Shown here: positions 1-64,000 of the stretch, in pieces
Numbering within the stretch: position 1 is the first letter of the stretch
How the letters are laid out: each line of letters opens with the position of its first letter
NCBI GenBank assembly: GCA_963804995.1
Contig: CAWDSK010000002.1
Coordinates: forward strand, 672,001-736,000
Length of the DNA stretch: 64,000 nucleotides
Source of the DNA: an uncultured Acidobacteriota bacterium
Lineage (GTDB): Bacteria; Acidobacteriota; Terriglobia; UBA7540
Direction: 5' to 3'
Made by a program: the position numbers and the translations under genes
Notes under the pieces: generated by a model
What the model saw: only the letters and a program-made list of their open reading frames with translations
Told to the model about the DNA's origin: nothing
Database searches by the model: none

Positions 1-110
1 GGATTCGCCGGACGCAAGCCGCTGGACGAATCGGGCCCCGCGCCGCCCGGCCCCCGGTTGCAATAGAGTTGCGCGGGCCACTGTCACCTCTGAAACGAAT
101 GTGAAACTTC

Positions 111-2226
111 ATGACCACTGAGAAACCCGGTAACGAGCTGGCGCAGGCTGCCAGCGCCTATCTGCGCTCCGCGGCACATCAGCCCGTGCAGTGGCGCGAG
201 TGGTCAGATTCCGCCTTTCGCCAGGCGCGCGAACAGGACAAGCCCATCCTGCTCAACATCGGCGCCGTCTGGTGCCACTGGTGCCACGTGATGGACCGCG
301 AGAGCTACGAAAACACTGAAGTGGCGCGGATCATCAATGCGTCTTTCGTTCCCGTAAAGGTCGATCGCGACGAACGCCCGGATATCGACACGCGCTATCA
401 GACGGCGGTGAGCGCCTTGACTGGCCAGGGCGGATGGCCGCTGACGGCATTTCTTACTCCTGACGGCCGGCCCTTCTACGGGGGAACTTATTTTCCGCCC
501 GAGGACCGCTCCGGCCGCCCGGGCATGAAGCGCCTGCTGGAAGCCATCGCGCACAATTACCAGACGCAGCGTAAGCAGATTCATGAAAGCGCCGCGAAGA
601 TTGCGGAAGCGCTTAGCCAGGTGGAGCAATTCGAGGGAGGCTCGGATGGCGCTAACGAAGAAGTGGTGAAGTCTCTGGTGGAGGACATCGGCGGCATGTT
701 CGACGCGCAGCACGGCGGGTTCGGCACGGCCCCCAAATTCCCCCACCCCAGCGCGCTCGATTTGCTTCTGGATGTTTACGTCCAAACCCGCCAGGAGTGG
801 CTGTTGACCGTTGTCACCACTACGCTTGAGCACATGGGCAGGGGCGGCGTCTACGACCAGATCGGCGGCGGGTTCCACCGCTACTCAGTGGACGAGCGTT
901 GGATCGTGCCCCACTTCGAAAAGATGTCTTATGACAACGCCGGCCTATTGGGAAATTACCTGCGCGCCTTCCAGATTACAGGCAACGCATTTTTCCGCGA
1001 GATTGCTTTGGGGATTCTTTACTTCGTCGAAAATGTACTCTCGCATCCGGAGGTCGGTTTCTACGCCAGCCAGGACGCTGATATCAGCCTTGATGACGAC
1101 GGCGACTACTTCACCTGGACGCGGAGACGAACTGCATGCCGCGCTCGACGAGAAGGAGGCGGAAGTCGCGGCCCTCTACTATCACATCGAAGCCGAAGGG
1201 GAGATGCACCACAACCCCGCGAAGAATGTACTGTTCATCGACCAGCCGCTGGAAGCCATTGCCGCACGCCTGCGGATTGGACGGGACGAAGTCGCGCATA
1301 TTCTGGTCCGTGCGCGGAGGAAGATGCTCGAGGCCCGCTCCCACCGCCTTACGCCCTTCATCGACAAGACGATTTATACGAGTTGGAACGGGATGATGAT
1401 CTCCGCGTTGCTTGAAGCCTACCGCGTGCTGGGCGGGGAGGGCCCGCGCGACAGCGCCCTGGCCACGCTCAATATGCTGGTCGCCAAAGCCTATGACCCC
1501 GCAAAAGGCATGTACCACAGCCTGGCCGACGGCACTCCGCGCGTCGAAGGCTTGCTCGAAGACCAGGTGTTCATGATTGCCGCGCTGCTGGATGGCTTCG
1601 AAATCACGGGAACCGGTTTCTACTTCGAGCGCGCTCTGGAGCTAATGGAAATCACTTTGCGCCGCTTCTGGGATGAGCAAGCCGGGGGATTCTTCGATAC
1701 CGCCCACGACCTTGCCGACCGCCACGGCAGCCTTACCATGCCCCGCAAACCGTTTCAGGATTCACCCACACCCGCCGCCAATGCCGTCGCTATACAAGTC
1801 CTCGATCGACTCGACGTGCTTGCCGACCGCGAGGATTTCGGCGAGAAGGCAGAAGCGACGCTTGCACTCTTCGCATCCAAGGCCGGTCAATACGGTCTGT
1901 TCGCTGCCACCTATGGCCTGGCGCTCGTGCATCACCTGCGCGCGCCGGTGGACGTGGTAGTAGTAGGCCGGGGCGATGACCAGCGCACCCGGGATTTACT
2001 CAATGCGGCGTACGAGGCGCCGCGGGCGGGTAAGCGCGTCTTTGCCTTCGAGCCCGCCACTTTGCAGGAGCGCAGCCTGCCCGCCGGGCTCGCGGCAACG
2101 CTGCCCAATCTGCCCTTTGACGGCGTTCCCGTCGCCTTGGTCTGCGAAGGTTCCGCCTGCCACCCACCCGTCCAAACTCCCGCGGCCTTGCGTGAGTTGC
2201 TTGCCCCAACGTCGAAACCCGATTAG
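111..2226 (+). CDS. Thioredoxin-domain YyaL/SSP411 (DUF255) family protein, apparent 1-nt frameshift near 1123
   Basis: ORF 111..1415 has YLRSAAHQPVQW, WCHWCHVM, VKVDRDERPDID, GGWPLT and PHFEKMSYDNA; the C-terminal half (WNGMMISAL, LEDQ, DSPTPAANA) continues in ORF 811..2226 after one extra base. Confidence 0.88.
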
Positions 2227-2394
2227 GTGCACAGTTCGCCCTGCCGTGTTTGGCTGTGATGGCTAATGGTGTACGGCAAGTTGTGTGCCATCGATTTTGA
2301 CGGTGGTAGCAGGTTGGAAGCACGCTGCCCCGTCTTGCGGAAGGTGCTGCGCGGTTGTACACTGGGGTTTCAGGGTTAGTTCATCAGAGAGTGA

Positions 2395-3799
<1,405 letters not shown>

Positions 3800-4044
3800 G
3801 TATTGCCGCTCGGGCACCACGGGGTTTCTCCGAGCTGCAATCGATCAGGGCTTGATAACAAATTGAATGCGATGCTGGGCAGTGTGTCAGCACCAGTAGG
3901 GGATCACTGTCCAGTCGACTCCGACAGGAGCGGTCCCCTGCTCCAGGGAAGTGGTAACCCTTGTGGTGTATATGCCGTTGTACATGTTAACAATTGAGGA
4001 ATGGGCATAAATTCGTCACATCTATCTCCGGAGGAGGAATTCCA

Positions 4045-5121
4045 ATGAGCCAACCTGTAGCACCTGAAGTTGCCGGAAAACCGCAAGCTGCGGCGGCTGG
4101 GGCAGCCAACCCCTCTGCCGCCATGCCCAACCCGTCCCGGATTTTTCAAACCTGCAACGCTTTCCAACAGAGCGCGGCTTTGAAGGCGGCGATCGACCTA
4201 GATGTTTTCACTGCCATTGGGGATAAGCAGTCCACGGTTGAGCTGATCGCCCAACGCGCGGGCGCGGCCGAGCGCGGCATTCGCATCCTCTGTGATTTCC
4301 TGACGGTGATGGGTTTCCTTACAAAGCATGACGGCCATTACGGGCTTGCGCCAGACGCCGCTGTGTTTCTTGACCGCGGCTCACCAGCTTACATGGGTGG
4401 CGCCGTGCACTTCCTGAACGCGCCGGACTTCGTGAGGGCGTTTGATCACCTGGCCGATGCGGTGCGCAAGGGTGGCACGGTGATGAGTGAAGAAGGAACG
4501 CTGGGCACTGAGAACCCTTTGTGGGTCGAATTCGCCCACTCCATGGCCCCCATGATGATGATGCCTGCAGAGGTCATTGCCAACCTCGTAGGCGCCGGCC
4601 AGGGCGAGAAGTGCCGCGTGCTGGATATCGCCGCCGGCCACGGTCTGTTTGGCATTAACATCGCCCGGCACAATCCGCAAGCCAGAATCGTAGCGCTCGA
4701 CTGGCCGAACGTTCTGGAAGTGGCCAGGAAAAACGCCCGAAAGTCCGGCGTCGAATCCCGCTATGCCACCATCCCTGGCAGCGCCTTTGAAGTCGACCTC
4801 GGCAACGGCTACGACCTTGTTCTGCTCACGAACTTCCTGCACCATTTCGATCCCCCCACCTGTGAAGAGCTCTTGCGCAGGGTGCATGCTGCGCTTCAAC
4901 CTGGCGGCCGCGCGGTGACGCTGGAATTTGTGCCCAACGACGACCGCATCACGCCGCCCGAAGCTGCGACCTTCAGCATGATCATGCTGGGCTCGACACC
5001 CCATGGCGACGCTTACACCTTCGCGGAATTTGAGCGGATGTTCCGCAACGCGGGCTTCACACGCAGCGAGCACTTCCGGCAGCCTCCCTTGCCGGAATCG
5101 GTGATTATTTCGCACAAATAA
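4045..5121 (+). CDS. O-methyltransferase (dimerisation domain plus SAM-binding domain)
   Basis: GGAGGAGG RBS before ATG 4045; ALKAAIDLDVF N-terminal region, VLDIAAGHG SAM motif, NFLHHF. Confidence 0.85.
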   Translation: MSQPVAPEVAGKPQAAAAGAANPSAAMPNPSRIFQTCNAFQQSAALKAAIDLDVFTAIGDKQSTVELIAQRAGAAERGIRILCDFLTVMGFLTKHDGHYGLAPDAAVFLDRGSPAYMGGAVHFLNAPDFVRAFDHLADAVRKGGTVMSEEGTLGTENPLWVEFAHSMAPMMMMPAEVIANLVGAGQGEKCRVLDIAAGHGLFGINIARHNPQARIVALDWPNVLEVARKNARKSGVESRYATIPGSAFEVDLGNGYDLVLLTNFLHHFDPPTCEELLRRVHAALQPGGRAVTLEFVPNDDRITPPEAATFSMIMLGSTPHGDAYTFAEFERMFRNAGFTRSEHFRQPPLPESVIISHK

Positions 5122-5211
5122 TGCCGACGCAGAGTATCGTTGATTCGCAGGCCGGCGACGACTCGGCGGCTTGGCGATATAATTGTACACGCTGCGATCA
5201 TTGCATTGACC

Positions 5212-5913
5212 ATGCCGGACCAAGCGCCAGAACAGCAACTTCGCGAGGAATTCAATCGTTGGGCCGAGGAGGGCCGCGGCGAAGGGATGGAAGAGCATCA
5301 CCTTCCCATCGTCCGACCCACGCTCGCGCTCATGGCTATTGAACCTGGGGATTCGGTTCTCGACCTCGGCTGCGGAACGGGCTGGCTGGCCCGAATGCTG
5401 GCTGCGAGCGTGCCGGGCGGCCAAGTGGTTGGCATCGACGTGTCTGATGAGATGGTCCATCGCGCACACTCCGCAAGCGTGAGCTTCCCCAATCTCAGAT
5501 TCCTCGAAGGTACGGCGGAGAAGATACCTGTGCCCGCCAGCTCCTTCCACAAGGTTATCTCCGTTGAGTCCGCCTACTACTGGCAAGAGCCCGCGCGCGG
5601 CATTGCTGAGATCTTTCGTGTCTTGCGCCCGGGTGGCACGGCCTGGATTTTGATCAACTACTATCGCGACAACCCCCACTGCCACCAGTGGGGTGCACAT
5701 TACCTGACGCCGGCACATTTGCTTTGGGCTGACGAATGGGCGAATTATTTCCGCCAGTCAGGATTTGTGGAGGTAGCACACAGGCGGATCCTGGATCTTT
5801 CACCGACACCCGAGGTTTACACCGGCCAGTGGTTCCGCGACGCTGACCAGTTGCGGCAATTCAAGGCTGAGGGCGCATTATTGATCTCAGGTGGGAAGCC
5901 GCCCCGAGTTTAG
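5212..5913 (+). CDS. Class I SAM-dependent methyltransferase
   Basis: VLDLGCGTGW, GIDVSDEM, EIFRVLRPGG motifs; start chosen at ATG 5212. Confidence 0.85.
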   Translation: MPDQAPEQQLREEFNRWAEEGRGEGMEEHHLPIVRPTLALMAIEPGDSVLDLGCGTGWLARMLAASVPGGQVVGIDVSDEMVHRAHSASVSFPNLRFLEGTAEKIPVPASSFHKVISVESAYYWQEPARGIAEIFRVLRPGGTAWILINYYRDNPHCHQWGAHYLTPAHLLWADEWANYFRQSGFVEVAHRRILDLSPTPEVYTGQWFRDADQLRQFKAEGALLISGGKPPRV

Positions 5914-6034
5914 CTTCCACCCGTTCAGCAGCTTTGAGCACCGGTCATTTGTAGCTATAATCTCTCTGGATTCTCCGAACATCTAAGGCGGGCCAGCAGG
6001 ACATTCCAACACGCTGAGAATCCCACGAAAAGCT

Positions 6035-7831
6035 TTGACTTTAGGAGAGCTCTTGCTCGAACAGTGGAACCAGCGGCTTAAAAATCATCCGCGCCTGGCC
6101 GGCGGATTCTTGTTTCTCACCACCTATGTGGTCTTTTGCGGCACACTTTCCAATCTGTTTGTTCACGACGACATTCCCCAGATTCTCGAGAACCCTTTCC
6201 TAAGGAACCGCGGCCTCTGGACTCGCATCTTCACGGGATCCGTGTGGTCGTTCCGAGGGCCGGCGCAGCACGACAACATGTATCGGCCCCTGCAGTTCAT
6301 CACATATTGGGCCTTGTACCGTCTGAATGGTCCCAATCCCATTGTTTTCCACCTTTTCCTCTTGCTTTTCTACGCCGCCTCAGTGTGGTTGGTTTTCCGT
6401 CTGGCATGCCACCTGTTACCGAACTCTCTCGTGGCTTTTGTCGGGGCTTTGCTCTGGGCGTTGCACCCCTTGCATGTGGAAACCGCCGCGTGGATTTCAG
6501 CTCTCCCTGATCTTGGCTCGGCGTTCTTTTATTTGCTCGGCTTTCTGCTCTTCATACGCGCTGAAGGATCGGAAGACCGGCCGGTTAGCCACCACCTACT
6601 TGCCGCTGCCGGCTTCTTTCCAGCGTTGTTTTTCAAAGAAATGGCGCTTAGCTTCCCCCTACTCATCCTGGTTTATTGGTTCTTCTTTCCCGGGAAATAT
6701 TCCTGGAAGAGGAAGGTTCTTCACTGGATGATTTACGCGGCTGCCGTGGCGGTTTACATGGCCATCCGCATCGCGGTACTGGGGCGCTTTTCGGAAGCAC
6801 CGCATTTGTTTCAGGCTTCCCGGCACATGGGGGCCGTAGCCGTCGGCCTGTTGGGCCAGCAGACCAAGCTTTTCTTTTGGCCCGTTCACCTTTCGCTATT
6901 TCGTTCGTTTGACTTGGTGACAAGCTTGCATTCGCCGTGGCCCGTTATCACTCTCCTGGGGCTTGTGGCTGCGCTTTTCCTGCGCAAGCGTGAGCCCCTG
7001 CTGGGGTTTCTGGTTGTCTGGTGGGGAGTAACACTTCTCCCCTGCCTGGACGTTCGTCAGGTGAATCTGCCGGTGGCTGACCGCTTTTCGTTTCTGCCCA
7101 CCGTGGGTCTTTGCCTGGCCCTCGCATGGGTCGCCTTGGATTGGTTACCCCGTCACGTGGCGCATCCTCGAACTGCTCCCGCCCTGGGTATGGCACTCGT
7201 GACTCTGATGGCCCTGTGGATTGTCCAGGACGTGCGTTCGGTCGCCCGCTGGCACGATAATGTAACGATCTGGGATCAGGCCTACGTGGCCTCACCCAAC
7301 TCCGCGCTGGCCCACATGCTGCACGGTGTAGTGCTGCAGCAGAGGGATGGGAAACTGGACGAGGCCGCGCAGGAATATCGGCTAGCCATCAAACTCAATC
7401 TGGCCAGCGAACGACCGCTCCCCGGGGTGACCTCCGACTGCTACGTGTTGCTCGGCCATGTTGCCAACGCCCAGGATCACGTGGACGAAGCCGTGAATGA
7501 CTTCAACCAGGCACTCCGGGTGGTACCCGGCAACAGCCTCGCCTACAAGGCCCTGGGCATCATCTATTTCCCGCGCGGCAACTATGCCCAGGCGAAGGTG
7601 TATTTTGAGAAGGCCGTGGCGCTGGATCCTCAAGAGCTGGAGACTCGCTTTTATCTCGGAAGTTGTTATTTGAAGCTCGGGGAGCCGCGCGAGGCCGCAC
7701 TGCAATTTCACGCCGCGCGCGAAGCCGACTCGACTTATATTCAAGCTTTCGAGGCAGAGGCACGCGCGCTGGATGCGGCGGGCGACACGGCGGAGGCTGC
7801 CCGCGTCCGGGCACTGATCAAGAAACCCTGA
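6035..7831 (+). CDS. TMTC-like GT-C fold membrane protein with C-terminal TPRs (putative protein glycosyltransferase)
   Basis: FVHDD..QILENP, YRPL, LWALHPLHVE, FFKE and ADRF.FLP motifs; many hydrophobic segments; TPR-like tail. Confidence 0.75.
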   Translation: MTLGELLLEQWNQRLKNHPRLAGGFLFLTTYVVFCGTLSNLFVHDDIPQILENPFLRNRGLWTRIFTGSVWSFRGPAQHDNMYRPLQFITYWALYRLNGPNPIVFHLFLLLFYAASVWLVFRLACHLLPNSLVAFVGALLWALHPLHVETAAWISALPDLGSAFFYLLGFLLFIRAEGSEDRPVSHHLLAAAGFFPALFFKEMALSFPLLILVYWFFFPGKYSWKRKVLHWMIYAAAVAVYMAIRIAVLGRFSEAPHLFQASRHMGAVAVGLLGQQTKLFFWPVHLSLFRSFDLVTSLHSPWPVITLLGLVAALFLRKREPLLGFLVVWWGVTLLPCLDVRQVNLPVADRFSFLPTVGLCLALAWVALDWLPRHVAHPRTAPALGMALVTLMALWIVQDVRSVARWHDNVTIWDQAYVASPNSALAHMLHGVVLQQRDGKLDEAAQEYRLAIKLNLASERPLPGVTSDCYVLLGHVANAQDHVDEAVNDFNQALRVVPGNSLAYKALGIIYFPRGNYAQAKVYFEKAVALDPQELETRFYLGSCYLKLGEPREAALQFHAAREADSTYIQAFEAEARALDAAGDTAEAARVRALIKKP

Positions 7832-7947
7832 CGGGGCCGGGGGAATGCCAGCAGCGAGAGAGGCGGAATCCTCTGCTCTGCGTCGATGACAAAGGCATGT
7901 GGATTATTCCAGGGGTGGGCCCTCAGATTTCACAGGGGAGTTAAACA

Positions 7948-9729
7948 TTGTTGACCCATCTGAATGATCTGCTTAAGAAGTATCACACCATAGGCAGTTG
8001 GCTGCTGATCCTGGTGGCATTCGCTTCTTACCGGGGAGTTTTGACTTGCGGGTTTGTTTTTGACGACGTTGAACAGATCCTGCAAAACCCCTACGTCAAG
8101 AATCCGCGCCTTTGGAAACAGATTTTCCTGGGGCCGGTGTGGGCATTCGTGGGGCGTGGTGCGCAGACCAGTTTTTACAGGCCGCTGCACATTTTTTCCT
8201 ATTGGCTCGTCTGCCGGGTAGCCGGCTTTTATCCCGGCGCGTATCACTTGTTCCAGCTCGTCCTCTACGCAATCAGCATTTGGATCGTGTACCGGATTGG
8301 CCGTAAGATCCTTCAGAACGAAGTGGCAGCGTTTGCCGGCGCCTTGCTCTGGACGTTGCACCCGCTGCATGTTGAGGCGGTTGCATGGATCGCCTCGATT
8401 CCCGACATCGGGTGCACGCTTTTCTGTTTGCTGGGGTTCTGGTTCTTCCTGCGAGCTGAGGATCACTCGCCGGCGAGCTTCCGATGGCACGCTTTGGCCG
8501 CGGCCGCCTATTTCCCAGCACTGTTCTTCAAGGAGGTGGCGTTCAGTTTCCCCCTTCTCCTGCTGGCTTACTGGTTCTGCTTTTCATCTGCGGAGCACTG
8601 GTTCCGGAGGGCGCTCCACTGGCTTCCCTATGTGGCGGCGGCCGCAGTCTGCGCGGTTATCCGCGTAGTCTTGATGGGCCACTTTTCTGAAAACTCCCCT
8701 CTCCAGGAATTCAAATTACAGGTGGCCTGGGCGGCGGTGGGTTTGCTGGGCCAGCATGCGAAGCTTTTTTTCTGGCCCGTTAACCTGAGCGAATTCCGCG
8801 TTTTTGATCTCGCGGCCAGCGTGCGTTCACCCTGGCCCTGGGCAGCGCTGCTGGTTCTGGCTGTCGCGTGCGTGTGGCGCCACCGCGAACCCCGCTTGAG
8901 CTTCCTGGTACTCTGGTGGGGCGTCACGATCCTGCCCTGCCTCAACTATCTGCACCTCAGTGTCCCGCTGGTTGCCGATCGATTTTCCTATCTGCCCTCC
9001 GTGGGTCTTTGTCTGGCGCTCGGATATCTGGTCTTCGGCTGGTTGCCGCGGCACCTTCCGGATGTGCGTCTCGACCGCGTGGCCGTCGCTGGACTGGCAG
9101 TCGTGGCAGCACTCTGGGCGGTCCAAACCGTGCGTGCTATTCCTCGCTGGCGCGACAATGATGCGCTGTTTGATTATTCGCTCCTTGTCTCGCCCAATGC
9201 CGCCCTGGTACACGTCTCGCATGGCGTGGTCCTGCAAATGCGGGAGAACGACTTCAATGGCGCCGCCCGCGAATTCCGCACCGCCTTGCGGCTGAATGCC
9301 GAAAGCTTCCGGCCTCTTCCCGTAGTGACTTACAACTCCTACATCGGCTTGGGCCAGGTCGCCCTGATTCAGGGCCGCGAGGCGGAGGCCATCGACTACT
9401 TTAACAAGGCGATCCACATGATGCGGAATTTTAACTTTGGCTACGACGTGTTCGGCTCTGTCTATTTTCCACGTGGAGACTACGCGCGTGCCGCGGGATA
9501 CTTCGAGCAGGCAGTCCACGCAAACCCCCAGGACGTGGTAGCGAGGTTCTATCTTGGATCCTGTTGGATGAAGCTCGGAAAGCCCGCCGAAGCGGCAGAA
9601 CAATTCCACGCGGCAAGGGAAGTGGATCCCACTTATTACCAGGCCTACGGGGCCGAGGCCCGAGCCCTGGAAGCGTCGGGTGACAAAGCCGGTGCGGCAC
9701 GCGTGCGCAGTCTGAAACCGCCGGAGTAG
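7948..9729 (+). CDS. TMTC-like GT-C fold membrane protein with C-terminal TPRs, paralog of 6035..7831
   Basis: FVFDD..QILQNP, YRPL, LWTLHPLHVE, FFKE, ADRFSYLP; collinear similarity with the upstream gene over its whole length. Confidence 0.75.
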   Translation: MLTHLNDLLKKYHTIGSWLLILVAFASYRGVLTCGFVFDDVEQILQNPYVKNPRLWKQIFLGPVWAFVGRGAQTSFYRPLHIFSYWLVCRVAGFYPGAYHLFQLVLYAISIWIVYRIGRKILQNEVAAFAGALLWTLHPLHVEAVAWIASIPDIGCTLFCLLGFWFFLRAEDHSPASFRWHALAAAAYFPALFFKEVAFSFPLLLLAYWFCFSSAEHWFRRALHWLPYVAAAAVCAVIRVVLMGHFSENSPLQEFKLQVAWAAVGLLGQHAKLFFWPVNLSEFRVFDLAASVRSPWPWAALLVLAVACVWRHREPRLSFLVLWWGVTILPCLNYLHLSVPLVADRFSYLPSVGLCLALGYLVFGWLPRHLPDVRLDRVAVAGLAVVAALWAVQTVRAIPRWRDNDALFDYSLLVSPNAALVHVSHGVVLQMRENDFNGAAREFRTALRLNAESFRPLPVVTYNSYIGLGQVALIQGREAEAIDYFNKAIHMMRNFNFGYDVFGSVYFPRGDYARAAGYFEQAVHANPQDVVARFYLGSCWMKLGKPAEAAEQFHAAREVDPTYYQAYGAEARALEASGDKAGAARVRSLKPPE

Positions 9730-9919
9730 GTTTTCACCGTCATCCCCTGTGCGCCACACTCATTGAATCGCGATACGCACACCAGAGCTTGGAACCTGGT
9801 TCGCTATTTCGGCGTCGGGAATTGTTGCGAACCTGCGATAGCCTCGGGGTATAATGAGTTGTTACCACAGGGTTTCCAGCACGATCATCAGGCATTCGCG
9901 CAGGGCATGAGGATGAAGC

Positions 9920-10495
9920 ATGGGATTTATTGAGAACCGGTTCGAAAGAAATTTCATCATCACCTCCGTGGACTATCTATTTAACTGGGCGCGCAAGTCC
10001 TCCCTCTGGCCGTTGACTTTCGGGCTGGCGTGCTGCGCGATTGAGATGATTGCTTCCACCACCTCGCGCTTTGACATGGCGCGGTTCGGCGCCGAAGTCT
10101 TCCGCCCCAGCCCACGCCAAGCCGATCTGATGATCGTCGCCGGGACCGTAACGCTGAAGATGTCGCCGGTGGTAAAGCGCATCTGGGAGCAGATGCCCGA
10201 TCCGAAGTGGTGTATTTCCATGGGCGCGTGTTCGAGTGTGGGGGGGCCGTTCAACACCTACGCCGTACTGCAAGGGGTGGACAAGATCGTTCCCGTGGAT
10301 GTTTACGTCGTGGGCTGCCCGCCGCGCCCCGAAAACCTCTTTTATGCTCTCCTCAAGTTGCAGGAAAAGATCGATAGCATGACGCTGGGGAAACGGCCCA
10401 CGGAAGTCCGCCTGGACGAAAGCATGATCGAGGACTTCAAAAAATCCATCCGCATCGGGAAGGCGGGAACTCCGGAACTGGTCCAGATCGGCTGA
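9920..10495 (+). CDS. nuoB: NADH-quinone oxidoreductase subunit B
   Basis: [34 protein letters not shown] and [14 protein letters not shown] motifs. Confidence 0.95.
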
Positions 10496-10507
10496 GCCGG
10501 CCTTTTC

Positions 10508-10592
10508 ATTTTGGATTTTCGATTTTGGATTGAGGGGTGTGCCTCCCTGTTGCGATTCTTCAATCCAAAATCTAAATTCCAAAATCCAAAAT
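10508..10592. repeat. Inverted arrays of heptamer repeats (ATTTTGG / CCAAAAT)
   Basis: ATTTTGGATTTTCGATTTTGGATTGA ... TCAATCCAAAATCTAAATTCCAAAATCCAAAAT, able to form a long hairpin after nuoB. Confidence 0.75.
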
Positions 10593-10628
10593 GCACGATA
10601 TTCCGCATCGAGAACCGGGGAGAAACCT

Positions 10629-10934
10629 ATAGCGGAGTTTGTGAAAGTTGCCAGCCTGTCGGAGTTGAAGCCGGGCGCGGCGATGACCGTGGAAGTAAAT
10701 GGGAAGGCCATCGCTCTCTACAATGTGGGGGGAAACATTTACGCCACAGACAACACTTGTCTCCACCAGGGCGGACCGCTCGGCGAAGGCATCCTGGAGG
10801 GCGAAATCATCATCTGCCCCTGGCACATGTGGGAGTACAACGTTTGCACGGGTGAGAAAGTAGGCTTCAGTTCCATCAAGCTCGCGACGTATGCCGTTGA
10901 GGTCGAGGGCACCGATATCAAAGTGGCGGTTTAG
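10629..10934 (+). CDS. Rieske [2Fe-2S] ferredoxin
   Basis: CLH...CPWH Rieske motifs; the expected N-terminus (M)AEFVKVA begins at an ATA codon behind GGGGAG. Confidence 0.88.
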   Translation: MAEFVKVASLSELKPGAAMTVEVNGKAIALYNVGGNIYATDNTCLHQGGPLGEGILEGEIIICPWHMWEYNVCTGEKVGFSSIKLATYAVEVEGTDIKVAV

Positions 10935-10975
10935 CCTGCCCTGTCGTGATAATGCAATCACCCGTGGGAGGTCCT

Positions 10976-11269
10976 ATGCGTCGGGGAATCTGTGCTTGGT
11001 TCAGGTGCCTGCCGATCGTCATCGGCATGTCCGTAATTTTGGCGGCCGCCGAATCGCCCGATCTTCCCGCGGCACTTGTCCGTGGTATCCGCGAGGGCCA
11101 GGTGAAGATAATTGACCTGACGTATGCACTTGAGAACCTCGCCAATCTGGAGCAGTTGCCCGCCGCCGGCGCCGTCCTGATGACCCTTCCCATGAAGCTG
11201 CGGGGCGGCTCAGGAGGCCCGGCGCGCGTGGTCGCATTCGTGCCAGTAGCAGCCGCAGGCCGGCGTTAA
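10976..11269 (+). pseudogene. Cyclase/kynurenine formamidase family remnant with internal deletion
   Basis: Signal-like N-terminus and IIDLTY motif join directly to the family C-terminal LENLANLEQLP..GA...LPMKL.GGSGGP.RV; the central HxGTHxDxPxH region is absent. Confidence 0.65.
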
Positions 11270-11275
11270 TTCCCT

Positions 11276-12152
11276 ATGCCAGAACTTCCCGAAGTCGAAA
11301 CCGTCGCACAAGGTCTCAAGAGGCACGCGGTGGGACGCCGCATTACGGCCGTTGTGGTGCGTCACTCCGCGGTCATCGTGGGGTCGCCAGAGGAATTTGC
11401 TTCTACCCTCGAAGGCAGAAAGGTGCTGAGGGTCTCGCGCAAGGGCAAGGCGCTGGCCCTCGAACTCTCCGGGGAGGACGGGTCTGCGGCACGCTTCCTC
11501 CTGGTACGCCTGGGGATGACGGGGCAGTTCACCGTTGCGCCGCGTGAGGCGCCCATCGAGCTGCACACGCACGTGCACCTCACGCTGGACGATGGCCGCG
11601 AGGAACTGCGGTATCGCGACGTTCCGGCGCTTCGGCAGGCTTAGATCCTGCACGCGGGAAGAGTTGGAAGCAGTCCTGGGTGCGCTCGGGCCGGATGCGC
11701 AGCGCATGACTGAACCTCAATTCTTGTCGGCGATGCGGGGCCGCAGCGGCGCGATCAAAAGCTGGTTGATGAACCAGAACTTACTGGCTGGCCTGGGAAA
11801 CATCTACGCCGACGAAGCCTTGTTCGAAGCTCGCATCCATCCCCTTGCCCAACCCGGACGCGTTTCTTCGGAGAAGGCCCACCGGCTCTACAAGGCGGTC
11901 CGCAGAGTGTTGGACCGCGCCGTGCAACTGGGTGGTACAACTTTCAGCGACTACATGGACGTTGAGGGGCGGCCGGGCGCGTTCCTGAAGAAATTGCGCG
12001 TCTATCAACACACCGGCGAGCCCTGCCGGCGCTGTGGCCATGCCATCCGCCGCCTGGTGATTGCTGGACGCAGCAGCCACTTCTGCCCGCACTGCCAGCC
12101 GCGACCCCGGGTAACGGCCGGAAGGCGCGGACCGCGCAAACTGCGCGCCTGA
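11276..12152 (+). CDS. mutM: Formamidopyrimidine-DNA glycosylase (Fpg), apparent 1-nt frameshift near 11623
   Basis: MPELPEVET start, RKGK, LGMTG, RRFG, GLGNIYADE and C-terminal CRRC...CPHCQ zinc finger. Confidence 0.93.
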
Positions 12153-12257
12153 CCTCACACAAGCAAAACATGGAGTGCATGATAGGGAATAGTCGGGAAG
12201 GTGCCGAATCCATGGACCTACGGCCCCGCCCTTCGTCACATTAGTGAGAAATCCTGA

Positions 12258-12650
12258 CTAGTGGCTTGCCTGGGGTGCGTCAGGAGCGGCGGGAGGCGAG
12301 GTTGGTTGAGCAGGCGTGGCCCCACCATGGGGGGCGCCCATACCTCCGGGGGATGAGCTCGATTCGACCTGCCATTGGTCACCCACTCTTCGCAGCACGT
12401 ATTGTCTTGGCACGGCGAGGTCCGGCGATTGCTTGCTCCGGAACTTCACGTCGGCATTCGCTCGGTCACCCTCATATTTGACGTCCCCGACTTCCACCGA
12501 CATGTTGTTAAGCAAGACATTCGACTGCTTCTGGAGGTGTTTTTCGATCGCCTCCTGAATAGCAGCTTTCGATTGGCCTCCACGGAACTTATTGCACCCG
12601 CCCAAGACCAGGGCTACCCCCAAAAGACAAAACAAACCAGCACGCATCAT
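12258..12650 (-). CDS. Hypothetical lipoprotein
   Basis: Hydrophobic signal ending in lipobox-like VLGGC, GGAGG RBS, Pro/Ala-rich tail. Confidence 0.7.
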   Translation of the reverse strand: MMRAGLFCLLGVALVLGGCNKFRGGQSKAAIQEAIEKHLQKQSNVLLNNMSVEVGDVKYEGDRANADVKFRSKQSPDLAVPRQYVLRRVGDQWQVESSSSPGGMGAPHGGATPAQPTSPPAAPDAPQASH

Positions 12651-12961
12651 CACCTCCTAAAGCTCAATCACGTTACTAGATGGTGACAGGCCTTGTCAAA
12701 ACAATCGTCTAGACAGACCTGGAAAGAGAGGTCAATTGCTTCCGGCCGGGGAACAGTAGATTTCTGAATCTATCGCGCTGCGATATTTGACAGGTCAGCA
12801 AGCATAGTTTAATCTGAGTATTCACGTTCATCACTGTCCGGGCTGTTTTGTCAGACATTCTGAGTTGTAAAGAAGGCCGCGCCGCCGGCCGGCGGTGGAT
12901 TCTCTTCTGAAGTGGGAGTTCGTGGCGCGCCTTCGAAACTTTCGAAACCAAAGGAGCTGCT

Positions 12962-13573
12962 ATGCCATTCACACTACCTGCGCTGCCCTATGCACCCGAT
13001 GCCTTGGAGCCGTCCATCGATAAGATGACGATGGAGATTCACCACGGGAAACACCACGCGGCCTATGTGACCAACCTGAATAAGGCTTTGGAATCGGCCA
13101 CGGATCTGGCCAACAAGAGCCTTGAGGAGCTGCTTGCCCACAACTGTGCGATTGTCCCTGAGTCGATTCGGACCGCCGTCCGCAACAACGCCGGCGGGCA
13201 CATCAATCACTCCATGTTCTGGCAGATCATGGGACCGAAAGCGGGCGGACAGCCCGGCGGCGCTCTTGCCGGGGCCATCACGAGCACCTTCGGAAGCTTT
13301 GACGGCTTTAAGGAAAAACTTTCCGCCGCCGCCATGGGCCGCTTTGGCTCAGGATGGGCGTGGCTCGTCGCTCAAAACGGCAAGCTCGACATCTACTCGA
13401 CTGCCAACCAGGACAGCCCGGTGATGGAAGGCAAACACCCGGTTCTGGGGCTTGACGTTTGGGAGCACGCCTACTACCTCAAGTATCAGAATCGGCGGGT
13501 TGAGTATGTCGGCGCCTGGTGGAATGTTGTGAACTGGGCTGAAGTCGAAAAGCGCTTTCACGCTGCGAAGTAG
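12962..13573 (+). CDS. sodA: Superoxide dismutase, Mn/Fe family (Mn-type-like)
   Basis: [56 protein letters not shown]. Confidence 0.93.
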
Positions 13574-13725
13574 ATTTCTGGGAACCAGTTTCGCTACTCC
13601 TCATCATTGCATTTTATCGAAGCGGACCGTTGAGTTCAGAGATCCCGCTCCCTGCCCTGAGAAAGACGAACTCAAACTCAGGGCCGGGGGCGGATTTCGC
13701 CCGCCCGCTCCCGAAGGAGAATCCC

Positions 13726-14676
13726 ATGGCAGAGAAGAAAATTATTGCAGTCGTAGGTGCAACCGGCGCGCAGGGCGGCGGCATGGCCCGTGCCATCCTA
13801 GGCGATCCGGCGGGTGGATTTACAGCGCGCGTGCTCACCCGAGACGCCAATTCCGAAAAGGCTAAAGAGTTTGCCAAGCTTGGGGCTGAATTGGTGGTGG
13901 CGGACGTCGACGACGTCGAGAGCCTGAAGCGCGCCTTCCAAGGAGCGCATGGAGCCTATTGCGTTACGTTCTACTGGGCCCATTTTTCGCCGGAGCGGGA
14001 ATTGAACAATGCCGCTGCCATGGCCCAGGCGGCGAAGTACGCTGGTGTGCCACACGTCATCTGGTCGACACTCGAAGACACCCGCAAGTGGGTGCCGCTC
14101 AGTGACAATCGTATGCCCACCCTGATGGGCAAATACAAAGTGCCGCACTTTGATGCCAAGGGTGAGGCAAACCATCTCTTCACCGACCTTGGCGTCCCAA
14201 CCACGTTTCTTTTAACCTCGTTTTACTGGGACAACTTCATTTATTTCGGAAGCGGCCCCAAGAAGGGGCCGGATGGAAAGCTGGCCCTCACGTTTCCCAT
14301 GGGCGACAAGAAGCTCCCTGCTATCGCTTCCGAGGACATCGGCCGGTGCGCTTACGGCATTTTCAAAAAGGGCCGCGAATTTATCGGCAAGACGGTGGGC
14401 ATCGCCGGCGAGCATCTGACGGGTGCCCAAATGGCCGCCGCGCTGACCAGGGCATTGGGACAGGAAGTGAAGTACAACGATGTCCCACCGGAGGTTTACC
14501 GCAGCTTTGGGTTCCCCGGCGCTGAAGACCTGGGCAACATGTTCCAGTTCAAACGGGACTTTAATGATTACTTCTGTGGAGCCCGCAGCATCGAATTTTC
14601 CCGGAGCTTGAACCCGTCGTTGCAGAATTTCGAACAGTGGCTTGCACAGAACAAGAGCCGCATCCCGTTGGATTGA
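13726..14676 (+). CDS. NmrA/HSCARG family NAD(P)-binding protein
   Basis: IAVVGATGAQGG Rossmann motif, VPHFDAKGE; AAGGAG RBS before ATG 13726. Confidence 0.88.
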   Translation: MAEKKIIAVVGATGAQGGGMARAILGDPAGGFTARVLTRDANSEKAKEFAKLGAELVVADVDDVESLKRAFQGAHGAYCVTFYWAHFSPERELNNAAAMAQAAKYAGVPHVIWSTLEDTRKWVPLSDNRMPTLMGKYKVPHFDAKGEANHLFTDLGVPTTFLLTSFYWDNFIYFGSGPKKGPDGKLALTFPMGDKKLPAIASEDIGRCAYGIFKKGREFIGKTVGIAGEHLTGAQMAAALTRALGQEVKYNDVPPEVYRSFGFPGAEDLGNMFQFKRDFNDYFCGARSIEFSRSLNPSLQNFEQWLAQNKSRIPLD

Positions 14677-14689
14677 CCTACCCTTGCAC

Positions 14690-14896
14690 CAACGCTGTTC
14701 ACTTAGCGTTCGTTTTCATATTGACTTGCGTGAAGCGCCTTGGACTGCGGTAGCAGCAGCTACCGCCTTCGGTTCTTACGGCAAAGGCGCAGGGCTAAAG
14801 GATGAAAGGCGGTAGCTGCTGCTACCGCAGTCCAAAGCGGGCTTCGCCCGCAACTGGATTTCCTAATCCGTGACGACAGCTAAGTGAACAGTATTG
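14690..14896. mobile_element. MITE-like element enclosing an inverted REP-like doublet
   Basis: 18-bp terminal inverted repeats CAACGCTGTTCACTTAGC / GCTAAGTGAACAGTATTG (16/18); internal perfect 30-bp inverted repeat 14740-14769 / 14806-14835. Confidence 0.7.
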
Positions 14897-14937
14897 ACCC
14901 CAGCGCCCGGCGGCACCGCTAAGTGGGATCACATCAA

Positions 14938-16185
14938 CTAAGCGCAGCCTTGCAGCCTGCGGAGCGCCCAGTCTGCGTGTTCACGCACGAGGGGATCCGG
15001 ATGTTCCGCCGTCTTTTCCAACCAGGGAATGAACTGGCTATCTCCCGAATTCCCCATCACTACGCACAGATTGCGCAACCAGCCTCGATACTTGACCCGC
15101 TTGATGGGCGACTGAGCGAAGACCCTGCGAAAATCCCCTTCTGTCATAGAAGCCAGCATTTCCAATGCGGGATTAAAAAGCGAAAACGGCTCTTCGGTTG
15201 GGGGCTGAGGGACCGGTACGTTTTCAGTCGCACCCTCCGCAAGCGATTCCTGCGATTTGATCTCAACCTGCATGGGTTGGAATTCGGGAAGCAGAGTGGT
15301 CGCCGCATACTCCTCATGGCAGACAGTGTTGAGAGGTTCAGCCAGCGAGGCATCGTCTCGCGACGGACTACTGACAACGGACCCCGGACGATTATTCCAG
15401 GGACAAACGTCCTGGCAAATGTCGCAACCGAAGACATTCCGGCCGATGGCAGTGCGGAATTGCTCAGGAATGGCGCCCTTGAGCTCGATGTTGAGATAGG
15501 AAATGCAGCGCGACGCGTCCATCACGTAGGGTTCCGTCAGCGCTCCGGTCGGACAGGCTTCCAGACAGCGCGTGCAGGAGCCGCATCTGTCGGGAGCGGG
15601 AAGATCCGGCGCCAACTCGAGACTGGTTAGAATGACCCCCAGAAAAAACCATGACCCCTTGACTTCATTGATGAGGCAGGTGTTCTTTCCCATCCAGCCA
15701 ATTCCCGAAAGACGCGCGAAGGCGCGCTCCACGATCGGCCCCGTATCCACATAGACTCGCGTCTCAACGCCGGATGCCTCTTGCTCGAGAATCGTGCGCA
15801 ACTGTTCGAGTTTTTTGCGCATGACCTTGTGATAGTCCCTTCCCCAGGCGTAACGCGAAATCCAACCTCGCGAGGGCGCGTCTGGTGTGGGTGCATTCTG
15901 GGCTTGGGAACCTAACTCGGCTGCGCCAGGGCCGCTGACCTCCATCGAATAGGGATGCAGCGTATTGTAAACGAGCCCCACACAGAGGATGGATTTCACC
16001 GACGGCAGGACGCGACGTGGGTCTTCGCGCTTGGGATCAGCAAGGTAATGCATTTCCCCGCCATATCCCTGCTTGACCCATTGGGGGAGAAACTCTAAAT
16101 CGTGGAGGGCCGAAGGTGAGGCAATCCCCGCCAAGTCGAAGCCGACCTCAAGGGCGCGCTGTTTGAGAGAGTTCGCAGAAAGCAT
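14938..16185 (-). CDS. queG: tRNA epoxyqueuosine(34) reductase QueG
   Basis: SRYAWGRDYH, YVDTGPIVER, GWMGKN, CGSCTRCLEACPT, CISY, FGCDICQDVCPWN. Confidence 0.95.
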   Translation of the reverse strand: MLSANSLKQRALEVGFDLAGIASPSALHDLEFLPQWVKQGYGGEMHYLADPKREDPRRVLPSVKSILCVGLVYNTLHPYSMEVSGPGAAELGSQAQNAPTPDAPSRGWISRYAWGRDYHKVMRKKLEQLRTILEQEASGVETRVYVDTGPIVERAFARLSGIGWMGKNTCLINEVKGSWFFLGVILTSLELAPDLPAPDRCGSCTRCLEACPTGALTEPYVMDASRCISYLNIELKGAIPEQFRTAIGRNVFGCDICQDVCPWNNRPGSVVSSPSRDDASLAEPLNTVCHEEYAATTLLPEFQPMQVEIKSQESLAEGATENVPVPQPPTEEPFSLFNPALEMLASMTEGDFRRVFAQSPIKRVKYRGWLRNLCVVMGNSGDSQFIPWLEKTAEHPDPLVREHADWALRRLQGCA

Positions 16186-16321
16186 CGAGGGTAATGTTAA
16201 CCCGGCGCACGCTCTGGCTAGAAGCGGTTATTGGGTTCGAGGGCAGGAATTGGGGCTTGAAAGCCATTGTGATTTATAGTAGGCTTAATGTGAAGTATTC
16301 TGGCCCGGGTCGGCGAATTTA

Positions 16322-16830
16322 GTGAAAATGAAACGCCGAAAGCGCTAAATGGAACCTGTGGAAGCGGGCGAAGAGGATGTTCTAACCCATGATATACTAG
16401 AAAACAAAGGTAGTTAGCTGTAAAATGGCAGAAATGTCCGAACAGCTATGTTATTTAAATTTAATAAGATAGCTCGTGCCGACTGCGTGGGCGCGGTGAA
16501 ACAGGGGGAATTAAAAATGAAGGATGAACCCATGATGTCGTTGAAAACACATGTAGAAAAAATGTCAGTTTTGCGCTAACCCACTATGTTTATGAAAAAT
16601 ATGCTAGTTATAGTCGCTAACCCATGATGTCTATGAAAAGAAATGGAGTTAGCAGTTTTCTTTCACCATGGAAGGGGTTGATCGTGGCAAGCAGGGATGT
16701 GAGTAAGAATAGTTTCGGAGCATATGGTCATAACGCAGATCTGGCCGCAGTCAAGGCGCCAAACGGCCACCTGCCCGATCTCCGAACTCGCACTGGTTTT
16801 CCTGCCCTGGCCGCCCACACTCCTTCGCCG
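16322..16830 (+). repeat. Truncated copy A of the dispersed ORF-plus-repeat module (last ~30 codons, five AT-rich repeats, start of the long repeat unit)
   Basis: Collinear with the reverse complement of about 53300-53021 plus 51858-51640; repeats near 16384, 16440, 16527, 16578 and 16619. Confidence 0.85.
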
Positions 16831-16833
16831 AGG

Positions 16834-17041
16834 GTAGTGCCTCAGTTTGATTTTGTTGTAGCGGCGGTTCAACTGTCCCGACGATTCGTATCGGGATGGC
16901 CGCCGACTCTTGATCCCAGAGAATCAGGATCTACCCGCCAAGGTAATTGATGTCGTAGCGGCGAGTTTACCTCGGCAAATGGCGGCGCCCCGATAAGATC
17001 GAGATGATTTCCGCCGCCTCTACAGCAAACTGAGACACCAC
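16834..17041. mobile_element. MITE-like element containing GTAG-type REP palindromes
   Basis: Terminal inverted repeats GTAGTGCCTCAGTTTG / CAAACTGAGACACCAC (14/16); internal GTAGCGGCG...CCGCC hairpins. Confidence 0.65.
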
Positions 17042-17088
17042 GCTCTCTCGGGTGCACGCCTGGGAAATGAAATTCTGGGAAAGTGGGG

Positions 17089-17127
17089 TTGAAATAAGTT
17101 CTCTCTTACGGCTATAATAGCCGTAAG
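17089..17127 (+). promoter_or_regulatory. IS promoter TTGAAA-N18-TATAAT overlapped by an 11-1-11 palindrome
   Basis: TTGAAA 17089, TATAAT 17113; CTTACGGCTAT-A-ATAGCCGTAAG at 17105-17127. Confidence 0.65.
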
Positions 17128-17135
17128 GAGGAACC

Positions 17136-17537
17136 ATGGCTCAGTCTTTTGAAGTTCCTGGTCCGGTCCGTGAGCTTGCCGCTCGGTTGGGTCAGTCCCA
17201 GCCCATGCGGCGCGGCTCCCTATCGGAGCGTTATGTGAAATGCGGCAAGCCGGGTTGTGGTTGCGCGGAGGATGCCAAGGCGCGGCACGGCCCTTATTAC
17301 AGTCTGACGCAGGCGGTGGGAGGGCAGACCCGCTCCCGCTTCTTGAACCCCGAGGAAGCGCAGCGGGCGCGAGAGCAGATCGAGACGGGCCAGCAGTTTC
17401 GGCGTCAGGTGGAGGCTTACTGGGCTGCCTGTGAGCAATGGGCGGATGCCCAGCTGGAAGCCCGGGAGGAAGAAGGGCAAGCCGAGGTTAAAAAAAACCA
17501 CACTCGGCGAGGCTCTGGCGCACGACCTCACCGCTGA
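17136..17537 (+). CDS. IS-associated Cys/His protein (DUF6788-like)
   Basis: RGSLSERYVKCGKPGCGC...HGPYY motif; GGAGG RBS. Confidence 0.75.
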   Translation: MAQSFEVPGPVRELAARLGQSQPMRRGSLSERYVKCGKPGCGCAEDAKARHGPYYSLTQAVGGQTRSRFLNPEEAQRAREQIETGQQFRRQVEAYWAACEQWADAQLEAREEEGQAEVKKNHTRRGSGARPHR

Positions 17538-18843
17538 GATTGAGCGCCTGGTGGGTCGGGAAGCCACGGCGGCTCTGGACTTCGAGGCGGTGGAAACGGC
17601 CGTACGCCGTCAGGCTTTGCGCTTCGCCGCGCGGGTGGTGGAGCAGCGGCTGAATGCCGACCACTCCGACTTTACCGGAGCCCGTCGGCCGTGTTCCTGC
17701 GGTCAGCCCGCGCGCTATGTAGACCGGCGGGCCAAGCCTTTCCAGACCGTGCTGGGCGAATTACGGCTGGAGCGCGCCTACTATTATTGTGCTGCCTGCC
17801 AGCGCGGGTTCTGTCCTCGTGACCAGCAGTGGGGAATGGAGGACACTTCTCTGTCCCCGGCGGTGACACGCATGGTGGGCACGGTGGGAGCCTTGGTGAG
17901 CTTTCAAGAAGGGCGTGAACTCCTCGGGGAATTGGCGGGCGTGGAAGTAAGTGCCAAGCAGGTGGAGCGTACGGCGGAGGCGCTGGGAGCGGAAGTCGCC
18001 GAGGATGAACGCCAACCGGTGGAGGCGGTGAGGGAAGGACCCTTGCCGCCCACCCTCTATCTCGGCCTGGATGGTACCGGCATTCCCATGCGCAAGGAGG
18101 AACTCACGGGGCGAGCGGGCAAGCAGCCGGATGGCTCCGCCCAAACCCGCGAGGTCAAGGTCTGCGCCATCTGGAGCGCGGAAGCGCGCGATGCCGAAGG
18201 CCGGCCCCGGCGTGATGCTGGCTCGGTCAGCTACTCGGCGGCCATCGAGACGGCGGCCTGCCGCGACACCGACTCCCAGATCGCAGCATTTACCCAGCGC
18301 GTCGAGCGTGAGGCGAAGCGTCGAGACTTCGGGCAAGCCTCTCGCCAAGTGGTGATCGGCGACGGGGCTCCCTGGATCTGGAACATCGCCGCGGAGGTGT
18401 TCCCGCAAGCCCTGCAAATCGTGGATCGTTACCACGTGAAGGAGCATTTGAGCCAAGTGGCCAAGGCCCTCTATGGGCAAGCGGAGGCATCCCATCGCTG
18501 GGCGCAACGTCGGCACCAAGAATTGGATGGCGGGCGTTGGCGGAGTCTGACGACGGCGCTGGCCCGCCATGCGGCCCGCTCACCGGAAGCCCGCAACTGC
18601 CTTCAGTACTTGCAGCGCAACCGGCACCGCATGCGCTACGCGGAATTTCATGCCCAGCACCTGTGTACTTCCTCAGGGGTTCTGGAGGCGGGTTGCAGGG
18701 TCGTCGTGGGGTCGCGCCTAAAACGTTCGGGCATGCATTGGACCGTGCGCGGCTCCAATGCCATCATCGCTCTGCGGTGTTACAAACTCAGCGGTCGCTT
18801 CGAAGACTTCTGGGAACGCCGGGCGCACAGGGTGGGGGCGTGA
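17431..18843 (+). CDS. ISKra4-family DDE transposase
   Basis: CSCG...YYYCAAC, LYLGLDGTG, VIGDGAPWIW, VDRYH, SGVLEAGCR and RLKRSGMHW motifs; true start uncertain. Confidence 0.9.
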   Translation: MSNGRMPSWKPGRKKGKPRLKKTTLGEALAHDLTAEIERLVGREATAALDFEAVETAVRRQALRFAARVVEQRLNADHSDFTGARRPCSCGQPARYVDRRAKPFQTVLGELRLERAYYYCAACQRGFCPRDQQWGMEDTSLSPAVTRMVGTVGALVSFQEGRELLGELAGVEVSAKQVERTAEALGAEVAEDERQPVEAVREGPLPPTLYLGLDGTGIPMRKEELTGRAGKQPDGSAQTREVKVCAIWSAEARDAEGRPRRDAGSVSYSAAIETAACRDTDSQIAAFTQRVEREAKRRDFGQASRQVVIGDGAPWIWNIAAEVFPQALQIVDRYHVKEHLSQVAKALYGQAEASHRWAQRRHQELDGGRWRSLTTALARHAARSPEARNCLQYLQRNRHRMRYAEFHAQHLCTSSGVLEAGCRVVVGSRLKRSGMHWTVRGSNAIIALRCYKLSGRFEDFWERRAHRVGA

Positions 18844-18886
18844 GCCCGCTCACTCCTTCGTCGTGCACCCCGCTCTCTCACTTGGC

Positions 18887-18916
18887 TTGACTAAATTCGT
18901 TCCGGCAAGGTATCTT
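18887..18916 (+). promoter_or_regulatory. Putative sigma70 promoter of the rpmH operon
   Basis: TTGACT-N18-TATCTT, just outside the right IS end. Confidence 0.5.
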
Positions 18917-18963
18917 AAATGATTAGCTTTGTTGCATGAAATTTGACCGGGGAGCATTGCCCT

Positions 18964-19098
18964 TTGAAACGCACCTTTCAACCGAACCGTCGGCGCCGCG
19001 CCAAGACACACGGCTTTCGCAGTCGCATGAGCACTCCGGGAGGTCGCAATGTCATGCGGCGTCGCCGTCAGAAGGGCCGTCATCGCCCGATTCCCTGA
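18964..19098 (+). CDS. rpmH: 50S ribosomal protein L34
   Basis: Hand translation from TTG 18964: [44 protein letters not shown]; absent from the ORF track because it is short. Confidence 0.95.
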
Positions 19099-19107
19099 AG
19101 AGTTCGT

Positions 19108-19476
19108 TTGACCTCACAAGCTTTCCCCAAGACTTTCCGGCTGCTGCGCCGAAGCGATTTTCGGCGAGTGTACGACGAAGGGCAACGCCGGAGCGCGCCG
19201 TTATGCACGATTTTCCTCCGCCCCAACGGGTTAGCACAGACACGTTTGGGGATTACTGTCACGGCGCGGGTGGGGAATGCCGTCCTGCGCAATCGTCTGA
19301 AACGGCGAGTGCGCGAGGTATTTCGCTTGAACCACGCGAACCTTCCGGGCGGGTGGGATATTCTCGTGAATCCCCGCGAACCGGTGGGGCGTGTTCCCAA
19401 CGCAACACTCGAGCGAGAACTGCTGCGATTGTTTCCAAAGCAAGCTCCGCCCCCGGTGCCGCAAGGGATCTCCTGA
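19108..19476 (+). CDS. rnpA: Ribonuclease P protein component
   Basis: [23 protein letters not shown] (RNR motif); follows rpmH. Confidence 0.93.
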
Positions 19477-19739
19477 AACTCCTTACGCTGGGGTTAATTC
19501 GCTTTTATCAAGGGTGCCTCTCGCCCACCCTGCCGTCGGCTTGCCGTTTCTATCCCTCCTGCTCAGCTTATGCGCATGAGGCAGTTGAAAAATGGGGAGT
19601 GGGGCGGGGAGTGGGGTTGGCGCTCAGGCGATTGTTGCGTTGCCGGCCGTGGGGCCCTCACGGATACGATCCGGTGCCGGAAAGAGAAGGAGCCAGGAGT
19701 CAGGAGCAAGAATACAAACGCTTTTCTCCTGACTTCTGA
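19473..19739 (+). CDS. yidD: Membrane protein insertion efficiency factor YidD (start uncertain)
   Basis: LIRFYQ..LSP....[13 protein letters not shown]...G...RLLRC.PW...GYDPVP in the 3' part of ORF 18936..19739. Confidence 0.9.
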
Positions 19740-19752
19740 CTCCTGGCTCCTG
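19688..19752. repeat. Inverted heptamer repeats (AGGAGYC / GRCTCCT) at the yidD-yidC junction
   Basis: AGGAGCCAGGAGTCAGGAG ... CTCCTGACTTCTGACTCCTGGCTCCTG. Confidence 0.65.
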
Positions 19753-19763
19753 ATTCCTTGCCT

Positions 19764-21503
19764 ATGAACCTCGATCAAGAAAAACGAGTGATGCTGGCCT
19801 TCGCGCTCTCCTTTGGGATGCTGATGGTGTGGCGCGTCTTCTTCGTCAAGGAGCCGCCACCGCAGCCGAAGAAGGCACCAGCCGCCGCGACGGCGACGAT
19901 GTCCCCCGCCCAGCCCGGCGCGGCCAATCCGGGCGGGAATCCTGCCCAACCCGTTGCGCCTGCACCTGCCGCAGCATTGCCGGTAGCGCAGGGAAGCAGA
20001 GCAGAAGATATCGTGGTTGAGAACAAGCGCTACCGCGTGACGTTTTCCACCGAGGGCGCCGTCGTCAAGAGCTGGGTGCTGAAGGGATATCGCGACGCAA
20101 AGGGCGAACTGCTCAACACCGTGAACGGGTCGGCGTGTCAAACCTTGGGTTTCCCGATGAGTCTGAACCTCGCGGATGCCTCGCTTAAGACGCGGCTCAA
20201 TCAGGCGATTTACGTGGCCGAGGCCGCCAAGCTGGTTCCTGGCCATGAATCCGAAAAGCTTTCCGGGAGCGCCTTCACATCTCCTGCAAGCCTTACGTTT
20301 ACTTACAGTGACGGTAAGGTACAAGTGAAGAAGCAGTTTTCTTTTGGTGACAGCTTCGAGGCGAAAGTTACGGTCAGCGTTTTTGATGGTCAACGCTACC
20401 TACCGGTCGAAGTTACATGGCCCGGAGGGTTCGGTGACCACACGCTGGCGCCTTCCGTCGCCGACTCGCGCATCCAGGCAGTTTACGGCGCGGTGGGCAA
20501 TCTCAACAAGGTGGCCATGGGCAAGGTCAAGGAGGAACGCATCTTTCCTGGCCCCTTGGAGCTAGCGGGTTTGGAAGACAAGTATTTCGTGGACATTTTC
20601 CTTCCCGACGCGCCTGACCAGGTGGCCTTGCGAGTCGTCCGGCAGGAGTGGTCCCCACCCGACTGGACGGAAAAGGATAAGCCTGCTCCCCTCACTGCCA
20701 CGCTGGTGGAGACGCAGCCCAAGCCGCTGGCCTTCCGCCTGTTCGTTGCCCCCAAAGACCTGGACGTCCTTAGGGCAGAGAACCCTCCGCTGGATTCACT
20801 GGTAGATTTTGGTTGGTTTACGGTTGTCGCCAAACCTCTCTTCATCATGTTGCGATACACCTACGACCACTGGATTCACAATTTCGGCTGGGCCATTGTC
20901 TTTCTGACTGTCCTCATCAATCTCGCGATGTTCCCCTTGAAGATCAAGAGCCTTAAATCCGCGCAGGAGATGCAGCGGGTTTCGCCGATCATCAAGGGCA
21001 TCCAGGACAAATACAAGCAATACAAGCTAAACGACCCGCGCAAGCAGAAGATGAACGAAGAGATCATGAAGGTCTATAGCGAGCATCATATCAATCCTTT
21101 TGGCAGTTGCCTGCCCATGCTCCTGCAGATGCCGTTTCTGTATGGTTTCTATCGTGTCCTCGATCTGGCGATCGAGCTCCGTCATGCGCCGTGGATGTTC
21201 TGGATTAAAGACCTGTCGGCGCAGGATCCGCTCTACATCCTGCCTGTGGCGATCGTGGTGACCCAATTCATCGTACAGCGCCTTACCCCGATGGCGACGG
21301 TTGACCCGGCTCAGCAACGCATGATGATGTTCATGCCACTCGTTTTCGGCTTCATGTTCTTCCGGTTTCCCGCGGGCATGGTACTCTATTGGCTCACGGG
21401 AAACCTTGTAGGCATCGCGCAACAAACCTATCTCAATCGCCACATGCGTATGCCCGATCCCCTCCTCGGACCCCCTCGCAAGCCGCCAGTGGCCAAGGAG
21501 TGA
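19764..21503 (+). CDS. yidC: Membrane protein insertase YidC
   Basis: VDFGWF, NFGWAIV, INPFGSCLPMLLQMP, WIKDLSAQDPLYILP, GMVLYW. Confidence 0.95.
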   Translation: MNLDQEKRVMLAFALSFGMLMVWRVFFVKEPPPQPKKAPAAATATMSPAQPGAANPGGNPAQPVAPAPAAALPVAQGSRAEDIVVENKRYRVTFSTEGAVVKSWVLKGYRDAKGELLNTVNGSACQTLGFPMSLNLADASLKTRLNQAIYVAEAAKLVPGHESEKLSGSAFTSPASLTFTYSDGKVQVKKQFSFGDSFEAKVTVSVFDGQRYLPVEVTWPGGFGDHTLAPSVADSRIQAVYGAVGNLNKVAMGKVKEERIFPGPLELAGLEDKYFVDIFLPDAPDQVALRVVRQEWSPPDWTEKDKPAPLTATLVETQPKPLAFRLFVAPKDLDVLRAENPPLDSLVDFGWFTVVAKPLFIMLRYTYDHWIHNFGWAIVFLTVLINLAMFPLKIKSLKSAQEMQRVSPIIKGIQDKYKQYKLNDPRKQKMNEEIMKVYSEHHINPFGSCLPMLLQMPFLYGFYRVLDLAIELRHAPWMFWIKDLSAQDPLYILPVAIVVTQFIVQRLTPMATVDPAQQRMMMFMPLVFGFMFFRFPAGMVLYWLTGNLVGIAQQTYLNRHMRMPDPLLGPPRKPPVAKE

Positions 21504-21509
21504 TGTGCC

Positions 21510-22043
21510 ATGGAAAGTGACCGCCCCGCTGCCGAACGTTCGATCGAAGACTATCTGCCTTTGATCGAGTCCTTGCTCCACGCGGTGATTCGCAACGCCC
21601 GCTTCGATCTGAAGTTTTCAATTCAGAAAGGCGAAGACCTGGGCGATGACCAGGAGGCGCCGGAATATGTGGTTGATTTTTCCGGTGCGGATGCCGGCCT
21701 GTTGCTGGAGAAGAATGCCACGCTCCTGGAAGCCCTCGAATACGTGGTGGTGAAGGCGGTTCGCGTGGACGAGGAACATTACAGAAAAATTGCGTTCGAT
21801 TGCGAGGACTATCGGCGATTGCGCATCGAGGAATTACGCATGATGGCGCAAGTTGCCTCGGATCGGGTCATTGATACCGGGGATCCCTTTGCCCTCAGCC
21901 CCATGAACCCGCGTGAACGGCGCATCATTCACCTGGCCTTGAAGAACATTCCACAGGTCCGCACCCAGAGCGAAGGAATGGGGCCCGAACGCAAGGTGGT
22001 GATAGTCCCTGCCAACCCACCCCCGCGCCAAACGCGTCGCTAG
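21510..22043 (+). CDS. jag: Jag/KhpB-family KH-R3H RNA-binding protein (short form)
   Basis: PMNPRERRIIHLAL R3H motif, SEGMGPERKVVI; lies between yidC and mnmE. Confidence 0.85.
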   Translation: MESDRPAAERSIEDYLPLIESLLHAVIRNARFDLKFSIQKGEDLGDDQEAPEYVVDFSGADAGLLLEKNATLLEALEYVVVKAVRVDEEHYRKIAFDCEDYRRLRIEELRMMAQVASDRVIDTGDPFALSPMNPRERRIIHLALKNIPQVRTQSEGMGPERKVVIVPANPPPRQTRR

Positions 22044-22059
22044 CCTCCGAGTTTCCTTT

Positions 22060-23460
22060 ATGACAAGCGAAGACACCATCGTCGCCGTATCCACTCCTCC
22101 CGGGCGTGGGGGCGTAGGTGTGGTGCGGCTATCGGGCGACCGCGCCATCGAAATCGCAAGCCATCTGATCAAGCTGCCGAACCTGCCACTTGAAACCCAG
22201 CGCGCCACGCTTGGGACGTTCCTGGAGCTTGACTCGGACCGCGTGCTCGACCAAGTGGTCGTGACCTGCTTTCGTCAGCCGCATTCCTACACTGCGGAAG
22301 ACGTGGTGGAGATCTCCTGCCACGGCGCGCCGGTCATCCTGCGATACCTCGTGGAGTGCTGCCTCAAACGGGGCGCGCGTGCCGCCGACCCGGGAGAGTT
22401 CACGATGCGCGCTTTCCTGAACGGGCGCATCGACTTGACGCAGGCGGAGGCCATCCGTGACCTGATTGAGTCCCAGACCCTCTACCAGGCCCGCATCGCT
22501 GCACAACAACTGGAGGGTTCACTTTCTGCGCGCTTGCAGCCTCACAAGCGGGCTCTGCTTGACCTGATTGCACACCTCGAAGCCGGCATCGACTTCGCGG
22601 AAGATGATGTTGCGGTGATTGAAGGGCAGGAAATTCTGGCCCGCCTCGACCGCATTCGAACCGATCTCGAAAAGCTTGTGGAGGGCTACGAATACGGCCG
22701 CATCGTGCGCGAAGGGCTGACGCTTGCGATTGTGGGGCGGCCGAACGTCGGCAAGTCGAGCCTCTTCAACTGCCTCTTGAATGAGGAGCGCGCCATTGTC
22801 ACGCCCATTCCTGGAACCACGCGCGACTTGGTCGCCGAAACCGCCAACCTCGGTGGCATCCCGTTGCGTTTCCTGGATACGGCTGGGGTGCGCCAGGCGC
22901 TCGATGCGGTTGAGAAGATCGGAGTGGAACGAACCTTTCGTGCCATCGCCGATTCGGACTTGCGGCTCTTGGTGGTGGATGCCTCGGAGCCATGGACCGA
23001 AGAGGATGCTCGATTGTTCGAGAAGTTGCGCCCCCTGGGGACGCTGGTGATCGCGCTTAATAAATCGGACCTGCCGCCGCGCGTCTCCTTTGCTGAGCTC
23101 GAGGAATTCACCCGGGCGGATAGGCATGCGGCAGTCTCCACACCTCAAATTGTGCGCACTTCGGCGCTCACGCGTGAGGGAATTGATGAACTCAAAGAAA
23201 GAATCCTGGAAACCGCGGCGCCTGCCCGTGGCCTCGGCCAGGAAGGCGAACTCATCACCAACCTGCGCCACCAGCAGCTAATTCGGGATTCAATCCAGGG
23301 TCTCGCCAAAGCCAGGCAAGCCGCCTTCGAGCGACTACCTCACGAAATGCTCCTGCTCAACCTCTACGACGCGCTGCGGCCCCTCAACCTCGTCACTGGC
23401 GCAACCTATGCCGACGATGTTCTCGATATAATATTCAAAACGTTTTGCGTGGGAAAATAG
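22060..23460 (+). CDS. mnmE: tRNA modification GTPase MnmE
   Basis: DTIVAVSTPPG, GRPNVGKSS, PGTTRD, DTAG, NKSD, C-terminal FCVGK. Confidence 0.96.
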   Translation: MTSEDTIVAVSTPPGRGGVGVVRLSGDRAIEIASHLIKLPNLPLETQRATLGTFLELDSDRVLDQVVVTCFRQPHSYTAEDVVEISCHGAPVILRYLVECCLKRGARAADPGEFTMRAFLNGRIDLTQAEAIRDLIESQTLYQARIAAQQLEGSLSARLQPHKRALLDLIAHLEAGIDFAEDDVAVIEGQEILARLDRIRTDLEKLVEGYEYGRIVREGLTLAIVGRPNVGKSSLFNCLLNEERAIVTPIPGTTRDLVAETANLGGIPLRFLDTAGVRQALDAVEKIGVERTFRAIADSDLRLLVVDASEPWTEEDARLFEKLRPLGTLVIALNKSDLPPRVSFAELEEFTRADRHAAVSTPQIVRTSALTREGIDELKERILETAAPARGLGQEGELITNLRHQQLIRDSIQGLAKARQAAFERLPHEMLLLNLYDALRPLNLVTGATYADDVLDIIFKTFCVGK

Positions 23461-23744
23461 CGGAGAGTGTAGCTCGACCCTGAGGCCACAACCAAACGTC
23501 AAAGTGCGAATCGGATTTGTGGCTAGGCAGCTTTCTTTACTGAACGGCTGCACTCTTGCAGCAGGTTGCTCTCTCCGATTGCTTGGATTGCAGCATAGCC
23601 ACCGGCTCGCTTCCGCCTATGAAGCAGGCCAAAACGAACGAGATTTCTGTTTCTGAATTGAGTGGTGAGATCAAGAGACGGTGAACCGCGGACCGGCATA
23701 AGAGTTACGAGCGCAGGCATCAGACCCAGGCTTCTTTGCAGAAT

Positions 23745-24251
23745 CTAGGAGTTTTTCGGCGCCGACAGGTTGCTTTGGTCGGCTTGCGTTTCAGTTGGTC
23801 CGGCGGGGGAGAGATCCCCCAGGAGAGAAACCACGAAGGAGTGACCTTGACTCTCAAGCGTCAGCCGGCTAACCAACTGCCACTGAGGGGTTGTGTTCGC
23901 CCAGTCAGTTGGATCTGAAAGGGAGGGGAGCGATAGAACCACGGGTTGAGGGAGTAGCGCTTTCAGGTTTCCACCGACAATGTGGACAAGTTCACTCAAG
24001 GCATCCAGGACTTCGTCGCTCCCTACGCTTTCTGCCTGCACTTGGAAAATCAGCGCTGCAATCGACTGGGCGAGTGGAACGGGACAATGTAAGCGCACTT
24101 CTCCATTCCATGCCCCGGTGATTTTCACGCATACAGTCAATGCTCCGGCCACTACGGCTTCCGACCCCGACGAGCGCTCGACGTGGAATCCCAGAGTGGA
24201 GCTCCATGTGTTCTGAATAATCTCATAGAAGGCGTCTTCGGTTACCAGCAT
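23745..24251 (-). CDS. cheX: Chemotaxis phosphatase CheX-family protein
   Basis: ITGAWNG and DALSELVHIVGGNLK; last gene of the che operon. Confidence 0.75.
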   Translation of the reverse strand: MLVTEDAFYEIIQNTWSSTLGFHVERSSGSEAVVAGALTVCVKITGAWNGEVRLHCPVPLAQSIAALIFQVQAESVGSDEVLDALSELVHIVGGNLKALLPQPVVLSLPSLSDPTDWANTTPQWQLVSRLTLESQGHSFVVSLLGDLSPAGPTETQADQSNLSAPKNS

Positions 24252-24260
24252 GGCTGCTCC

Positions 24261-25085
24261 CTAAGTTTTCCGGACTCGATAGCAAGTTGCCCGTTCAAAC
24301 TGCAGGCGTTCAAAAGAATCGTCGAGGTTGAAGGTTGTCTCTGCCCCCCCCAGGAATAAATACCCGTCGGGTTTCAATACTCTGCGAACCTTGCCCAGGA
24401 TCTCTTTCTTCGTTTCCGTCCCAAAGTAGATCAACACGTTACGTATCATGACAATATCCGCAGAAAAAAGCGGTGGCCAAGGGCCTGCAAGGTTAAGGAT
24501 TTGGTAATCCACCATGCGGCGAATCTCATCGCGCAGTATCCAGTCACAGCCTTGTTTTTGGAAATACTTAATTAGAAAGCTGGCGGGAAGGCCGCGGTTC
24601 ACTTCGAGTTGGCTATAGCGCCCCTCGCGTGCTCGGGAAAGTATTTCTGTGGAGAGGTCAGTTGCCAGAATGCGAAAATTCCAACTTGCTTGAAGCGGGA
24701 AGTACTCGCGCCAAACCATGGAAAGACTATAGGGTTCCTGCCCCGAGGAACAGGCGGCGCACCAGATGCTCAACTCTCGTTCCTGGGCGCGTTTAGCGAT
24801 GAGATCCGGCAACACGGATTTTTTGAGTGCCTCGTAAGGGTGAAAATCTCGAAAGAAGGAGGTTTCGTTGGTGGTCATGGCCTCCACCGCTTTGCGATGG
24901 AGACCATTGAAGGGTTCGCGCTGCAACTTTTCTACCAGGACGCTCAACGAGACTAAACCCTCGCGGCGAGCCAGCGGGGACAATCGCGATTCGACGAGGT
25001 ACCCCTTATCCTCTTCAAGGACAATGGCGGCTTGGTCCAGGACCAGGCGACGTACATAATTAAATTCTGTAGCACTCAGGGACAT
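24261..25085 (-). CDS. cheR: Chemotaxis methyltransferase CheR
   Basis: TTNETSFFRD, IWCAACSSGQEPYS, RNVLIYF. Confidence 0.95.
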   Translation of the reverse strand: MSLSATEFNYVRRLVLDQAAIVLEEDKGYLVESRLSPLARREGLVSLSVLVEKLQREPFNGLHRKAVEAMTTNETSFFRDFHPYEALKKSVLPDLIAKRAQERELSIWCAACSSGQEPYSLSMVWREYFPLQASWNFRILATDLSTEILSRAREGRYSQLEVNRGLPASFLIKYFQKQGCDWILRDEIRRMVDYQILNLAGPWPPLFSADIVMIRNVLIYFGTETKKEILGKVRRVLKPDGYLFLGGAETTFNLDDSFERLQFERATCYRVRKT

Positions 25086-25091
25086 ATTGAG

Positions 25092-26216
25092 CTACCTGGC
25101 TACCTCCGTCCGTGGGGTGGGGACGAACACACGGGTCATTTCCCGGCCGGTCCGGACCCGGCGGAGGATCTCCGGAGCGATTTGAGTTAGGGGCAGGATA
25201 TTGTCGGCTAAACCGGCGTTGGCCACAAAGCCGGGCATTCCCCACACGACGCTAGATTCCTGATCTTGGGCCAAAACTTGTCCATCAAGTTCGCGGATAC
25301 GTTCGCACCCTCGCAGGCCATCCTGCCCCATACCCGTCATTACCACGCCCAGCGTGTGAAGTTTGTACATCTCAGCAACCGACCGAAACAGCACATCCAC
25401 GGCGGGGCGGCAAGAGTTCTCGGGAGGACCCTCGTGGGTGTGTAGAGTGATCTGATTTCGGTCATTAGCCACAACCATATGGTAGCCACCCGGAGCTAAC
25501 CAAACGCAGCCAGGCTTCAGAACGGCCCCGTTGTGGCCTTCCTGCACGTCAATTTGCGACTTGGCCGCCAGCCGCTCAGACAGGAGACGGGTGAATATAG
25601 GTGGCATATGCTGGACAACAACCACGGGCACAGGAAAGTCACAGGGGAATTCCGGGATGAGTTCGGCTAGGGCATTGGGGCCTCCGGTGGAAACTCCGAT
25701 GGCAACAATGTCGATTCGCTCCTCCCGCCTGGGAATCGAGACACTGTGCAGGAATGGCTTAGGGGCCACAGGCACAACCAAAGCGGGAGATGGATTCGCC
25801 ACCCCTGAACAACCACAGATCGCCTTGATCTTCGGAATCAACTGGGTCCGTATACACTCAAGCCCCAACGCTGCGCTGCCGACGTTGGACGGCTTTGTGA
25901 CATAGTCCGTGGCGCCCTTGGAGAGTGCCTCCAGGGTGGCTTCGGCGCCACGCTGGGTCAGAGTGCTGTACATGATGACCGGAAGCTTTTTATAGGTCTT
26001 GCGGACACACTCCAGTGTGCCGAGCCCGTCCAATTCGGGCATCTCAATGTCGAGAATGACGATATCCGGATTGACTTGCGGGATCTTGGCGAGAGCAATC
26101 TTCCCGTTTGCGGCGGTCCCCACAATCTGGAGCTGCGGGTCGGCGGAAAGAGCATCACTGACCATCCGGCGCACCACCACCGAATCATCGACGACAAGAA
26201 TTCTGATTTTGGGCAT
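25092..26216 (-). CDS. cheB: Chemotaxis methylesterase CheB
   Basis: REC domain followed by GVSTGGP, VQHMP, RPAVDVLF, MTGMGQDG. Confidence 0.95.
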   Translation of the reverse strand: MPKIRILVVDDSVVVRRMVSDALSADPQLQIVGTAANGKIALAKIPQVNPDIVILDIEMPELDGLGTLECVRKTYKKLPVIMYSTLTQRGAEATLEALSKGATDYVTKPSNVGSAALGLECIRTQLIPKIKAICGCSGVANPSPALVVPVAPKPFLHSVSIPRREERIDIVAIGVSTGGPNALAELIPEFPCDFPVPVVVVQHMPPIFTRLLSERLAAKSQIDVQEGHNGAVLKPGCVWLAPGGYHMVVANDRNQITLHTHEGPPENSCRPAVDVLFRSVAEMYKLHTLGVVMTGMGQDGLRGCERIRELDGQVLAQDQESSVVWGMPGFVANAGLADNILPLTQIAPEILRRVRTGREMTRVFVPTPRTEVAR

Positions 26217-26219
26217 CGA

Positions 26220-26591
26220 CTATGAACCCGCCATCCCGAAGATTTGCAGCTTCTCCAGTATGACCTCTGGCGTGAAGGGTTTCATTACGTACTCATTGGC
26301 GCCGGCCGCGAGGGCGCGAACCACGTTGTCCGTTTCGGTCTCGGTGGTTACCATCATCAGGAGCACCCCGTCATAGATGTGGTCGGCTCGAACTGCCCGA
26401 ATGAAATCGAGTCCATTCATCTCCGGCATGTTCCAGTCCACCAGGGCCAAGTCGACTTTTCCCGCCTCCGGCAGCCGGTTAATTGCGTCACGGCCGTTGG
26501 CGGCTTCGACAACTTCAAAGCCTATCTCCCGAAGTATTCTGCCCAAAATGCTCCGCATTGCTTTCGAGTCGTCAATTATGAGTGCGCGCAC
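26220..26591 (-). CDS. cheY: CheY-type response regulator
   Basis: GTG start behind GGAGG; IIDDS, VDWNMPEMNG, MVTT, YVMKPF. Confidence 0.88.
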   Translation of the reverse strand: MRALIIDDSKAMRSILGRILREIGFEVVEAANGRDAINRLPEAGKVDLALVDWNMPEMNGLDFIRAVRADHIYDGVLLMMVTTETETDNVVRALAAGANEYVMKPFTPEVILEKLQIFGMAGS

Positions 26592-26818
26592 GATGGCTCC
26601 CTCCGAAGGTACGGCATCCCTTCTATTTACCTTTCGGCCACCCGGGGTAAAAGGTTTATTGGAAATTTCCACAGCGCTTGTCTATCCAACTGCTCACCCC
26701 CCCCGCTATTTGATCCGAGCTGAAGTTGGAGCAATTTGAGAATCCTGGCGGTTTGCCAAATGCGCATCGCGTCCCTGCCCGTCGTAATCGAGAGGGACTC
26801 TACCTGCCATGTAATTTT

Positions 26819-26845
26819 TCATCGGCCTCCTGTCCAACACCTTTC
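26819..26845 (-). promoter_or_regulatory. Sigma28-type promoter upstream of cheY-cheB-cheR-cheX
   Basis: GAAA-N15-GCCGATGA on the minus strand. Confidence 0.6.
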
Positions 26846-26849
26846 TCCT

Positions 26850-27105
26850 TTTCTTTCATCAACATAATGGAAAGACGGCTATAACTCGTGTTTTTTCATT
26901 AACATAATGGAAAGGCCGAAAACCGACATTTTTTCTACATTTGTTTTCAATAACATAATGGAGGTTACCTTCATTTTTTCCCCCCGCGTTTTTTCCACCC
27001 TGCCGCCAAGATCGAACTAACTATCTTATTTTCATTTGGATAGGTTTTTGTGAGATTTTCTATTTTTCCGCTAACCCCTTTTGTTTCCGGTACATAATGG
27101 AAAGC
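26850..27105 (-). repeat. AT-rich repeat array of module copy B
   Basis: Three well-conserved CCATTATGTT(N)2TGAAA units, one variant (CCATTATGTACCGGAAA) and one degenerate unit on the minus strand; collinear with 16384-16655 and 53021-53240. Confidence 0.85.
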
Positions 27106-27149
27106 CGCAGCCTTTTGTAGCGCCGGGCTTTAGCCCGGCAGGTGCCGAT

Positions 27150-28355
27150 CTAAAGGTCGGCCCTACCACGGCTTTCATCATCCTGAGCTTCCATCTTCCG
27201 CTCATAGCGCTTAATCTTCAGAAGCAGATTGGTAACACGGCGGACTTCCCGAAAGTTGGAATCCTGCATTCGGCGCATGAGGCGCGCGTTGGGGTGCGTG
27301 GGAGCGATTTCCGCGGCGCGTTCGTAAGGCGACGGCCCCGTCAAGGACTCTTTCAAGGTGGCCTTGCGCTGCGCCTCGCAAATCTCCACCTGCCGTTTTA
27401 GGATGTTCTCCAGAAGTTGGCGGGGCCGTTCGCGCGCCTCCCACTCCGCCGCGGTGATTCCGGGATATCGCCTCGCCGCTTCGGCAGCGCCAGCCTCCGG
27501 TTGGATAGAAGCCGACGCTCCGTCCGCTTCGGTTTCCTCCGTCGCTGGTGGGCCTTCCTGTGGGGGGCTGGGAGGCGGTTGTATGCCCGGTGGATAATAA
27601 GGCTTATCACCTAGGAGCCTGTCGGAGATAGATTTCGTTGTACGTAGAATTAATAACTTAGCGAGATTCGAGTGTCTGTAAGTTGTTGATTCTTCGTTGA
27701 CGAATTATTATTTCCGACACACTCCTAGAGCAAAGATCTCCTTGATCTTGGCGAGGGCGCGGCGAGATCTCTCATTGGGGTCAATGCCGTCCTCACCCGT
27801 GCCCGGCGCCTGCAATTGGTAGAAAAGAGCGAGAGCGATTTCGCCCATCTCCAGCAACACACCCTCCTGATGCAGGTTCTTCATCTTTTCCAGATCCTCG
27901 CGAGAGGTGACGTAATACTCGTGCGCGACCGATTGGACGAGCCGCCCCAAACTTTCCGCCGTCATCTTCAGGCGCATCATGCGGGCGTGCAACCGGTCCT
28001 GCCGCCCGCTGCTCACCTCCAGGGCTTGGCGCACGGCGTAGCCTTCCTGCATGCGGTCAGCGCGATTCATCAGCCACGTGGCCCGCGCCAGACGGATCAC
28101 CAACCCCTCCTGCGAGATGCCGGCAGGTTTATATTCCTCCCAGAGCCCTGCCAGCAGTTCCTGGAAGTGGCCCGGGTCTTCGCCCAGAGCGCGCATAGCT
28201 ACCTCTTCCGCCTGCGCGTAGAACCCATGGCGCAAGTGCGCGTCGCGGATGCGCTCTCGGCCCTCCGGCGTCACCGGGACGTGGCAAAGCTTCTGGTTCC
28301 GCCGGTTCGCGGCCAGTTGCTTCTCCGACAGTTTATGTTTCTTGACGAGCGACAT
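27150..28355 (-). pseudogene. Uncharacterised module ORF, copy B (about 363 aa when restored), split by a MITE
   Basis: MSLVKKHKLSEKQLAANRRN...RHGFYA; removing 27615-27728 rejoins ...KEIFAL to GDKPYY...SPYERAAEIAP...LLLKIKR in frame; homologous to 53208..54312. Confidence 0.8.
27615..27724. mobile_element. 110-bp MITE with CTAG target duplication
   Basis: Ends GAGCCTGTCGGAGATA / TATTTCCGACACACTC; CTAG at 27611-27614 and 27725-27728. Confidence 0.85.
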
Positions 28356-28565
28356 GGAATACCTCCAAGAGCAAAAACGCATTCAGCCATAAGCCGTCAG
28401 CTTTCATCTTGCTGGCTAGTGCCGATCCCAACTTGTCGGGACTCACAAAGGGGGCTCGCTGCCTTCTGCTGACTGCCTGCTGTTTCTCCCCAGCCCCTAG
28501 CACCCAGCGCCGGGCACTTCATACTAAGATTAACATTTACCATAGGGGTAATTGCAAGAGGAAGG

Positions 28566-28601
28566 TTTACGATGTGGGCTACCGGTAGCCCACATCGTAA
28601 A
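28566..28601. repeat. Perfect 36-bp palindrome at the 5' edge of module copy B
   Basis: TTTACGATGTGGGCTACC|GGTAGCCCACATCGTAAA. Confidence 0.9.
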
Positions 28602-29130
28602 AGAGTACGTCACATTGTCCGAATTTATTTCCGCAGTCGCTCAGGGCCGTCCGGGCCGGCAGAATGTGTCCCACATCGAGCCAACCGTGGGATGCAGATG
28701 GCACACAGGTGGATTCGTTGTGGGGGCGCTTCCCGATCAGATCGGGACGGGACGCGAAGCGCCCTGGCTGGAACGTGGAAGAATCTTGACACGGGCGGGT
28801 CGCGAACCACCCCTACTGCTATCCAGGGCTGTTGGCATGGGCCACCTTCTGTCGCCGCTACGCGGCTTGCCTCCGCTCGCTTCGTTTCCCTATCGTGTGG
28901 TCTGGCCAGCCGAATGCGAAGGCGAGGATTTGAAGCTGGGAGCGGCAGACAAAAAAGTTCCGCGCTACGCTTGTTCCCGAACCCCTAACTTCCCGCTGGG
29001 CAAAGTAGGTATCCTTACTGGACGCGAGCAGTTGTGCCAGGCTGCGTGCTGATCTTCCGACTTATTTGCTAGTACCCTCCCTTACCCTTGCCCCTTGCGC
29101 TTGGGTTGGTCCCTGGTGGCGGTCAGATGG

Positions 29131-29814
29131 TTAGGGCCGTGAGGCTCCGGCCGGAAATGCGGTCACCTCCGGGTGGCCCGCATATGCCTTGCCTGATTGA
29201 GCAGCAGGTACCGGATTCTGCCTGAAGATAGGTCCTCCCACGAAAAACACGGGGCTGCCGAAAGTGGAATTCGCAACCTCGGCGAATGAGAGGTATAAGG
29301 CGTCAACGCCAGTAAGCAATCCCACCCAGCCGCCGGCCGTGTGCCATCCCGCGCCCATTCCCAGGTCTCCGCCTGCCAACAAGAAAAAGGTGATCCAAAG
29401 CAGGAAGAATATGGTCCAAAGCACGAAGTTGGTCCGGAAGGACGCTATCCACATCAGGAGGGTGAATACCCCCCACATCAAGAGCGCGAGACCCACGGCG
29501 TTGGCCGCAGGTGGCTTGATCCACCCTGCGCCTGCCGTCCACAGCAGAAATGCGTACCAGCACCAGAAGGCGCCATAAGAAGTGAAGGCTACAGTCCCAA
29601 AAGTATTGCCCTTCTTGAACTCTAGGATTCCCGCAATGAATTGGGCCACCCCTCCGTACGCGAACGCCAACGGGACTACTACTGCCAGCAGGTTAGGCGT
29701 GTCTCCCTTCAACAGGCCCGCATTGATACAACTCAGAACCACCGTCGTAACTCCGAATGCCGCCAAACCCAGGGGTGCTGGATTTGCTAAACGATTTGTT
29801 GCTTCGTCGGACAT
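29131..29814 (-). CDS. satP: Acetate/succinate uptake transporter (SatP/YaaH/GPR1/FUN34 family)
   Basis: ANPAPLGLAAF signature, YGGVAQFIAG, GNTFGTVAFTSYGAFW; about six hydrophobic helices. Confidence 0.88.
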   Translation of the reverse strand: MSDEATNRLANPAPLGLAAFGVTTVVLSCINAGLLKGDTPNLLAVVVPLAFAYGGVAQFIAGILEFKKGNTFGTVAFTSYGAFWCWYAFLLWTAGAGWIKPPAANAVGLALLMWGVFTLLMWIASFRTNFVLWTIFFLLWITFFLLAGGDLGMGAGWHTAGGWVGLLTGVDALYLSFAEVANSTFGSPVFFVGGPIFRQNPVPAAQSGKAYAGHPEVTAFPAGASRP

Positions 29815-30038
29815 AGGGCTCCTCCTTATAGTTTCCGAATTGACAAAACACTCTCTTGGGAACGGGCCTCCGGGCAATACTCCGCATCGCTCACAAGTCG
29901 TCGATTACAAGTGATTGCGCGAAGGCCCCTTCGCCTGACGATTAATCATTTCAATCTCTGTTCACAAACCATGAGGGGTTCAAGATTCTTTGCGAGTATC
30001 CCGAACCCCTCTCTGCCCAATAGGGCCAGTGTGTTTCC

Positions 30039-32036
30039 TTACTGGAGTCGTGTGGTAGCACCCGGCTGAGGTTTGGCCCGGCTGGCGAACTGTGCCTCGC
30101 GGACCTGTTTTGCCCCCGGACGGACTTCCGCCGTCCCGGCACCGCTTCTGGCCCCATCGAACTTGAATTGCCCCACCAACCGCTGGAGTTCCGCCGCCAT
30201 GCGGGCCAATTCCTGCGCCGCCGTCTGGGTGTTGGTTGCGCCTTCGGTAGTGCTTTTCGCGGCGGTGGCCACCGATACGATATTCTCGACAATTTGTGAG
30301 CTTCCCTTGGCCGCCTCACTCACATTGCGAGTAATCTCGTTGGTGGTGGCCGTTTGTTCCTCCACCGCGCTGGCAATCGTGTTGGAGATATCGTTCAGTT
30401 GGTTGATAATGGTGGTAATCTGCCCAATGGCCTCCACGGCGCCCTTGGTGTCTCCCTGGATTGCCTCGATTTTCCGGCTGATATCCTCGGTCGCCTTGGC
30501 GGTCTCCTTGGCCAGTTCTTTCACCTCGTTGGCCACGACGGCAAAGCCCTTGCCAGCCTCGCCAGCTCGCGCCGCCTCGATTGTGGCGTTCAGAGCCAGA
30601 AGGTTGGTTTGTTGCGCGATGGAAGTAATAACCTTGATGACCTGCCCAATTTCCGCGCTGGATTCGCCGAGCTTGCCGACGGTGGCGTTGGTGCTTTCCG
30701 CCGTGCGCACCGCGGCGGTCGCGATCTTGGCCGCTTCGGTGGCGTTTTTGGCGATTTCCTTGATGCTGGAACTCATCTCTTCGGTCGCGGTCGCGACGGT
30801 CTGGATGTTTTTGGAAACCTGCTCGCTCGCAGCCGAGACGACATTGGCTTGACTCGAGGTTTCTTCCGCGTTGGAACTCATTTGCGCGCTGACGGCGGAA
30901 AGCTCCTCGGAAGAACTGGCTAGGGTCTGCGCGTTTTGGCTTATTTGCCCCATGCTCTCCGAGAGTTTGTCCGCCATGGTATTGATGTCGTCCTTGATGC
31001 GCGCATGGTCACCCTGGTAGTTGCCCACGACATGGGCCGTCAGATCCCCTCCGGCAACCTTTTGCAGCACTCCCCCGGCTTCCTGTACTGGCGCGATGAC
31101 GGCGTCCAAGGTCTCGTTTACACCCTGCACGACCCTACGGAAGTCGCCCTGGTGTTTAGTGGCGTCGGCGCGGGTCGCCAGTTTGCCTTCCACCGCCGCC
31201 TTCGACAGCACTTCCGCATCTTTCACCAGCCCCTCGATGCCTCCCATCATTGCGATGAGGGCCGGGACTAATTCATCATGTTCGGAGCGGCGCCCGATCT
31301 TTTGGTATTCCGGCAAATCCTCCAAGTTCCCTTGCGAAACCTTCTTCGCCGTCTCGATGACATGATGAACTCGCTTCTGAACAGTGTTTGTCCCCTCGGC
31401 TAACTCGGCCAAGGATCCCCCATAGTCACCCTTAACCTGAACGGTGTAGTCGTTAATGGCCATCCGTTTCAGGACATTGGTCACCTCGTCCATGGCCGGC
31501 AGAATCGTGTCGAGCATCTGGTTGATCGCTTTAGCTCTTTCAAGATGCCGACCCTGGAACCTGCCTTCATCGATTCGCTCTGTGAGCCGCCCTTCCGCGA
31601 CGCCAGCGGCCAAGCGCGACGTTTCACGAGCCAGCGTGACGTCACCAACGGCGGGAAAAACGAGTTCCACAATACCTATTACCCGTCCTGCCGCGTCGAA
31701 CCGTGGAGCTGCCGAAACTAGTACGGGCACTTCTTTGCCCTGAACCATGGGGAAGGCTTCTCCCTCGCACACCTTGCCCGTCTTTGCTGCTTCAGCCGCC
31801 GCACAGGTTCCGGCCCTGCAGCCGGGGTTGTCATACAGGTCCCAAAACTTTGCGCCGATGCAGTCCTCTTTTGGTTTGCCCGCTGCCTTAGCGGCGGGCT
31901 CGTTAAGATCCAGAATGGTGTGGTTCGTGTCCATGACGACCACCATGCCTGGAATCAGGTCGTAGACTTCAGCCTTGTCCACGACAACACTACCTTTACC
32001 AATACCACGCGGTTTTCTGTCGCTGCCTTTTGTCAT
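30039..32036 (-). CDS. Soluble methyl-accepting chemotaxis protein (PAS, HAMP-like repeats, signalling domain)
   Basis: [30 protein letters not shown] tip; N-terminal PAS-like segment; no transmembrane stretch. Confidence 0.92.
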
Positions 32037-32400
32037 CTGTCACCTCGCTCATTTATTTCAGAAGTCCGATGCTCTCCATTTAGAAATCCAAAGTGTGTGA
32101 GCCCCGCCATCGAGCGAGGCGGAGCGCTTGCCGGGTATGACTCGAATACGTGCATGCTCTGAGGCAAGGGGGATATCGCCCCTTCATGCGTCGTTGAGGT
32201 CTTCACCAAGAGGCACATGTATATTCTTTCAATCCGCCAAATATCCCTAGCCTCGATTTGTTCTGCTCCATAAAGAACTTAGCTTTAAGTCGTAAGCGTG
32301 CAAGCCGGACCTGCCTGGAGCGATGCCTTCGTGGCCCGCTTGACATTAAGCGATGCCGTAAATCGCCATTCGGCTTCTGGCTTGCCGTGAATCTCTGCGC

Positions 32401-32427
32401 TCATCGGCTTCCCATCTCCTACCATTA
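32401..32427 (-). promoter_or_regulatory. Sigma28-type promoter upstream of the MCP gene
   Basis: TAAT-N15-GCCGATGA on the minus strand. Confidence 0.6.
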
Positions 32428-33822
32428 GAATCGGTAGGTGCAGAACACCCAGGGGTATGAGCTTCCGATCCCGTGGGCGTTTTCCTTCAGGAATTGACCC
32501 CAGAACAAGTAGCTCCACCCGGTACCCATTGTGAGCCAGGGGCGCGGGCTATAGGTGATGTAGAAGTCTGCGTCATGGCCGATATTGGTACTCAAGGCCC
32601 CACCCGCCGGCGCGTCCACAACCTCCACGCCGGAGGCGTTGTAAAGGCCGTCGTGGGCGCTTGCTAGCCACAGGAAATGGTAATCGAACGTCACCTTCAG
32701 GGTCCGGAGGGGATTGACCTCAGCACTCGCTCTAAGGTGCCGGATGTTGCGCCAACCGAACAGGTCGGACATGCCGTAGATGTTGTGAAAGGCCCCATAC
32801 ACCTGATCAAAGGTGGTCACTCTGCCGTCCGATTTGCCGCTACCGCCGGTTGCGAAGGTGTACTCAGTGGAAAAACGAGGTTTCAGGGGGACCTTGGGGA
32901 CCGTGTATCCGGCAACCCAGTAGCCTGCCCAGGAGTCAAGGTCGTCGGTCGACAAGTGGCCACCTTGTCGGTCCATTTCCACTGTATAGTCGAACCCGGC
33001 GGGGAGTTTGCCAAACCAAAGAGCGCCCACAGTGTAAATATCGGCATTGCCCACTACGCCGGTTCCGCTTTTAGCCGTGGGCAGGGTCTTCCAGAGCACG
33101 TAGGGTTCAATCGTCGCTTTGGGAACGAGCTTGCTCAAGGTGCCATAAACGCCATACAGGTTGTGGCCCGGAGCACCGTCGAACTTATCAAAACGGTTGG
33201 TATTGATGATTACCGGGGTAGCTGCAAAGATGTCGACGCGGTTCCCACCCCTACTCAGTCCGATCTTGGCAACGTCAAAAGTGCGGGTGACGTTACCCCA
33301 ATCACCACCGCCCACCACACGCTGGTTCCCCAGGTTGAGTTCCGTGCGCCCCACCTGCAGGCTGACCCAATTCTTCTCCCCTGGCTTGAATTCGACATAG
33401 CCCTGACGCAGGTCGAACGTATTTTTGAGGCTGCTGCTGACATGATCCGAAGCTATGTCGATAGGGCGGGAGTCCTGCCCCTGGACGTAGAAGTGCAACC
33501 ATTTGGTGGGTTTCAGATCGAGCCCAATCCGCGTGCGGGTCAGTGTATAGGTATCGTTGTCACCCGCCTCATATCCGAGGGAAGTGCGGGCCTCTTCGCG
33601 GGCGCGAACCTCCAAAGTGAACTTCATCCAATGGGGCAAATCCTTATTGAGCTCGTCGCCCGGGTTCTTGGTGGTTTGGACTGCCGCCTGAGTTGTTGAT
33701 GACGCCGTCTGGGCACGAAGGTTGAGGGCACCGAGAATGGCCACCGTCAGTGTTATGATCTTGAGTGAGCGGGACCAACGGTACCTAGCATGTCCACCTT
33801 GAAATTCATCTGTTGAACACAT
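32425..33822 (-). CDS. Alginate-export-family outer membrane beta-barrel protein
   Basis: Signal peptide, LTRTRIG, QGQDSR, DLRQGY, VGRTELNLG..R.VG..DWGN, C-terminal YRF. Confidence 0.78.
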   Translation of the reverse strand: MCSTDEFQGGHARYRWSRSLKIITLTVAILGALNLRAQTASSTTQAAVQTTKNPGDELNKDLPHWMKFTLEVRAREEARTSLGYEAGDNDTYTLTRTRIGLDLKPTKWLHFYVQGQDSRPIDIASDHVSSSLKNTFDLRQGYVEFKPGEKNWVSLQVGRTELNLGNQRVVGGGDWGNVTRTFDVAKIGLSRGGNRVDIFAATPVIINTNRFDKFDGAPGHNLYGVYGTLSKLVPKATIEPYVLWKTLPTAKSGTGVVGNADIYTVGALWFGKLPAGFDYTVEMDRQGGHLSTDDLDSWAGYWVAGYTVPKVPLKPRFSTEYTFATGGSGKSDGRVTTFDQVYGAFHNIYGMSDLFGWRNIRHLRASAEVNPLRTLKVTFDYHFLWLASAHDGLYNASGVEVVDAPAGGALSTNIGHDADFYITYSPRPWLTMGTGWSYLFWGQFLKENAHGIGSSYPWVFCTYRF

Positions 33823-33841
33823 AAATCCTCCTATGGTGCCG

Positions 33842-34309
33842 TCAAAGTCTTGAGGCTTGGGCGGTTTTTTCATGTCCTTCTCCTGCCACGCTGACCGCGG
33901 CGCCAGTGTCCAGGACATGCATCAAACGATCGCTTAGCTTGTAGATCCCTCGAATAAGTTCTCGCGCCTTGCTGTCTATGGTTCCCGGAGGCAACTCAAA
34001 GGCCTCCTCCCCAACTTCCAAAACATCGCCAATTTCATCCACCAGCAGACTGACCGCGCCGTCCTCGTGACGGATCACAACGTTCATAGGGAGGTCGGTG
34101 GCGGTGCGTTCCCGCAGGCCCAACCGGCGTCGCAGATCAATCGCGGTCACGATCTGGCCGCGCAGGTTGATGAGACCTTTGACGACCGGGGGCGCCAGCG
34201 GCACGTGAGTCATTTCCTGATAGCGAATGACTTCCTGGACTTTTTCCACCTCCACTCCGAAGAGGAGTCGGTCGACCACAAAAGTTGAGAACTGTTTCAT
34301 CCCTGCCAT
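33842..34309 (-). CDS. cheW: Chemotaxis coupling protein CheW
   Basis: VQEVI, VPLAP...GLINLRGQIV..IDL, LLVDEIGDV. Confidence 0.93.
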   Translation of the reverse strand: MAGMKQFSTFVVDRLLFGVEVEKVQEVIRYQEMTHVPLAPPVVKGLINLRGQIVTAIDLRRRLGLRERTATDLPMNVVIRHEDGAVSLLVDEIGDVLEVGEEAFELPPGTIDSKARELIRGIYKLSDRLMHVLDTGAAVSVAGEGHEKTAQASRL

Positions 34310-34398
34310 AGCTTGTCTCCTAGGTTCTGGGGACTGGCGGCTGGCTTCTAGGGTATTTCCCCTGTTCCTAATCCCCAGTACTCTGCACCTTTTCCCAT

Positions 34399-37189
34399 TT
34401 AGGCTGCCGTCGGCTCCTCAAAGAAGCTCGGGTCTGCCTCCTGGATGATGCCTTTCACGTCGAGCAATTCGGTAACGCGACTTTGCACGACCACCGAACC
34501 CAAGCTGCCCTTGCGGCCTGCGTGCTTTTGGGCCTTGACTCTCTCGTGGGCGATGTCGAGGATGCGATCCACGACCAGTCCGACGCTGCGGCCATGATCG
34601 TTGTACACAACCACCTGGATCTTCTCGTCTTCCGCTCCCGACTCAGACAATGCGGGATTACGCGGTTGCTGACGGCGCTCCGTAAGAGTGCTGGAGAGGT
34701 GGATTAAGGGGAGGATTTGGCCGCGGTACTGGACAACGTATCGCCCTTCCGCCTGTTCCACGCTGCGGCTCGAAAACTCTTCCAAGCGCGCCACCAGCGA
34801 AAGCGGCATCGCCATCCGTCCATCATCCGGCCCGCGTAACAAGAGGAGCGATTCCCCATCATCGTGATGCTGCTCGGACTCGGCGGTCTTATCGCCTACC
34901 GCGCGGTCCCGAAGCTCGGAAACCACGTTGGCACGTTGTGCCAACCCCAGAACGTCCAGGATCAAGGCCACCAGACCATCACCCATGATGGTTGCTCCGG
35001 CGAACGTGGTGATGCCTTTGAGCTGTTTGCCCAGGGGTTTGACGACGATTTCCTCCGTATCATTGATCTCATCGACGACCAAACCAAACTGGCGATCATC
35101 TGCCTGCAAGACCACGATGTTGACGGCATTGCGGCCGGTGGTATGCTGCTTCGAGCTCCGTCAGCAGGGCGACGATCTGGCCGGAGAGACTCTCAACTTG
35201 CGCTAGTTCCTGCTCGGCGCGAGTAGTCTCGCCCGCCCCCTTTGAGGTAATGACCACCCGGACATGGTTATGAAGCTGCTGGTGCAGGGTTTCCAATTGC
35301 TGCATGGCCGGCAGGTCGCCAAACTGCTCTAATCCCGAGGAATAGAGCCAAATTCCCAGCGCACAATCCTTGTGAGATGTGGCCTGAGCTGCCGTCAGGG
35401 TGGTCTTACCGTCCAGGAAATCTCTCAGCCTCGATTTCCAAAGCAGGTGCTTACTGCGCGCGGCGGCAAAGTCCAAACCTTGTGCCTCAGATCCTGCTCC
35501 GGCCGAGCGCGTCTGGCCCGGTGTGGCTTCCGGATTTGAGCCGTCACCTTCCCCCTCCCCGCGAAGTTGATGTTTCAGGTAGACGAGAGGCAACAGCTTT
35601 CCACGCAGGCGGTAGACGGGCGCACCATGAATCATCTCGATGCCTTTGCGGGCCTGCTCGCTTTCCAGCCGCACAAGCTCCAAGAGGCTGACCTGCGGGA
35701 TGGCGTAACGGTCGCTCCCACTGGTCACAATCAGTGCGGGGATAATGGCCAAGGTCAGAGGAATCTTGATCTTCAAAGTTGTCCCTTGGCCCATGCGGGA
35801 TTGAATGTCGACCGTTCCACCAATCTTCTCGATATTGGTTTTCACGACGTCCATGCCCACTCCACGGCCGGAAACATTGGTCACCTTTTCGGCCGTGGAA
35901 AATCCGGGCAGGAAGATCAGGTTCAGGAGCTCGCGGTCACTCATGCGCGCTGCCTGGTCAGGGGAAATCAGGCCCTTCTCCAAACCCTTCTGTTTGACTC
36001 GCTCCAGATCGATCCCCGCGCCATCGTCGGAGATCTCGATGTTGACCTGCCCCCCTTCGTGGAAGGCCCGGAGGAATAGGCGGCCCTCGGGGAGTTTCCC
36101 CATGGCCAGGCGCTTTTCAGGCGGTTCAATGCCGTGATCGACAACATTGCGGACCAGGTGAGTAAGAGGATCTTTAATGGCTTCGATGATGGTCTTGTCG
36201 AGGTCTGTCTCCTTGCCCTCCATCTCAATGTTGACCTGTTTCCCACACGCGGTCGCCAGGTCGCGCACCACGCGGGGAAACTTGCTCCAGATGTTTCCGA
36301 TAGGCTGCATGCGCGTCTTCATGACGCCTTCTTGCAGTTCGGTCGTGATGAGGTTCAAGCGCTGGGAGGTGTTGAGGAAGGCCGTATCCTGCTGCGAGGA
36401 GGAGAATTGCAAGATTTGGTTACGAGCCAGGACCAGTTCCCCAACCAAATTCATCAGCTTATCCAGCAAACCGACGTCGACTCTTATGTTGCTGTCAGAG
36501 AGGGCCGAGGAGCGGACTTCTGCCTGGGTTTGCAGGGCTTCCAGCACGGCGGAGGGCTGCGTGGCGCCTTTGTCTACGAGGATCTCGCCGAGGCGTCGAG
36601 AGTCCCCCTCCTGCTGAAGCTCCAGCGCCTGCTGAACCTGCTCCGGTTTTACCTGGCCTGCCTGAACTAATATTTCACCCACGGGCGGAACAGGCCCGGC
36701 CTCCTCGGGCTTCACCTGCGATTCCACAATGGCCGTTGGCACCGGGGGCTGGGCTGGGGCAGGAGAAGCCGAGGCTGTTGCAGCTTGGGCGGGCTTTGTC
36801 CCCTCACCGCCCTGCAAGCGCGTCAAGAGTCCGATGAGGGAGCTGTAGTCACCGTCCCCTTCCTGGCCAGTGTTTTCGATATTCATCAGCATCTGGCGGA
36901 TAGCATCCACCAGGGCCAGAAGCCCCGAGGTGATTTCGGCATTCAGCAGGAGACGACCTTCGCGCAAACGGCTCAGGAGGTTTTCACCCACATGCGCCAC
37001 GGATTCCAGCTTGGAGAAACCCAGGAAGCCCGTGGTGCCCTTGATGGTGTGAATCGCCCGAAAGATGCTGGAGAGAATGTCTCGCGCCGTGGGATCCTTC
37101 TCCAGAGTCACCAGATCCCGGTCAAGCTGGTCGAGGTTCTCATTGCTCTCAACGAGGAATTCCTTGACGATGTCGTCCATGTCACCCAT
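34399..37189 (-). CDS. cheA: Chemotaxis histidine kinase CheA with inserted CZB domain and a second CheW-like domain; apparent 1-nt frameshift near 35150
   Basis: HPt FRAIHTIKG, LMNLVGELVLARN, HLVRN..DHGIE, GFSTA, SGRGVGMDVV; tail continues in ORF 34399..35115 (FGLVVDEI..TEEIVVKPL). Confidence 0.93.
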
Positions 37190-37383
37190 GGCTGAATTTC
37201 TCCTTCCAGTTGGAAGCACCCTCACGTCGGTCGGATCGTGGGGGCCTTCATCCTCTCGCGACTCTTGAGTGGGAAAAGGACCTTGTTCACTTGCAGCAGC
37301 ATCTTTCCAGCCTTGCGGCGCTTTTGCCGTGCCTGCCGAATCACCCAAAGGCGTTTGGAAAGCCTTCTCGTGTTCAGACACTG

Positions 37384-37410
37384 TTATCGGCGTAACGCCC
37401 AGTCTCTTGA
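37384..37410 (-). promoter_or_regulatory. Sigma28-type promoter upstream of cheA
   Basis: TCAA-N15-GCCGATAA on the minus strand. Confidence 0.7.
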
Positions 37411-37775
37411 AGGTTTTTTTCGGGGTCGGCTCATGGAGCTATCGGGGAGGGAAGTAATCTGGGCGGGAAATCCCGTGACCCTTGGGAAGAACTTGGTAAC
37501 CTGAAGAGGGATTCATTTGGCGGCGCTCGGTAGAATGCGCCAGGATTCCTGTCAGGTTTTGAGCATAGCCTGGAACTGGCGGCTCCTTTCCCAGATACAG
37601 CCGGAACTGAAGTTAGGTGGTAAGCAGCAGAAAAGTGCGGCGGAGCCGCAAGTGAAAAGTCATAGGAAGAAAACGCATGAAGCTGGGAAAGTAAGTGGGA
37701 CCTCGCCCGCTATGCCCCGCGGAGAGCAACAAGTGGGACAGTCCCACATTGACAAATAGTTGTGAGTCTACATAA

Positions 37776-37883
37776 GTAGAGCAGAAGAGTAGGCGATCCC
37801 GTGCCCGATCTCCTTGCCCCCTGACCAACGTGACCTCCTCACCCCGCGTCGAGCCGGACGTGCAGATTTCCCACCTCCGGTTC
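37776..37883 (-). ncRNA. Degenerate group II intron domain V-VI relic
   Basis: Minus strand GAACCGGAGGTGGGAAATCTGCACGTCCGGCTC-GACGCGGGG...CTCTAC: GAAA loop, AC bulge, AY end; triad altered and no RT gene nearby. Confidence 0.5.
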
Positions 37884-38301
37884 GCACCCCAACGCGCTCC
37901 AAATCAGGAACCGTAGCGCCCGAAGCACGTAGCCCAGCACGGTAGCGCCGCACCCAAGGTGTCGGGGCCAGCGCCTGCGCCCCAGGGCTGGCTTCTGGCG
38001 TCCACCCTTAGGATTGGCGGACTTCCAGCCGGGGCGGCGCCGGCCCGGGCCGAACGGTCGTCCACCCTTAAGATCGGCTGACTTCCAGCCGCGGCGACCC
38101 CTACAACGTCCGCGAAAGTCCTTGGTGAAATGACAAGAATTTGCGGGCTGGCAAGACAGGGGCCTCACTGGGGACGGTCAACTTCCTTTTTGGTTCTGGC
38201 ACTGTAATGTGGAGGCAGCAGGCCAAGTCGCAGAAATGGTCGAGAAGGGCGGGGGGAGATGAATCCGGGAATGGGGGTCGAAGCCGTCGAGGTTCCTACG
38301 C

Positions 38302-38757
38302 TCAGGCGGTAAGCTGAAGGGAAGGTGGTTCCGACTCCTGGTAGGGGTCAAGGCGTGGTCTAGGGCTGGGGGGCGCGGTGGCGGAGGTAGGGGAAGGACG
38401 AGCAATCTGCTCCCACGCCTCACGAACCGTGGAGAACTGCTCGACCAGCGAGGCGAGGATTTCCTTGGAGTTTTCGACATTAGCTTTCATCGACTGGCCG
38501 CGGGCGTGCGTGTAAAACAGTTTGAGGGTCTGGGCGACTTCGCCGCCGCGCTCGAAGTCCAGGCTGCCTTCCAGTTGTGCGATGATGCCATCCAGGCGGC
38601 ACAGATGGTTGCACTTTTTTTCGATGTCCTTGGCCTCGATGGCGGCGATGGCGCATTGCAGGGCGGTGACGGCGCCATCGTAAAGCATCACGACCATTTC
38701 CAGGGGCGTGGCGCCCTGGACCGACTGTTGCCGATAGGTGGAGGCCGGGTATCTCAT
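38302..38757 (-). CDS. fliS: Flagellin chaperone FliS
   Basis: ATPLEMVVMLYDGA, SLDFERGGEVA, VREAW. Confidence 0.92.
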   Translation of the reverse strand: MRYPASTYRQQSVQGATPLEMVVMLYDGAVTALQCAIAAIEAKDIEKKCNHLCRLDGIIAQLEGSLDFERGGEVAQTLKLFYTHARGQSMKANVENSKEILASLVEQFSTVREAWEQIARPSPTSATAPPSPRPRLDPYQESEPPSLQLTA

Positions 38758-40299
38758 GATGATTTCGGTGGATTGAGCGCGTCAAGTTGACTGTTGATCG
38801 CGGCAAGGGTTTCCGGCAGTTGCTCGAGCGTCGTGTTGATCAGACTGTACTCATTCATGAGCTGCGTCTGGGTCTGCTGGAGCTGATACTGGAAATCAGT
38901 GATCTGGGTGTTGAGATCGGTCACGTTACTGGTGATTCCGGCCATGTCCAGATTCAAGGGGCCGTTGGTAGGGTCGTTGAGCGAGACCAGACTCGTGTTG
39001 AGAGCCGTGGCCACACCCGCGCCCGCGGTCGAAGAAGCGGCCGATTGGAAGAGGTTTTGCACGGCCGAAAAATCATTGGTCAGTGCGTCATTAAGGCTCA
39101 TGCTGTCCGGCGATGTGCTGCTGGCCACCTTTAACGTCCCGTCCTGCTGAAGCTGAATCCCAATTGACTGAAGATTCACCAGGCCATTATTCCCCGTGAT
39201 GCTGGTGGTGATGCCATTCAGCAACTGTGACTGCAAAAGGTCTAAAGAGGGGTCTCCCAGGAGGGGGGGCGGCGTGCCGGAGGTGCCATCGTAGGCGTAC
39301 TGGGCATTGATGTCAGTTATCACCTGGTTGTAGGCGGTGACGAAATTGTTGATGGCCGTACCCACCTGGGTCAGGTCAGGCTGGATGGCCAGCGTCACGG
39401 GCGAAGTTGACGTCCCTGACAACGTCAGAGTCACCCCCGGGATTGCCCCCGTCACCGTATTGCTGCCGCTGGAGACCGGGATACCGTCTACGGTCAGTTG
39501 GGCGTCGGCCCCGAGGACATGGCCATTTCCATCGGTAGCCTGGGTGAAATCCAAGCCACCGGTGCCGGTGGTGTCATTGGTTATATGCAAGGCTCCCGCC
39601 GCGCCGGAAGTCTGGCTGACCAGCGACAGGCGAGCGCCGGAGGTGTCTGTAATTACCGAGGCCGTGACCCCCAGGTTATGCTGATTGATGTAAGTCGCGA
39701 GGCCGGCCAAAGTGTTGGTACCGTCGGTGCTGTCAACCGGGATGGGCTCTACCGTGCCATTGGGGCCCACCTGAAGATCGAAGGATCCGGTGGGAATCAC
39801 CGTCGATCCCGTAAGTTGGCTTTGGGAATAGGACGCGGCGGTGGTGGCGAGGCTCGATGACCTGGATAGCGTGCGAACCCGCCGTGGTGCCGGCCGCCGC
39901 GGTCGCACTGACCACATCATTATTGGAAGAGTTCACCGTCACCTGGCTGAAGGCGCCGTCGGGGTCGTTGAGCGCCTGCACACTGGCCTGCAAAGCCGTC
40001 AGGTCGCTTTGGATGGTTTTGAGCGCGCTGGTCTGGGCGTTGAAGGCCGTCACTTGACTTTGCAGGTTAACTTCGGGTTGGGCGTCGATTTGTAGAATGG
40101 CGTTCACGGTCGAGGTCACATCAATGCCACTCCCGGAAGTGTTGGTGGCTGAGTTCAGGATGGCATTCACGGCCTGCTGGATCGCCGTCGAAGTGCTCGT
40201 ATTCGTCGAAGAGTTGGATTGCCCCAGGAGCTGGCTCAGCGTTTCCGTGGTACTGGGATTCAAGGCGGATAGAAGTGAATTGATCCCGGTGGTACTCAT
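38754..40299 (-). CDS. fliD: Flagellar cap protein FliD, apparent 1-nt frameshift near 39858
   Basis: SGIDVTSTVNAIL N-terminus; SNTVTGAIPGVTLTL, FVTAYN, LLGD, IGIQLQQDGTL; between flaG and fliS. Confidence 0.88.
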
Positions 40300-40362
40300 T
40301 CCTGTGTCTCCCTTGCGGCCTGACCGCGAACGTCATAGCCGGCTGGTGGCTTGCCAACTAGA

Positions 40363-40389
40363 GTATCGGCAGATTGCGGAAAAACATTA
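40363..40389 (-). promoter_or_regulatory. Sigma28-type promoter upstream of fliD
   Basis: TAAT-N15-GCCGATAC on the minus strand. Confidence 0.65.
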
Positions 40390-40567
40390 GGGAAGAGCGG
40401 AAGACGGGGCACGGGATACGGGCACCGGAAACAACCGGACGGCCTTGGAACGGCAGGGCGGAGGGATAGGTGGCACGAAGCGAGACGCGGGATAACTGTT
40501 CCGGGTCGCTCGTCGCGTGTCCCGTGTCCCGTGCCCCGTATCCCGTTTCCCGTCTTCCTCTCTTCCC

Positions 40568-40885
40568 CTACGACTTGACGTCTAGGCGCTGCGCCGCCTC
40601 TTCACTGGCCGCAGGTGTGAGGCTTCCCTCCTCCATGGCTCGGATCTGCTCGGAAGGAATCTCGCAGACCACCTGCCCGTTCTGATCATTGACGACCTGG
40701 TAGTAGACATGGTGTTGGCTATCAATCCGCAGGTCGGTGCTATCCTTGGGACTGAACACTTCGACGGGGGTTGGAGCCTCGGCTGCGGGGGCCGCTGGGG
40801 CGGTTACCTTTGGTAAGGGCTCCTTTTCAGGCGCGTGATCGCTGGTACCTGATGACGGCATGAATTGTGCTGGTGTGATGCTCAT
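40568..40885 (-). CDS. flaG: FlaG-family protein
   Basis: QVVNDQNGQVVCEIPSEQI motif; between fliC and fliD. Confidence 0.75.
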   Translation of the reverse strand: MSITPAQFMPSSGTSDHAPEKEPLPKVTAPAAPAAEAPTPVEVFSPKDSTDLRIDSQHHVYYQVVNDQNGQVVCEIPSEQIRAMEEGSLTPAASEEAAQRLDVKS

Positions 40886-40900
40886 GGTTTTTCACCTATG

Positions 40901-40937
40901 AAAAAGCCTGCGGATGGGGCCGCGAGGCCCCATCCGT
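40901..40937 (-). terminator. Rho-independent terminator-like hairpin after fliC
   Basis: ACGGATGGGGCC-TCGC-GGCCCCATCCGC followed by AGGCTTTTT on the minus strand. Confidence 0.6.
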
Positions 40938-40957
40938 CAGGAATTCCCCAAGTGAGA

Positions 40958-43074
40958 CTACTGAAGCAGCTTCAGAACCGCTTGCTCGTTGGGTTGGCTT
41001 GCGCCAGGGCCGAAATACCGGTCTGTTCGAGGACCTGATACTTGGACATATTGGCAACGACCGTTCCAACGTTCGCGTCCTGCATGGAGCTTTGGGCGGA
41101 AGTCAGGTTTTGTATTTGCGTATTGATGACATTGGTCGCCGAATTCAACCGGTTAATGCCGGCGCCAATGGTGCCGCGCATGGCGGCCACGTCGGAGATG
41201 GCGGTATTGATGACCGTCAGCGCCGCCGCCGCACCCGTCGAGGTACCAAGGTTTTGGGCTGCGAGGCTGATGGCGTTACTGCCAATCTGGCCGGAAGAGA
41301 GCAACCCGACCTGAACCGTAATGGTGTTGAACAAAGGATTGGTGACCTTGCCATCACTGATGAAAACGCTGGCGCCGCCATTTCCGCTCATCGCGGGTGC
41401 CACGAAAGAGTCGGCGTTGCCACCCTCCAGGGGGTTGCCACCCGTATTCGCCACGTACCCCAGATTGACGTCGTTATTCGTGGCCGCAAGGTCGCCCCGG
41501 TTCTGGGCATCGTTGATCACCAACTGAGTTGTGGCCGCGGGTTCGGCGAGCGCACCCGTTACCGCCGTGGCAGATCCGGCTGCCGCAATGTTGCCGCTGT
41601 AACTAGAGTCCGTGACCTGCAGTTTTCCGCCACTGTCGAGGAAGGCGTGAAACGGAGTGCCGGAGGTGTTGATCGCATCGATCATTCCCTGCACCGTGTC
41701 ATTGCCAGCAGTGTTGAGGACGGAATCCTTAGTGGTAGCAGAGGCGGTATAAGTAAACGTATTGGGGTAAGTACCGTTTGCCTGCTGCGTGCCGCTGGTG
41801 ATGGTCAGGGTCTCGCCGTCGGTTATAGCCGTGGCGCCGGTCAAACTACCCGTTGCTCCCCGGAGTTGGTTCGGGTTGGACACCGACACCAAACTTGCCG
41901 TTACCCCGAGGCCGCTGGCGTTGATCCCGTTGATCAGATCCTGGACGGTGTTGGTCGCCGCCACCGTGCCCAATACGGCGGTCATGTTGTTGTTAGCAAC
42001 GGAAATGGCGCCATTAGAGCTGGTGACCTGGAAATTACCGGCCCCGGTGAGGGACGCCGTCATACCAAAACCGCTGTTGTTGATCGCGGTCATGAGGTCA
42101 CCCACGGTGTTCTGGGTTCCCGCCAGCGCACCCACGTCGGTTATGTTGGCGGCGCTCTGCGTAACGGTGACGTTACCGTTAGCCGCAGTACCCGCGATTT
42201 GGAGATGACCGCCGGCGTCGAGGTACGCCGAAATGCCCGCAGCGGCGCCCGTGGTGTTGATCGCGGTCAGGAGGGCGGCCACTTTGTCGCCAGCCGTAAA
42301 CGAGTAAGTCGCCGAGCCCGCACTATTGGTAACCGTGAGGCTATCGCCGGCGGTGAGTGCTGTCGCTTGGGTCAGTGCCGCAGTGGCCCCCGCGAATTTC
42401 AGCGTGGCAGCCGTGAAATTAACCGTACCACCGGTATTGGTAATACTGATTGTCTTGCCATTAGCGATAGTTGTGTTGGCCGTCAAACTGCCGGCGGTCC
42501 CGAGGAGGGTGGTGGCAGAGGCTCCTGCCGTATAGGTGTAAGCCGGGTTATTCCCCAACTGCACCGTCGTCGTGGTCCCCGCCGTCAAGAGACTATTGAC
42601 CCCCAGGTTGGCGGTGGCGCTGGTGGCGATTTCGTTGGGATTGGCGACGTTCGCGGCGGAAAAGACGGAGGTGCCGTTGAAATTCGTGGCTTGGCCAATG
42701 CGGTTGATTTCAGAGTTGATGGAGGAATATTCATTGGTGATCGCCGAGAATTGGGCGGGCGTAAGCCCGCCGTTGGCGGCTTCCGTAGCCAGGGTCACGG
42801 CGCGGTTGAGCAGCGTGGTGACCTGGGAGAGCGCGCCGTCGGCGACTTGCAGTTGGCCGACGCCGGCCGTGGCGTTCTGCGATGACTGCTGAAGGGCGGA
42901 AATGTTGGCCTGCAACCCGTTGACGATGGACAGTCCGGCCGGATCGTCAGCGCCGCTGTTGATCCGCGATCCTGACGACAATTGGAACAGGGTGTTTTGC
43001 AGGTTGTTGTTGGTGACTTGTAACTGGTTCTGGGCTACCAAGGAAGGGATGTTGTTCAAAACGCTTAGTGCCAT
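40958..43074 (-). CDS. fliC: Flagellin (about 705 aa), apparent frameshift near 40995
   Basis: LSSGSRINSGADDPAGL, QVADGAL, RGTIGAGINRL, QTGISALAQAN; the expected ...EQAVLKLLQ* ending lies in a shifted frame ending at 40958. Confidence 0.95.
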
Positions 43075-43201
43075 GCTAGTGCTCCTTTTAGTTTAGGTTT
43101 CCGTCTTGGGTCGCAGAACCTGGGGCCTTTGCGGTGCGCCATCCCTAGAGCCGGTGGTTCTTCTTTCCACCTGACGGAACCGATTCTCAGTCCAATGACC
43201 C

Positions 43202-43228
43202 CTATCGGCACTCGCGCCAAAACCTTAA
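43202..43228 (-). promoter_or_regulatory. Sigma28-type promoter of fliC
   Basis: TTAA-N15-GCCGATAG on the minus strand. Confidence 0.75.
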
Positions 43229-43379
43229 TCGCGGAGGGGCATTTTTAGCGGGTTTTGGCGCGGATGGGCGGCCGGCGGGAGGTCTCCATCCTTCTCTTTC
43301 CATCCTAGCCTATAATCTGAGCCTCCTGCGAATTTGCAAGATTGCCCCTGTGGCATGAAGGGGTTGGCGGTGGCTGTCT

Positions 43380-43525
43380 CGTAGCGCGGTCCTCCGTCGT
43401 TGGGGTCCGCGGCTCTTCCTTTGAAGAATCCACAAATCTCAAAGACGGGCGGCATTGCCACGACACATTCGCTCACATTGCGCAGGAAGAACCGCGGACC
43501 TCAACGGCGGAGGTCCGCGCTACGA
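43380..43525. repeat. Inverted GTAG-type REP doublet
   Basis: GTAGCGCGGTCCTCCGTCGTTGGGGTCCGCGG ... CCGCGGACCTCAACGGCGGAGGTCCGCGCTAC; a third copy lies near 59290-59325. Confidence 0.7.
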
Positions 43526-43851
43526 GGGCTCGATCGCGCGGTGGTGCCCCAACCCCCGGCTAAAGTTTCTCCCTGCAAACGAGATATTAAGGATGGAGGG
43601 CGGGCCCGCTCCGGCCGGTCAAGGAAGAGATTCCTTAACTATGGCTGGAGTGAAGGGTGCCCGTTCCACTGGGTTTTGAACGATCGGCTGGCAAGGCTTG
43701 CGTGCTCAGCGAGGATGTCTCACTTTTAGAACTCCCCTCCTCAGATGAGGAGGGGTGGCGCGCTGAGCGACGGGGTGGTGTTGAACAGCGCTCAAGGAGC
43801 GGTTCGCGAACCGGCCCTACTTTAGTCTTGCATTTGGCGTGAGGTAAGGCT

Positions 43852-45637
43852 GTGTCCAGGCAAATGACCCAAGTCCGGAAGGTTTTGAAAGAAGGCATCA
43901 AGCACCGACCTGCGTGGCGCAGGGGGCCGCCGGAACGGAACCGGATTCTCAAGCCTGACCTGGACTGCGCCCCGGCGCCCCAGAGGCTAAGCGGGGCAGC
44001 TCTCGCAGCGGGCCAAGTTCAAAAATCCAGTCAGGAGTTGGGGGAGGCTCTCGCCCTCCATCCCGACGATCCCGAAACGTTGGGCAAGCTGGCGGAGTCG
44101 TGACTGGGCCAGGGTGAGCTTGAACAAGCTGCGGGTCATTTCCGGCGCCTGGAGGAATTGTGTCCCCAATCGGCGCGAGCGCATACCAGCCTCGCCCTGA
44201 CGGAGGAACGGCTGGGAAATTTGCGGGCCGCTGCCGATGCTTACCGGCAGGCGCTGGCTCTTGAACCTGGTTCTCCTGTGGCATACTGCCAACTGGCCAT
44301 TGTTCTACGCCAATTGGACGGTCTGCCTGAGGCGCTCAGGCTTGCGGAAGATGCCGTGGCCCTCGATCCCGCCCGCTTCGAAACCTACAACACCCTGGGC
44401 ATCGTGCTCACCGACATGAATAACCTGGTGGCGGCGAGTCAGGCTTTCCAGTGTTCTGTCGCACTTAAACCCGACTCCGCCCTGACCGCAGTCGACCTGG
44501 GATACTTCTTCGTCAAATGCGGAGAAATACCGGCCGCGGCAGACGCGTACCGTTGTGCGGTCAAGCTCGATCCCCTTCTGTTCGTCGCGCACCTTCGGCT
44601 GGGAACCGCCCTCACCCAATTGGGTGACCGGGCGGGGGCGTGGGAGTGTTACGAACGGGCGCGAGCCTTAAGCCCAACCTCCAGTGAGGTCATCACTTAC
44701 CTGGGACTCTTGCATTTGTCCGAGGGTAACTTCGCGAGGGGCTGGGACGAATTCGACCATCGCGAGAAGCGCCCGTCGCGCCCGGCGAAGGTTCCGCCAG
44801 CCCCAATGGAAGGGTGAGGCACTCGAAGGCGCTCGCATTTTCCTGCACGCCGAACAAGGTATGGGGGACGCCTTGCAGTGCGTTCGGTATGTTCCCCTGG
44901 TGGCGGCGCGGGGAGGGGAAGTCGTATTGGGGGTCCAGAGGAGGCTGCATCGCCTGCTGGCAGCAACTGAGGGGGCGCGGCAAGTCATCCGCGATAGCGA
45001 GCGACCCATGGAGTTTAGTTGGCACTGTCCCCTGCTCAGTCTGCCTCTGGCCTTCGCCACGGATTCGACCACCATCCCGGCCAGAATCCCCTAAATCCAT
45101 CCAGACGCCGCGCAGGTGGAGGCCTGGAGGCAACGGCTGCAAGGGAATTCGCTGCGCATCGGGCTGGCCTGGGGGGGCAACCCGAATTATCCTCATGATC
45201 TCTGGCGCTCCATGCGGCTAGAACAGCTCGCGCCGTTGACCCATCTGGAAGGTGCAGCCTTTTACTCGCTGCAGGTGGGGCCGGCGGCCGCGCAAGTGAA
45301 ACAGTTGGGAACTCAGGTGCATTTAATCGATCTCCAGGACGAACAGAAGGACTTTGCCGACACGGCGGCCATTGTCGCGAGTCTCGACCTGGTGATTTCT
45401 GTTGATACCTCGGTGGCCCATCTCGCCGGGGCCATGGGCAAGCCCGTCTGGATCCTGTTAAACAATTCGCCGGATTGGCGCTGGATGCTCGACCGCGAGG
45501 ATAGCCCCTGGTACCCCACGGCGCGCCTGTTTCGCCAATCCACGTTTGGGAATTGGCAGGATGTGGTGGCACGCGTTGAGCGGGAACTACGCGAGTTGGT
45601 GGTAAGAACCGGTGGCGCGGCACGCGACGGACCCTGA
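43852..45637 (+). pseudogene. TPR plus glycosyltransferase (GT9-like C-terminus) protein, disrupted
   Basis: TPR repeats, then W.GE.L.G..I.LHAEQGMGD..Q, RIGLAWGGNP, LDLVISVDTSVAHLAGAMGKPVW, DSPWYPT; in-frame TGA 44101, frameshift near 44770, in-frame TAA 45092. Confidence 0.8.
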
Positions 45638-45877
45638 AAGCATGAAACGCGCGGGCGGAGTAAATCACAGACCCGGCTGACTTCACTTTCCACCGTCATT
45701 AGAATGCACTAAAGCAGGCGGGAAATGCCGCCGGCCAACCGCGCCCGGGCGCGCCCATCTCTCATGGGTTTGCTCATTCCGGGCTTGGCAACGGAAGTCC
45801 TTCGGGTAATCTGACCTTAGAAATCACAAAGATTTTGTGGGGAGGCGGATATGTCTGCCCAAATGCCCGCTCGCGAC

Positions 45878-45904
45878 GAAAGTGTGCAGAAGATTTGCCG
45901 ATGT
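45878..45904 (+). promoter_or_regulatory. Sigma28-type promoter upstream of flbD-motA-motB
   Basis: GAAA-N15-GCCGATGT. Confidence 0.55.
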
Positions 45905-45973
45905 ATTAATGCGGGACAGCCTCGCCCGTCTAAACCAGTGAGGTGTGGGTGTGGCCCCAAGGACTCAGCCGTC

Positions 45974-46225
45974 ATGATCAAACTGACGCGACTCAACAAT
46001 CGGCCATTGGTCGTGAACTCGGAGTTGATCAAGTTCATCGAGAACGCGCCCGACACGGTCATCACACTGATTACCGGTGAAAAGCTGGTGGTCCTGGAAA
46101 CTGCCGAGGAAATAATGGACCAGATCGTCGAGTACCGTCGGCGAATCCTGGCGCCGCCTGCGAGCGTTCCGCCTCTGGAGGCTCCCCGCGAGCGACCGGA
46201 GAATCTGACTGAAGACGAGAAATAA
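45974..46225 (+). CDS. flbD: Flagellar FlbD (SwrD) family protein
   Basis: MIKLTRLN...VVNSELI..IE..PDTVITL..GEK..V.E; directly upstream of motA. Confidence 0.88.
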   Translation: MIKLTRLNNRPLVVNSELIKFIENAPDTVITLITGEKLVVLETAEEIMDQIVEYRRRILAPPASVPPLEAPRERPENLTEDEK

Positions 46226-46237
46226 GGGACGGGAGAC

Positions 46238-47017
46238 GTGGACAAGAGCAGCGTAGGAGGTGTGGTCCTCGCGATAGGAGGCATTCTCGCCGGCCTGCTG
46301 TTGGAAGGTGGGAAGCTGATGCAGATTATTCAGCCCACGGCCGCGATGATTGTCTTTGGGGGTACCATCGGCGCGGTCATGCTGCAGTTTCCTCTCCCCG
46401 TGGTGCTGGCCAGTTTCAAGCGCTTAGCCTCGGTCTTTCTCGATTCCCAAAAAGACGCGCAAAAGCTGGTTAAACAGATTGTGGGGTTTGCTGACAAGGC
46501 TCGCAAGGAGGGCATTGTCTCCCTGGACCGCGAACTCGTGAACATCCCCGAACCCTTCCTGCGCAAATCCCTGATGCTGGCGGTGGACGGCACCGAACCC
46601 CAGGAGTTACGCAAAATGATGGAGCTCGAACTCGACAACCAGGCCGACCACGAGGAGCGTATTCCCCAGGTTTTCGAGGCGGCGGGCGGCTTTTCTCCCA
46701 CTATTGGCATCCTCGGCGCCGTTCTTGGACTCATCCAGGTGATGCAACACCTGGACAACATTGATGAGGTAGGGAGGGGAATCGCCGTGGCGTTTGTCGC
46801 CACGATTTACGGCGTGGGCGCGGCGAACCTGTTCTTCCTACCCGCGGCGGGCAAACTGAAAATCCGTATCCGGAACGAACAACAGATGCGCGAGATGATG
46901 CTGGAAGGGATCATTTCCGTTCTGGAAGGCCTGAACCCGCGTATGGTCGAAACCAAGTTGCAGGGCTTTCTAGCCCACGCTCCCGGCGAGGAGAAGCCCC
47001 CGGAGCCCGCCTCATGA
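46238..47017 (+). CDS. motA: Flagellar stator protein MotA
   Basis: IVFGGT, ARKEGIVSL, SPTIGILGAVLGLI, AFVATIYG. Confidence 0.92.
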   Translation: MDKSSVGGVVLAIGGILAGLLLEGGKLMQIIQPTAAMIVFGGTIGAVMLQFPLPVVLASFKRLASVFLDSQKDAQKLVKQIVGFADKARKEGIVSLDRELVNIPEPFLRKSLMLAVDGTEPQELRKMMELELDNQADHEERIPQVFEAAGGFSPTIGILGAVLGLIQVMQHLDNIDEVGRGIAVAFVATIYGVGAANLFFLPAAGKLKIRIRNEQQMREMMLEGIISVLEGLNPRMVETKLQGFLAHAPGEEKPPEPAS

Positions 47018-47772
47018 GGCGAAAGAAAAAAGACGGCAGTCACGTCAGCCACGAACGTTGGCTGGTTTCCTACGCGGACTTCATCACCCTGATGTTTGCG
47101 TTCTTCGTAGTAATGTTTGCTTCCTCACAAGTGGACAAGCATAAGGCCGTAAAGCTAGCGGCGGCCATCGAGGATGCCTTCCAAGGGATGGGGATTTTCC
47201 AGACGGGAAATTCCCGGTCTCCCCTGGTCACCGCCGACCTCGCACCTGCGGAAAACGTACAAATCATCCCGCACAAAGAGTTGGCGGGTTTGAAAAAGCA
47301 GCTTGAAGGGGCCCTGGCGCCGGAACTAAAGCGTCACGAGGTGGCGCTGACCGCCGGACATGATGGTCTGATTATCAGCCTGCGTGAAATCGGATTCTTC
47401 GACAGCGGCTCGGCGCAGCTACGACCCACCTCCGAAGCCACAGTCCGGCGTATTGCGGAGGCCTTGGCAGCTCAGCCTAACAACATTCGCATTGAAGGCC
47501 ACACGGACAATGTTCCCATTCACAACGACCACTTCGCCTCCAATTGGGAACTCTCCACCGCCCGCGCTACGGAAATGGTCAAAGTCTTCATCACCCAGTA
47601 TAGCTTTCCTCCCGTGCGCCTTTCGGCGGGCGGATACGCGGAGTTCCATCCCGCGGCGACGAACAAGACGGATGAGGGGCGCGCCCTGAACAGGCGCGTG
47701 GACATCGTCGTGCTGGCTTCTGCCCCGGCACAGATTGCCGAAGACCCGCCGTCGGCTGTGTCAGCTCGTTGA
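47014..47772 (+). CDS. motB: Flagellar stator protein MotB
   Basis: ERWLVSYADFITLMFAFF, IEGHTDN, NWELSTARA, NRRVDI. Confidence 0.93.
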   Translation: MRRKKKDGSHVSHERWLVSYADFITLMFAFFVVMFASSQVDKHKAVKLAAAIEDAFQGMGIFQTGNSRSPLVTADLAPAENVQIIPHKELAGLKKQLEGALAPELKRHEVALTAGHDGLIISLREIGFFDSGSAQLRPTSEATVRRIAEALAAQPNNIRIEGHTDNVPIHNDHFASNWELSTARATEMVKVFITQYSFPPVRLSAGGYAEFHPAATNKTDEGRALNRRVDIVVLASAPAQIAEDPPSAVSAR

Positions 47773-47819
47773 GCCCGTCCTGGTTAGAGTCTCAGGCAAG
47801 GGGGGCGACACCTTTTTCC

Positions 47820-47847
47820 TCATGATGAGGAGGGTTGTGGCCGATAG
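47820..47847 (+). promoter_or_regulatory. Possible sigma28-type promoter upstream of the HDOD gene
   Basis: TCAT-N16-GCCGATAG. Confidence 0.4.
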
Positions 47848-47874
47848 GTTAAGGGAGGTTCAACTAGGCCTATC

Positions 47875-48768
47875 ATGACCCCTACTCTTCGAGAGCTGAT
47901 CCGCGAACGCGTGGAGAAGTTGAACTCCATCCCCACCGTTCCCGCCATCATTCGACCCCTCCTCCATTACCTCGAGCGGTCGGTCGATCAGATTGAAGTG
48001 CGCCGCATTGTGGACCTGGTTTCGTGCGACGAGTCGATTTCCGCACAGTGTCTGCGCGTGGCGAATTCGGCCCTGTTTTTCCGCTCCCGCGAGGTTAACT
48101 CCGTGCATGGCGCTGTCGTCGTGCTGGGGGTGCGGCAAATCCGCGAAATCCTGCTTTCCTGCAGTCTGCTCAATCTTTTGCCCAAGGACAGTTGGGTCAT
48201 CGAACCGCTGACCTTCTGGGAGCACTCGCTGGCTTGCGCGCTGGTGGGCCGCTATTGCGCACGCAAGGTTCGGTTCCGTGAGCCGGATCGCGCCTATCTG
48301 GCTGGACTGCTGCATGACCTCGGCGAGCTCGTGAACATGCTCTCGTTCCAGGAGGAGTTCCGGGCCGCGGCGCATCTGGCGCGCTCCGAAAAAATCCCTC
48401 TGCATAAGGCCGAGTATGCAGCTTTGGGTTTCACCCACTGCGACACGGGCAGAATCCTCGCCGACCATTGGCGGTTGCCCGAAGACATCACGGAAGTCGT
48501 GGAGCACCACCATGATGTTCAGCAGGCGAAGCTTCATCCCGTCCTGGTGGCGATCGTCGGCTTGAGTGATAGCCTCTGCGACCATAACGAGTTAGGTTAC
48601 TGTACGGAGGCGCCTTCCGACTGGAAACTGGAGAATGACCCAGCCTGGGCAATCCTGACCAGGGAATATCCCATGCTCGCTCAGACGGAGCCCGAGCGCT
48701 TCCTCTCCGACATGGAAGAGTTTATCGCTGAAGCCCGGAAACTCGTTCGCTCGATCCTGCGGAATTGA
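47875..48768 (+). CDS. HDOD domain protein
   Basis: LRVANS, FWEHSLACA, AGLLHDLG, GFTH..G..LA..W.LP, HH. Confidence 0.9.
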   Translation: MTPTLRELIRERVEKLNSIPTVPAIIRPLLHYLERSVDQIEVRRIVDLVSCDESISAQCLRVANSALFFRSREVNSVHGAVVVLGVRQIREILLSCSLLNLLPKDSWVIEPLTFWEHSLACALVGRYCARKVRFREPDRAYLAGLLHDLGELVNMLSFQEEFRAAAHLARSEKIPLHKAEYAALGFTHCDTGRILADHWRLPEDITEVVEHHHDVQQAKLHPVLVAIVGLSDSLCDHNELGYCTEAPSDWKLENDPAWAILTREYPMLAQTEPERFLSDMEEFIAEARKLVRSILRN

Positions 48769-49071
48769 CGCCCGCGCACCAGGCGGGACATCCCACCCCG
48801 CCGCAGACCATGAAAATGCTGGTAAGCAAATGCCGGGGCTGCCCCACCGGCGGCCACGCACCACCCTTATCGTGGCGGGGTTGATTAGAGGAACGAGAAG
48901 CGCAGATCGGCGTCTCCCTCTTCCTGGCCGTCCGGGAAACACCTGAGCTTACGATGGGAAATCTGACCCACGAAGGAGCAGGTCCAGCAAGGTAACCGCG
49001 TGGCTCGCCTTATGGCGCGAGGACCCTGCGGGGGAGGAATTGACCGGGTTAGGCTTCCAGGCCCTCGCCTT

Positions 49072-49431
49072 TTAGGCGCTGGTGGCTTTCTGGAAGCTGG
49101 CGATCGCTTTGGCCTCGTCGTCGTGGACGTCAAAAACCGTATAGAGCTTCGTGATCTGCAAGAGGTCGTGAACTTTCTTGGTCAGGTTCAGGAGCTTTAA
49201 GGATCCGCCTTGCTTTGCGACACCGGTGAAACCGCTGACCAACTCGCCGATCCCCGAACTGTCGATGTAAGTTACGTCGGCAAGGTTCAACAGAATATTC
49301 TTGTTGCCTTTGCTCAATTGGTCGCGGATCAACTCCCGCAATTGCGTACACCCTTCTCCCAGGGTGATCCTGCCGCTGACATCGACAACCGTCACTGAAT
49401 CAACTTGTCGAATTGTGGCTTTCATGCTCAC
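49072..49431 (-). CDS. STAS-domain anti-sigma factor antagonist
   Basis: LLNLADVTYIDSSGIGELV motif. Confidence 0.9.
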   Translation of the reverse strand: MSMKATIRQVDSVTVVDVSGRITLGEGCTQLRELIRDQLSKGNKNILLNLADVTYIDSSGIGELVSGFTGVAKQGGSLKLLNLTKKVHDLLQITKLYTVFDVHDDEAKAIASFQKATSA

Positions 49432-49885
49432 GGTCGGTTCCTCCTTGTTTTGACTGGATTCCGGAACTTAGGCGTTTGACCATGGTCACTTCGGTCCCCA
49501 AACCGTTGATGTGCTCCACGCGGAACTCGTCCATGAAGCTGCGGATCAAAAAGACCCCTCTCCCGGACACGTTCAGCAGGTTCTCCTGCGCCAGCGGATT
49601 GGGAACGTGGTTCGGATCAAAGCCGCTACCCTGGTCCCGGATGCGAATCTCCAAACGGTCGCGATGGATTTGAAACCGCAACCAGACGGTCTTGCTCGAA
49701 TCATTTTTATTGCCGTGCCAAATGGCGTTGATCATTGACTCGTGCACGGACATCTCGATGCGACGCTGTTCGTCCTCGTCGAATCCTGCCGTGCCCGCTA
49801 CCCGGCGAGAGATCTCCTCCGCCACCTCGACATTCTTGAGGTCACTCTCCAAGGTCACTTCCACGACGCTGCTTTCAGGAGTCAT
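49400..49885 (-). CDS. RsbW-like anti-sigma factor kinase (HATPase)
   Basis: ESMINAIWHGN, IRDQGSGFD, SGRGVFLIRSFMDE; adjacent to the STAS gene. Confidence 0.9.
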   Translation of the reverse strand: MTPESSVVEVTLESDLKNVEVAEEISRRVAGTAGFDEDEQRRIEMSVHESMINAIWHGNKNDSSKTVWLRFQIHRDRLEIRIRDQGSGFDPNHVPNPLAQENLLNVSGRGVFLIRSFMDEFRVEHINGLGTEVTMVKRLSSGIQSKQGGTDREHESHNSTS

Positions 49886-50316
49886 AGGGTACGGGAAGGG
49901 CCACCTGGCCCATTTGTGAAATTAACCCAGGGGTGTGGGAAAGTCAATGATCGCGTGGACTTTCTCACTACCTCTTCCCCCCATTTCTCATTCTCCATTT
50001 CTTCCCACAGTGCTGATTAATGGTTCAGAGCCTCGCCGCGGGCCTTTCCAGCCGCGAGGGCGCTGGAGTAGCACAACCTCCATCACCAGGATCCAAGCCG
50101 CCTGGTTCACTAACGGGCGAAGAGAATAATCGAAGCCCCTCACGGCGTCAATGAATTACCAGAGGTGTGAACCGGAGTGCCTTGACCCTCCGACGAATCC
50201 CACTGGACCCAGACGCGATTTCGGTACAATGGGGCCGGCAACCCGTAGGCTGTGACGCACCCGGTAGTGCGTCGCGGCGCCCTGCCGGCCGGGGCCTGAA
50301 AGGAGATAGAAGTCGC

Positions 50317-51075
50317 ATGTTCCTGATGAAAAAGATTGTCTCTCGCTTCCTCTTCCCCCTTCCATTTTCTTTAGAGGTCATATGTGTGGGGTTATATCTA
50401 GTCTGGTTTACGCGTAAGCAGCGGGCCGGAAAAATCGTGATCACTTTCGGAGTCCTGCTGCTCACGGCGCTGAGTTACCGCTTCACCTCGGATGGGCTCG
50501 TGCGCGTGCTGGAGCGGCGCTACCCGGCCTATATCGTAGCGTCACGCGCCGAGATCCCCACCTCTACCGCACCTTTCATCGCGGTGTTGGGAGGACATGC
50601 GAACCTTGACCCGGCAGTTCCTGTCACCAGCCACATTTCCTCCTCCCTGCTGGCCCGCTTGGCGGAAGGGATACGCCTTTACCACCAAACTCCCGGCAGC
50701 AAACTCATCCTTTCCGGGTATTCCGGGTCGGCGGAAGGCATGTCAAGCATCGCCCAGGCACTCGGCGTCAACCCGCAGGACATTCTGCTGACGCCCGAGC
50801 CGCGTGACACCGAGGAAGAGGCACGCCGGATTAGTAGCCTCGCCGGAAAAGCGCCCCTTATCCTGGTCACGTCCGCCATCCACATGCCGCGCGCCATGGG
50901 ACTGTTTAGAAAACTGGGCGTCGAGCCGCAGCCCGCCCCTGCTGACTATCTTGCCCCTCAGTATCCACTGGAGACCGACAACCTCTTTCCCAATGCCGCG
51001 CAGCTTAACAAGTCGCAAATCGCCATCTACGAGATCCTGGGCTTGGCCTGGGGGAAATTGCGGGGAAAGATTTGA
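50317..51075 (+). CDS. YdcF/ElyC (DUF218) family membrane protein
   Basis: AVLGG, RLAEGIRL, LILSG, RDTEEEA, LVTSAIHMPRA, YEILG. Confidence 0.85.
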   Translation: MFLMKKIVSRFLFPLPFSLEVICVGLYLVWFTRKQRAGKIVITFGVLLLTALSYRFTSDGLVRVLERRYPAYIVASRAEIPTSTAPFIAVLGGHANLDPAVPVTSHISSSLLARLAEGIRLYHQTPGSKLILSGYSGSAEGMSSIAQALGVNPQDILLTPEPRDTEEEARRISSLAGKAPLILVTSAIHMPRAMGLFRKLGVEPQPAPADYLAPQYPLETDNLFPNAAQLNKSQIAIYEILGLAWGKLRGKI

Positions 51076-51139
51076 GCCAAGATCGCACAAGCCTGCGAGT
51101 CGCCCCGCGAAATGAAAATGCGCCGGGGCTTTCCTCTCT

Positions 51140-51790
51140 TTGACAAGGAGAGCGTGGGCGGTCGGGGCAGCGACAACCGCTAAGAGTTTGGCGGGCGCGC
51201 TATCAGTTACCGTCGGCCCGCGAGCCGTGCCGTCGCATGATGGAGCGCCAAAACCCGGCGCTGTGGATCTATTTTTGCTCACTTCCCTGCCTTCCTCTGC
51301 CGATAAACGATGCGGAGGAGTGTGGGCGGCCGGGGTGGTGATGACCACTGAGAGTTGCACAGTCGCGCTGTCATTTGCCGTGGGCCCGGGGGCCGTGCCG
51401 TTGAATGATGGTGCTCCAGGATCCGTCACGGCGGGACAATCTTTACTCACTTCGTTGCCTCCCTCCGCCGATAGACGATGTAGGGGAGTGTGGGCCGCCG
51501 GCGCAGGAGATTCAGGGATTCCTCGGAGATCAGGCGCGCAATCGTTTGTCGTCGCAAAAACGGTTAGCACTGCGTCAAGTTCTGTTGTGGTGTGACCATT
51601 TTTACTCACTTCGCTGTCTCCATCTGCCGATAAACGATGCGGGGGAGTGTGGGCCGCCGGCGCAGGAAAATCAGTGCGAGTTCGGAGATCGGGCGGATGG
51701 CCGCTTGGCGTCATGACTGCGGCCAGATCTGCGTCAATACCTGGCGCTGTGAAGCCATTTTTTCTCACTTCCCTGCTTGCCCCCATCGAC
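51140..51790. repeat. Tandem repeats of 159/159/168 bp at the tail of module copy C
   Basis: CTCACTT anchors at 51278, 51446, 51605 and 51764; the minus strand reads PAAHTP.HRLSA..EVSK repeatedly. Confidence 0.85.
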
Positions 51791-51860
51791 CCCTTCCGTG
51801 GTAAAAGATAACTGCTAACCACCTTTTTTCATCAACATAATGGGTTAGCGACACTAACTA

Positions 51861-53018
51861 GTGTCCTGAGTCAGAAGTTCGCTCAATAAATGGCAGTTCC
51901 CGTGCATTGGGTTTATAACCAGGAGGAATCCAATGCCACGAGGACGCCCTATACCGAAATTGAGTTTGAGCTTGGAAGAGCGCGAAACCTTGCAGCGCTG
52001 GGCACGGCGGCCGAAAACGGCGCAAGCGCTGGCGTTGCGCGCGCGCATTGTACTGGCCTGCGCGGAGGACCAAAGCAATACCGAAGTGAGCCTTGCCCTG
52101 CGGTTGTGTCAGCGAACCGTGGGCAAGTGGCGAGGCCGATTCGTCGCCCAGCGTCTGGAGGGGCTGCTGGACGAACCCCGCCCCGGAGCACCGCGCCAGA
52201 TCCACGACGCGCAGGTGGAACAGGTATTGACCATGACGCTGGAATCGATGCCGTCGAACGCGACCCACTGGAGCACCCGACTGATGGCCCGGCGTTGCGG
52301 GATGAGCCAGAGTGCGGTCAGCCGCATCTGGCGGGCCTTTGCCTTGCAACCCCATCGCAGCGAAACCTTCAAACTGTCGCGCGACCCGCTGTTTATCGAG
52401 AAGGTGCGGGATATCGTGGGACTCTATCTGAACCCGCCCGAACGGGCCTTGGTGCTCTGCGTGGATGAAAAGGCCCAGATCCAAGCCTTGGACCGAACCC
52501 AACCTTTGCTCCCCCTGCGACCCGGGCAGATCGAGCGGCGAACGCACGATTACGAGCGCCATGGCACCACCTCGCTGTTTGCCGCTCTGGAGATGGCCAG
52601 TGGCCAAGTCATCGGCGAGTGCCATCGTCGGCATCGCGCCATCGAGTTTCGCCAGTTTCTGGACACGGTCGATGCCGCCACGCCCGCCCAATTGGACGTG
52701 CACCTGATTCTGGATAACTATGGCACGCACAAGACGCCCTCGATTCGACGCTGGCTGGTGCGCCATCCTCGCTACCATTGGCACTTTACTCCCACCGGGT
52801 CGTCCTGGATCAACTTGGTCGAGCGCTGGTTCGCGACCCTGACCGAACGACAACTCCGGCGCGGAGTACACCGCAGCACCCAAGAACTGGAAGCGACCTT
52901 GCGGCACTACGTGGAAACTTATAACCAAGACCCTAAACCTTTCATTTGGACCAAAACGGCTGACCAAATTCTTGAAGCCGTGGCCCGATTTTGTAAGCGA
53001 ACTTCTGACTCAGGACAC
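51861..53018 (+). mobile_element. IS630-family insertion sequence
   Basis: Perfect 23-bp terminal inverted repeats GTGTCCTGAGTCAGAAGTTCGCT; TA duplication at 51859-51860 and 53019-53020 within CTAG. Confidence 0.95.
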
Positions 53019-53021
53019 TAG
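51933..53021 (+). CDS. IS630-family transposase
   Basis: HTH region, [28 protein letters not shown]; stop codon supplied by the target TAG. Confidence 0.95.
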
Positions 53022-53243
53022 CTTATTTTTCAGTAATATAATGGGTTCAATGGAGACTGAAATATTTTCTACATGTGTTTTCAACAACATAATGGGTTCA
53101 ACCTTCATTTTTAATTCCCCCTTTTCTGCTGCACCCACTCCGTCAGATTCAACTAAGTTATTTAATTTCAGACACATAGACGTTTGGACATTTCTGCCAT
53201 CCCACCCTTAAGTTCCTTTGTTTTCTAGTATATATTGGGTTAG
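53021..53243 (-). repeat. AT-rich repeat array of module copy C (last unit at about 51815-51857, beyond the IS)
   Basis: AACCCATTAT(G/A)TT..TGAAAA units on the minus strand, collinear with copies A and B. Confidence 0.85.
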
Positions 53244-54312
53244 AAGGTCCTCTTCGCTCGCTTCCACTGCTTCCCTTTTGCCCTCTTGGCGTTTGATTTT
53301 CAGCAGCAGATTGGTGAGTCGGCGCACTTCTCGCAGGTTGGCATCTTGCATGCGCCGCATCAGCAAGCCATCCGCGTGGCTGGGCGCGACTTCCGCCGCG
53401 CGTTCGTAGGGCGAGGGCCCCGCCCAGCGACTGCTTCAGCAGGGCCTTGCGTTGCGTCTCACAACCCTCCGCCTGCCGGCTCAGGATATTCCTCAGGAGC
53501 TTGCGCGCCCGCTCCCGTGCCTTCCAGTCGTCCTTCGTGATCTTGGGGTACCGATCATCCTTTTCCGTATCTTCTCCCTCTTCATCATCGGGAAGTCCAT
53601 CGATCTCTTCGGAGCCTTCGGGCCGGAGCACTATGCGCTCTCCGGAGGGGGTTAGCATAGAGACCGGCGAATCTATCGTCTCCAGTCCGAAGATTGACCG
53701 GAAGCTGTTGATGGCGCCGCGATACCTCTCCTCTTGGGAAACTCCCGCCTTGTCCGCGCCAGGGTCCCGCAGTTGGTAGAAGAGGTCCAGGGCAATCTCA
53801 CCCATTTCGGCCGCTACCCCGTCCTGCTGCAGTTTTTTCATGACTTCCAGGTCTTCGCAGGTGGTGACGTAATGCCAGCAGGCCACCGAGCGGGCCAGCG
53901 AGCGCAGCATTTCCACCGTCATCTTGAGGCGCATCATCCGCGCGTGCAGCCGGTTGGGACGTCCCTGGTCGGCGTTCTGGGCACGGCGTAGCGCGTCGCC
54001 CTCCTGGGAGCGATCGGCACGGTCCATCAGCCACAGGACCCGCGCCAGACGGATCACCAGTTTTTCCTGCAAGGCACCTTGGGGAGTGAATTCCTCGCGG
54101 AGTCCAGAGAGCAGTTCCTCAAAGTGTGCCGGGTCCTCCCCTAAACCGCACAAAGCCACCTCCTGCGCCCGGGCATAGAAGCCATGACGCAGGCGCGCGG
54201 CGCCAGCGCGCTCCTTCCCCTCCACGGTCGCCGGGCCTTGGGATTGATTCCCGTTGAGCCGATTGGCGGCCAGTTTCTTGTCCGACAGTTTATGTTTCTT
54301 AACTAGAGACAT
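53208..54312 (-). CDS. Uncharacterised module ORF, copy C (about 367 aa), apparent 1-nt frameshift near 53425
   Basis: MSLVKKHKLSDKKLAANRLN..SQGPATVEGKER...RHGFYA; after one extra G it continues GPSPYERAAEVAP...LLLKIKR...ILENKGT*; homologous to copy B. Confidence 0.8.
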
Positions 54313-54551
54313 GGAAAACCTCCAAGAGCAAAAACGCGTTCAGCCATCAGCCGTCAGCTTTCAGCTTACTGCCTAATGCCGATTCCGACTTGTCAGGACT
54401 CGCAAAGGGGTCTCGCTGCCTGCTGCTTTCTGCCTACTGCCTTCTGTTTCTCCCCAGGCCCCAAGCACCTAGCACCTGGCACTCAGCGCCGGGCACTTCA
54501 CATTAAGATTAACATTTATCGTAGGGGTAATTGCAATGAGAAGATTTACGC

Positions 54552-54571
54552 TTGGGCTACCGGTAGCCCAA
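54552..54571. repeat. Palindrome at the 5' edge of module copy C
   Basis: TTGGGCTACC|GGTAGCCCAA with TACG/CGTA flanks; homolog of 28566-28601. Confidence 0.85.
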
Positions 54572-54668
54572 ATCGTACAGGAGGGGCGTCTAATTGTCCG
54601 AAATCGTCCCGGCGCTACCCCCGATGTCCGCAAGGCCTTTCGGACGGCTTGCCGCCGGACCAGGAAAC

Positions 54669-55120
54669 GTAGGGGCACCCCTCGTCGGTGCCCTAAGGGG
54701 GCCGACTCGGCCCCGGCCAGGGCAGGCACGAGACCTGCCCCTACCTCCTCCTAGCCCCAAAGGGGCGAGCTTCCATAGCCCAGGCCAACGGCCCATAAGC
54801 GCTAAGATAAGGTGCCAATGCGGCCAAATTTGCGGAATCGGCAACTCAAAAATGGCCAGAATCTCATCGTATCTTAGCGCTTATGGGCCAACGGCCTGGG
54901 TAACGGCCTGGGTGAGGCACCCAATTCCCTTTTAATTCCATTCCAGCCCTGAAGGGGCGAGCCAATTGCAGGGGGCCGTACCGGCAGGCGCATCCTTCTA
55001 TCACGCCCATTCAGGGCTCATGCGTCGAAATGGTTTATGCCGTTTACCCAGGCCGATGGCCCACCATTAAGACCGGCGGACCTTCGGCCTGGGCTGTGAT
55101 AGGTCGCCCCGTTGGGGCTC
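54669..55120. repeat. REP-like palindrome cluster
   Basis: GTAGGGGCA...TGCCCCTAC doublet, then AGCCCCAAAGGGGCGA ... TCGCCCCGTTGGGGCT enclosing AGCCCTGAA / TTCAGGGCT. Confidence 0.65.
54791..54888. mobile_element. 98-bp MITE
   Basis: Perfect 19-bp terminal inverted repeats GCCCATAAGCGCTAAGATA; direct repeat CCAACG at 54785-54790 and 54889-54894. Confidence 0.8.
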
Positions 55121-55288
55121 AGAGGTTGTATGACCCGGAGGTAGCCACGGCCAATTCATCTTAGGAATTGACCGTGGGTTCGCTTTGCACGCCGTCGATT
55201 TCGGCGGAGCCCGTGCCGCTCGATTCGACGGTGAGGTTTAGGCTTGCGTGTAACTACAAAAAGAGCTACATTCAGAAATGAGACGGAA

Positions 55289-55560
55289 ATGAAATACGAA
55301 TGGGACGAAGCGAAGAACCGGAAGAACGTCGCCAAGCATGGCCTCAGCTTCGAGGATGCCGAATCGGTATTTTCCGGACCTTGCGTCACATTCGAAGATG
55401 ACCGTTTCGACTACGGGGAAGAACGCCTTTGGGCTTACTGGCCGGGCGTCTGGTGGTCATAGCCCATTCACCGCGCGATGAGGGAACGCGCATCATCTCC
55501 ATGAGAAAGGGGCGCCGACGTGAACAAAAAATCTATCAAAAGCGACTTGGCACGGATTGA
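55289..55560 (+). pseudogene. brnT: BrnT-family toxin, frameshifted near 55428
   Basis: MKYEWDEAKNRKNVAKHGLSFEDA...DYGEER, then LGLLAGRLVVIAH...RIISMRK in another frame. Confidence 0.8.
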
Positions 55561-55777
55561 CCGCATGCGGGATGCCGATATTGACTATTCGGACATTCCC
55601 CCGCTCGACAAAACGTTTCTCAAAAAGGCCACGACGCCTTGGCCCCCGGCGAAAAGGCAATTGACGATTCGTCTCGATGCGGACGTGCTCGATTGGCTCA
55701 AGGGCCAGGGCCGGGGCTACCAGACGCGCATAAACCGCATTCTGCGCATTGTGATGGAGAATCAGCCCCACGGCTAG
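55520..55777 (+). CDS. brnA: BrnA-family antitoxin
   Basis: DIDYSDIPPL, KRQLTIRLDADVLDWLK..GRGYQTRIN. Confidence 0.88.
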   Translation: MNKKSIKSDLARIDRMRDADIDYSDIPPLDKTFLKKATTPWPPAKRQLTIRLDADVLDWLKGQGRGYQTRINRILRIVMENQPHG

Positions 55778-55819
55778 GTCATCGGTAGAACCTTTCGAGG
55801 GCCCTTTGCGCCATTGCGC

Positions 55820-55930
55820 TGACCTACCGGAAATGGCCGTGAGGCTGTCCAAGGTTTTCGGAGGCAGCGCCGAAACCTGGCTTACGCAGCAGGCGCACTG
55901 CGACCTTGCCGAGATTCACGCCGAGCGTCC
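55820..55930 (+). pseudogene. HigA-like antitoxin C-terminal fragment
   Basis: PEMAVRLSKVFGGSAETWLTQQAHCDL, with no N-terminal HTH. Confidence 0.55.
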
Positions 55931-55934
55931 GGAA

Positions 55935-56837
55935 TCAAGGAGATTTCTTAGGAGGCATTCCCTTTGGAGGAGGGACATAGATCGTCCTGATAAACTGGCC
56001 CAATGGGTGTGCGAAGGTACGGCGGGGGCCGATCGGCGGGAAATGTAAACCTTGTATTCCCGCTTCGTCGCAAAGTCCAGAAAAGAGACTTACTATTTCA
56101 AATCGTGTGGCATCCATCCACTCCGCCACTTGCTGATCGTTAATGCAGTAGAAGCTTGAGCCGTCGGCTTCGGGGCCAAGATGGATTTGTCCATGGCGAA
56201 CCGCGAAATCGTATCGAGATCGGATGGCACGAAGCATGTCAACAATGGTATCGAGGGTAGTGCGCCATTCGGGATTTGAGATGAATTTCTTGCCCCGCGC
56301 TCGCTGAAGCACCGGGCCATCTCGCGACCGCAAGCAGCCGGTGTTAAACGCTGTAATAGTGTCCTCCATGGCTCGGTCAAAAGCCTCCATCGATCCCTCT
56401 TGATGGAATTGATCCTGGAAGGCGGGCCGATCAAAGCATTGAGCGTAGAATCGCAAGAGCTCGATATCCGTCTTGAGAGCAGCTTCGTCGCACCCCGATT
56501 CGACGGCTAATCTTGCTGCCTCCTCAGATAGCTGCTTCCAGCGACGGAGCAATTCGCTCGTGTAGTGCGTTTCGTCCCTGTCGACCAGCCTTTCACACTT
56601 CCCACAAAGCCATATGCCATTGTCAACTGACTTTCTGGCCTCCGAGGTCAGCGCGGCGTCAAAACGAGGGCCGCCCGGAGAGGCTGCAGCTATGTGCGCC
56701 GCCACGCCAACGTTGACGGATTTCCGGGAAATGTCTTGTGGGCCGCTTGTTGGGTTGCGGCAGTTGGGGTTCGAACATCGGTACCCCACGCGTTTGGCTA
56801 GGACGTCCCTTACTGGCTTCGGGAACTCGTCGCGCAT
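55935..56837 (-). CDS. HNH-type nuclease domain protein with unknown C-terminal domain
   Basis: LAKRVGYRCSNPNC...GVAAHIAAASPGGPRFD...NGIWLCGKC..LVD. Confidence 0.7.
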   Translation of the reverse strand: MRDEFPKPVRDVLAKRVGYRCSNPNCRNPTSGPQDISRKSVNVGVAAHIAAASPGGPRFDAALTSEARKSVDNGIWLCGKCERLVDRDETHYTSELLRRWKQLSEEAARLAVESGCDEAALKTDIELLRFYAQCFDRPAFQDQFHQEGSMEAFDRAMEDTITAFNTGCLRSRDGPVLQRARGKKFISNPEWRTTLDTIVDMLRAIRSRYDFAVRHGQIHLGPEADGSSFYCINDQQVAEWMDATRFEIVSLFSGLCDEAGIQGLHFPPIGPRRTFAHPLGQFIRTIYVPPPKGMPPKKSP

Positions 56838-56966
56838 AGGTATTATTTGGACTCCTCCTTTGAGCCATATCGAGTAGCGCCGACCTGTTTCTTGGTTTCG
56901 CGGCGCTTGGTGCGACTGAGAAAGGCTCCTCGCATGCAGTGTCGGGTTGCGGGGGCGTGAATTGAA

Positions 56967-57383
56967 TCAAGATTTGTGAACTTGCACGACTTCCATCGTG
57001 TCTAAATAAAAGATGGCGTAATCTGTGGCCAAACCTAAAACGATTGTTGTGCTCTTGAGTGGTTTGGTCACGAGTAGCTGCCTGTGCTTTCCGTCCACGG
57101 CGAGGATGACGCTTATGTTGTCCCCGGCGAGGTGTAGCTGCGTTTGTTTTCCAACGATCGTTGCCGGGAGAGTGGTTGGCTTCTGGGAATAAGCGAAGAT
57201 CACAAGCGCACTTTCGTCTTCGTTTCTGAGGCCAGCGCGTACAGTTCCGCTAGGGTCTCGGAGCGGGATATAATCTTTTAGGAACACCGCAACGGTGGTG
57301 GCAGGGGTCTGGCCCGGAAGGCGGTACGCCAGAAACTCCTCGTCCGGCGCAATTCCCAAGAAGGCGAATAGGTCAACTTCCAT
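56967..57383 (-). CDS. Hypothetical protein
   Basis: Open frame co-oriented with neighbours; no recognisable motif. Confidence 0.5.
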   Translation of the reverse strand: MEVDLFAFLGIAPDEEFLAYRLPGQTPATTVAVFLKDYIPLRDPSGTVRAGLRNEDESALVIFAYSQKPTTLPATIVGKQTQLHLAGDNISVILAVDGKHRQLLVTKPLKSTTIVLGLATDYAIFYLDTMEVVQVHKS

Positions 57384-57466
57384 AGGTTTCACGATACAGA
57401 AGAACCTCACTTGTGGCAAGTTGCGTGATGGACCCATTCTGAAACGAAGGGCGGGCTTTACCCGCT

Positions 57467-58423
57467 CTAGCCGGTCTTTCTGGCTGCGTAAAGATCCTCG
57501 AGGATCTTCCTTGTGTTCAACAGTACTTCGTCAAACTTATCGTCGGGAAACTCTCGCCTGAACTTCTCCAGATCATGCACTGCCCAGTTGCCAGCCTTCC
57601 TGATTCTTTCTGCCCACTCAGGTCGGTCATCAGCAAGGATTCCCAATCTTTCGGCTTTCTCCACTAAATCGGTGATATAGGATTCGCCCTTCCCTCTTAC
57701 CCGTCGCTCGAGAACACCGCCGCGGTCGATAGTCTCCTTTAATGCCTCTTCCAAAATCGCCCTACACATCACGGCACACGCAACCCTGAAACCATAGAGG
57801 TAACAGTGATGCACTTCACGGAAGTATTCTCTGACAGGAGGCGGCGGGACTTTCCCCGCCTTAAAAGGGTCAAGCCGGCTGACGCGCGACACTATCTTCG
57901 CGATCTTTCCCACAACCTCGTGCGCGTACCGCGCATCTAGGTTGTCCACTTGGGGGTCATAACCCGCCGATTCGGATCCATGCGCCAATTCGGATCGATG
58001 TACCCTTATAAATTCCTCAATCTCTCCGCGTGATTGCTTTATCTTTTCGCACATCGCGAGGAAGGCCTCTATCCCCTGCGGCGAGTGCTTGTCGATATCG
58101 AATGGGGATTTCGGTTCAGGGATGTCGCCCATGGTCGTCCGCTGGGCGGAAAGCGCATCCCCTTCCATGGTCACGTTCCTGCGGACTTCCTGAAGAATGG
58201 CACGACCTTCCTTCTCAGCCTCCGATATCCCCGGGCCACTGAGGATTTTCCGCGCCAATTCAGCGGTTTCGTCGTCGGAATTCTCCAGCCACGTCGCTAC
58301 CGGCCCAAAAATCAAATAATCCTCGCCTTCGTACCAATCGCTAACGTCAAAGTGGTCCAGAACCTTTTTCAGGATTTCAGCCCGTCTGGACTTTGGGGGT
58401 TTATGGTGGTGGTTCATATACAA
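57467..58423 (-). CDS. DUF4145 (HEPN-like) domain protein
   Basis: YFREVHHCYLYG...ACAVMCRAILE..LKE and IRKAGNWAVH (R-X-GN-X3-H-like). Confidence 0.7.
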   Translation of the reverse strand: MYMNHHHKPPKSRRAEILKKVLDHFDVSDWYEGEDYLIFGPVATWLENSDDETAELARKILSGPGISEAEKEGRAILQEVRRNVTMEGDALSAQRTTMGDIPEPKSPFDIDKHSPQGIEAFLAMCEKIKQSRGEIEEFIRVHRSELAHGSESAGYDPQVDNLDARYAHEVVGKIAKIVSRVSRLDPFKAGKVPPPPVREYFREVHHCYLYGFRVACAVMCRAILEEALKETIDRGGVLERRVRGKGESYITDLVEKAERLGILADDRPEWAERIRKAGNWAVHDLEKFRREFPDDKFDEVLLNTRKILEDLYAARKTG

Positions 58424-58436
58424 TTACCTCTTCGGG

Positions 58437-59024
58437 TCACTTTCTAGGGCCCGCTTCCGCCAAGCGAACTTCCTGAAGGTAGTCATCCGTGGGCTCAAAA
58501 TCGATTCCGCGTTCCTGGACCAGCATGGTGACGCGGTGGCTCGGCACACCGCCTGCCAGAAGTGCGAAAACCTGCACTTGATTCAGCGGCTTCTTGCCGC
58601 TCGCAGGCGCAGGCGGCTTGGCGGCGCGCAGGGCGTTAAGAAACGCCTCACTCGCGCCTGCGGCCTTGAGGGTTCGGATAAAATCTTCCGCCGGGGCGAA
58701 ATCAATCCCGCGCTGCTCGATCAGCTTGGCGCCCGACTCATCGCCCAACCCGTCCCGCACCAGGCCTTGCACCTGTTCCTGCGTAAAGGGCTTTGCCGGG
58801 TTAATGCCCGGAGTTGTAGCGCTGACCTTGAGGTCAGCATGCCGTAGCGGCGGCTTCATGCCGCCATGGCGAGGTAAACTCGCCGCTACATGAGCATGTG
58901 CCGACCCTTCGTTCCACTCAGGGCAGGCTCTCAAGGTCGGCGCTACAAGTTTCTGGTTCGCCCTCACGGGCAGCGTCAGAATCAGGGGTATGACGAGGAT
59001 GAGCAGGAATAATCGGGGCCGCAT
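58437..59024 (-). pseudogene. Truncated secreted protein with duplicated KP.tQ.QV..L...RGIDF.P domain and an in-frame REP insert
   Basis: Signal peptide; two similar units, the second cut at EVRLAEAG; palindromic insert at 58814-58948. Confidence 0.55.
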
Positions 59025-59363
59025 CGGCGCCTCCCGAAAGCGGGAATGGCGGCATTCTACCACTTAGCGCAGCGCTGCGTAGCCGCAACCCAGGCAGGAC
59101 TCACCGCAGAGGCGCGGAGGCACAGAGTCTTGAAATCCAAAGGCCTTTTCTCTGCGTCTCAGCGCCTCGGCGGTAAATATTATATTTGCTCGCAGCTTTT
59201 CCTCTGCTCGGTCTCCGTGACCTCTGTGGCCTCGGGGGTGAAATCCTTTTGGGTCGCAGCTCGGCCGTGCAGGTTTTTTCCCTACAGAAGAACCGCGGAC
59301 CCCGAAAACGGGGGACCGCGCTACGAAACGGGTCCGCGCTGCATTACCGGCTGGGAAACAGGA

Positions 59364-60635
59364 TCATTGCTTGCTTGCCGCGATTCGCGAGAACTCGAGC
59401 CGCAAGAACTTGTTCGAATCGGGCGGCCCCATGGTCACCTGAAAGAAGGGTTTGTCGGACAGGGTCATGAGCGTGGCACCAAAGGAGAACGATGCATCGC
59501 CCACCCCCAGAGATCTGCAGATCGGGTTATCCTTCGAGTCCTTTGAGCGGAGCGTTGCTTTGACCACTTGTTCGTCGATGGCTGAAGCGGGCATTCGCAG
59601 GTGTGTTGCCAGCGAGTTGAGCCTTACTTCGCTGTTGTCCCGGTTCTTCTCCTCCAGCGTCATCGCCCGGATCCGTTTCAAGTGCCAGGGCTTCAAATCA
59701 TCATTTGCGAGCGGGTGGTTGGTATGGTACACAACGCTTCCGTCAGGCGAGGGCCGGAACTCAACGACCTTATGGGCCGAGGCTTCAAAATCGTAGACGC
59801 GGTCGCCCACGCCAACTATGTAATTCTGTCCTGAGGCATGCTTAATGGTTTTGATAAAACTCAACACGTCTTCGCCCTTCGCTCGCGCCAGCACTCCGCG
59901 CACAACGCAAGCGACCGGGAGTCCGTCGGGCGAGGCGCTGAGTTGCAAAAGTGTATTGGTCGTGATCGCAATAGACCGGTTGTTCATGCCATTGGTGGCG
60001 ATCAGGCCGGCCACGGTGAAGACAAACTGTTCGGGGGTGGTGGGGCCGGGGGCGATGTGCAGGACAACCTGCGAGCCATCCCGGTAACTTTCCAGGTCCA
60101 TATTTTGCGCAATGTAAGCCGGATGCGATTCGCTCCGTATCACTCCCAGGCTGCTGCAATGATGCGAATCGGCCTTATCGAAATAAACCCAGATTTCATC
60201 GACCATCTGATAGGCCAGCATGGTCTGATAAGGCTGGCCGGAACCTTCCGCGATACCCTTGATTTCGTCCAGCAGTTCGGGGGTCCACCGCTTGATGGCG
60301 GGCAAGAAATTCGTTTCGGCAAAAAACTTCTGCACAAAGGCATCCGGATCCATCTTGGACTGTTCTTGCAGGTCCTTTTTCCAGAGGCCCACCATCCTGG
60401 CGATTTCCGGGCGCATCGCCCTGCCATGCTGCAGCCCTCGCTCGTAGGGCGACCCACTGAGCTGGAGAACCCTGGGCATTCGCTCTCCCTCAGGAGGCGG
60501 GGCGGCAGTGGAGGCGCCGGAATCCATGGCCTCGAAAGAGAGCAGTGCCAAGGCCACGACCACCAGCGCCCTCAGAACTGGATTTGCTGAACGGGACGGG
60601 GGTGAAGTGACATTCCAGTTACCGGACTTGTTCAT
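59364..60635 (-). CDS. Peptidase C45 family (Ntn-hydrolase, acyl-CoA:6-APA acyltransferase-like)
   Basis: SGSPYERGLQHG, EIKGIAEG, HCSS nucleophile site, AQNMD, GMNN, HTNH. Confidence 0.85.
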   Translation of the reverse strand: MNKSGNWNVTSPPSRSANPVLRALVVVALALLSFEAMDSGASTAAPPPEGERMPRVLQLSGSPYERGLQHGRAMRPEIARMVGLWKKDLQEQSKMDPDAFVQKFFAETNFLPAIKRWTPELLDEIKGIAEGSGQPYQTMLAYQMVDEIWVYFDKADSHHCSSLGVIRSESHPAYIAQNMDLESYRDGSQVVLHIAPGPTTPEQFVFTVAGLIATNGMNNRSIAITTNTLLQLSASPDGLPVACVVRGVLARAKGEDVLSFIKTIKHASGQNYIVGVGDRVYDFEASAHKVVEFRPSPDGSVVYHTNHPLANDDLKPWHLKRIRAMTLEEKNRDNSEVRLNSLATHLRMPASAIDEQVVKATLRSKDSKDNPICRSLGVGDASFSFGATLMTLSDKPFFQVTMGPPDSNKFLRLEFSRIAASKQ

Positions 60636-60960
60636 GAAAGGTTCTCCTCAGAAATGCCGTAGGCCTGGCATCGGCGCAGTTTACAGGACACGACCAAGGG
60701 ACGCATACATAAAAAATAATGTACGCGCCACCCGTGATGGGATGGGTCCCGGTTGGATTCGTGCACTCGCAGCTTGCCTCCGCTAAGTTACTGAGGAGAT
60801 TGATCAGTCGGCAAACGCCTTTTGATTCCCTCGCTTACGCCGGACCAACGCGGCAATTGTGGGACATTTCACACCGATGCAACCTACTTGAGCCTTTACA
60901 CCTCTATAACGGTATGGGATAATTTGTGTATACGTCTCTAAGCGGGGCAAAAAAGGAACT

Positions 60961-63054
60961 ATGACAATGAACGTTAAGAAGATCTGCATTGTATTGAGCC
61001 TCCTACTATTTTTGGGAGGAAGTTTATGGGCGGCGCAAGACCCCGCACAGGCGGGCCCGGGAAAGGGGCCAGGGCAGACGCCGACGGCCTCCTCGGCCAC
61101 TCCGGACCACGCCAAGGCTTACTACCACTTCATGATGGCCCGGCGGTACAAGGAACTGGCGGGAATCTACAATCGTGGCGATTACATTGACCGCGCGATT
61201 TCCGAATACAAGGAAGCCATTGCCGCTGACCCCACCTCGCTCTTTCTGCGGGTCGAGCTGGCTGAGCTTTATTGGCGCTCGAGCCGGATCGGGGACGCGG
61301 TAAATGAAGCTGAAGCCGTCCTAAAGGAAGACCCGGATTATCCTGACGCCCACCGTCTGCTGGCCCGCATTTACTTCCACATGTTGGACAACACCCAGGC
61401 GGATCGTAATACCACCAAGGAAAGCCTGGGCAAAGCGATTGAGCATTTGGAAGCCCTGGTGCGCCAGACTCCCAACGACACCGATTCCTGGCTGTTGCTG
61501 GGGCGGCTCTACCGGGCCAGTAATCAGCCTGCCAAGGCGGAAGAGGCTTTCCGCAAAGTATTGAAGACGGATCCGGACTCGAAGGTGGGCCTCGCCAACT
61601 TGGCGGAACTTTATTTTCAGGAGGGCGATTACCAGCAGGCTGCGGACGCCCTGACCAAGATACCTGAGGGCGATGCCGATTCCCAGATTCTCGGAATGCT
61701 GGCTTTTGCCTACACCCAGACCCATGATTTCGATAAGGCCATCGCGACTTACGAGAAGGCGCTGGCACAGGACCCTGACAACTCAGAACTCCGCCGGGCT
61801 TATGCGGAGGCGCTTCTGAACGCCGGTAAGAACGACGCGGCGCGGGTGGAACTACAGAAGGTCCTGAAAGCCGAGCCCGAGGATGATGCCAGCTACATGC
61901 ACCTGGCCCAGATTGATCGCCAGGAAGGGCGCTTCGACGAGGCTCGTCAGGAACTGGAGAAAGCCAGAAATATTAAGCCCGACAACCTGGAAGTCCCTTA
62001 CCAGCAGGCGATGCTGGAAGACACGGTCGGCAACTCCGACAAAGCCATTCAGATTATGCAAGGATTGGTGAAGCAGTCGGAGCGGCCTGAAAATCAATAC
62101 ACCGTGGCGGAAGCCAACAACCGGGCGATTTTCCTGGAACGGCTGGGACTGGTTTACCGCGAGCAGGAGAAGTTCCCTCAGGCCATGGACTGCTTCAAAC
62201 AGATCCAGGCGCTCGGCAAAACGCAAGGCCCGCGCGCGGAGTTCCTGATCACTGAAACCTTGCGCCTGGAACACCAACCGGACAAGGCGCAGGCCGAAGT
62301 CGATAGCGCCGTCCAGGCCTATCCGCAAGACCATGCCCTGAAGATTCTGCGCGCCACTATGCTGGGTGAGAAGGGTCATGTGGACGAAGCGGTGGCGCAG
62401 CTCCAGGCCTTGCTCTCCAAGAGCGCCGGCGATCGCGAAATCTACATTTCGATCGCCCAGGTTTATTCCCAGGCCAAGCGCTTCGAAGATGCCGAGCAAG
62501 CAGTGCACAAATCGCTGGAACTGACACCCAATACGGACGATCAGGAATACGCGCTTTTCGTGCTCGCTTCCATTTACGAACGGCAGAAGAAATACGAGGT
62601 GGCGGAAGAGACGTTCAAGAAGGTGCTCGCGGTGAATCCTCTGAATGCCTCTGCCTCAAACTACCTCGGCTATATGCTGGCGGACCGCGGCATCCGGCTG
62701 GAGGAATCGGTCAAGTACATCAAGAAGGCCGTGGATCTGGAGCCCAATAACGGCGCCTACCTCGACAGCCTGGGCTGGGCGTACTTCAAGATGAACCGCT
62801 ACGACTTGGCGGAACCACACTTGGAAAAGGCCGCCCGCCTGATTCAGAATGATCCGACTATCCACGAACACCTGGGCAATCTCTATCTGCGCATGGGTAA
62901 GTCGACGATGGCTGAGGAAGAGTGGGAGCGCGCCCTGAAGGAATGGCCCGAGGCGGTTTCCAGTGACTTCGATGCCGGGCAGGCCGCCAAGCTCCAGAAG
63001 CAGCTTGACGATTTGAAGGCCCAGGCGAAGCACGATAAATCCGCGCATAAATAA
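60961..63054 (+). CDS. Exported tetratricopeptide repeat protein
   Basis: Signal peptide, many TPRs, NYLGYMLADRG, YLDSLGWAYF, EHLG; upstream of ispE. Confidence 0.88.
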   Translation: MTMNVKKICIVLSLLLFLGGSLWAAQDPAQAGPGKGPGQTPTASSATPDHAKAYYHFMMARRYKELAGIYNRGDYIDRAISEYKEAIAADPTSLFLRVELAELYWRSSRIGDAVNEAEAVLKEDPDYPDAHRLLARIYFHMLDNTQADRNTTKESLGKAIEHLEALVRQTPNDTDSWLLLGRLYRASNQPAKAEEAFRKVLKTDPDSKVGLANLAELYFQEGDYQQAADALTKIPEGDADSQILGMLAFAYTQTHDFDKAIATYEKALAQDPDNSELRRAYAEALLNAGKNDAARVELQKVLKAEPEDDASYMHLAQIDRQEGRFDEARQELEKARNIKPDNLEVPYQQAMLEDTVGNSDKAIQIMQGLVKQSERPENQYTVAEANNRAIFLERLGLVYREQEKFPQAMDCFKQIQALGKTQGPRAEFLITETLRLEHQPDKAQAEVDSAVQAYPQDHALKILRATMLGEKGHVDEAVAQLQALLSKSAGDREIYISIAQVYSQAKRFEDAEQAVHKSLELTPNTDDQEYALFVLASIYERQKKYEVAEETFKKVLAVNPLNASASNYLGYMLADRGIRLEESVKYIKKAVDLEPNNGAYLDSLGWAYFKMNRYDLAEPHLEKAARLIQNDPTIHEHLGNLYLRMGKSTMAEEEWERALKEWPEAVSSDFDAGQAAKLQKQLDDLKAQAKHDKSAHK

Positions 63055-63223
63055 ACATTCGGCATTTCCCAACGCTTCTCCCATCGCGGCGCAAAGTGGA
63101 CCGCGCCGCGTCTTTCTGAGGTAAGATTCACCTGCCTGTACTTGCTTCGCACCTTGCGTGCGGAGCCATCCGGAGATCATCCCGGGCTGGCCGCATGGGG
63201 TCCCGCCCGGCTGCGCACCTGCC

Positions 63224-64000
63224 TTGAAAAAGACACTACGCCTTCGCGCTTTCGCCAAGATCAACGCGGGTCTGAAGATTCTCGCCAAACGGCCCGACGG
63301 CTATCACGAAATCCACACTGTTTACCAAACCATCGCGCTCCACGATCGCCTGAAAATCACCTTGGCGAAACCGGGGAAGGGGATTGTTGTTGAGTGCGAT
63401 GACCCCAGCGTGCCCGCCGGGCGCGGCAATCTGGTTTACCGCGCCTGTGAGTCCTGGGCGAGCGCGCTCAACTGGCATGGCGGCATCGAAGTTCAAATTC
63501 AGAAGAGAATCCCGGTCGGCAGCGGGTTGGGCGGGGCTAGCACCGACGCGGCCGCCACGCTCCTGGGCCTCGAGCGCCTCACTCGCGATCGTCTGGATTC
63601 ATCCGCACGCCACAAGCTTGCAGCCGCGCTCGGCTCCGACGTTCCGCTGTTTCTGCTGGGGGGCCGTGTCCTGGGCTGTGGCCGTGGTGAGGAGATCTAC
63701 CCGCTCAGCGACCTTCCCTCGCGGGCCTGCCTGGTGGTCTTTCCAGGTTTCGCGGTTTCCACGGCGGAGGCCTACCGCGAGGCTGGATTGCGGTTGACAG
63801 GGCAGGCCGGAACCGCTTACATTGGTAGTGTCGGTGCGTGGCCACAATTTCCCCTGATGAGCTGGGGACCGGCCGAGAACGACTTCGAGTACGTCGTTTT
63901 CGCGAGGTGGCCTGAGCTGGCGCGCTTGAAGCGCCGGCTTATCCGGGCCGGGGCCGAAGTTGCTTCCTTGACGGGCAGCGGGTCTGCTGTGTACGCCCTC
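63224..64000 (+). CDS. ispE: 4-diphosphocytidyl-2-C-methyl-D-erythritol kinase (runs off the window)
   Basis: Hand translation from TTG 63224: AFAKINAGL...RPDGYHEI, KRIPVGSGLGGASTDAA, LGSDVP, LTGSGS. Confidence 0.93.
   Translation, partial: MKKTLRLRAFAKINAGLKILAKRPDGYHEIHTVYQTIALHDRLKITLAKPGKGIVVECDDPSVPAGRGNLVYRACESWASALNWHGGIEVQIQKRIPVGSGLGGASTDAAATLLGLERLTRDRLDSSARHKLAAALGSDVPLFLLGGRVLGCGRGEEIYPLSDLPSRACLVVFPGFAVSTAEAYREAGLRLTGQAGTAYIGSVGAWPQFPLMSWGPAENDFEYVVFARWPELARLKRRLIRAGAEVASLTGSGSAVYAL

Follow-up and report, generated by a model that had tools for sequence, protein, structure and literature searches.

A multicopy element of Terriglobia without a recognizable transposase: a possible small-terminase-bearing parasite of a gene-transfer-agent-like cluster

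How does a DNA element come to be scattered over a bacterial chromosome if it encodes no transposase? This question is raised by a 64,000-nt stretch of DNA (hereafter, the window), corresponding to positions 672001–736000 of contig C2 in its source genome (G000), where an earlier note had described three diverged copies, A, B, and C, of an apparently undescribed element. Homologues with a named organism come from Terriglobia. The copies characterized here point to DNA multiplication without a transposase. Our reading, which is tentative and which we rate clearly below an even chance, is that of a minimal parasite of a gene transfer agent (GTA), in which an orphan small terminase (TerS) under the late switch of the agent marks a phased array as a preferred packaging site, and the element multiplies without a recombinase.

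Organization of the copies in the window

Copies B and C, both on the minus strand, have the same order of parts, namely, a GGACAAT motif, a dyad, a promoter-like stretch, a leader, an ORF, and an array. Sequence comparison bore out the order read earlier in these two copies (palindrome, TTGCAA...TGTTAATCT promoter-like stretch, leader, ORF, and array) but not the view of the palindrome as a terminal feature: the copies have ~33–56 bp further upstream in common, including CGGACAAT, and the dyad is subterminal. All the window copies (n = 3) are broken.

Copy B is placed between a yaaH-family gene and cheY. Its GGACAAT motif is at 28614–28620 (minus strand), and the common left end reaches roughly 15–20 bp further out. 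The dyad, GGG-CTACCGGTAG-CCC, a putative activator or operator site, occupies 28576–28591 and is perfect over 28566–28601. It is followed on the minus strand by a predicted sigma70-like promoter (28528–28557; −35 hexamer TTGCAA at 28552–28557 and a −10-like stretch near 28528–28535) and by a leader (28356–28527), most of which is made up of 7-mer-type short repeats and one small palindrome, all recurring genome-wide. The ORF for a predicted small-terminase-like helical protein (27150–28355, minus strand) is interrupted by a 118-bp CTAG-ended miniature element (27611–27728), which has 10 further copies at 92–100% identity; after in silico removal of this insert, the ORF encodes 361 aa. Neither the B nor the C ORF is intact. 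A GTAG-led hairpin doublet (27118–27168), presumably REP-like, separates the end of the B ORF from the array (26853–27100, minus strand), the units of which (27083–27100, 26944–26961, 26893–26910, and 26853–26870) are spaced by 139, 51, and 40 bp. Outside the element, a duplicated remnant of an MCP gene tail (26690–26810, minus strand) precedes cheY. The ends of the 118-bp element resemble those of the IS630-type element at 51858–53021, its possible parent type.

In copy C, the GGACAAT motif (54593–54599, minus strand) is followed by the dyad (54554–54569), a predicted sigma70-like promoter (54507–54536, minus strand), and the ORF (53208–54312, minus strand); identity with a sister copy runs ~72 bp past the dyad. 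The ORF has a +1 frameshift near 53425, shared by a copy of 95% identity located 225 kb away (G000:C2:500148–501793). Array units 1–3 (53027–53238, minus strand) are at 53221–53238, 53078–53095, and 53027–53044, with a degenerate unit at 53165–53182. An IS630-type insertion sequence foreign to the element (51858–53021, plus strand; DDE_3 transposase and 34-bp inverted repeats) lies in the array before the last unit (51826–51843, minus strand), and a co-carried right-hand extension of 159–168-bp tandem units follows (51150–51825, minus strand), the first 190 bp of which also occurs after copy A. Such tandem units (51150–51781 and 16638–16828) are found downstream of several arrays and are spanned by an open frame containing a repeated PAAHTPPHRLS-like peptide.

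Copy A had been regarded as a relic, and it is indeed a solo right end without an upstream dyad (16321–16828, plus strand), comprising an ORF tail remnant (16321–16452), array units (16387–16404, 16530–16547, 16581–16598, and 16622–16639, plus strand), and the common extension. Of the differing orientations noted before, A is opposite to B and C, whereas B and C agree with each other. The array described as having five units and overlapping the ORF end has four clear units plus one degenerate unit, and the overlap exists in C but not in B. No Rfam match was obtained over copies A, B, or C (leader, array) at E values up to 1. A two-ORF insertion sequence encoding DUF6788 and UPF0236-type transposase proteins lies just downstream of copy A (16960–18843).

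Copy number and distribution of the element

The window copies are not the whole set; dozens were found across the genome. A 16-mer scan allowing up to two mismatches gave 73 hits, which fell to 70 with the expected context and, after removal of two more without context, to 68 left ends (palindrome plus promoter). The genome also contains 52 phased right-end arrays. These clusters of at least two units compare with 0 adjacent pairs after shuffling, and together with phased-pair controls this excludes chance: with a stricter motif, a phased pair was found downstream of 31 of the 68 palindromes but of only 22 of 2000 random windows, and searching the other way from the palindromes gave 0 of 68. 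Of the 52 arrays, 41 have a same-strand dyad no more than 6 kb upstream. The spacing of the array units (~136–143, 51, and 40–41 bp) is found again in other species. The majority of copies have internal deletions and are mainly 0.4–1.0 kb long, and those having both a dyad and a phased pair by the stricter motif are 421–3196 bp long (most <1.1 kb). Intact ORFs include those at C2:130794 (371 aa), C6:1403101 and C4:38394 (383 aa), C3:27876 (322 aa), and C4:178114 (296 aa), and several diverged paralogues are encoded per genome.

Protein matches numbered 2–36 per genome in 17 of 18 same-genus genomes, and the family was detected in 5 of 201 genomes in a phylum-wide draw (22 candidates scored per genome). 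A profile search retrieved 26,306 clusters at E ≤ 0.001, and the best 80 of 100 GTDB loci were distributed over Acidobacteriota, Planctomycetota, Alphaproteobacteria, Verrucomicrobiota, cyanobacteria, and other groups, a single genome contributing as many as 14. This analysis offers an initial lead on function for a very large hypothetical-protein family found in soil Acidobacteriota, Planctomycetota, and Alphaproteobacteria. If the GTA-parasite reading is true, this family, spread over at least five phyla, would be among the largest unannotated mobile-element families of soil bacteria.

Empty sites, purifying selection, and ragged ends

The claim of a multicopy, mobile-looking element without a known transposase is upheld by the copy number, by empty orthologous sites, by deletion derivatives that retain both ends, and by the dN/dS values of the ORF, which were 0.03–0.38 in all 54 pairs computed; the ORF is under purifying selection. 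Empty sites in relatives, which had been suggested as a check, were found for copy B: its site lacks the element in 14 of 16 informative orthologous loci, and the MCP gene abuts cheY in 9 of these 14. At the B junction, an array is present in G013, and a left end is fused to a right remnant in G005. These remnants in two other species indicate that the insertion of B is old rather than recent. In the window, the MCP gene tail is duplicated around the yaaH-family gene (26690–26810, 28975–29044, and 29877–30068), and the MCP–cheY junction of relatives also has other genes inserted and the tail duplicated, which makes it an insertion hot spot.

The same data bear on domestication, in which the ORFs would be accessory host small terminases of a GTA-like system and the cassettes packaging-start or regulatory sites kept by the host for moving or expressing neighbouring genes. 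The occupation of B's site since before the split of three species and the selection on the ORF agree with this explanation, as do the dyad and spacing held in common with a highly conserved cluster (see below) and the orientation of the arrays. Of the 52 arrays, 48 point into the next host ORF of at least 200 aa, compared with an expected fraction of ~0.53 (P = 8e-10, with crude ORF calls), and the elements put predicted regulated promoters before dozens of host genes. We nevertheless consider domestication unlikely, since the copies are not syntenic, as the empty loci indicate; many ORFs are broken; the number of matches varies from 2 to 36 among the genomes with a match; and small ORFs of the cluster's own precede its large terminase.

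The copies C4a and C6a are 99% identical from the dyad to the ORF end and differ upstream of the dyad, and the right end of C6a is fused to an inverted array. The halves to the left and right of the dyad are shuffled among copies, which gives a mosaic, and the crossover in chimeric copies is at or near the dyad. The common sequence usually ends 33–56 bp upstream of the dyad on the left, but it can reach up to ~300 bp in some groups and runs past 900 bp in three copies, and its right limit is ragged, from the last array unit out to ~900 bp. In the part of the comparison available for Bryobacter, the left end of the copies is likewise sharp, near TTCAC, and their right ends are ragged. Neither terminal inverted repeats nor target duplications were seen across the compared copies, for which there was no close empty site that would allow a base-level check for duplication. 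At G000:C6:1401750–1401950, the right end of an element stands head-to-head with the inverted array of another, and the two break off at nearly the same place ahead of the second unit, which may be a site of cleavage or recombination.

The dyad and its counterpart in a phage-like head cluster

The centre of the dyad is 25–26 bp before the −35 hexamer in 59 of the 60 hexamer-bearing copies (8 of 68 have no hexamer). This places the dyad at about −61, which we take to be the usual position for a class I activator. The sole large-terminase match of G000 is found on another contig than the window copies, which have no large terminase beside them. It sits in a ~32-kb cluster (G000:C5:300700–333100) that also holds portal, major head, and virion genes and has host genes on either side. 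Four dyads, arranged as two tandem pairs, lie ahead of this cluster before a small HTH gene. Because of the fixed −35 spacing and the tandem copies in the phage-like cluster promoter, the dyad looks like a regulator site, and the same two features lend no support to the earlier idea of a terminal hairpin.

We examined the link with the head cluster within this genus. The head gene was found in 24 of 29 genomes, mostly at 91–96% identity and as a single match in 18 of the 24. The HTH gene is present in 12 of 29 genomes; in 9 of the 11 other than G000, it is on the same contig as the head gene, at a distance of 13–16 kb upstream. A dyad lies upstream of the HTH gene in 10 of the 12 (tandem in 8). 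Outside G000, the cluster dyad arms are TTC/GAA, and in the three genomes in which both were detected, the arms agree between the cluster and the elements, with GGG/CCC in G000 and TTC/GAA in G003 and G013. In G001, G002, G008, and G018, the cluster dyad is present and no element end was found by the strict pattern. In 7 of the 11 other genomes, the tandem-dyad promoter is directly preceded by an Ogr/Delta-like zinc-finger gene (below the Pfam cut-off), whose G000 homologue is displaced to elsewhere on C5 (G000:C5:135951); we regard the product of this gene as a candidate activator. The cluster is a candidate GTA of Terriglobia, judging from its gene content. It resembles RcGTA in that head, portal, and terminase genes lie amid host genes, are mostly single copy, and occur genus-wide. 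Unlike RcGTA, the cluster of G000 has an in-frame stop (TGA) in its large terminase, and its portal match is split across two ORFs; a crude ORF reading showed no replication or integration genes. The comparison brings to light a GTA-like cluster of genus-wide occurrence that has a defined candidate regulator site, and what is new here is a candidate helper that shares this site with the element.

The form of the dyad varies. GGG/CCC arms were found in two of the 29 genus genomes, one of which has just a single copy, and GGACAAT followed by the core CTACC[CG]GTAG in 12 of 29. Among 30 such GGACAAT-core ends from five genomes, with dyad stems of 3–11 bp, 23 lead to a piece of the family ORF or a phased array. 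Nor is the link to the dyad general: a clear one was seen at only 9 of 28 full-length loci from other genomes, and the intact copy at G000:C2:130794 has none. Only one stray dyad core was found genome-wide. Two other candidate roles for the dyad were rejected: no SOS-box use was evident, as none lies before recA or two LexA-domain genes, bar one word with two mismatches, and for an intrinsic terminator the T-run is ahead of the stem on both strands of the sequence. By eye alone, the array units resemble the consensus sequences of attC, dif, and IHF sites.

These features allow an assessment of one-ended, rolling-circle-like transposition by a host HUH enzyme acting in trans (REP-associated or IS200/IS605-type), with the TerS-like protein merely organizing the end complex. 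Such a mechanism would fit the rather well-defined left end, the ragged right ends, the capture of flanks of up to ~900 bp, the lack of visible target duplications, and the 14 Y1_Tnp matches in the genome, and the dyad core CTAC-NN-GTAG is like joined REP ends. We judge it distinctly unlikely all the same: the stem is only 3 bp in 9 of the 30 copies from other genomes, the spacing of the dyad is tied to the promoter rather than to the end, the same dyad is found at the cluster promoter, and no HUH gene is linked to the elements. The element does resemble IS91/ISCR elements and MITE/parent pairs in its single ORF, its unlike ends, the capture of flanks, the lack of any visible target duplication, and its internally deleted derivatives. 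Unlike IS91/ISCR, IS200-type, and DDE/MITE elements, it has no HUH or DDE enzyme and no terminal inverted repeats, and its palindrome acts like a promoter site.

The encoded protein

Full-length copies gave no match at a meaningful E value against Pfam, NCBIfam, and PHROG. The best E value for PHROG 9231, 0.0013, was below the cut-off for that family. Sequence searches of the PDB with both profiles gave best E values of 0.46–0.58, neither a DDE domain nor an HUH family match was detected in the window copies and four full-length copies searched, and the ESM Atlas clusters with values above 0.9 were all unnamed. The core of the protein comprises an arm (ANRxNAxKSTGPxTxxGK...NA.RHG), two helices, an insert of 15–200 aa that is highly variable in the family, and a closing helix. 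Predicted models were all-helical (pLDDT 79 and 88), with the arm plus a helical hairpin. Foldseek found nothing at E ≤ 0.001 in the pdb and viral libraries. The VIA fold search gave generic helical bundles, with no TerS among the 50 matches listed for the short model; HK97 TerS (8pop_A) appeared in the fold search at rank 46 (Z 6.8, rmsd 7.7, 99 aligned) amid generic helical matches, and a profile comparison with HK97 TerS gave 0.1%. A four-copy complex prediction scored 0.41, compared with a mark of 0.42. Solved TerS proteins are rings of 8–12 protomers that bind a specific site, and HK97 TerS reads DNA with N- and C-terminal helices, according to the part of the source available here (PMC11331095).

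A tblastn search of phages with one member of the family gave 11 weak records (E = 0.03–9). Six of these phage genes, chosen by their similarity to the family, were examined: one is annotated as a terminase small subunit, three adjoin a large terminase or lie ~300 bp before it, and, of the remaining two, one is ~1 kb before a large terminase and one has none in view. In hhalign, the family profile matched these six genes at 97.8% (E = 1e-12, 78 columns), and the Terriglobia profile did so at 91%; the values without the Microcystis row were 97.0% and 81%, respectively. Column-shuffled controls scored at most 22, compared with 73 for the real alignment. The helical part alone was not significant (12.8 versus a shuffled maximum of 12.6). 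By these profile matches, the N-terminal arm is of the TerS type, and the rest of the protein is compatible with TerS. The hunch that the N-terminus recalls the tail of HGGxSTG-type proteins was right, and the arm leads to phage genes of the small-terminase type (97–98% in hhalign). The HGGxSTG domain itself (NF041373) had no match in four full-length copies, with a best member E of 0.11 and no Cys ribbon in the alignments. Phage small terminases with an HGGxSTG-type arm include phiT1 gp63, a BboS-125 gene before terL, and gene 1 of an Andromeda-like Bacillus phage (PHROG 9231/6177 and NF041373). The element protein has in common with them the TGPxTxxGK...N...HG arm, helices in register, and a basic all-helical nature; it differs in having no zinc ribbon before the arm and in its variable insert. 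The element gene further differs from that of phage TerS in its many copies per chromosome, its 3'-end array, and the absence of adjacent large-terminase or capsid genes.

Close relatives in viruses were not seen: a full-length profile found no close homologue among 83 candidate stretches of viral contigs, and neither did the query P0268 in GenBank phages. Of six distant members in viral contigs, five follow an ERF-DUF968 annealing gene, with YqaJ ahead of the latter where in view, and two are near DUF5681 and large-terminase genes. In four of the viral-contig members, an AACGAA[CG]CCA-like word is located 30 bp before the start codon.

Two further explanations concern the protein itself. It might be an anti-phage decoy, in which orphan forms of TerS, induced along with the late genes of a phage, spoil or divert the packaging of an invader, the arrays titrate its terminase, and copies spread by duplication and gene conversion. 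A TerS-type arm with so variable an insert, the late-promoter-like dyad, the several diverged paralogues per genome, and the neighbourhood of the two viral-contig members would all be in keeping with a decoy. Most copies, however, have no ORF yet retain both ends, which is the signature of non-autonomous mobile elements, and a casual, unsystematic view noticed no clustering with defence genes; we hold this explanation to be improbable. The other is a new strand-transfer enzyme with the conserved His-Gly-x-Tyr and Arg-x-x-Arg-x-x-Glu as an unrecognized active site. In its favour, H43, Y46, R98, R101, and R331 are conserved at 85–98% in 102 close-family sequences, and full-length and deleted copies behave as an autonomous/non-autonomous pair. 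The His-Gly motif is common to phage TerS arms, however, the Tyr is lost in the wider family, and the model is a bare helical hairpin without a nuclease-like core, which makes such an enzyme highly improbable.

Proposed mechanism and relation to known systems

The broader form of our preferred explanation, which we put only a little short of an even chance, is a minimal selfish element without a transposase, consisting of a TerS-type gene and its own putative array, that hijacks packaging by a resident GTA-like machine. The regulator that switches on the cluster would bind the dyad at about −61 and activate the element gene simultaneously. The element protein would then oligomerize, bind the array, whose phasing of 51 and 40–41 bp corresponds to about 5 and 4 helical turns, and recruit the large terminase of the cluster, with preferential packaging of element DNA as the outcome. 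Delivered fragments may recombine into the chromosome via homology to other copies or short host repeats, and deleted copies retaining both ends could travel in trans. Such recombination would explain the ragged mosaic copies, the captured flanks, and the absence of target duplications. It is also the weakest step, because packaging alone creates no new loci, and the orientation bias of the arrays is not predicted by the hijack model.

SaPI and PICI satellites encode their own TerS, and satellite P4 has Ogr/Delta-dependent promoters. The element is like these in having a predicted packaging-specificity protein of its own, a putative cis site, and expression that is apparently coupled to the late regulator of a helper. 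Unlike them, it has no integrase, primase, replicase, or att sites, and derivatives of 0.4–1.0 kb hold no ORF; it measures 0.4–1.8 kb, compared with 10–15 kb for SaPI/PICI, and is present as dozens of mosaic copies scattered over the chromosome. Its presumed helper, unlike those of SaPI, PICI, and P4, is a cluster conserved by vertical descent. If the GTA-parasite reading is true, the element would be cheating a system meant for the random transfer of host DNA, and the idea of selfish GTA passengers that bias packaging is now directly testable. A search of the openly available literature, judged by titles, found no description of such an element.

Five DNA sequencing runs, and no RNA run among those listed, matched weakly (shares of 0.05–0.11), and comparison with the assembled contigs of four of them showed mainly short host repeats. 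In the window, one weak match to Acido-Lenti-1 (25 bits, below the cut-off of 37) was obtained among the intergenic inverted repeats, families of which are found at 55060–55119, 14736–14839, and 43378–43526.
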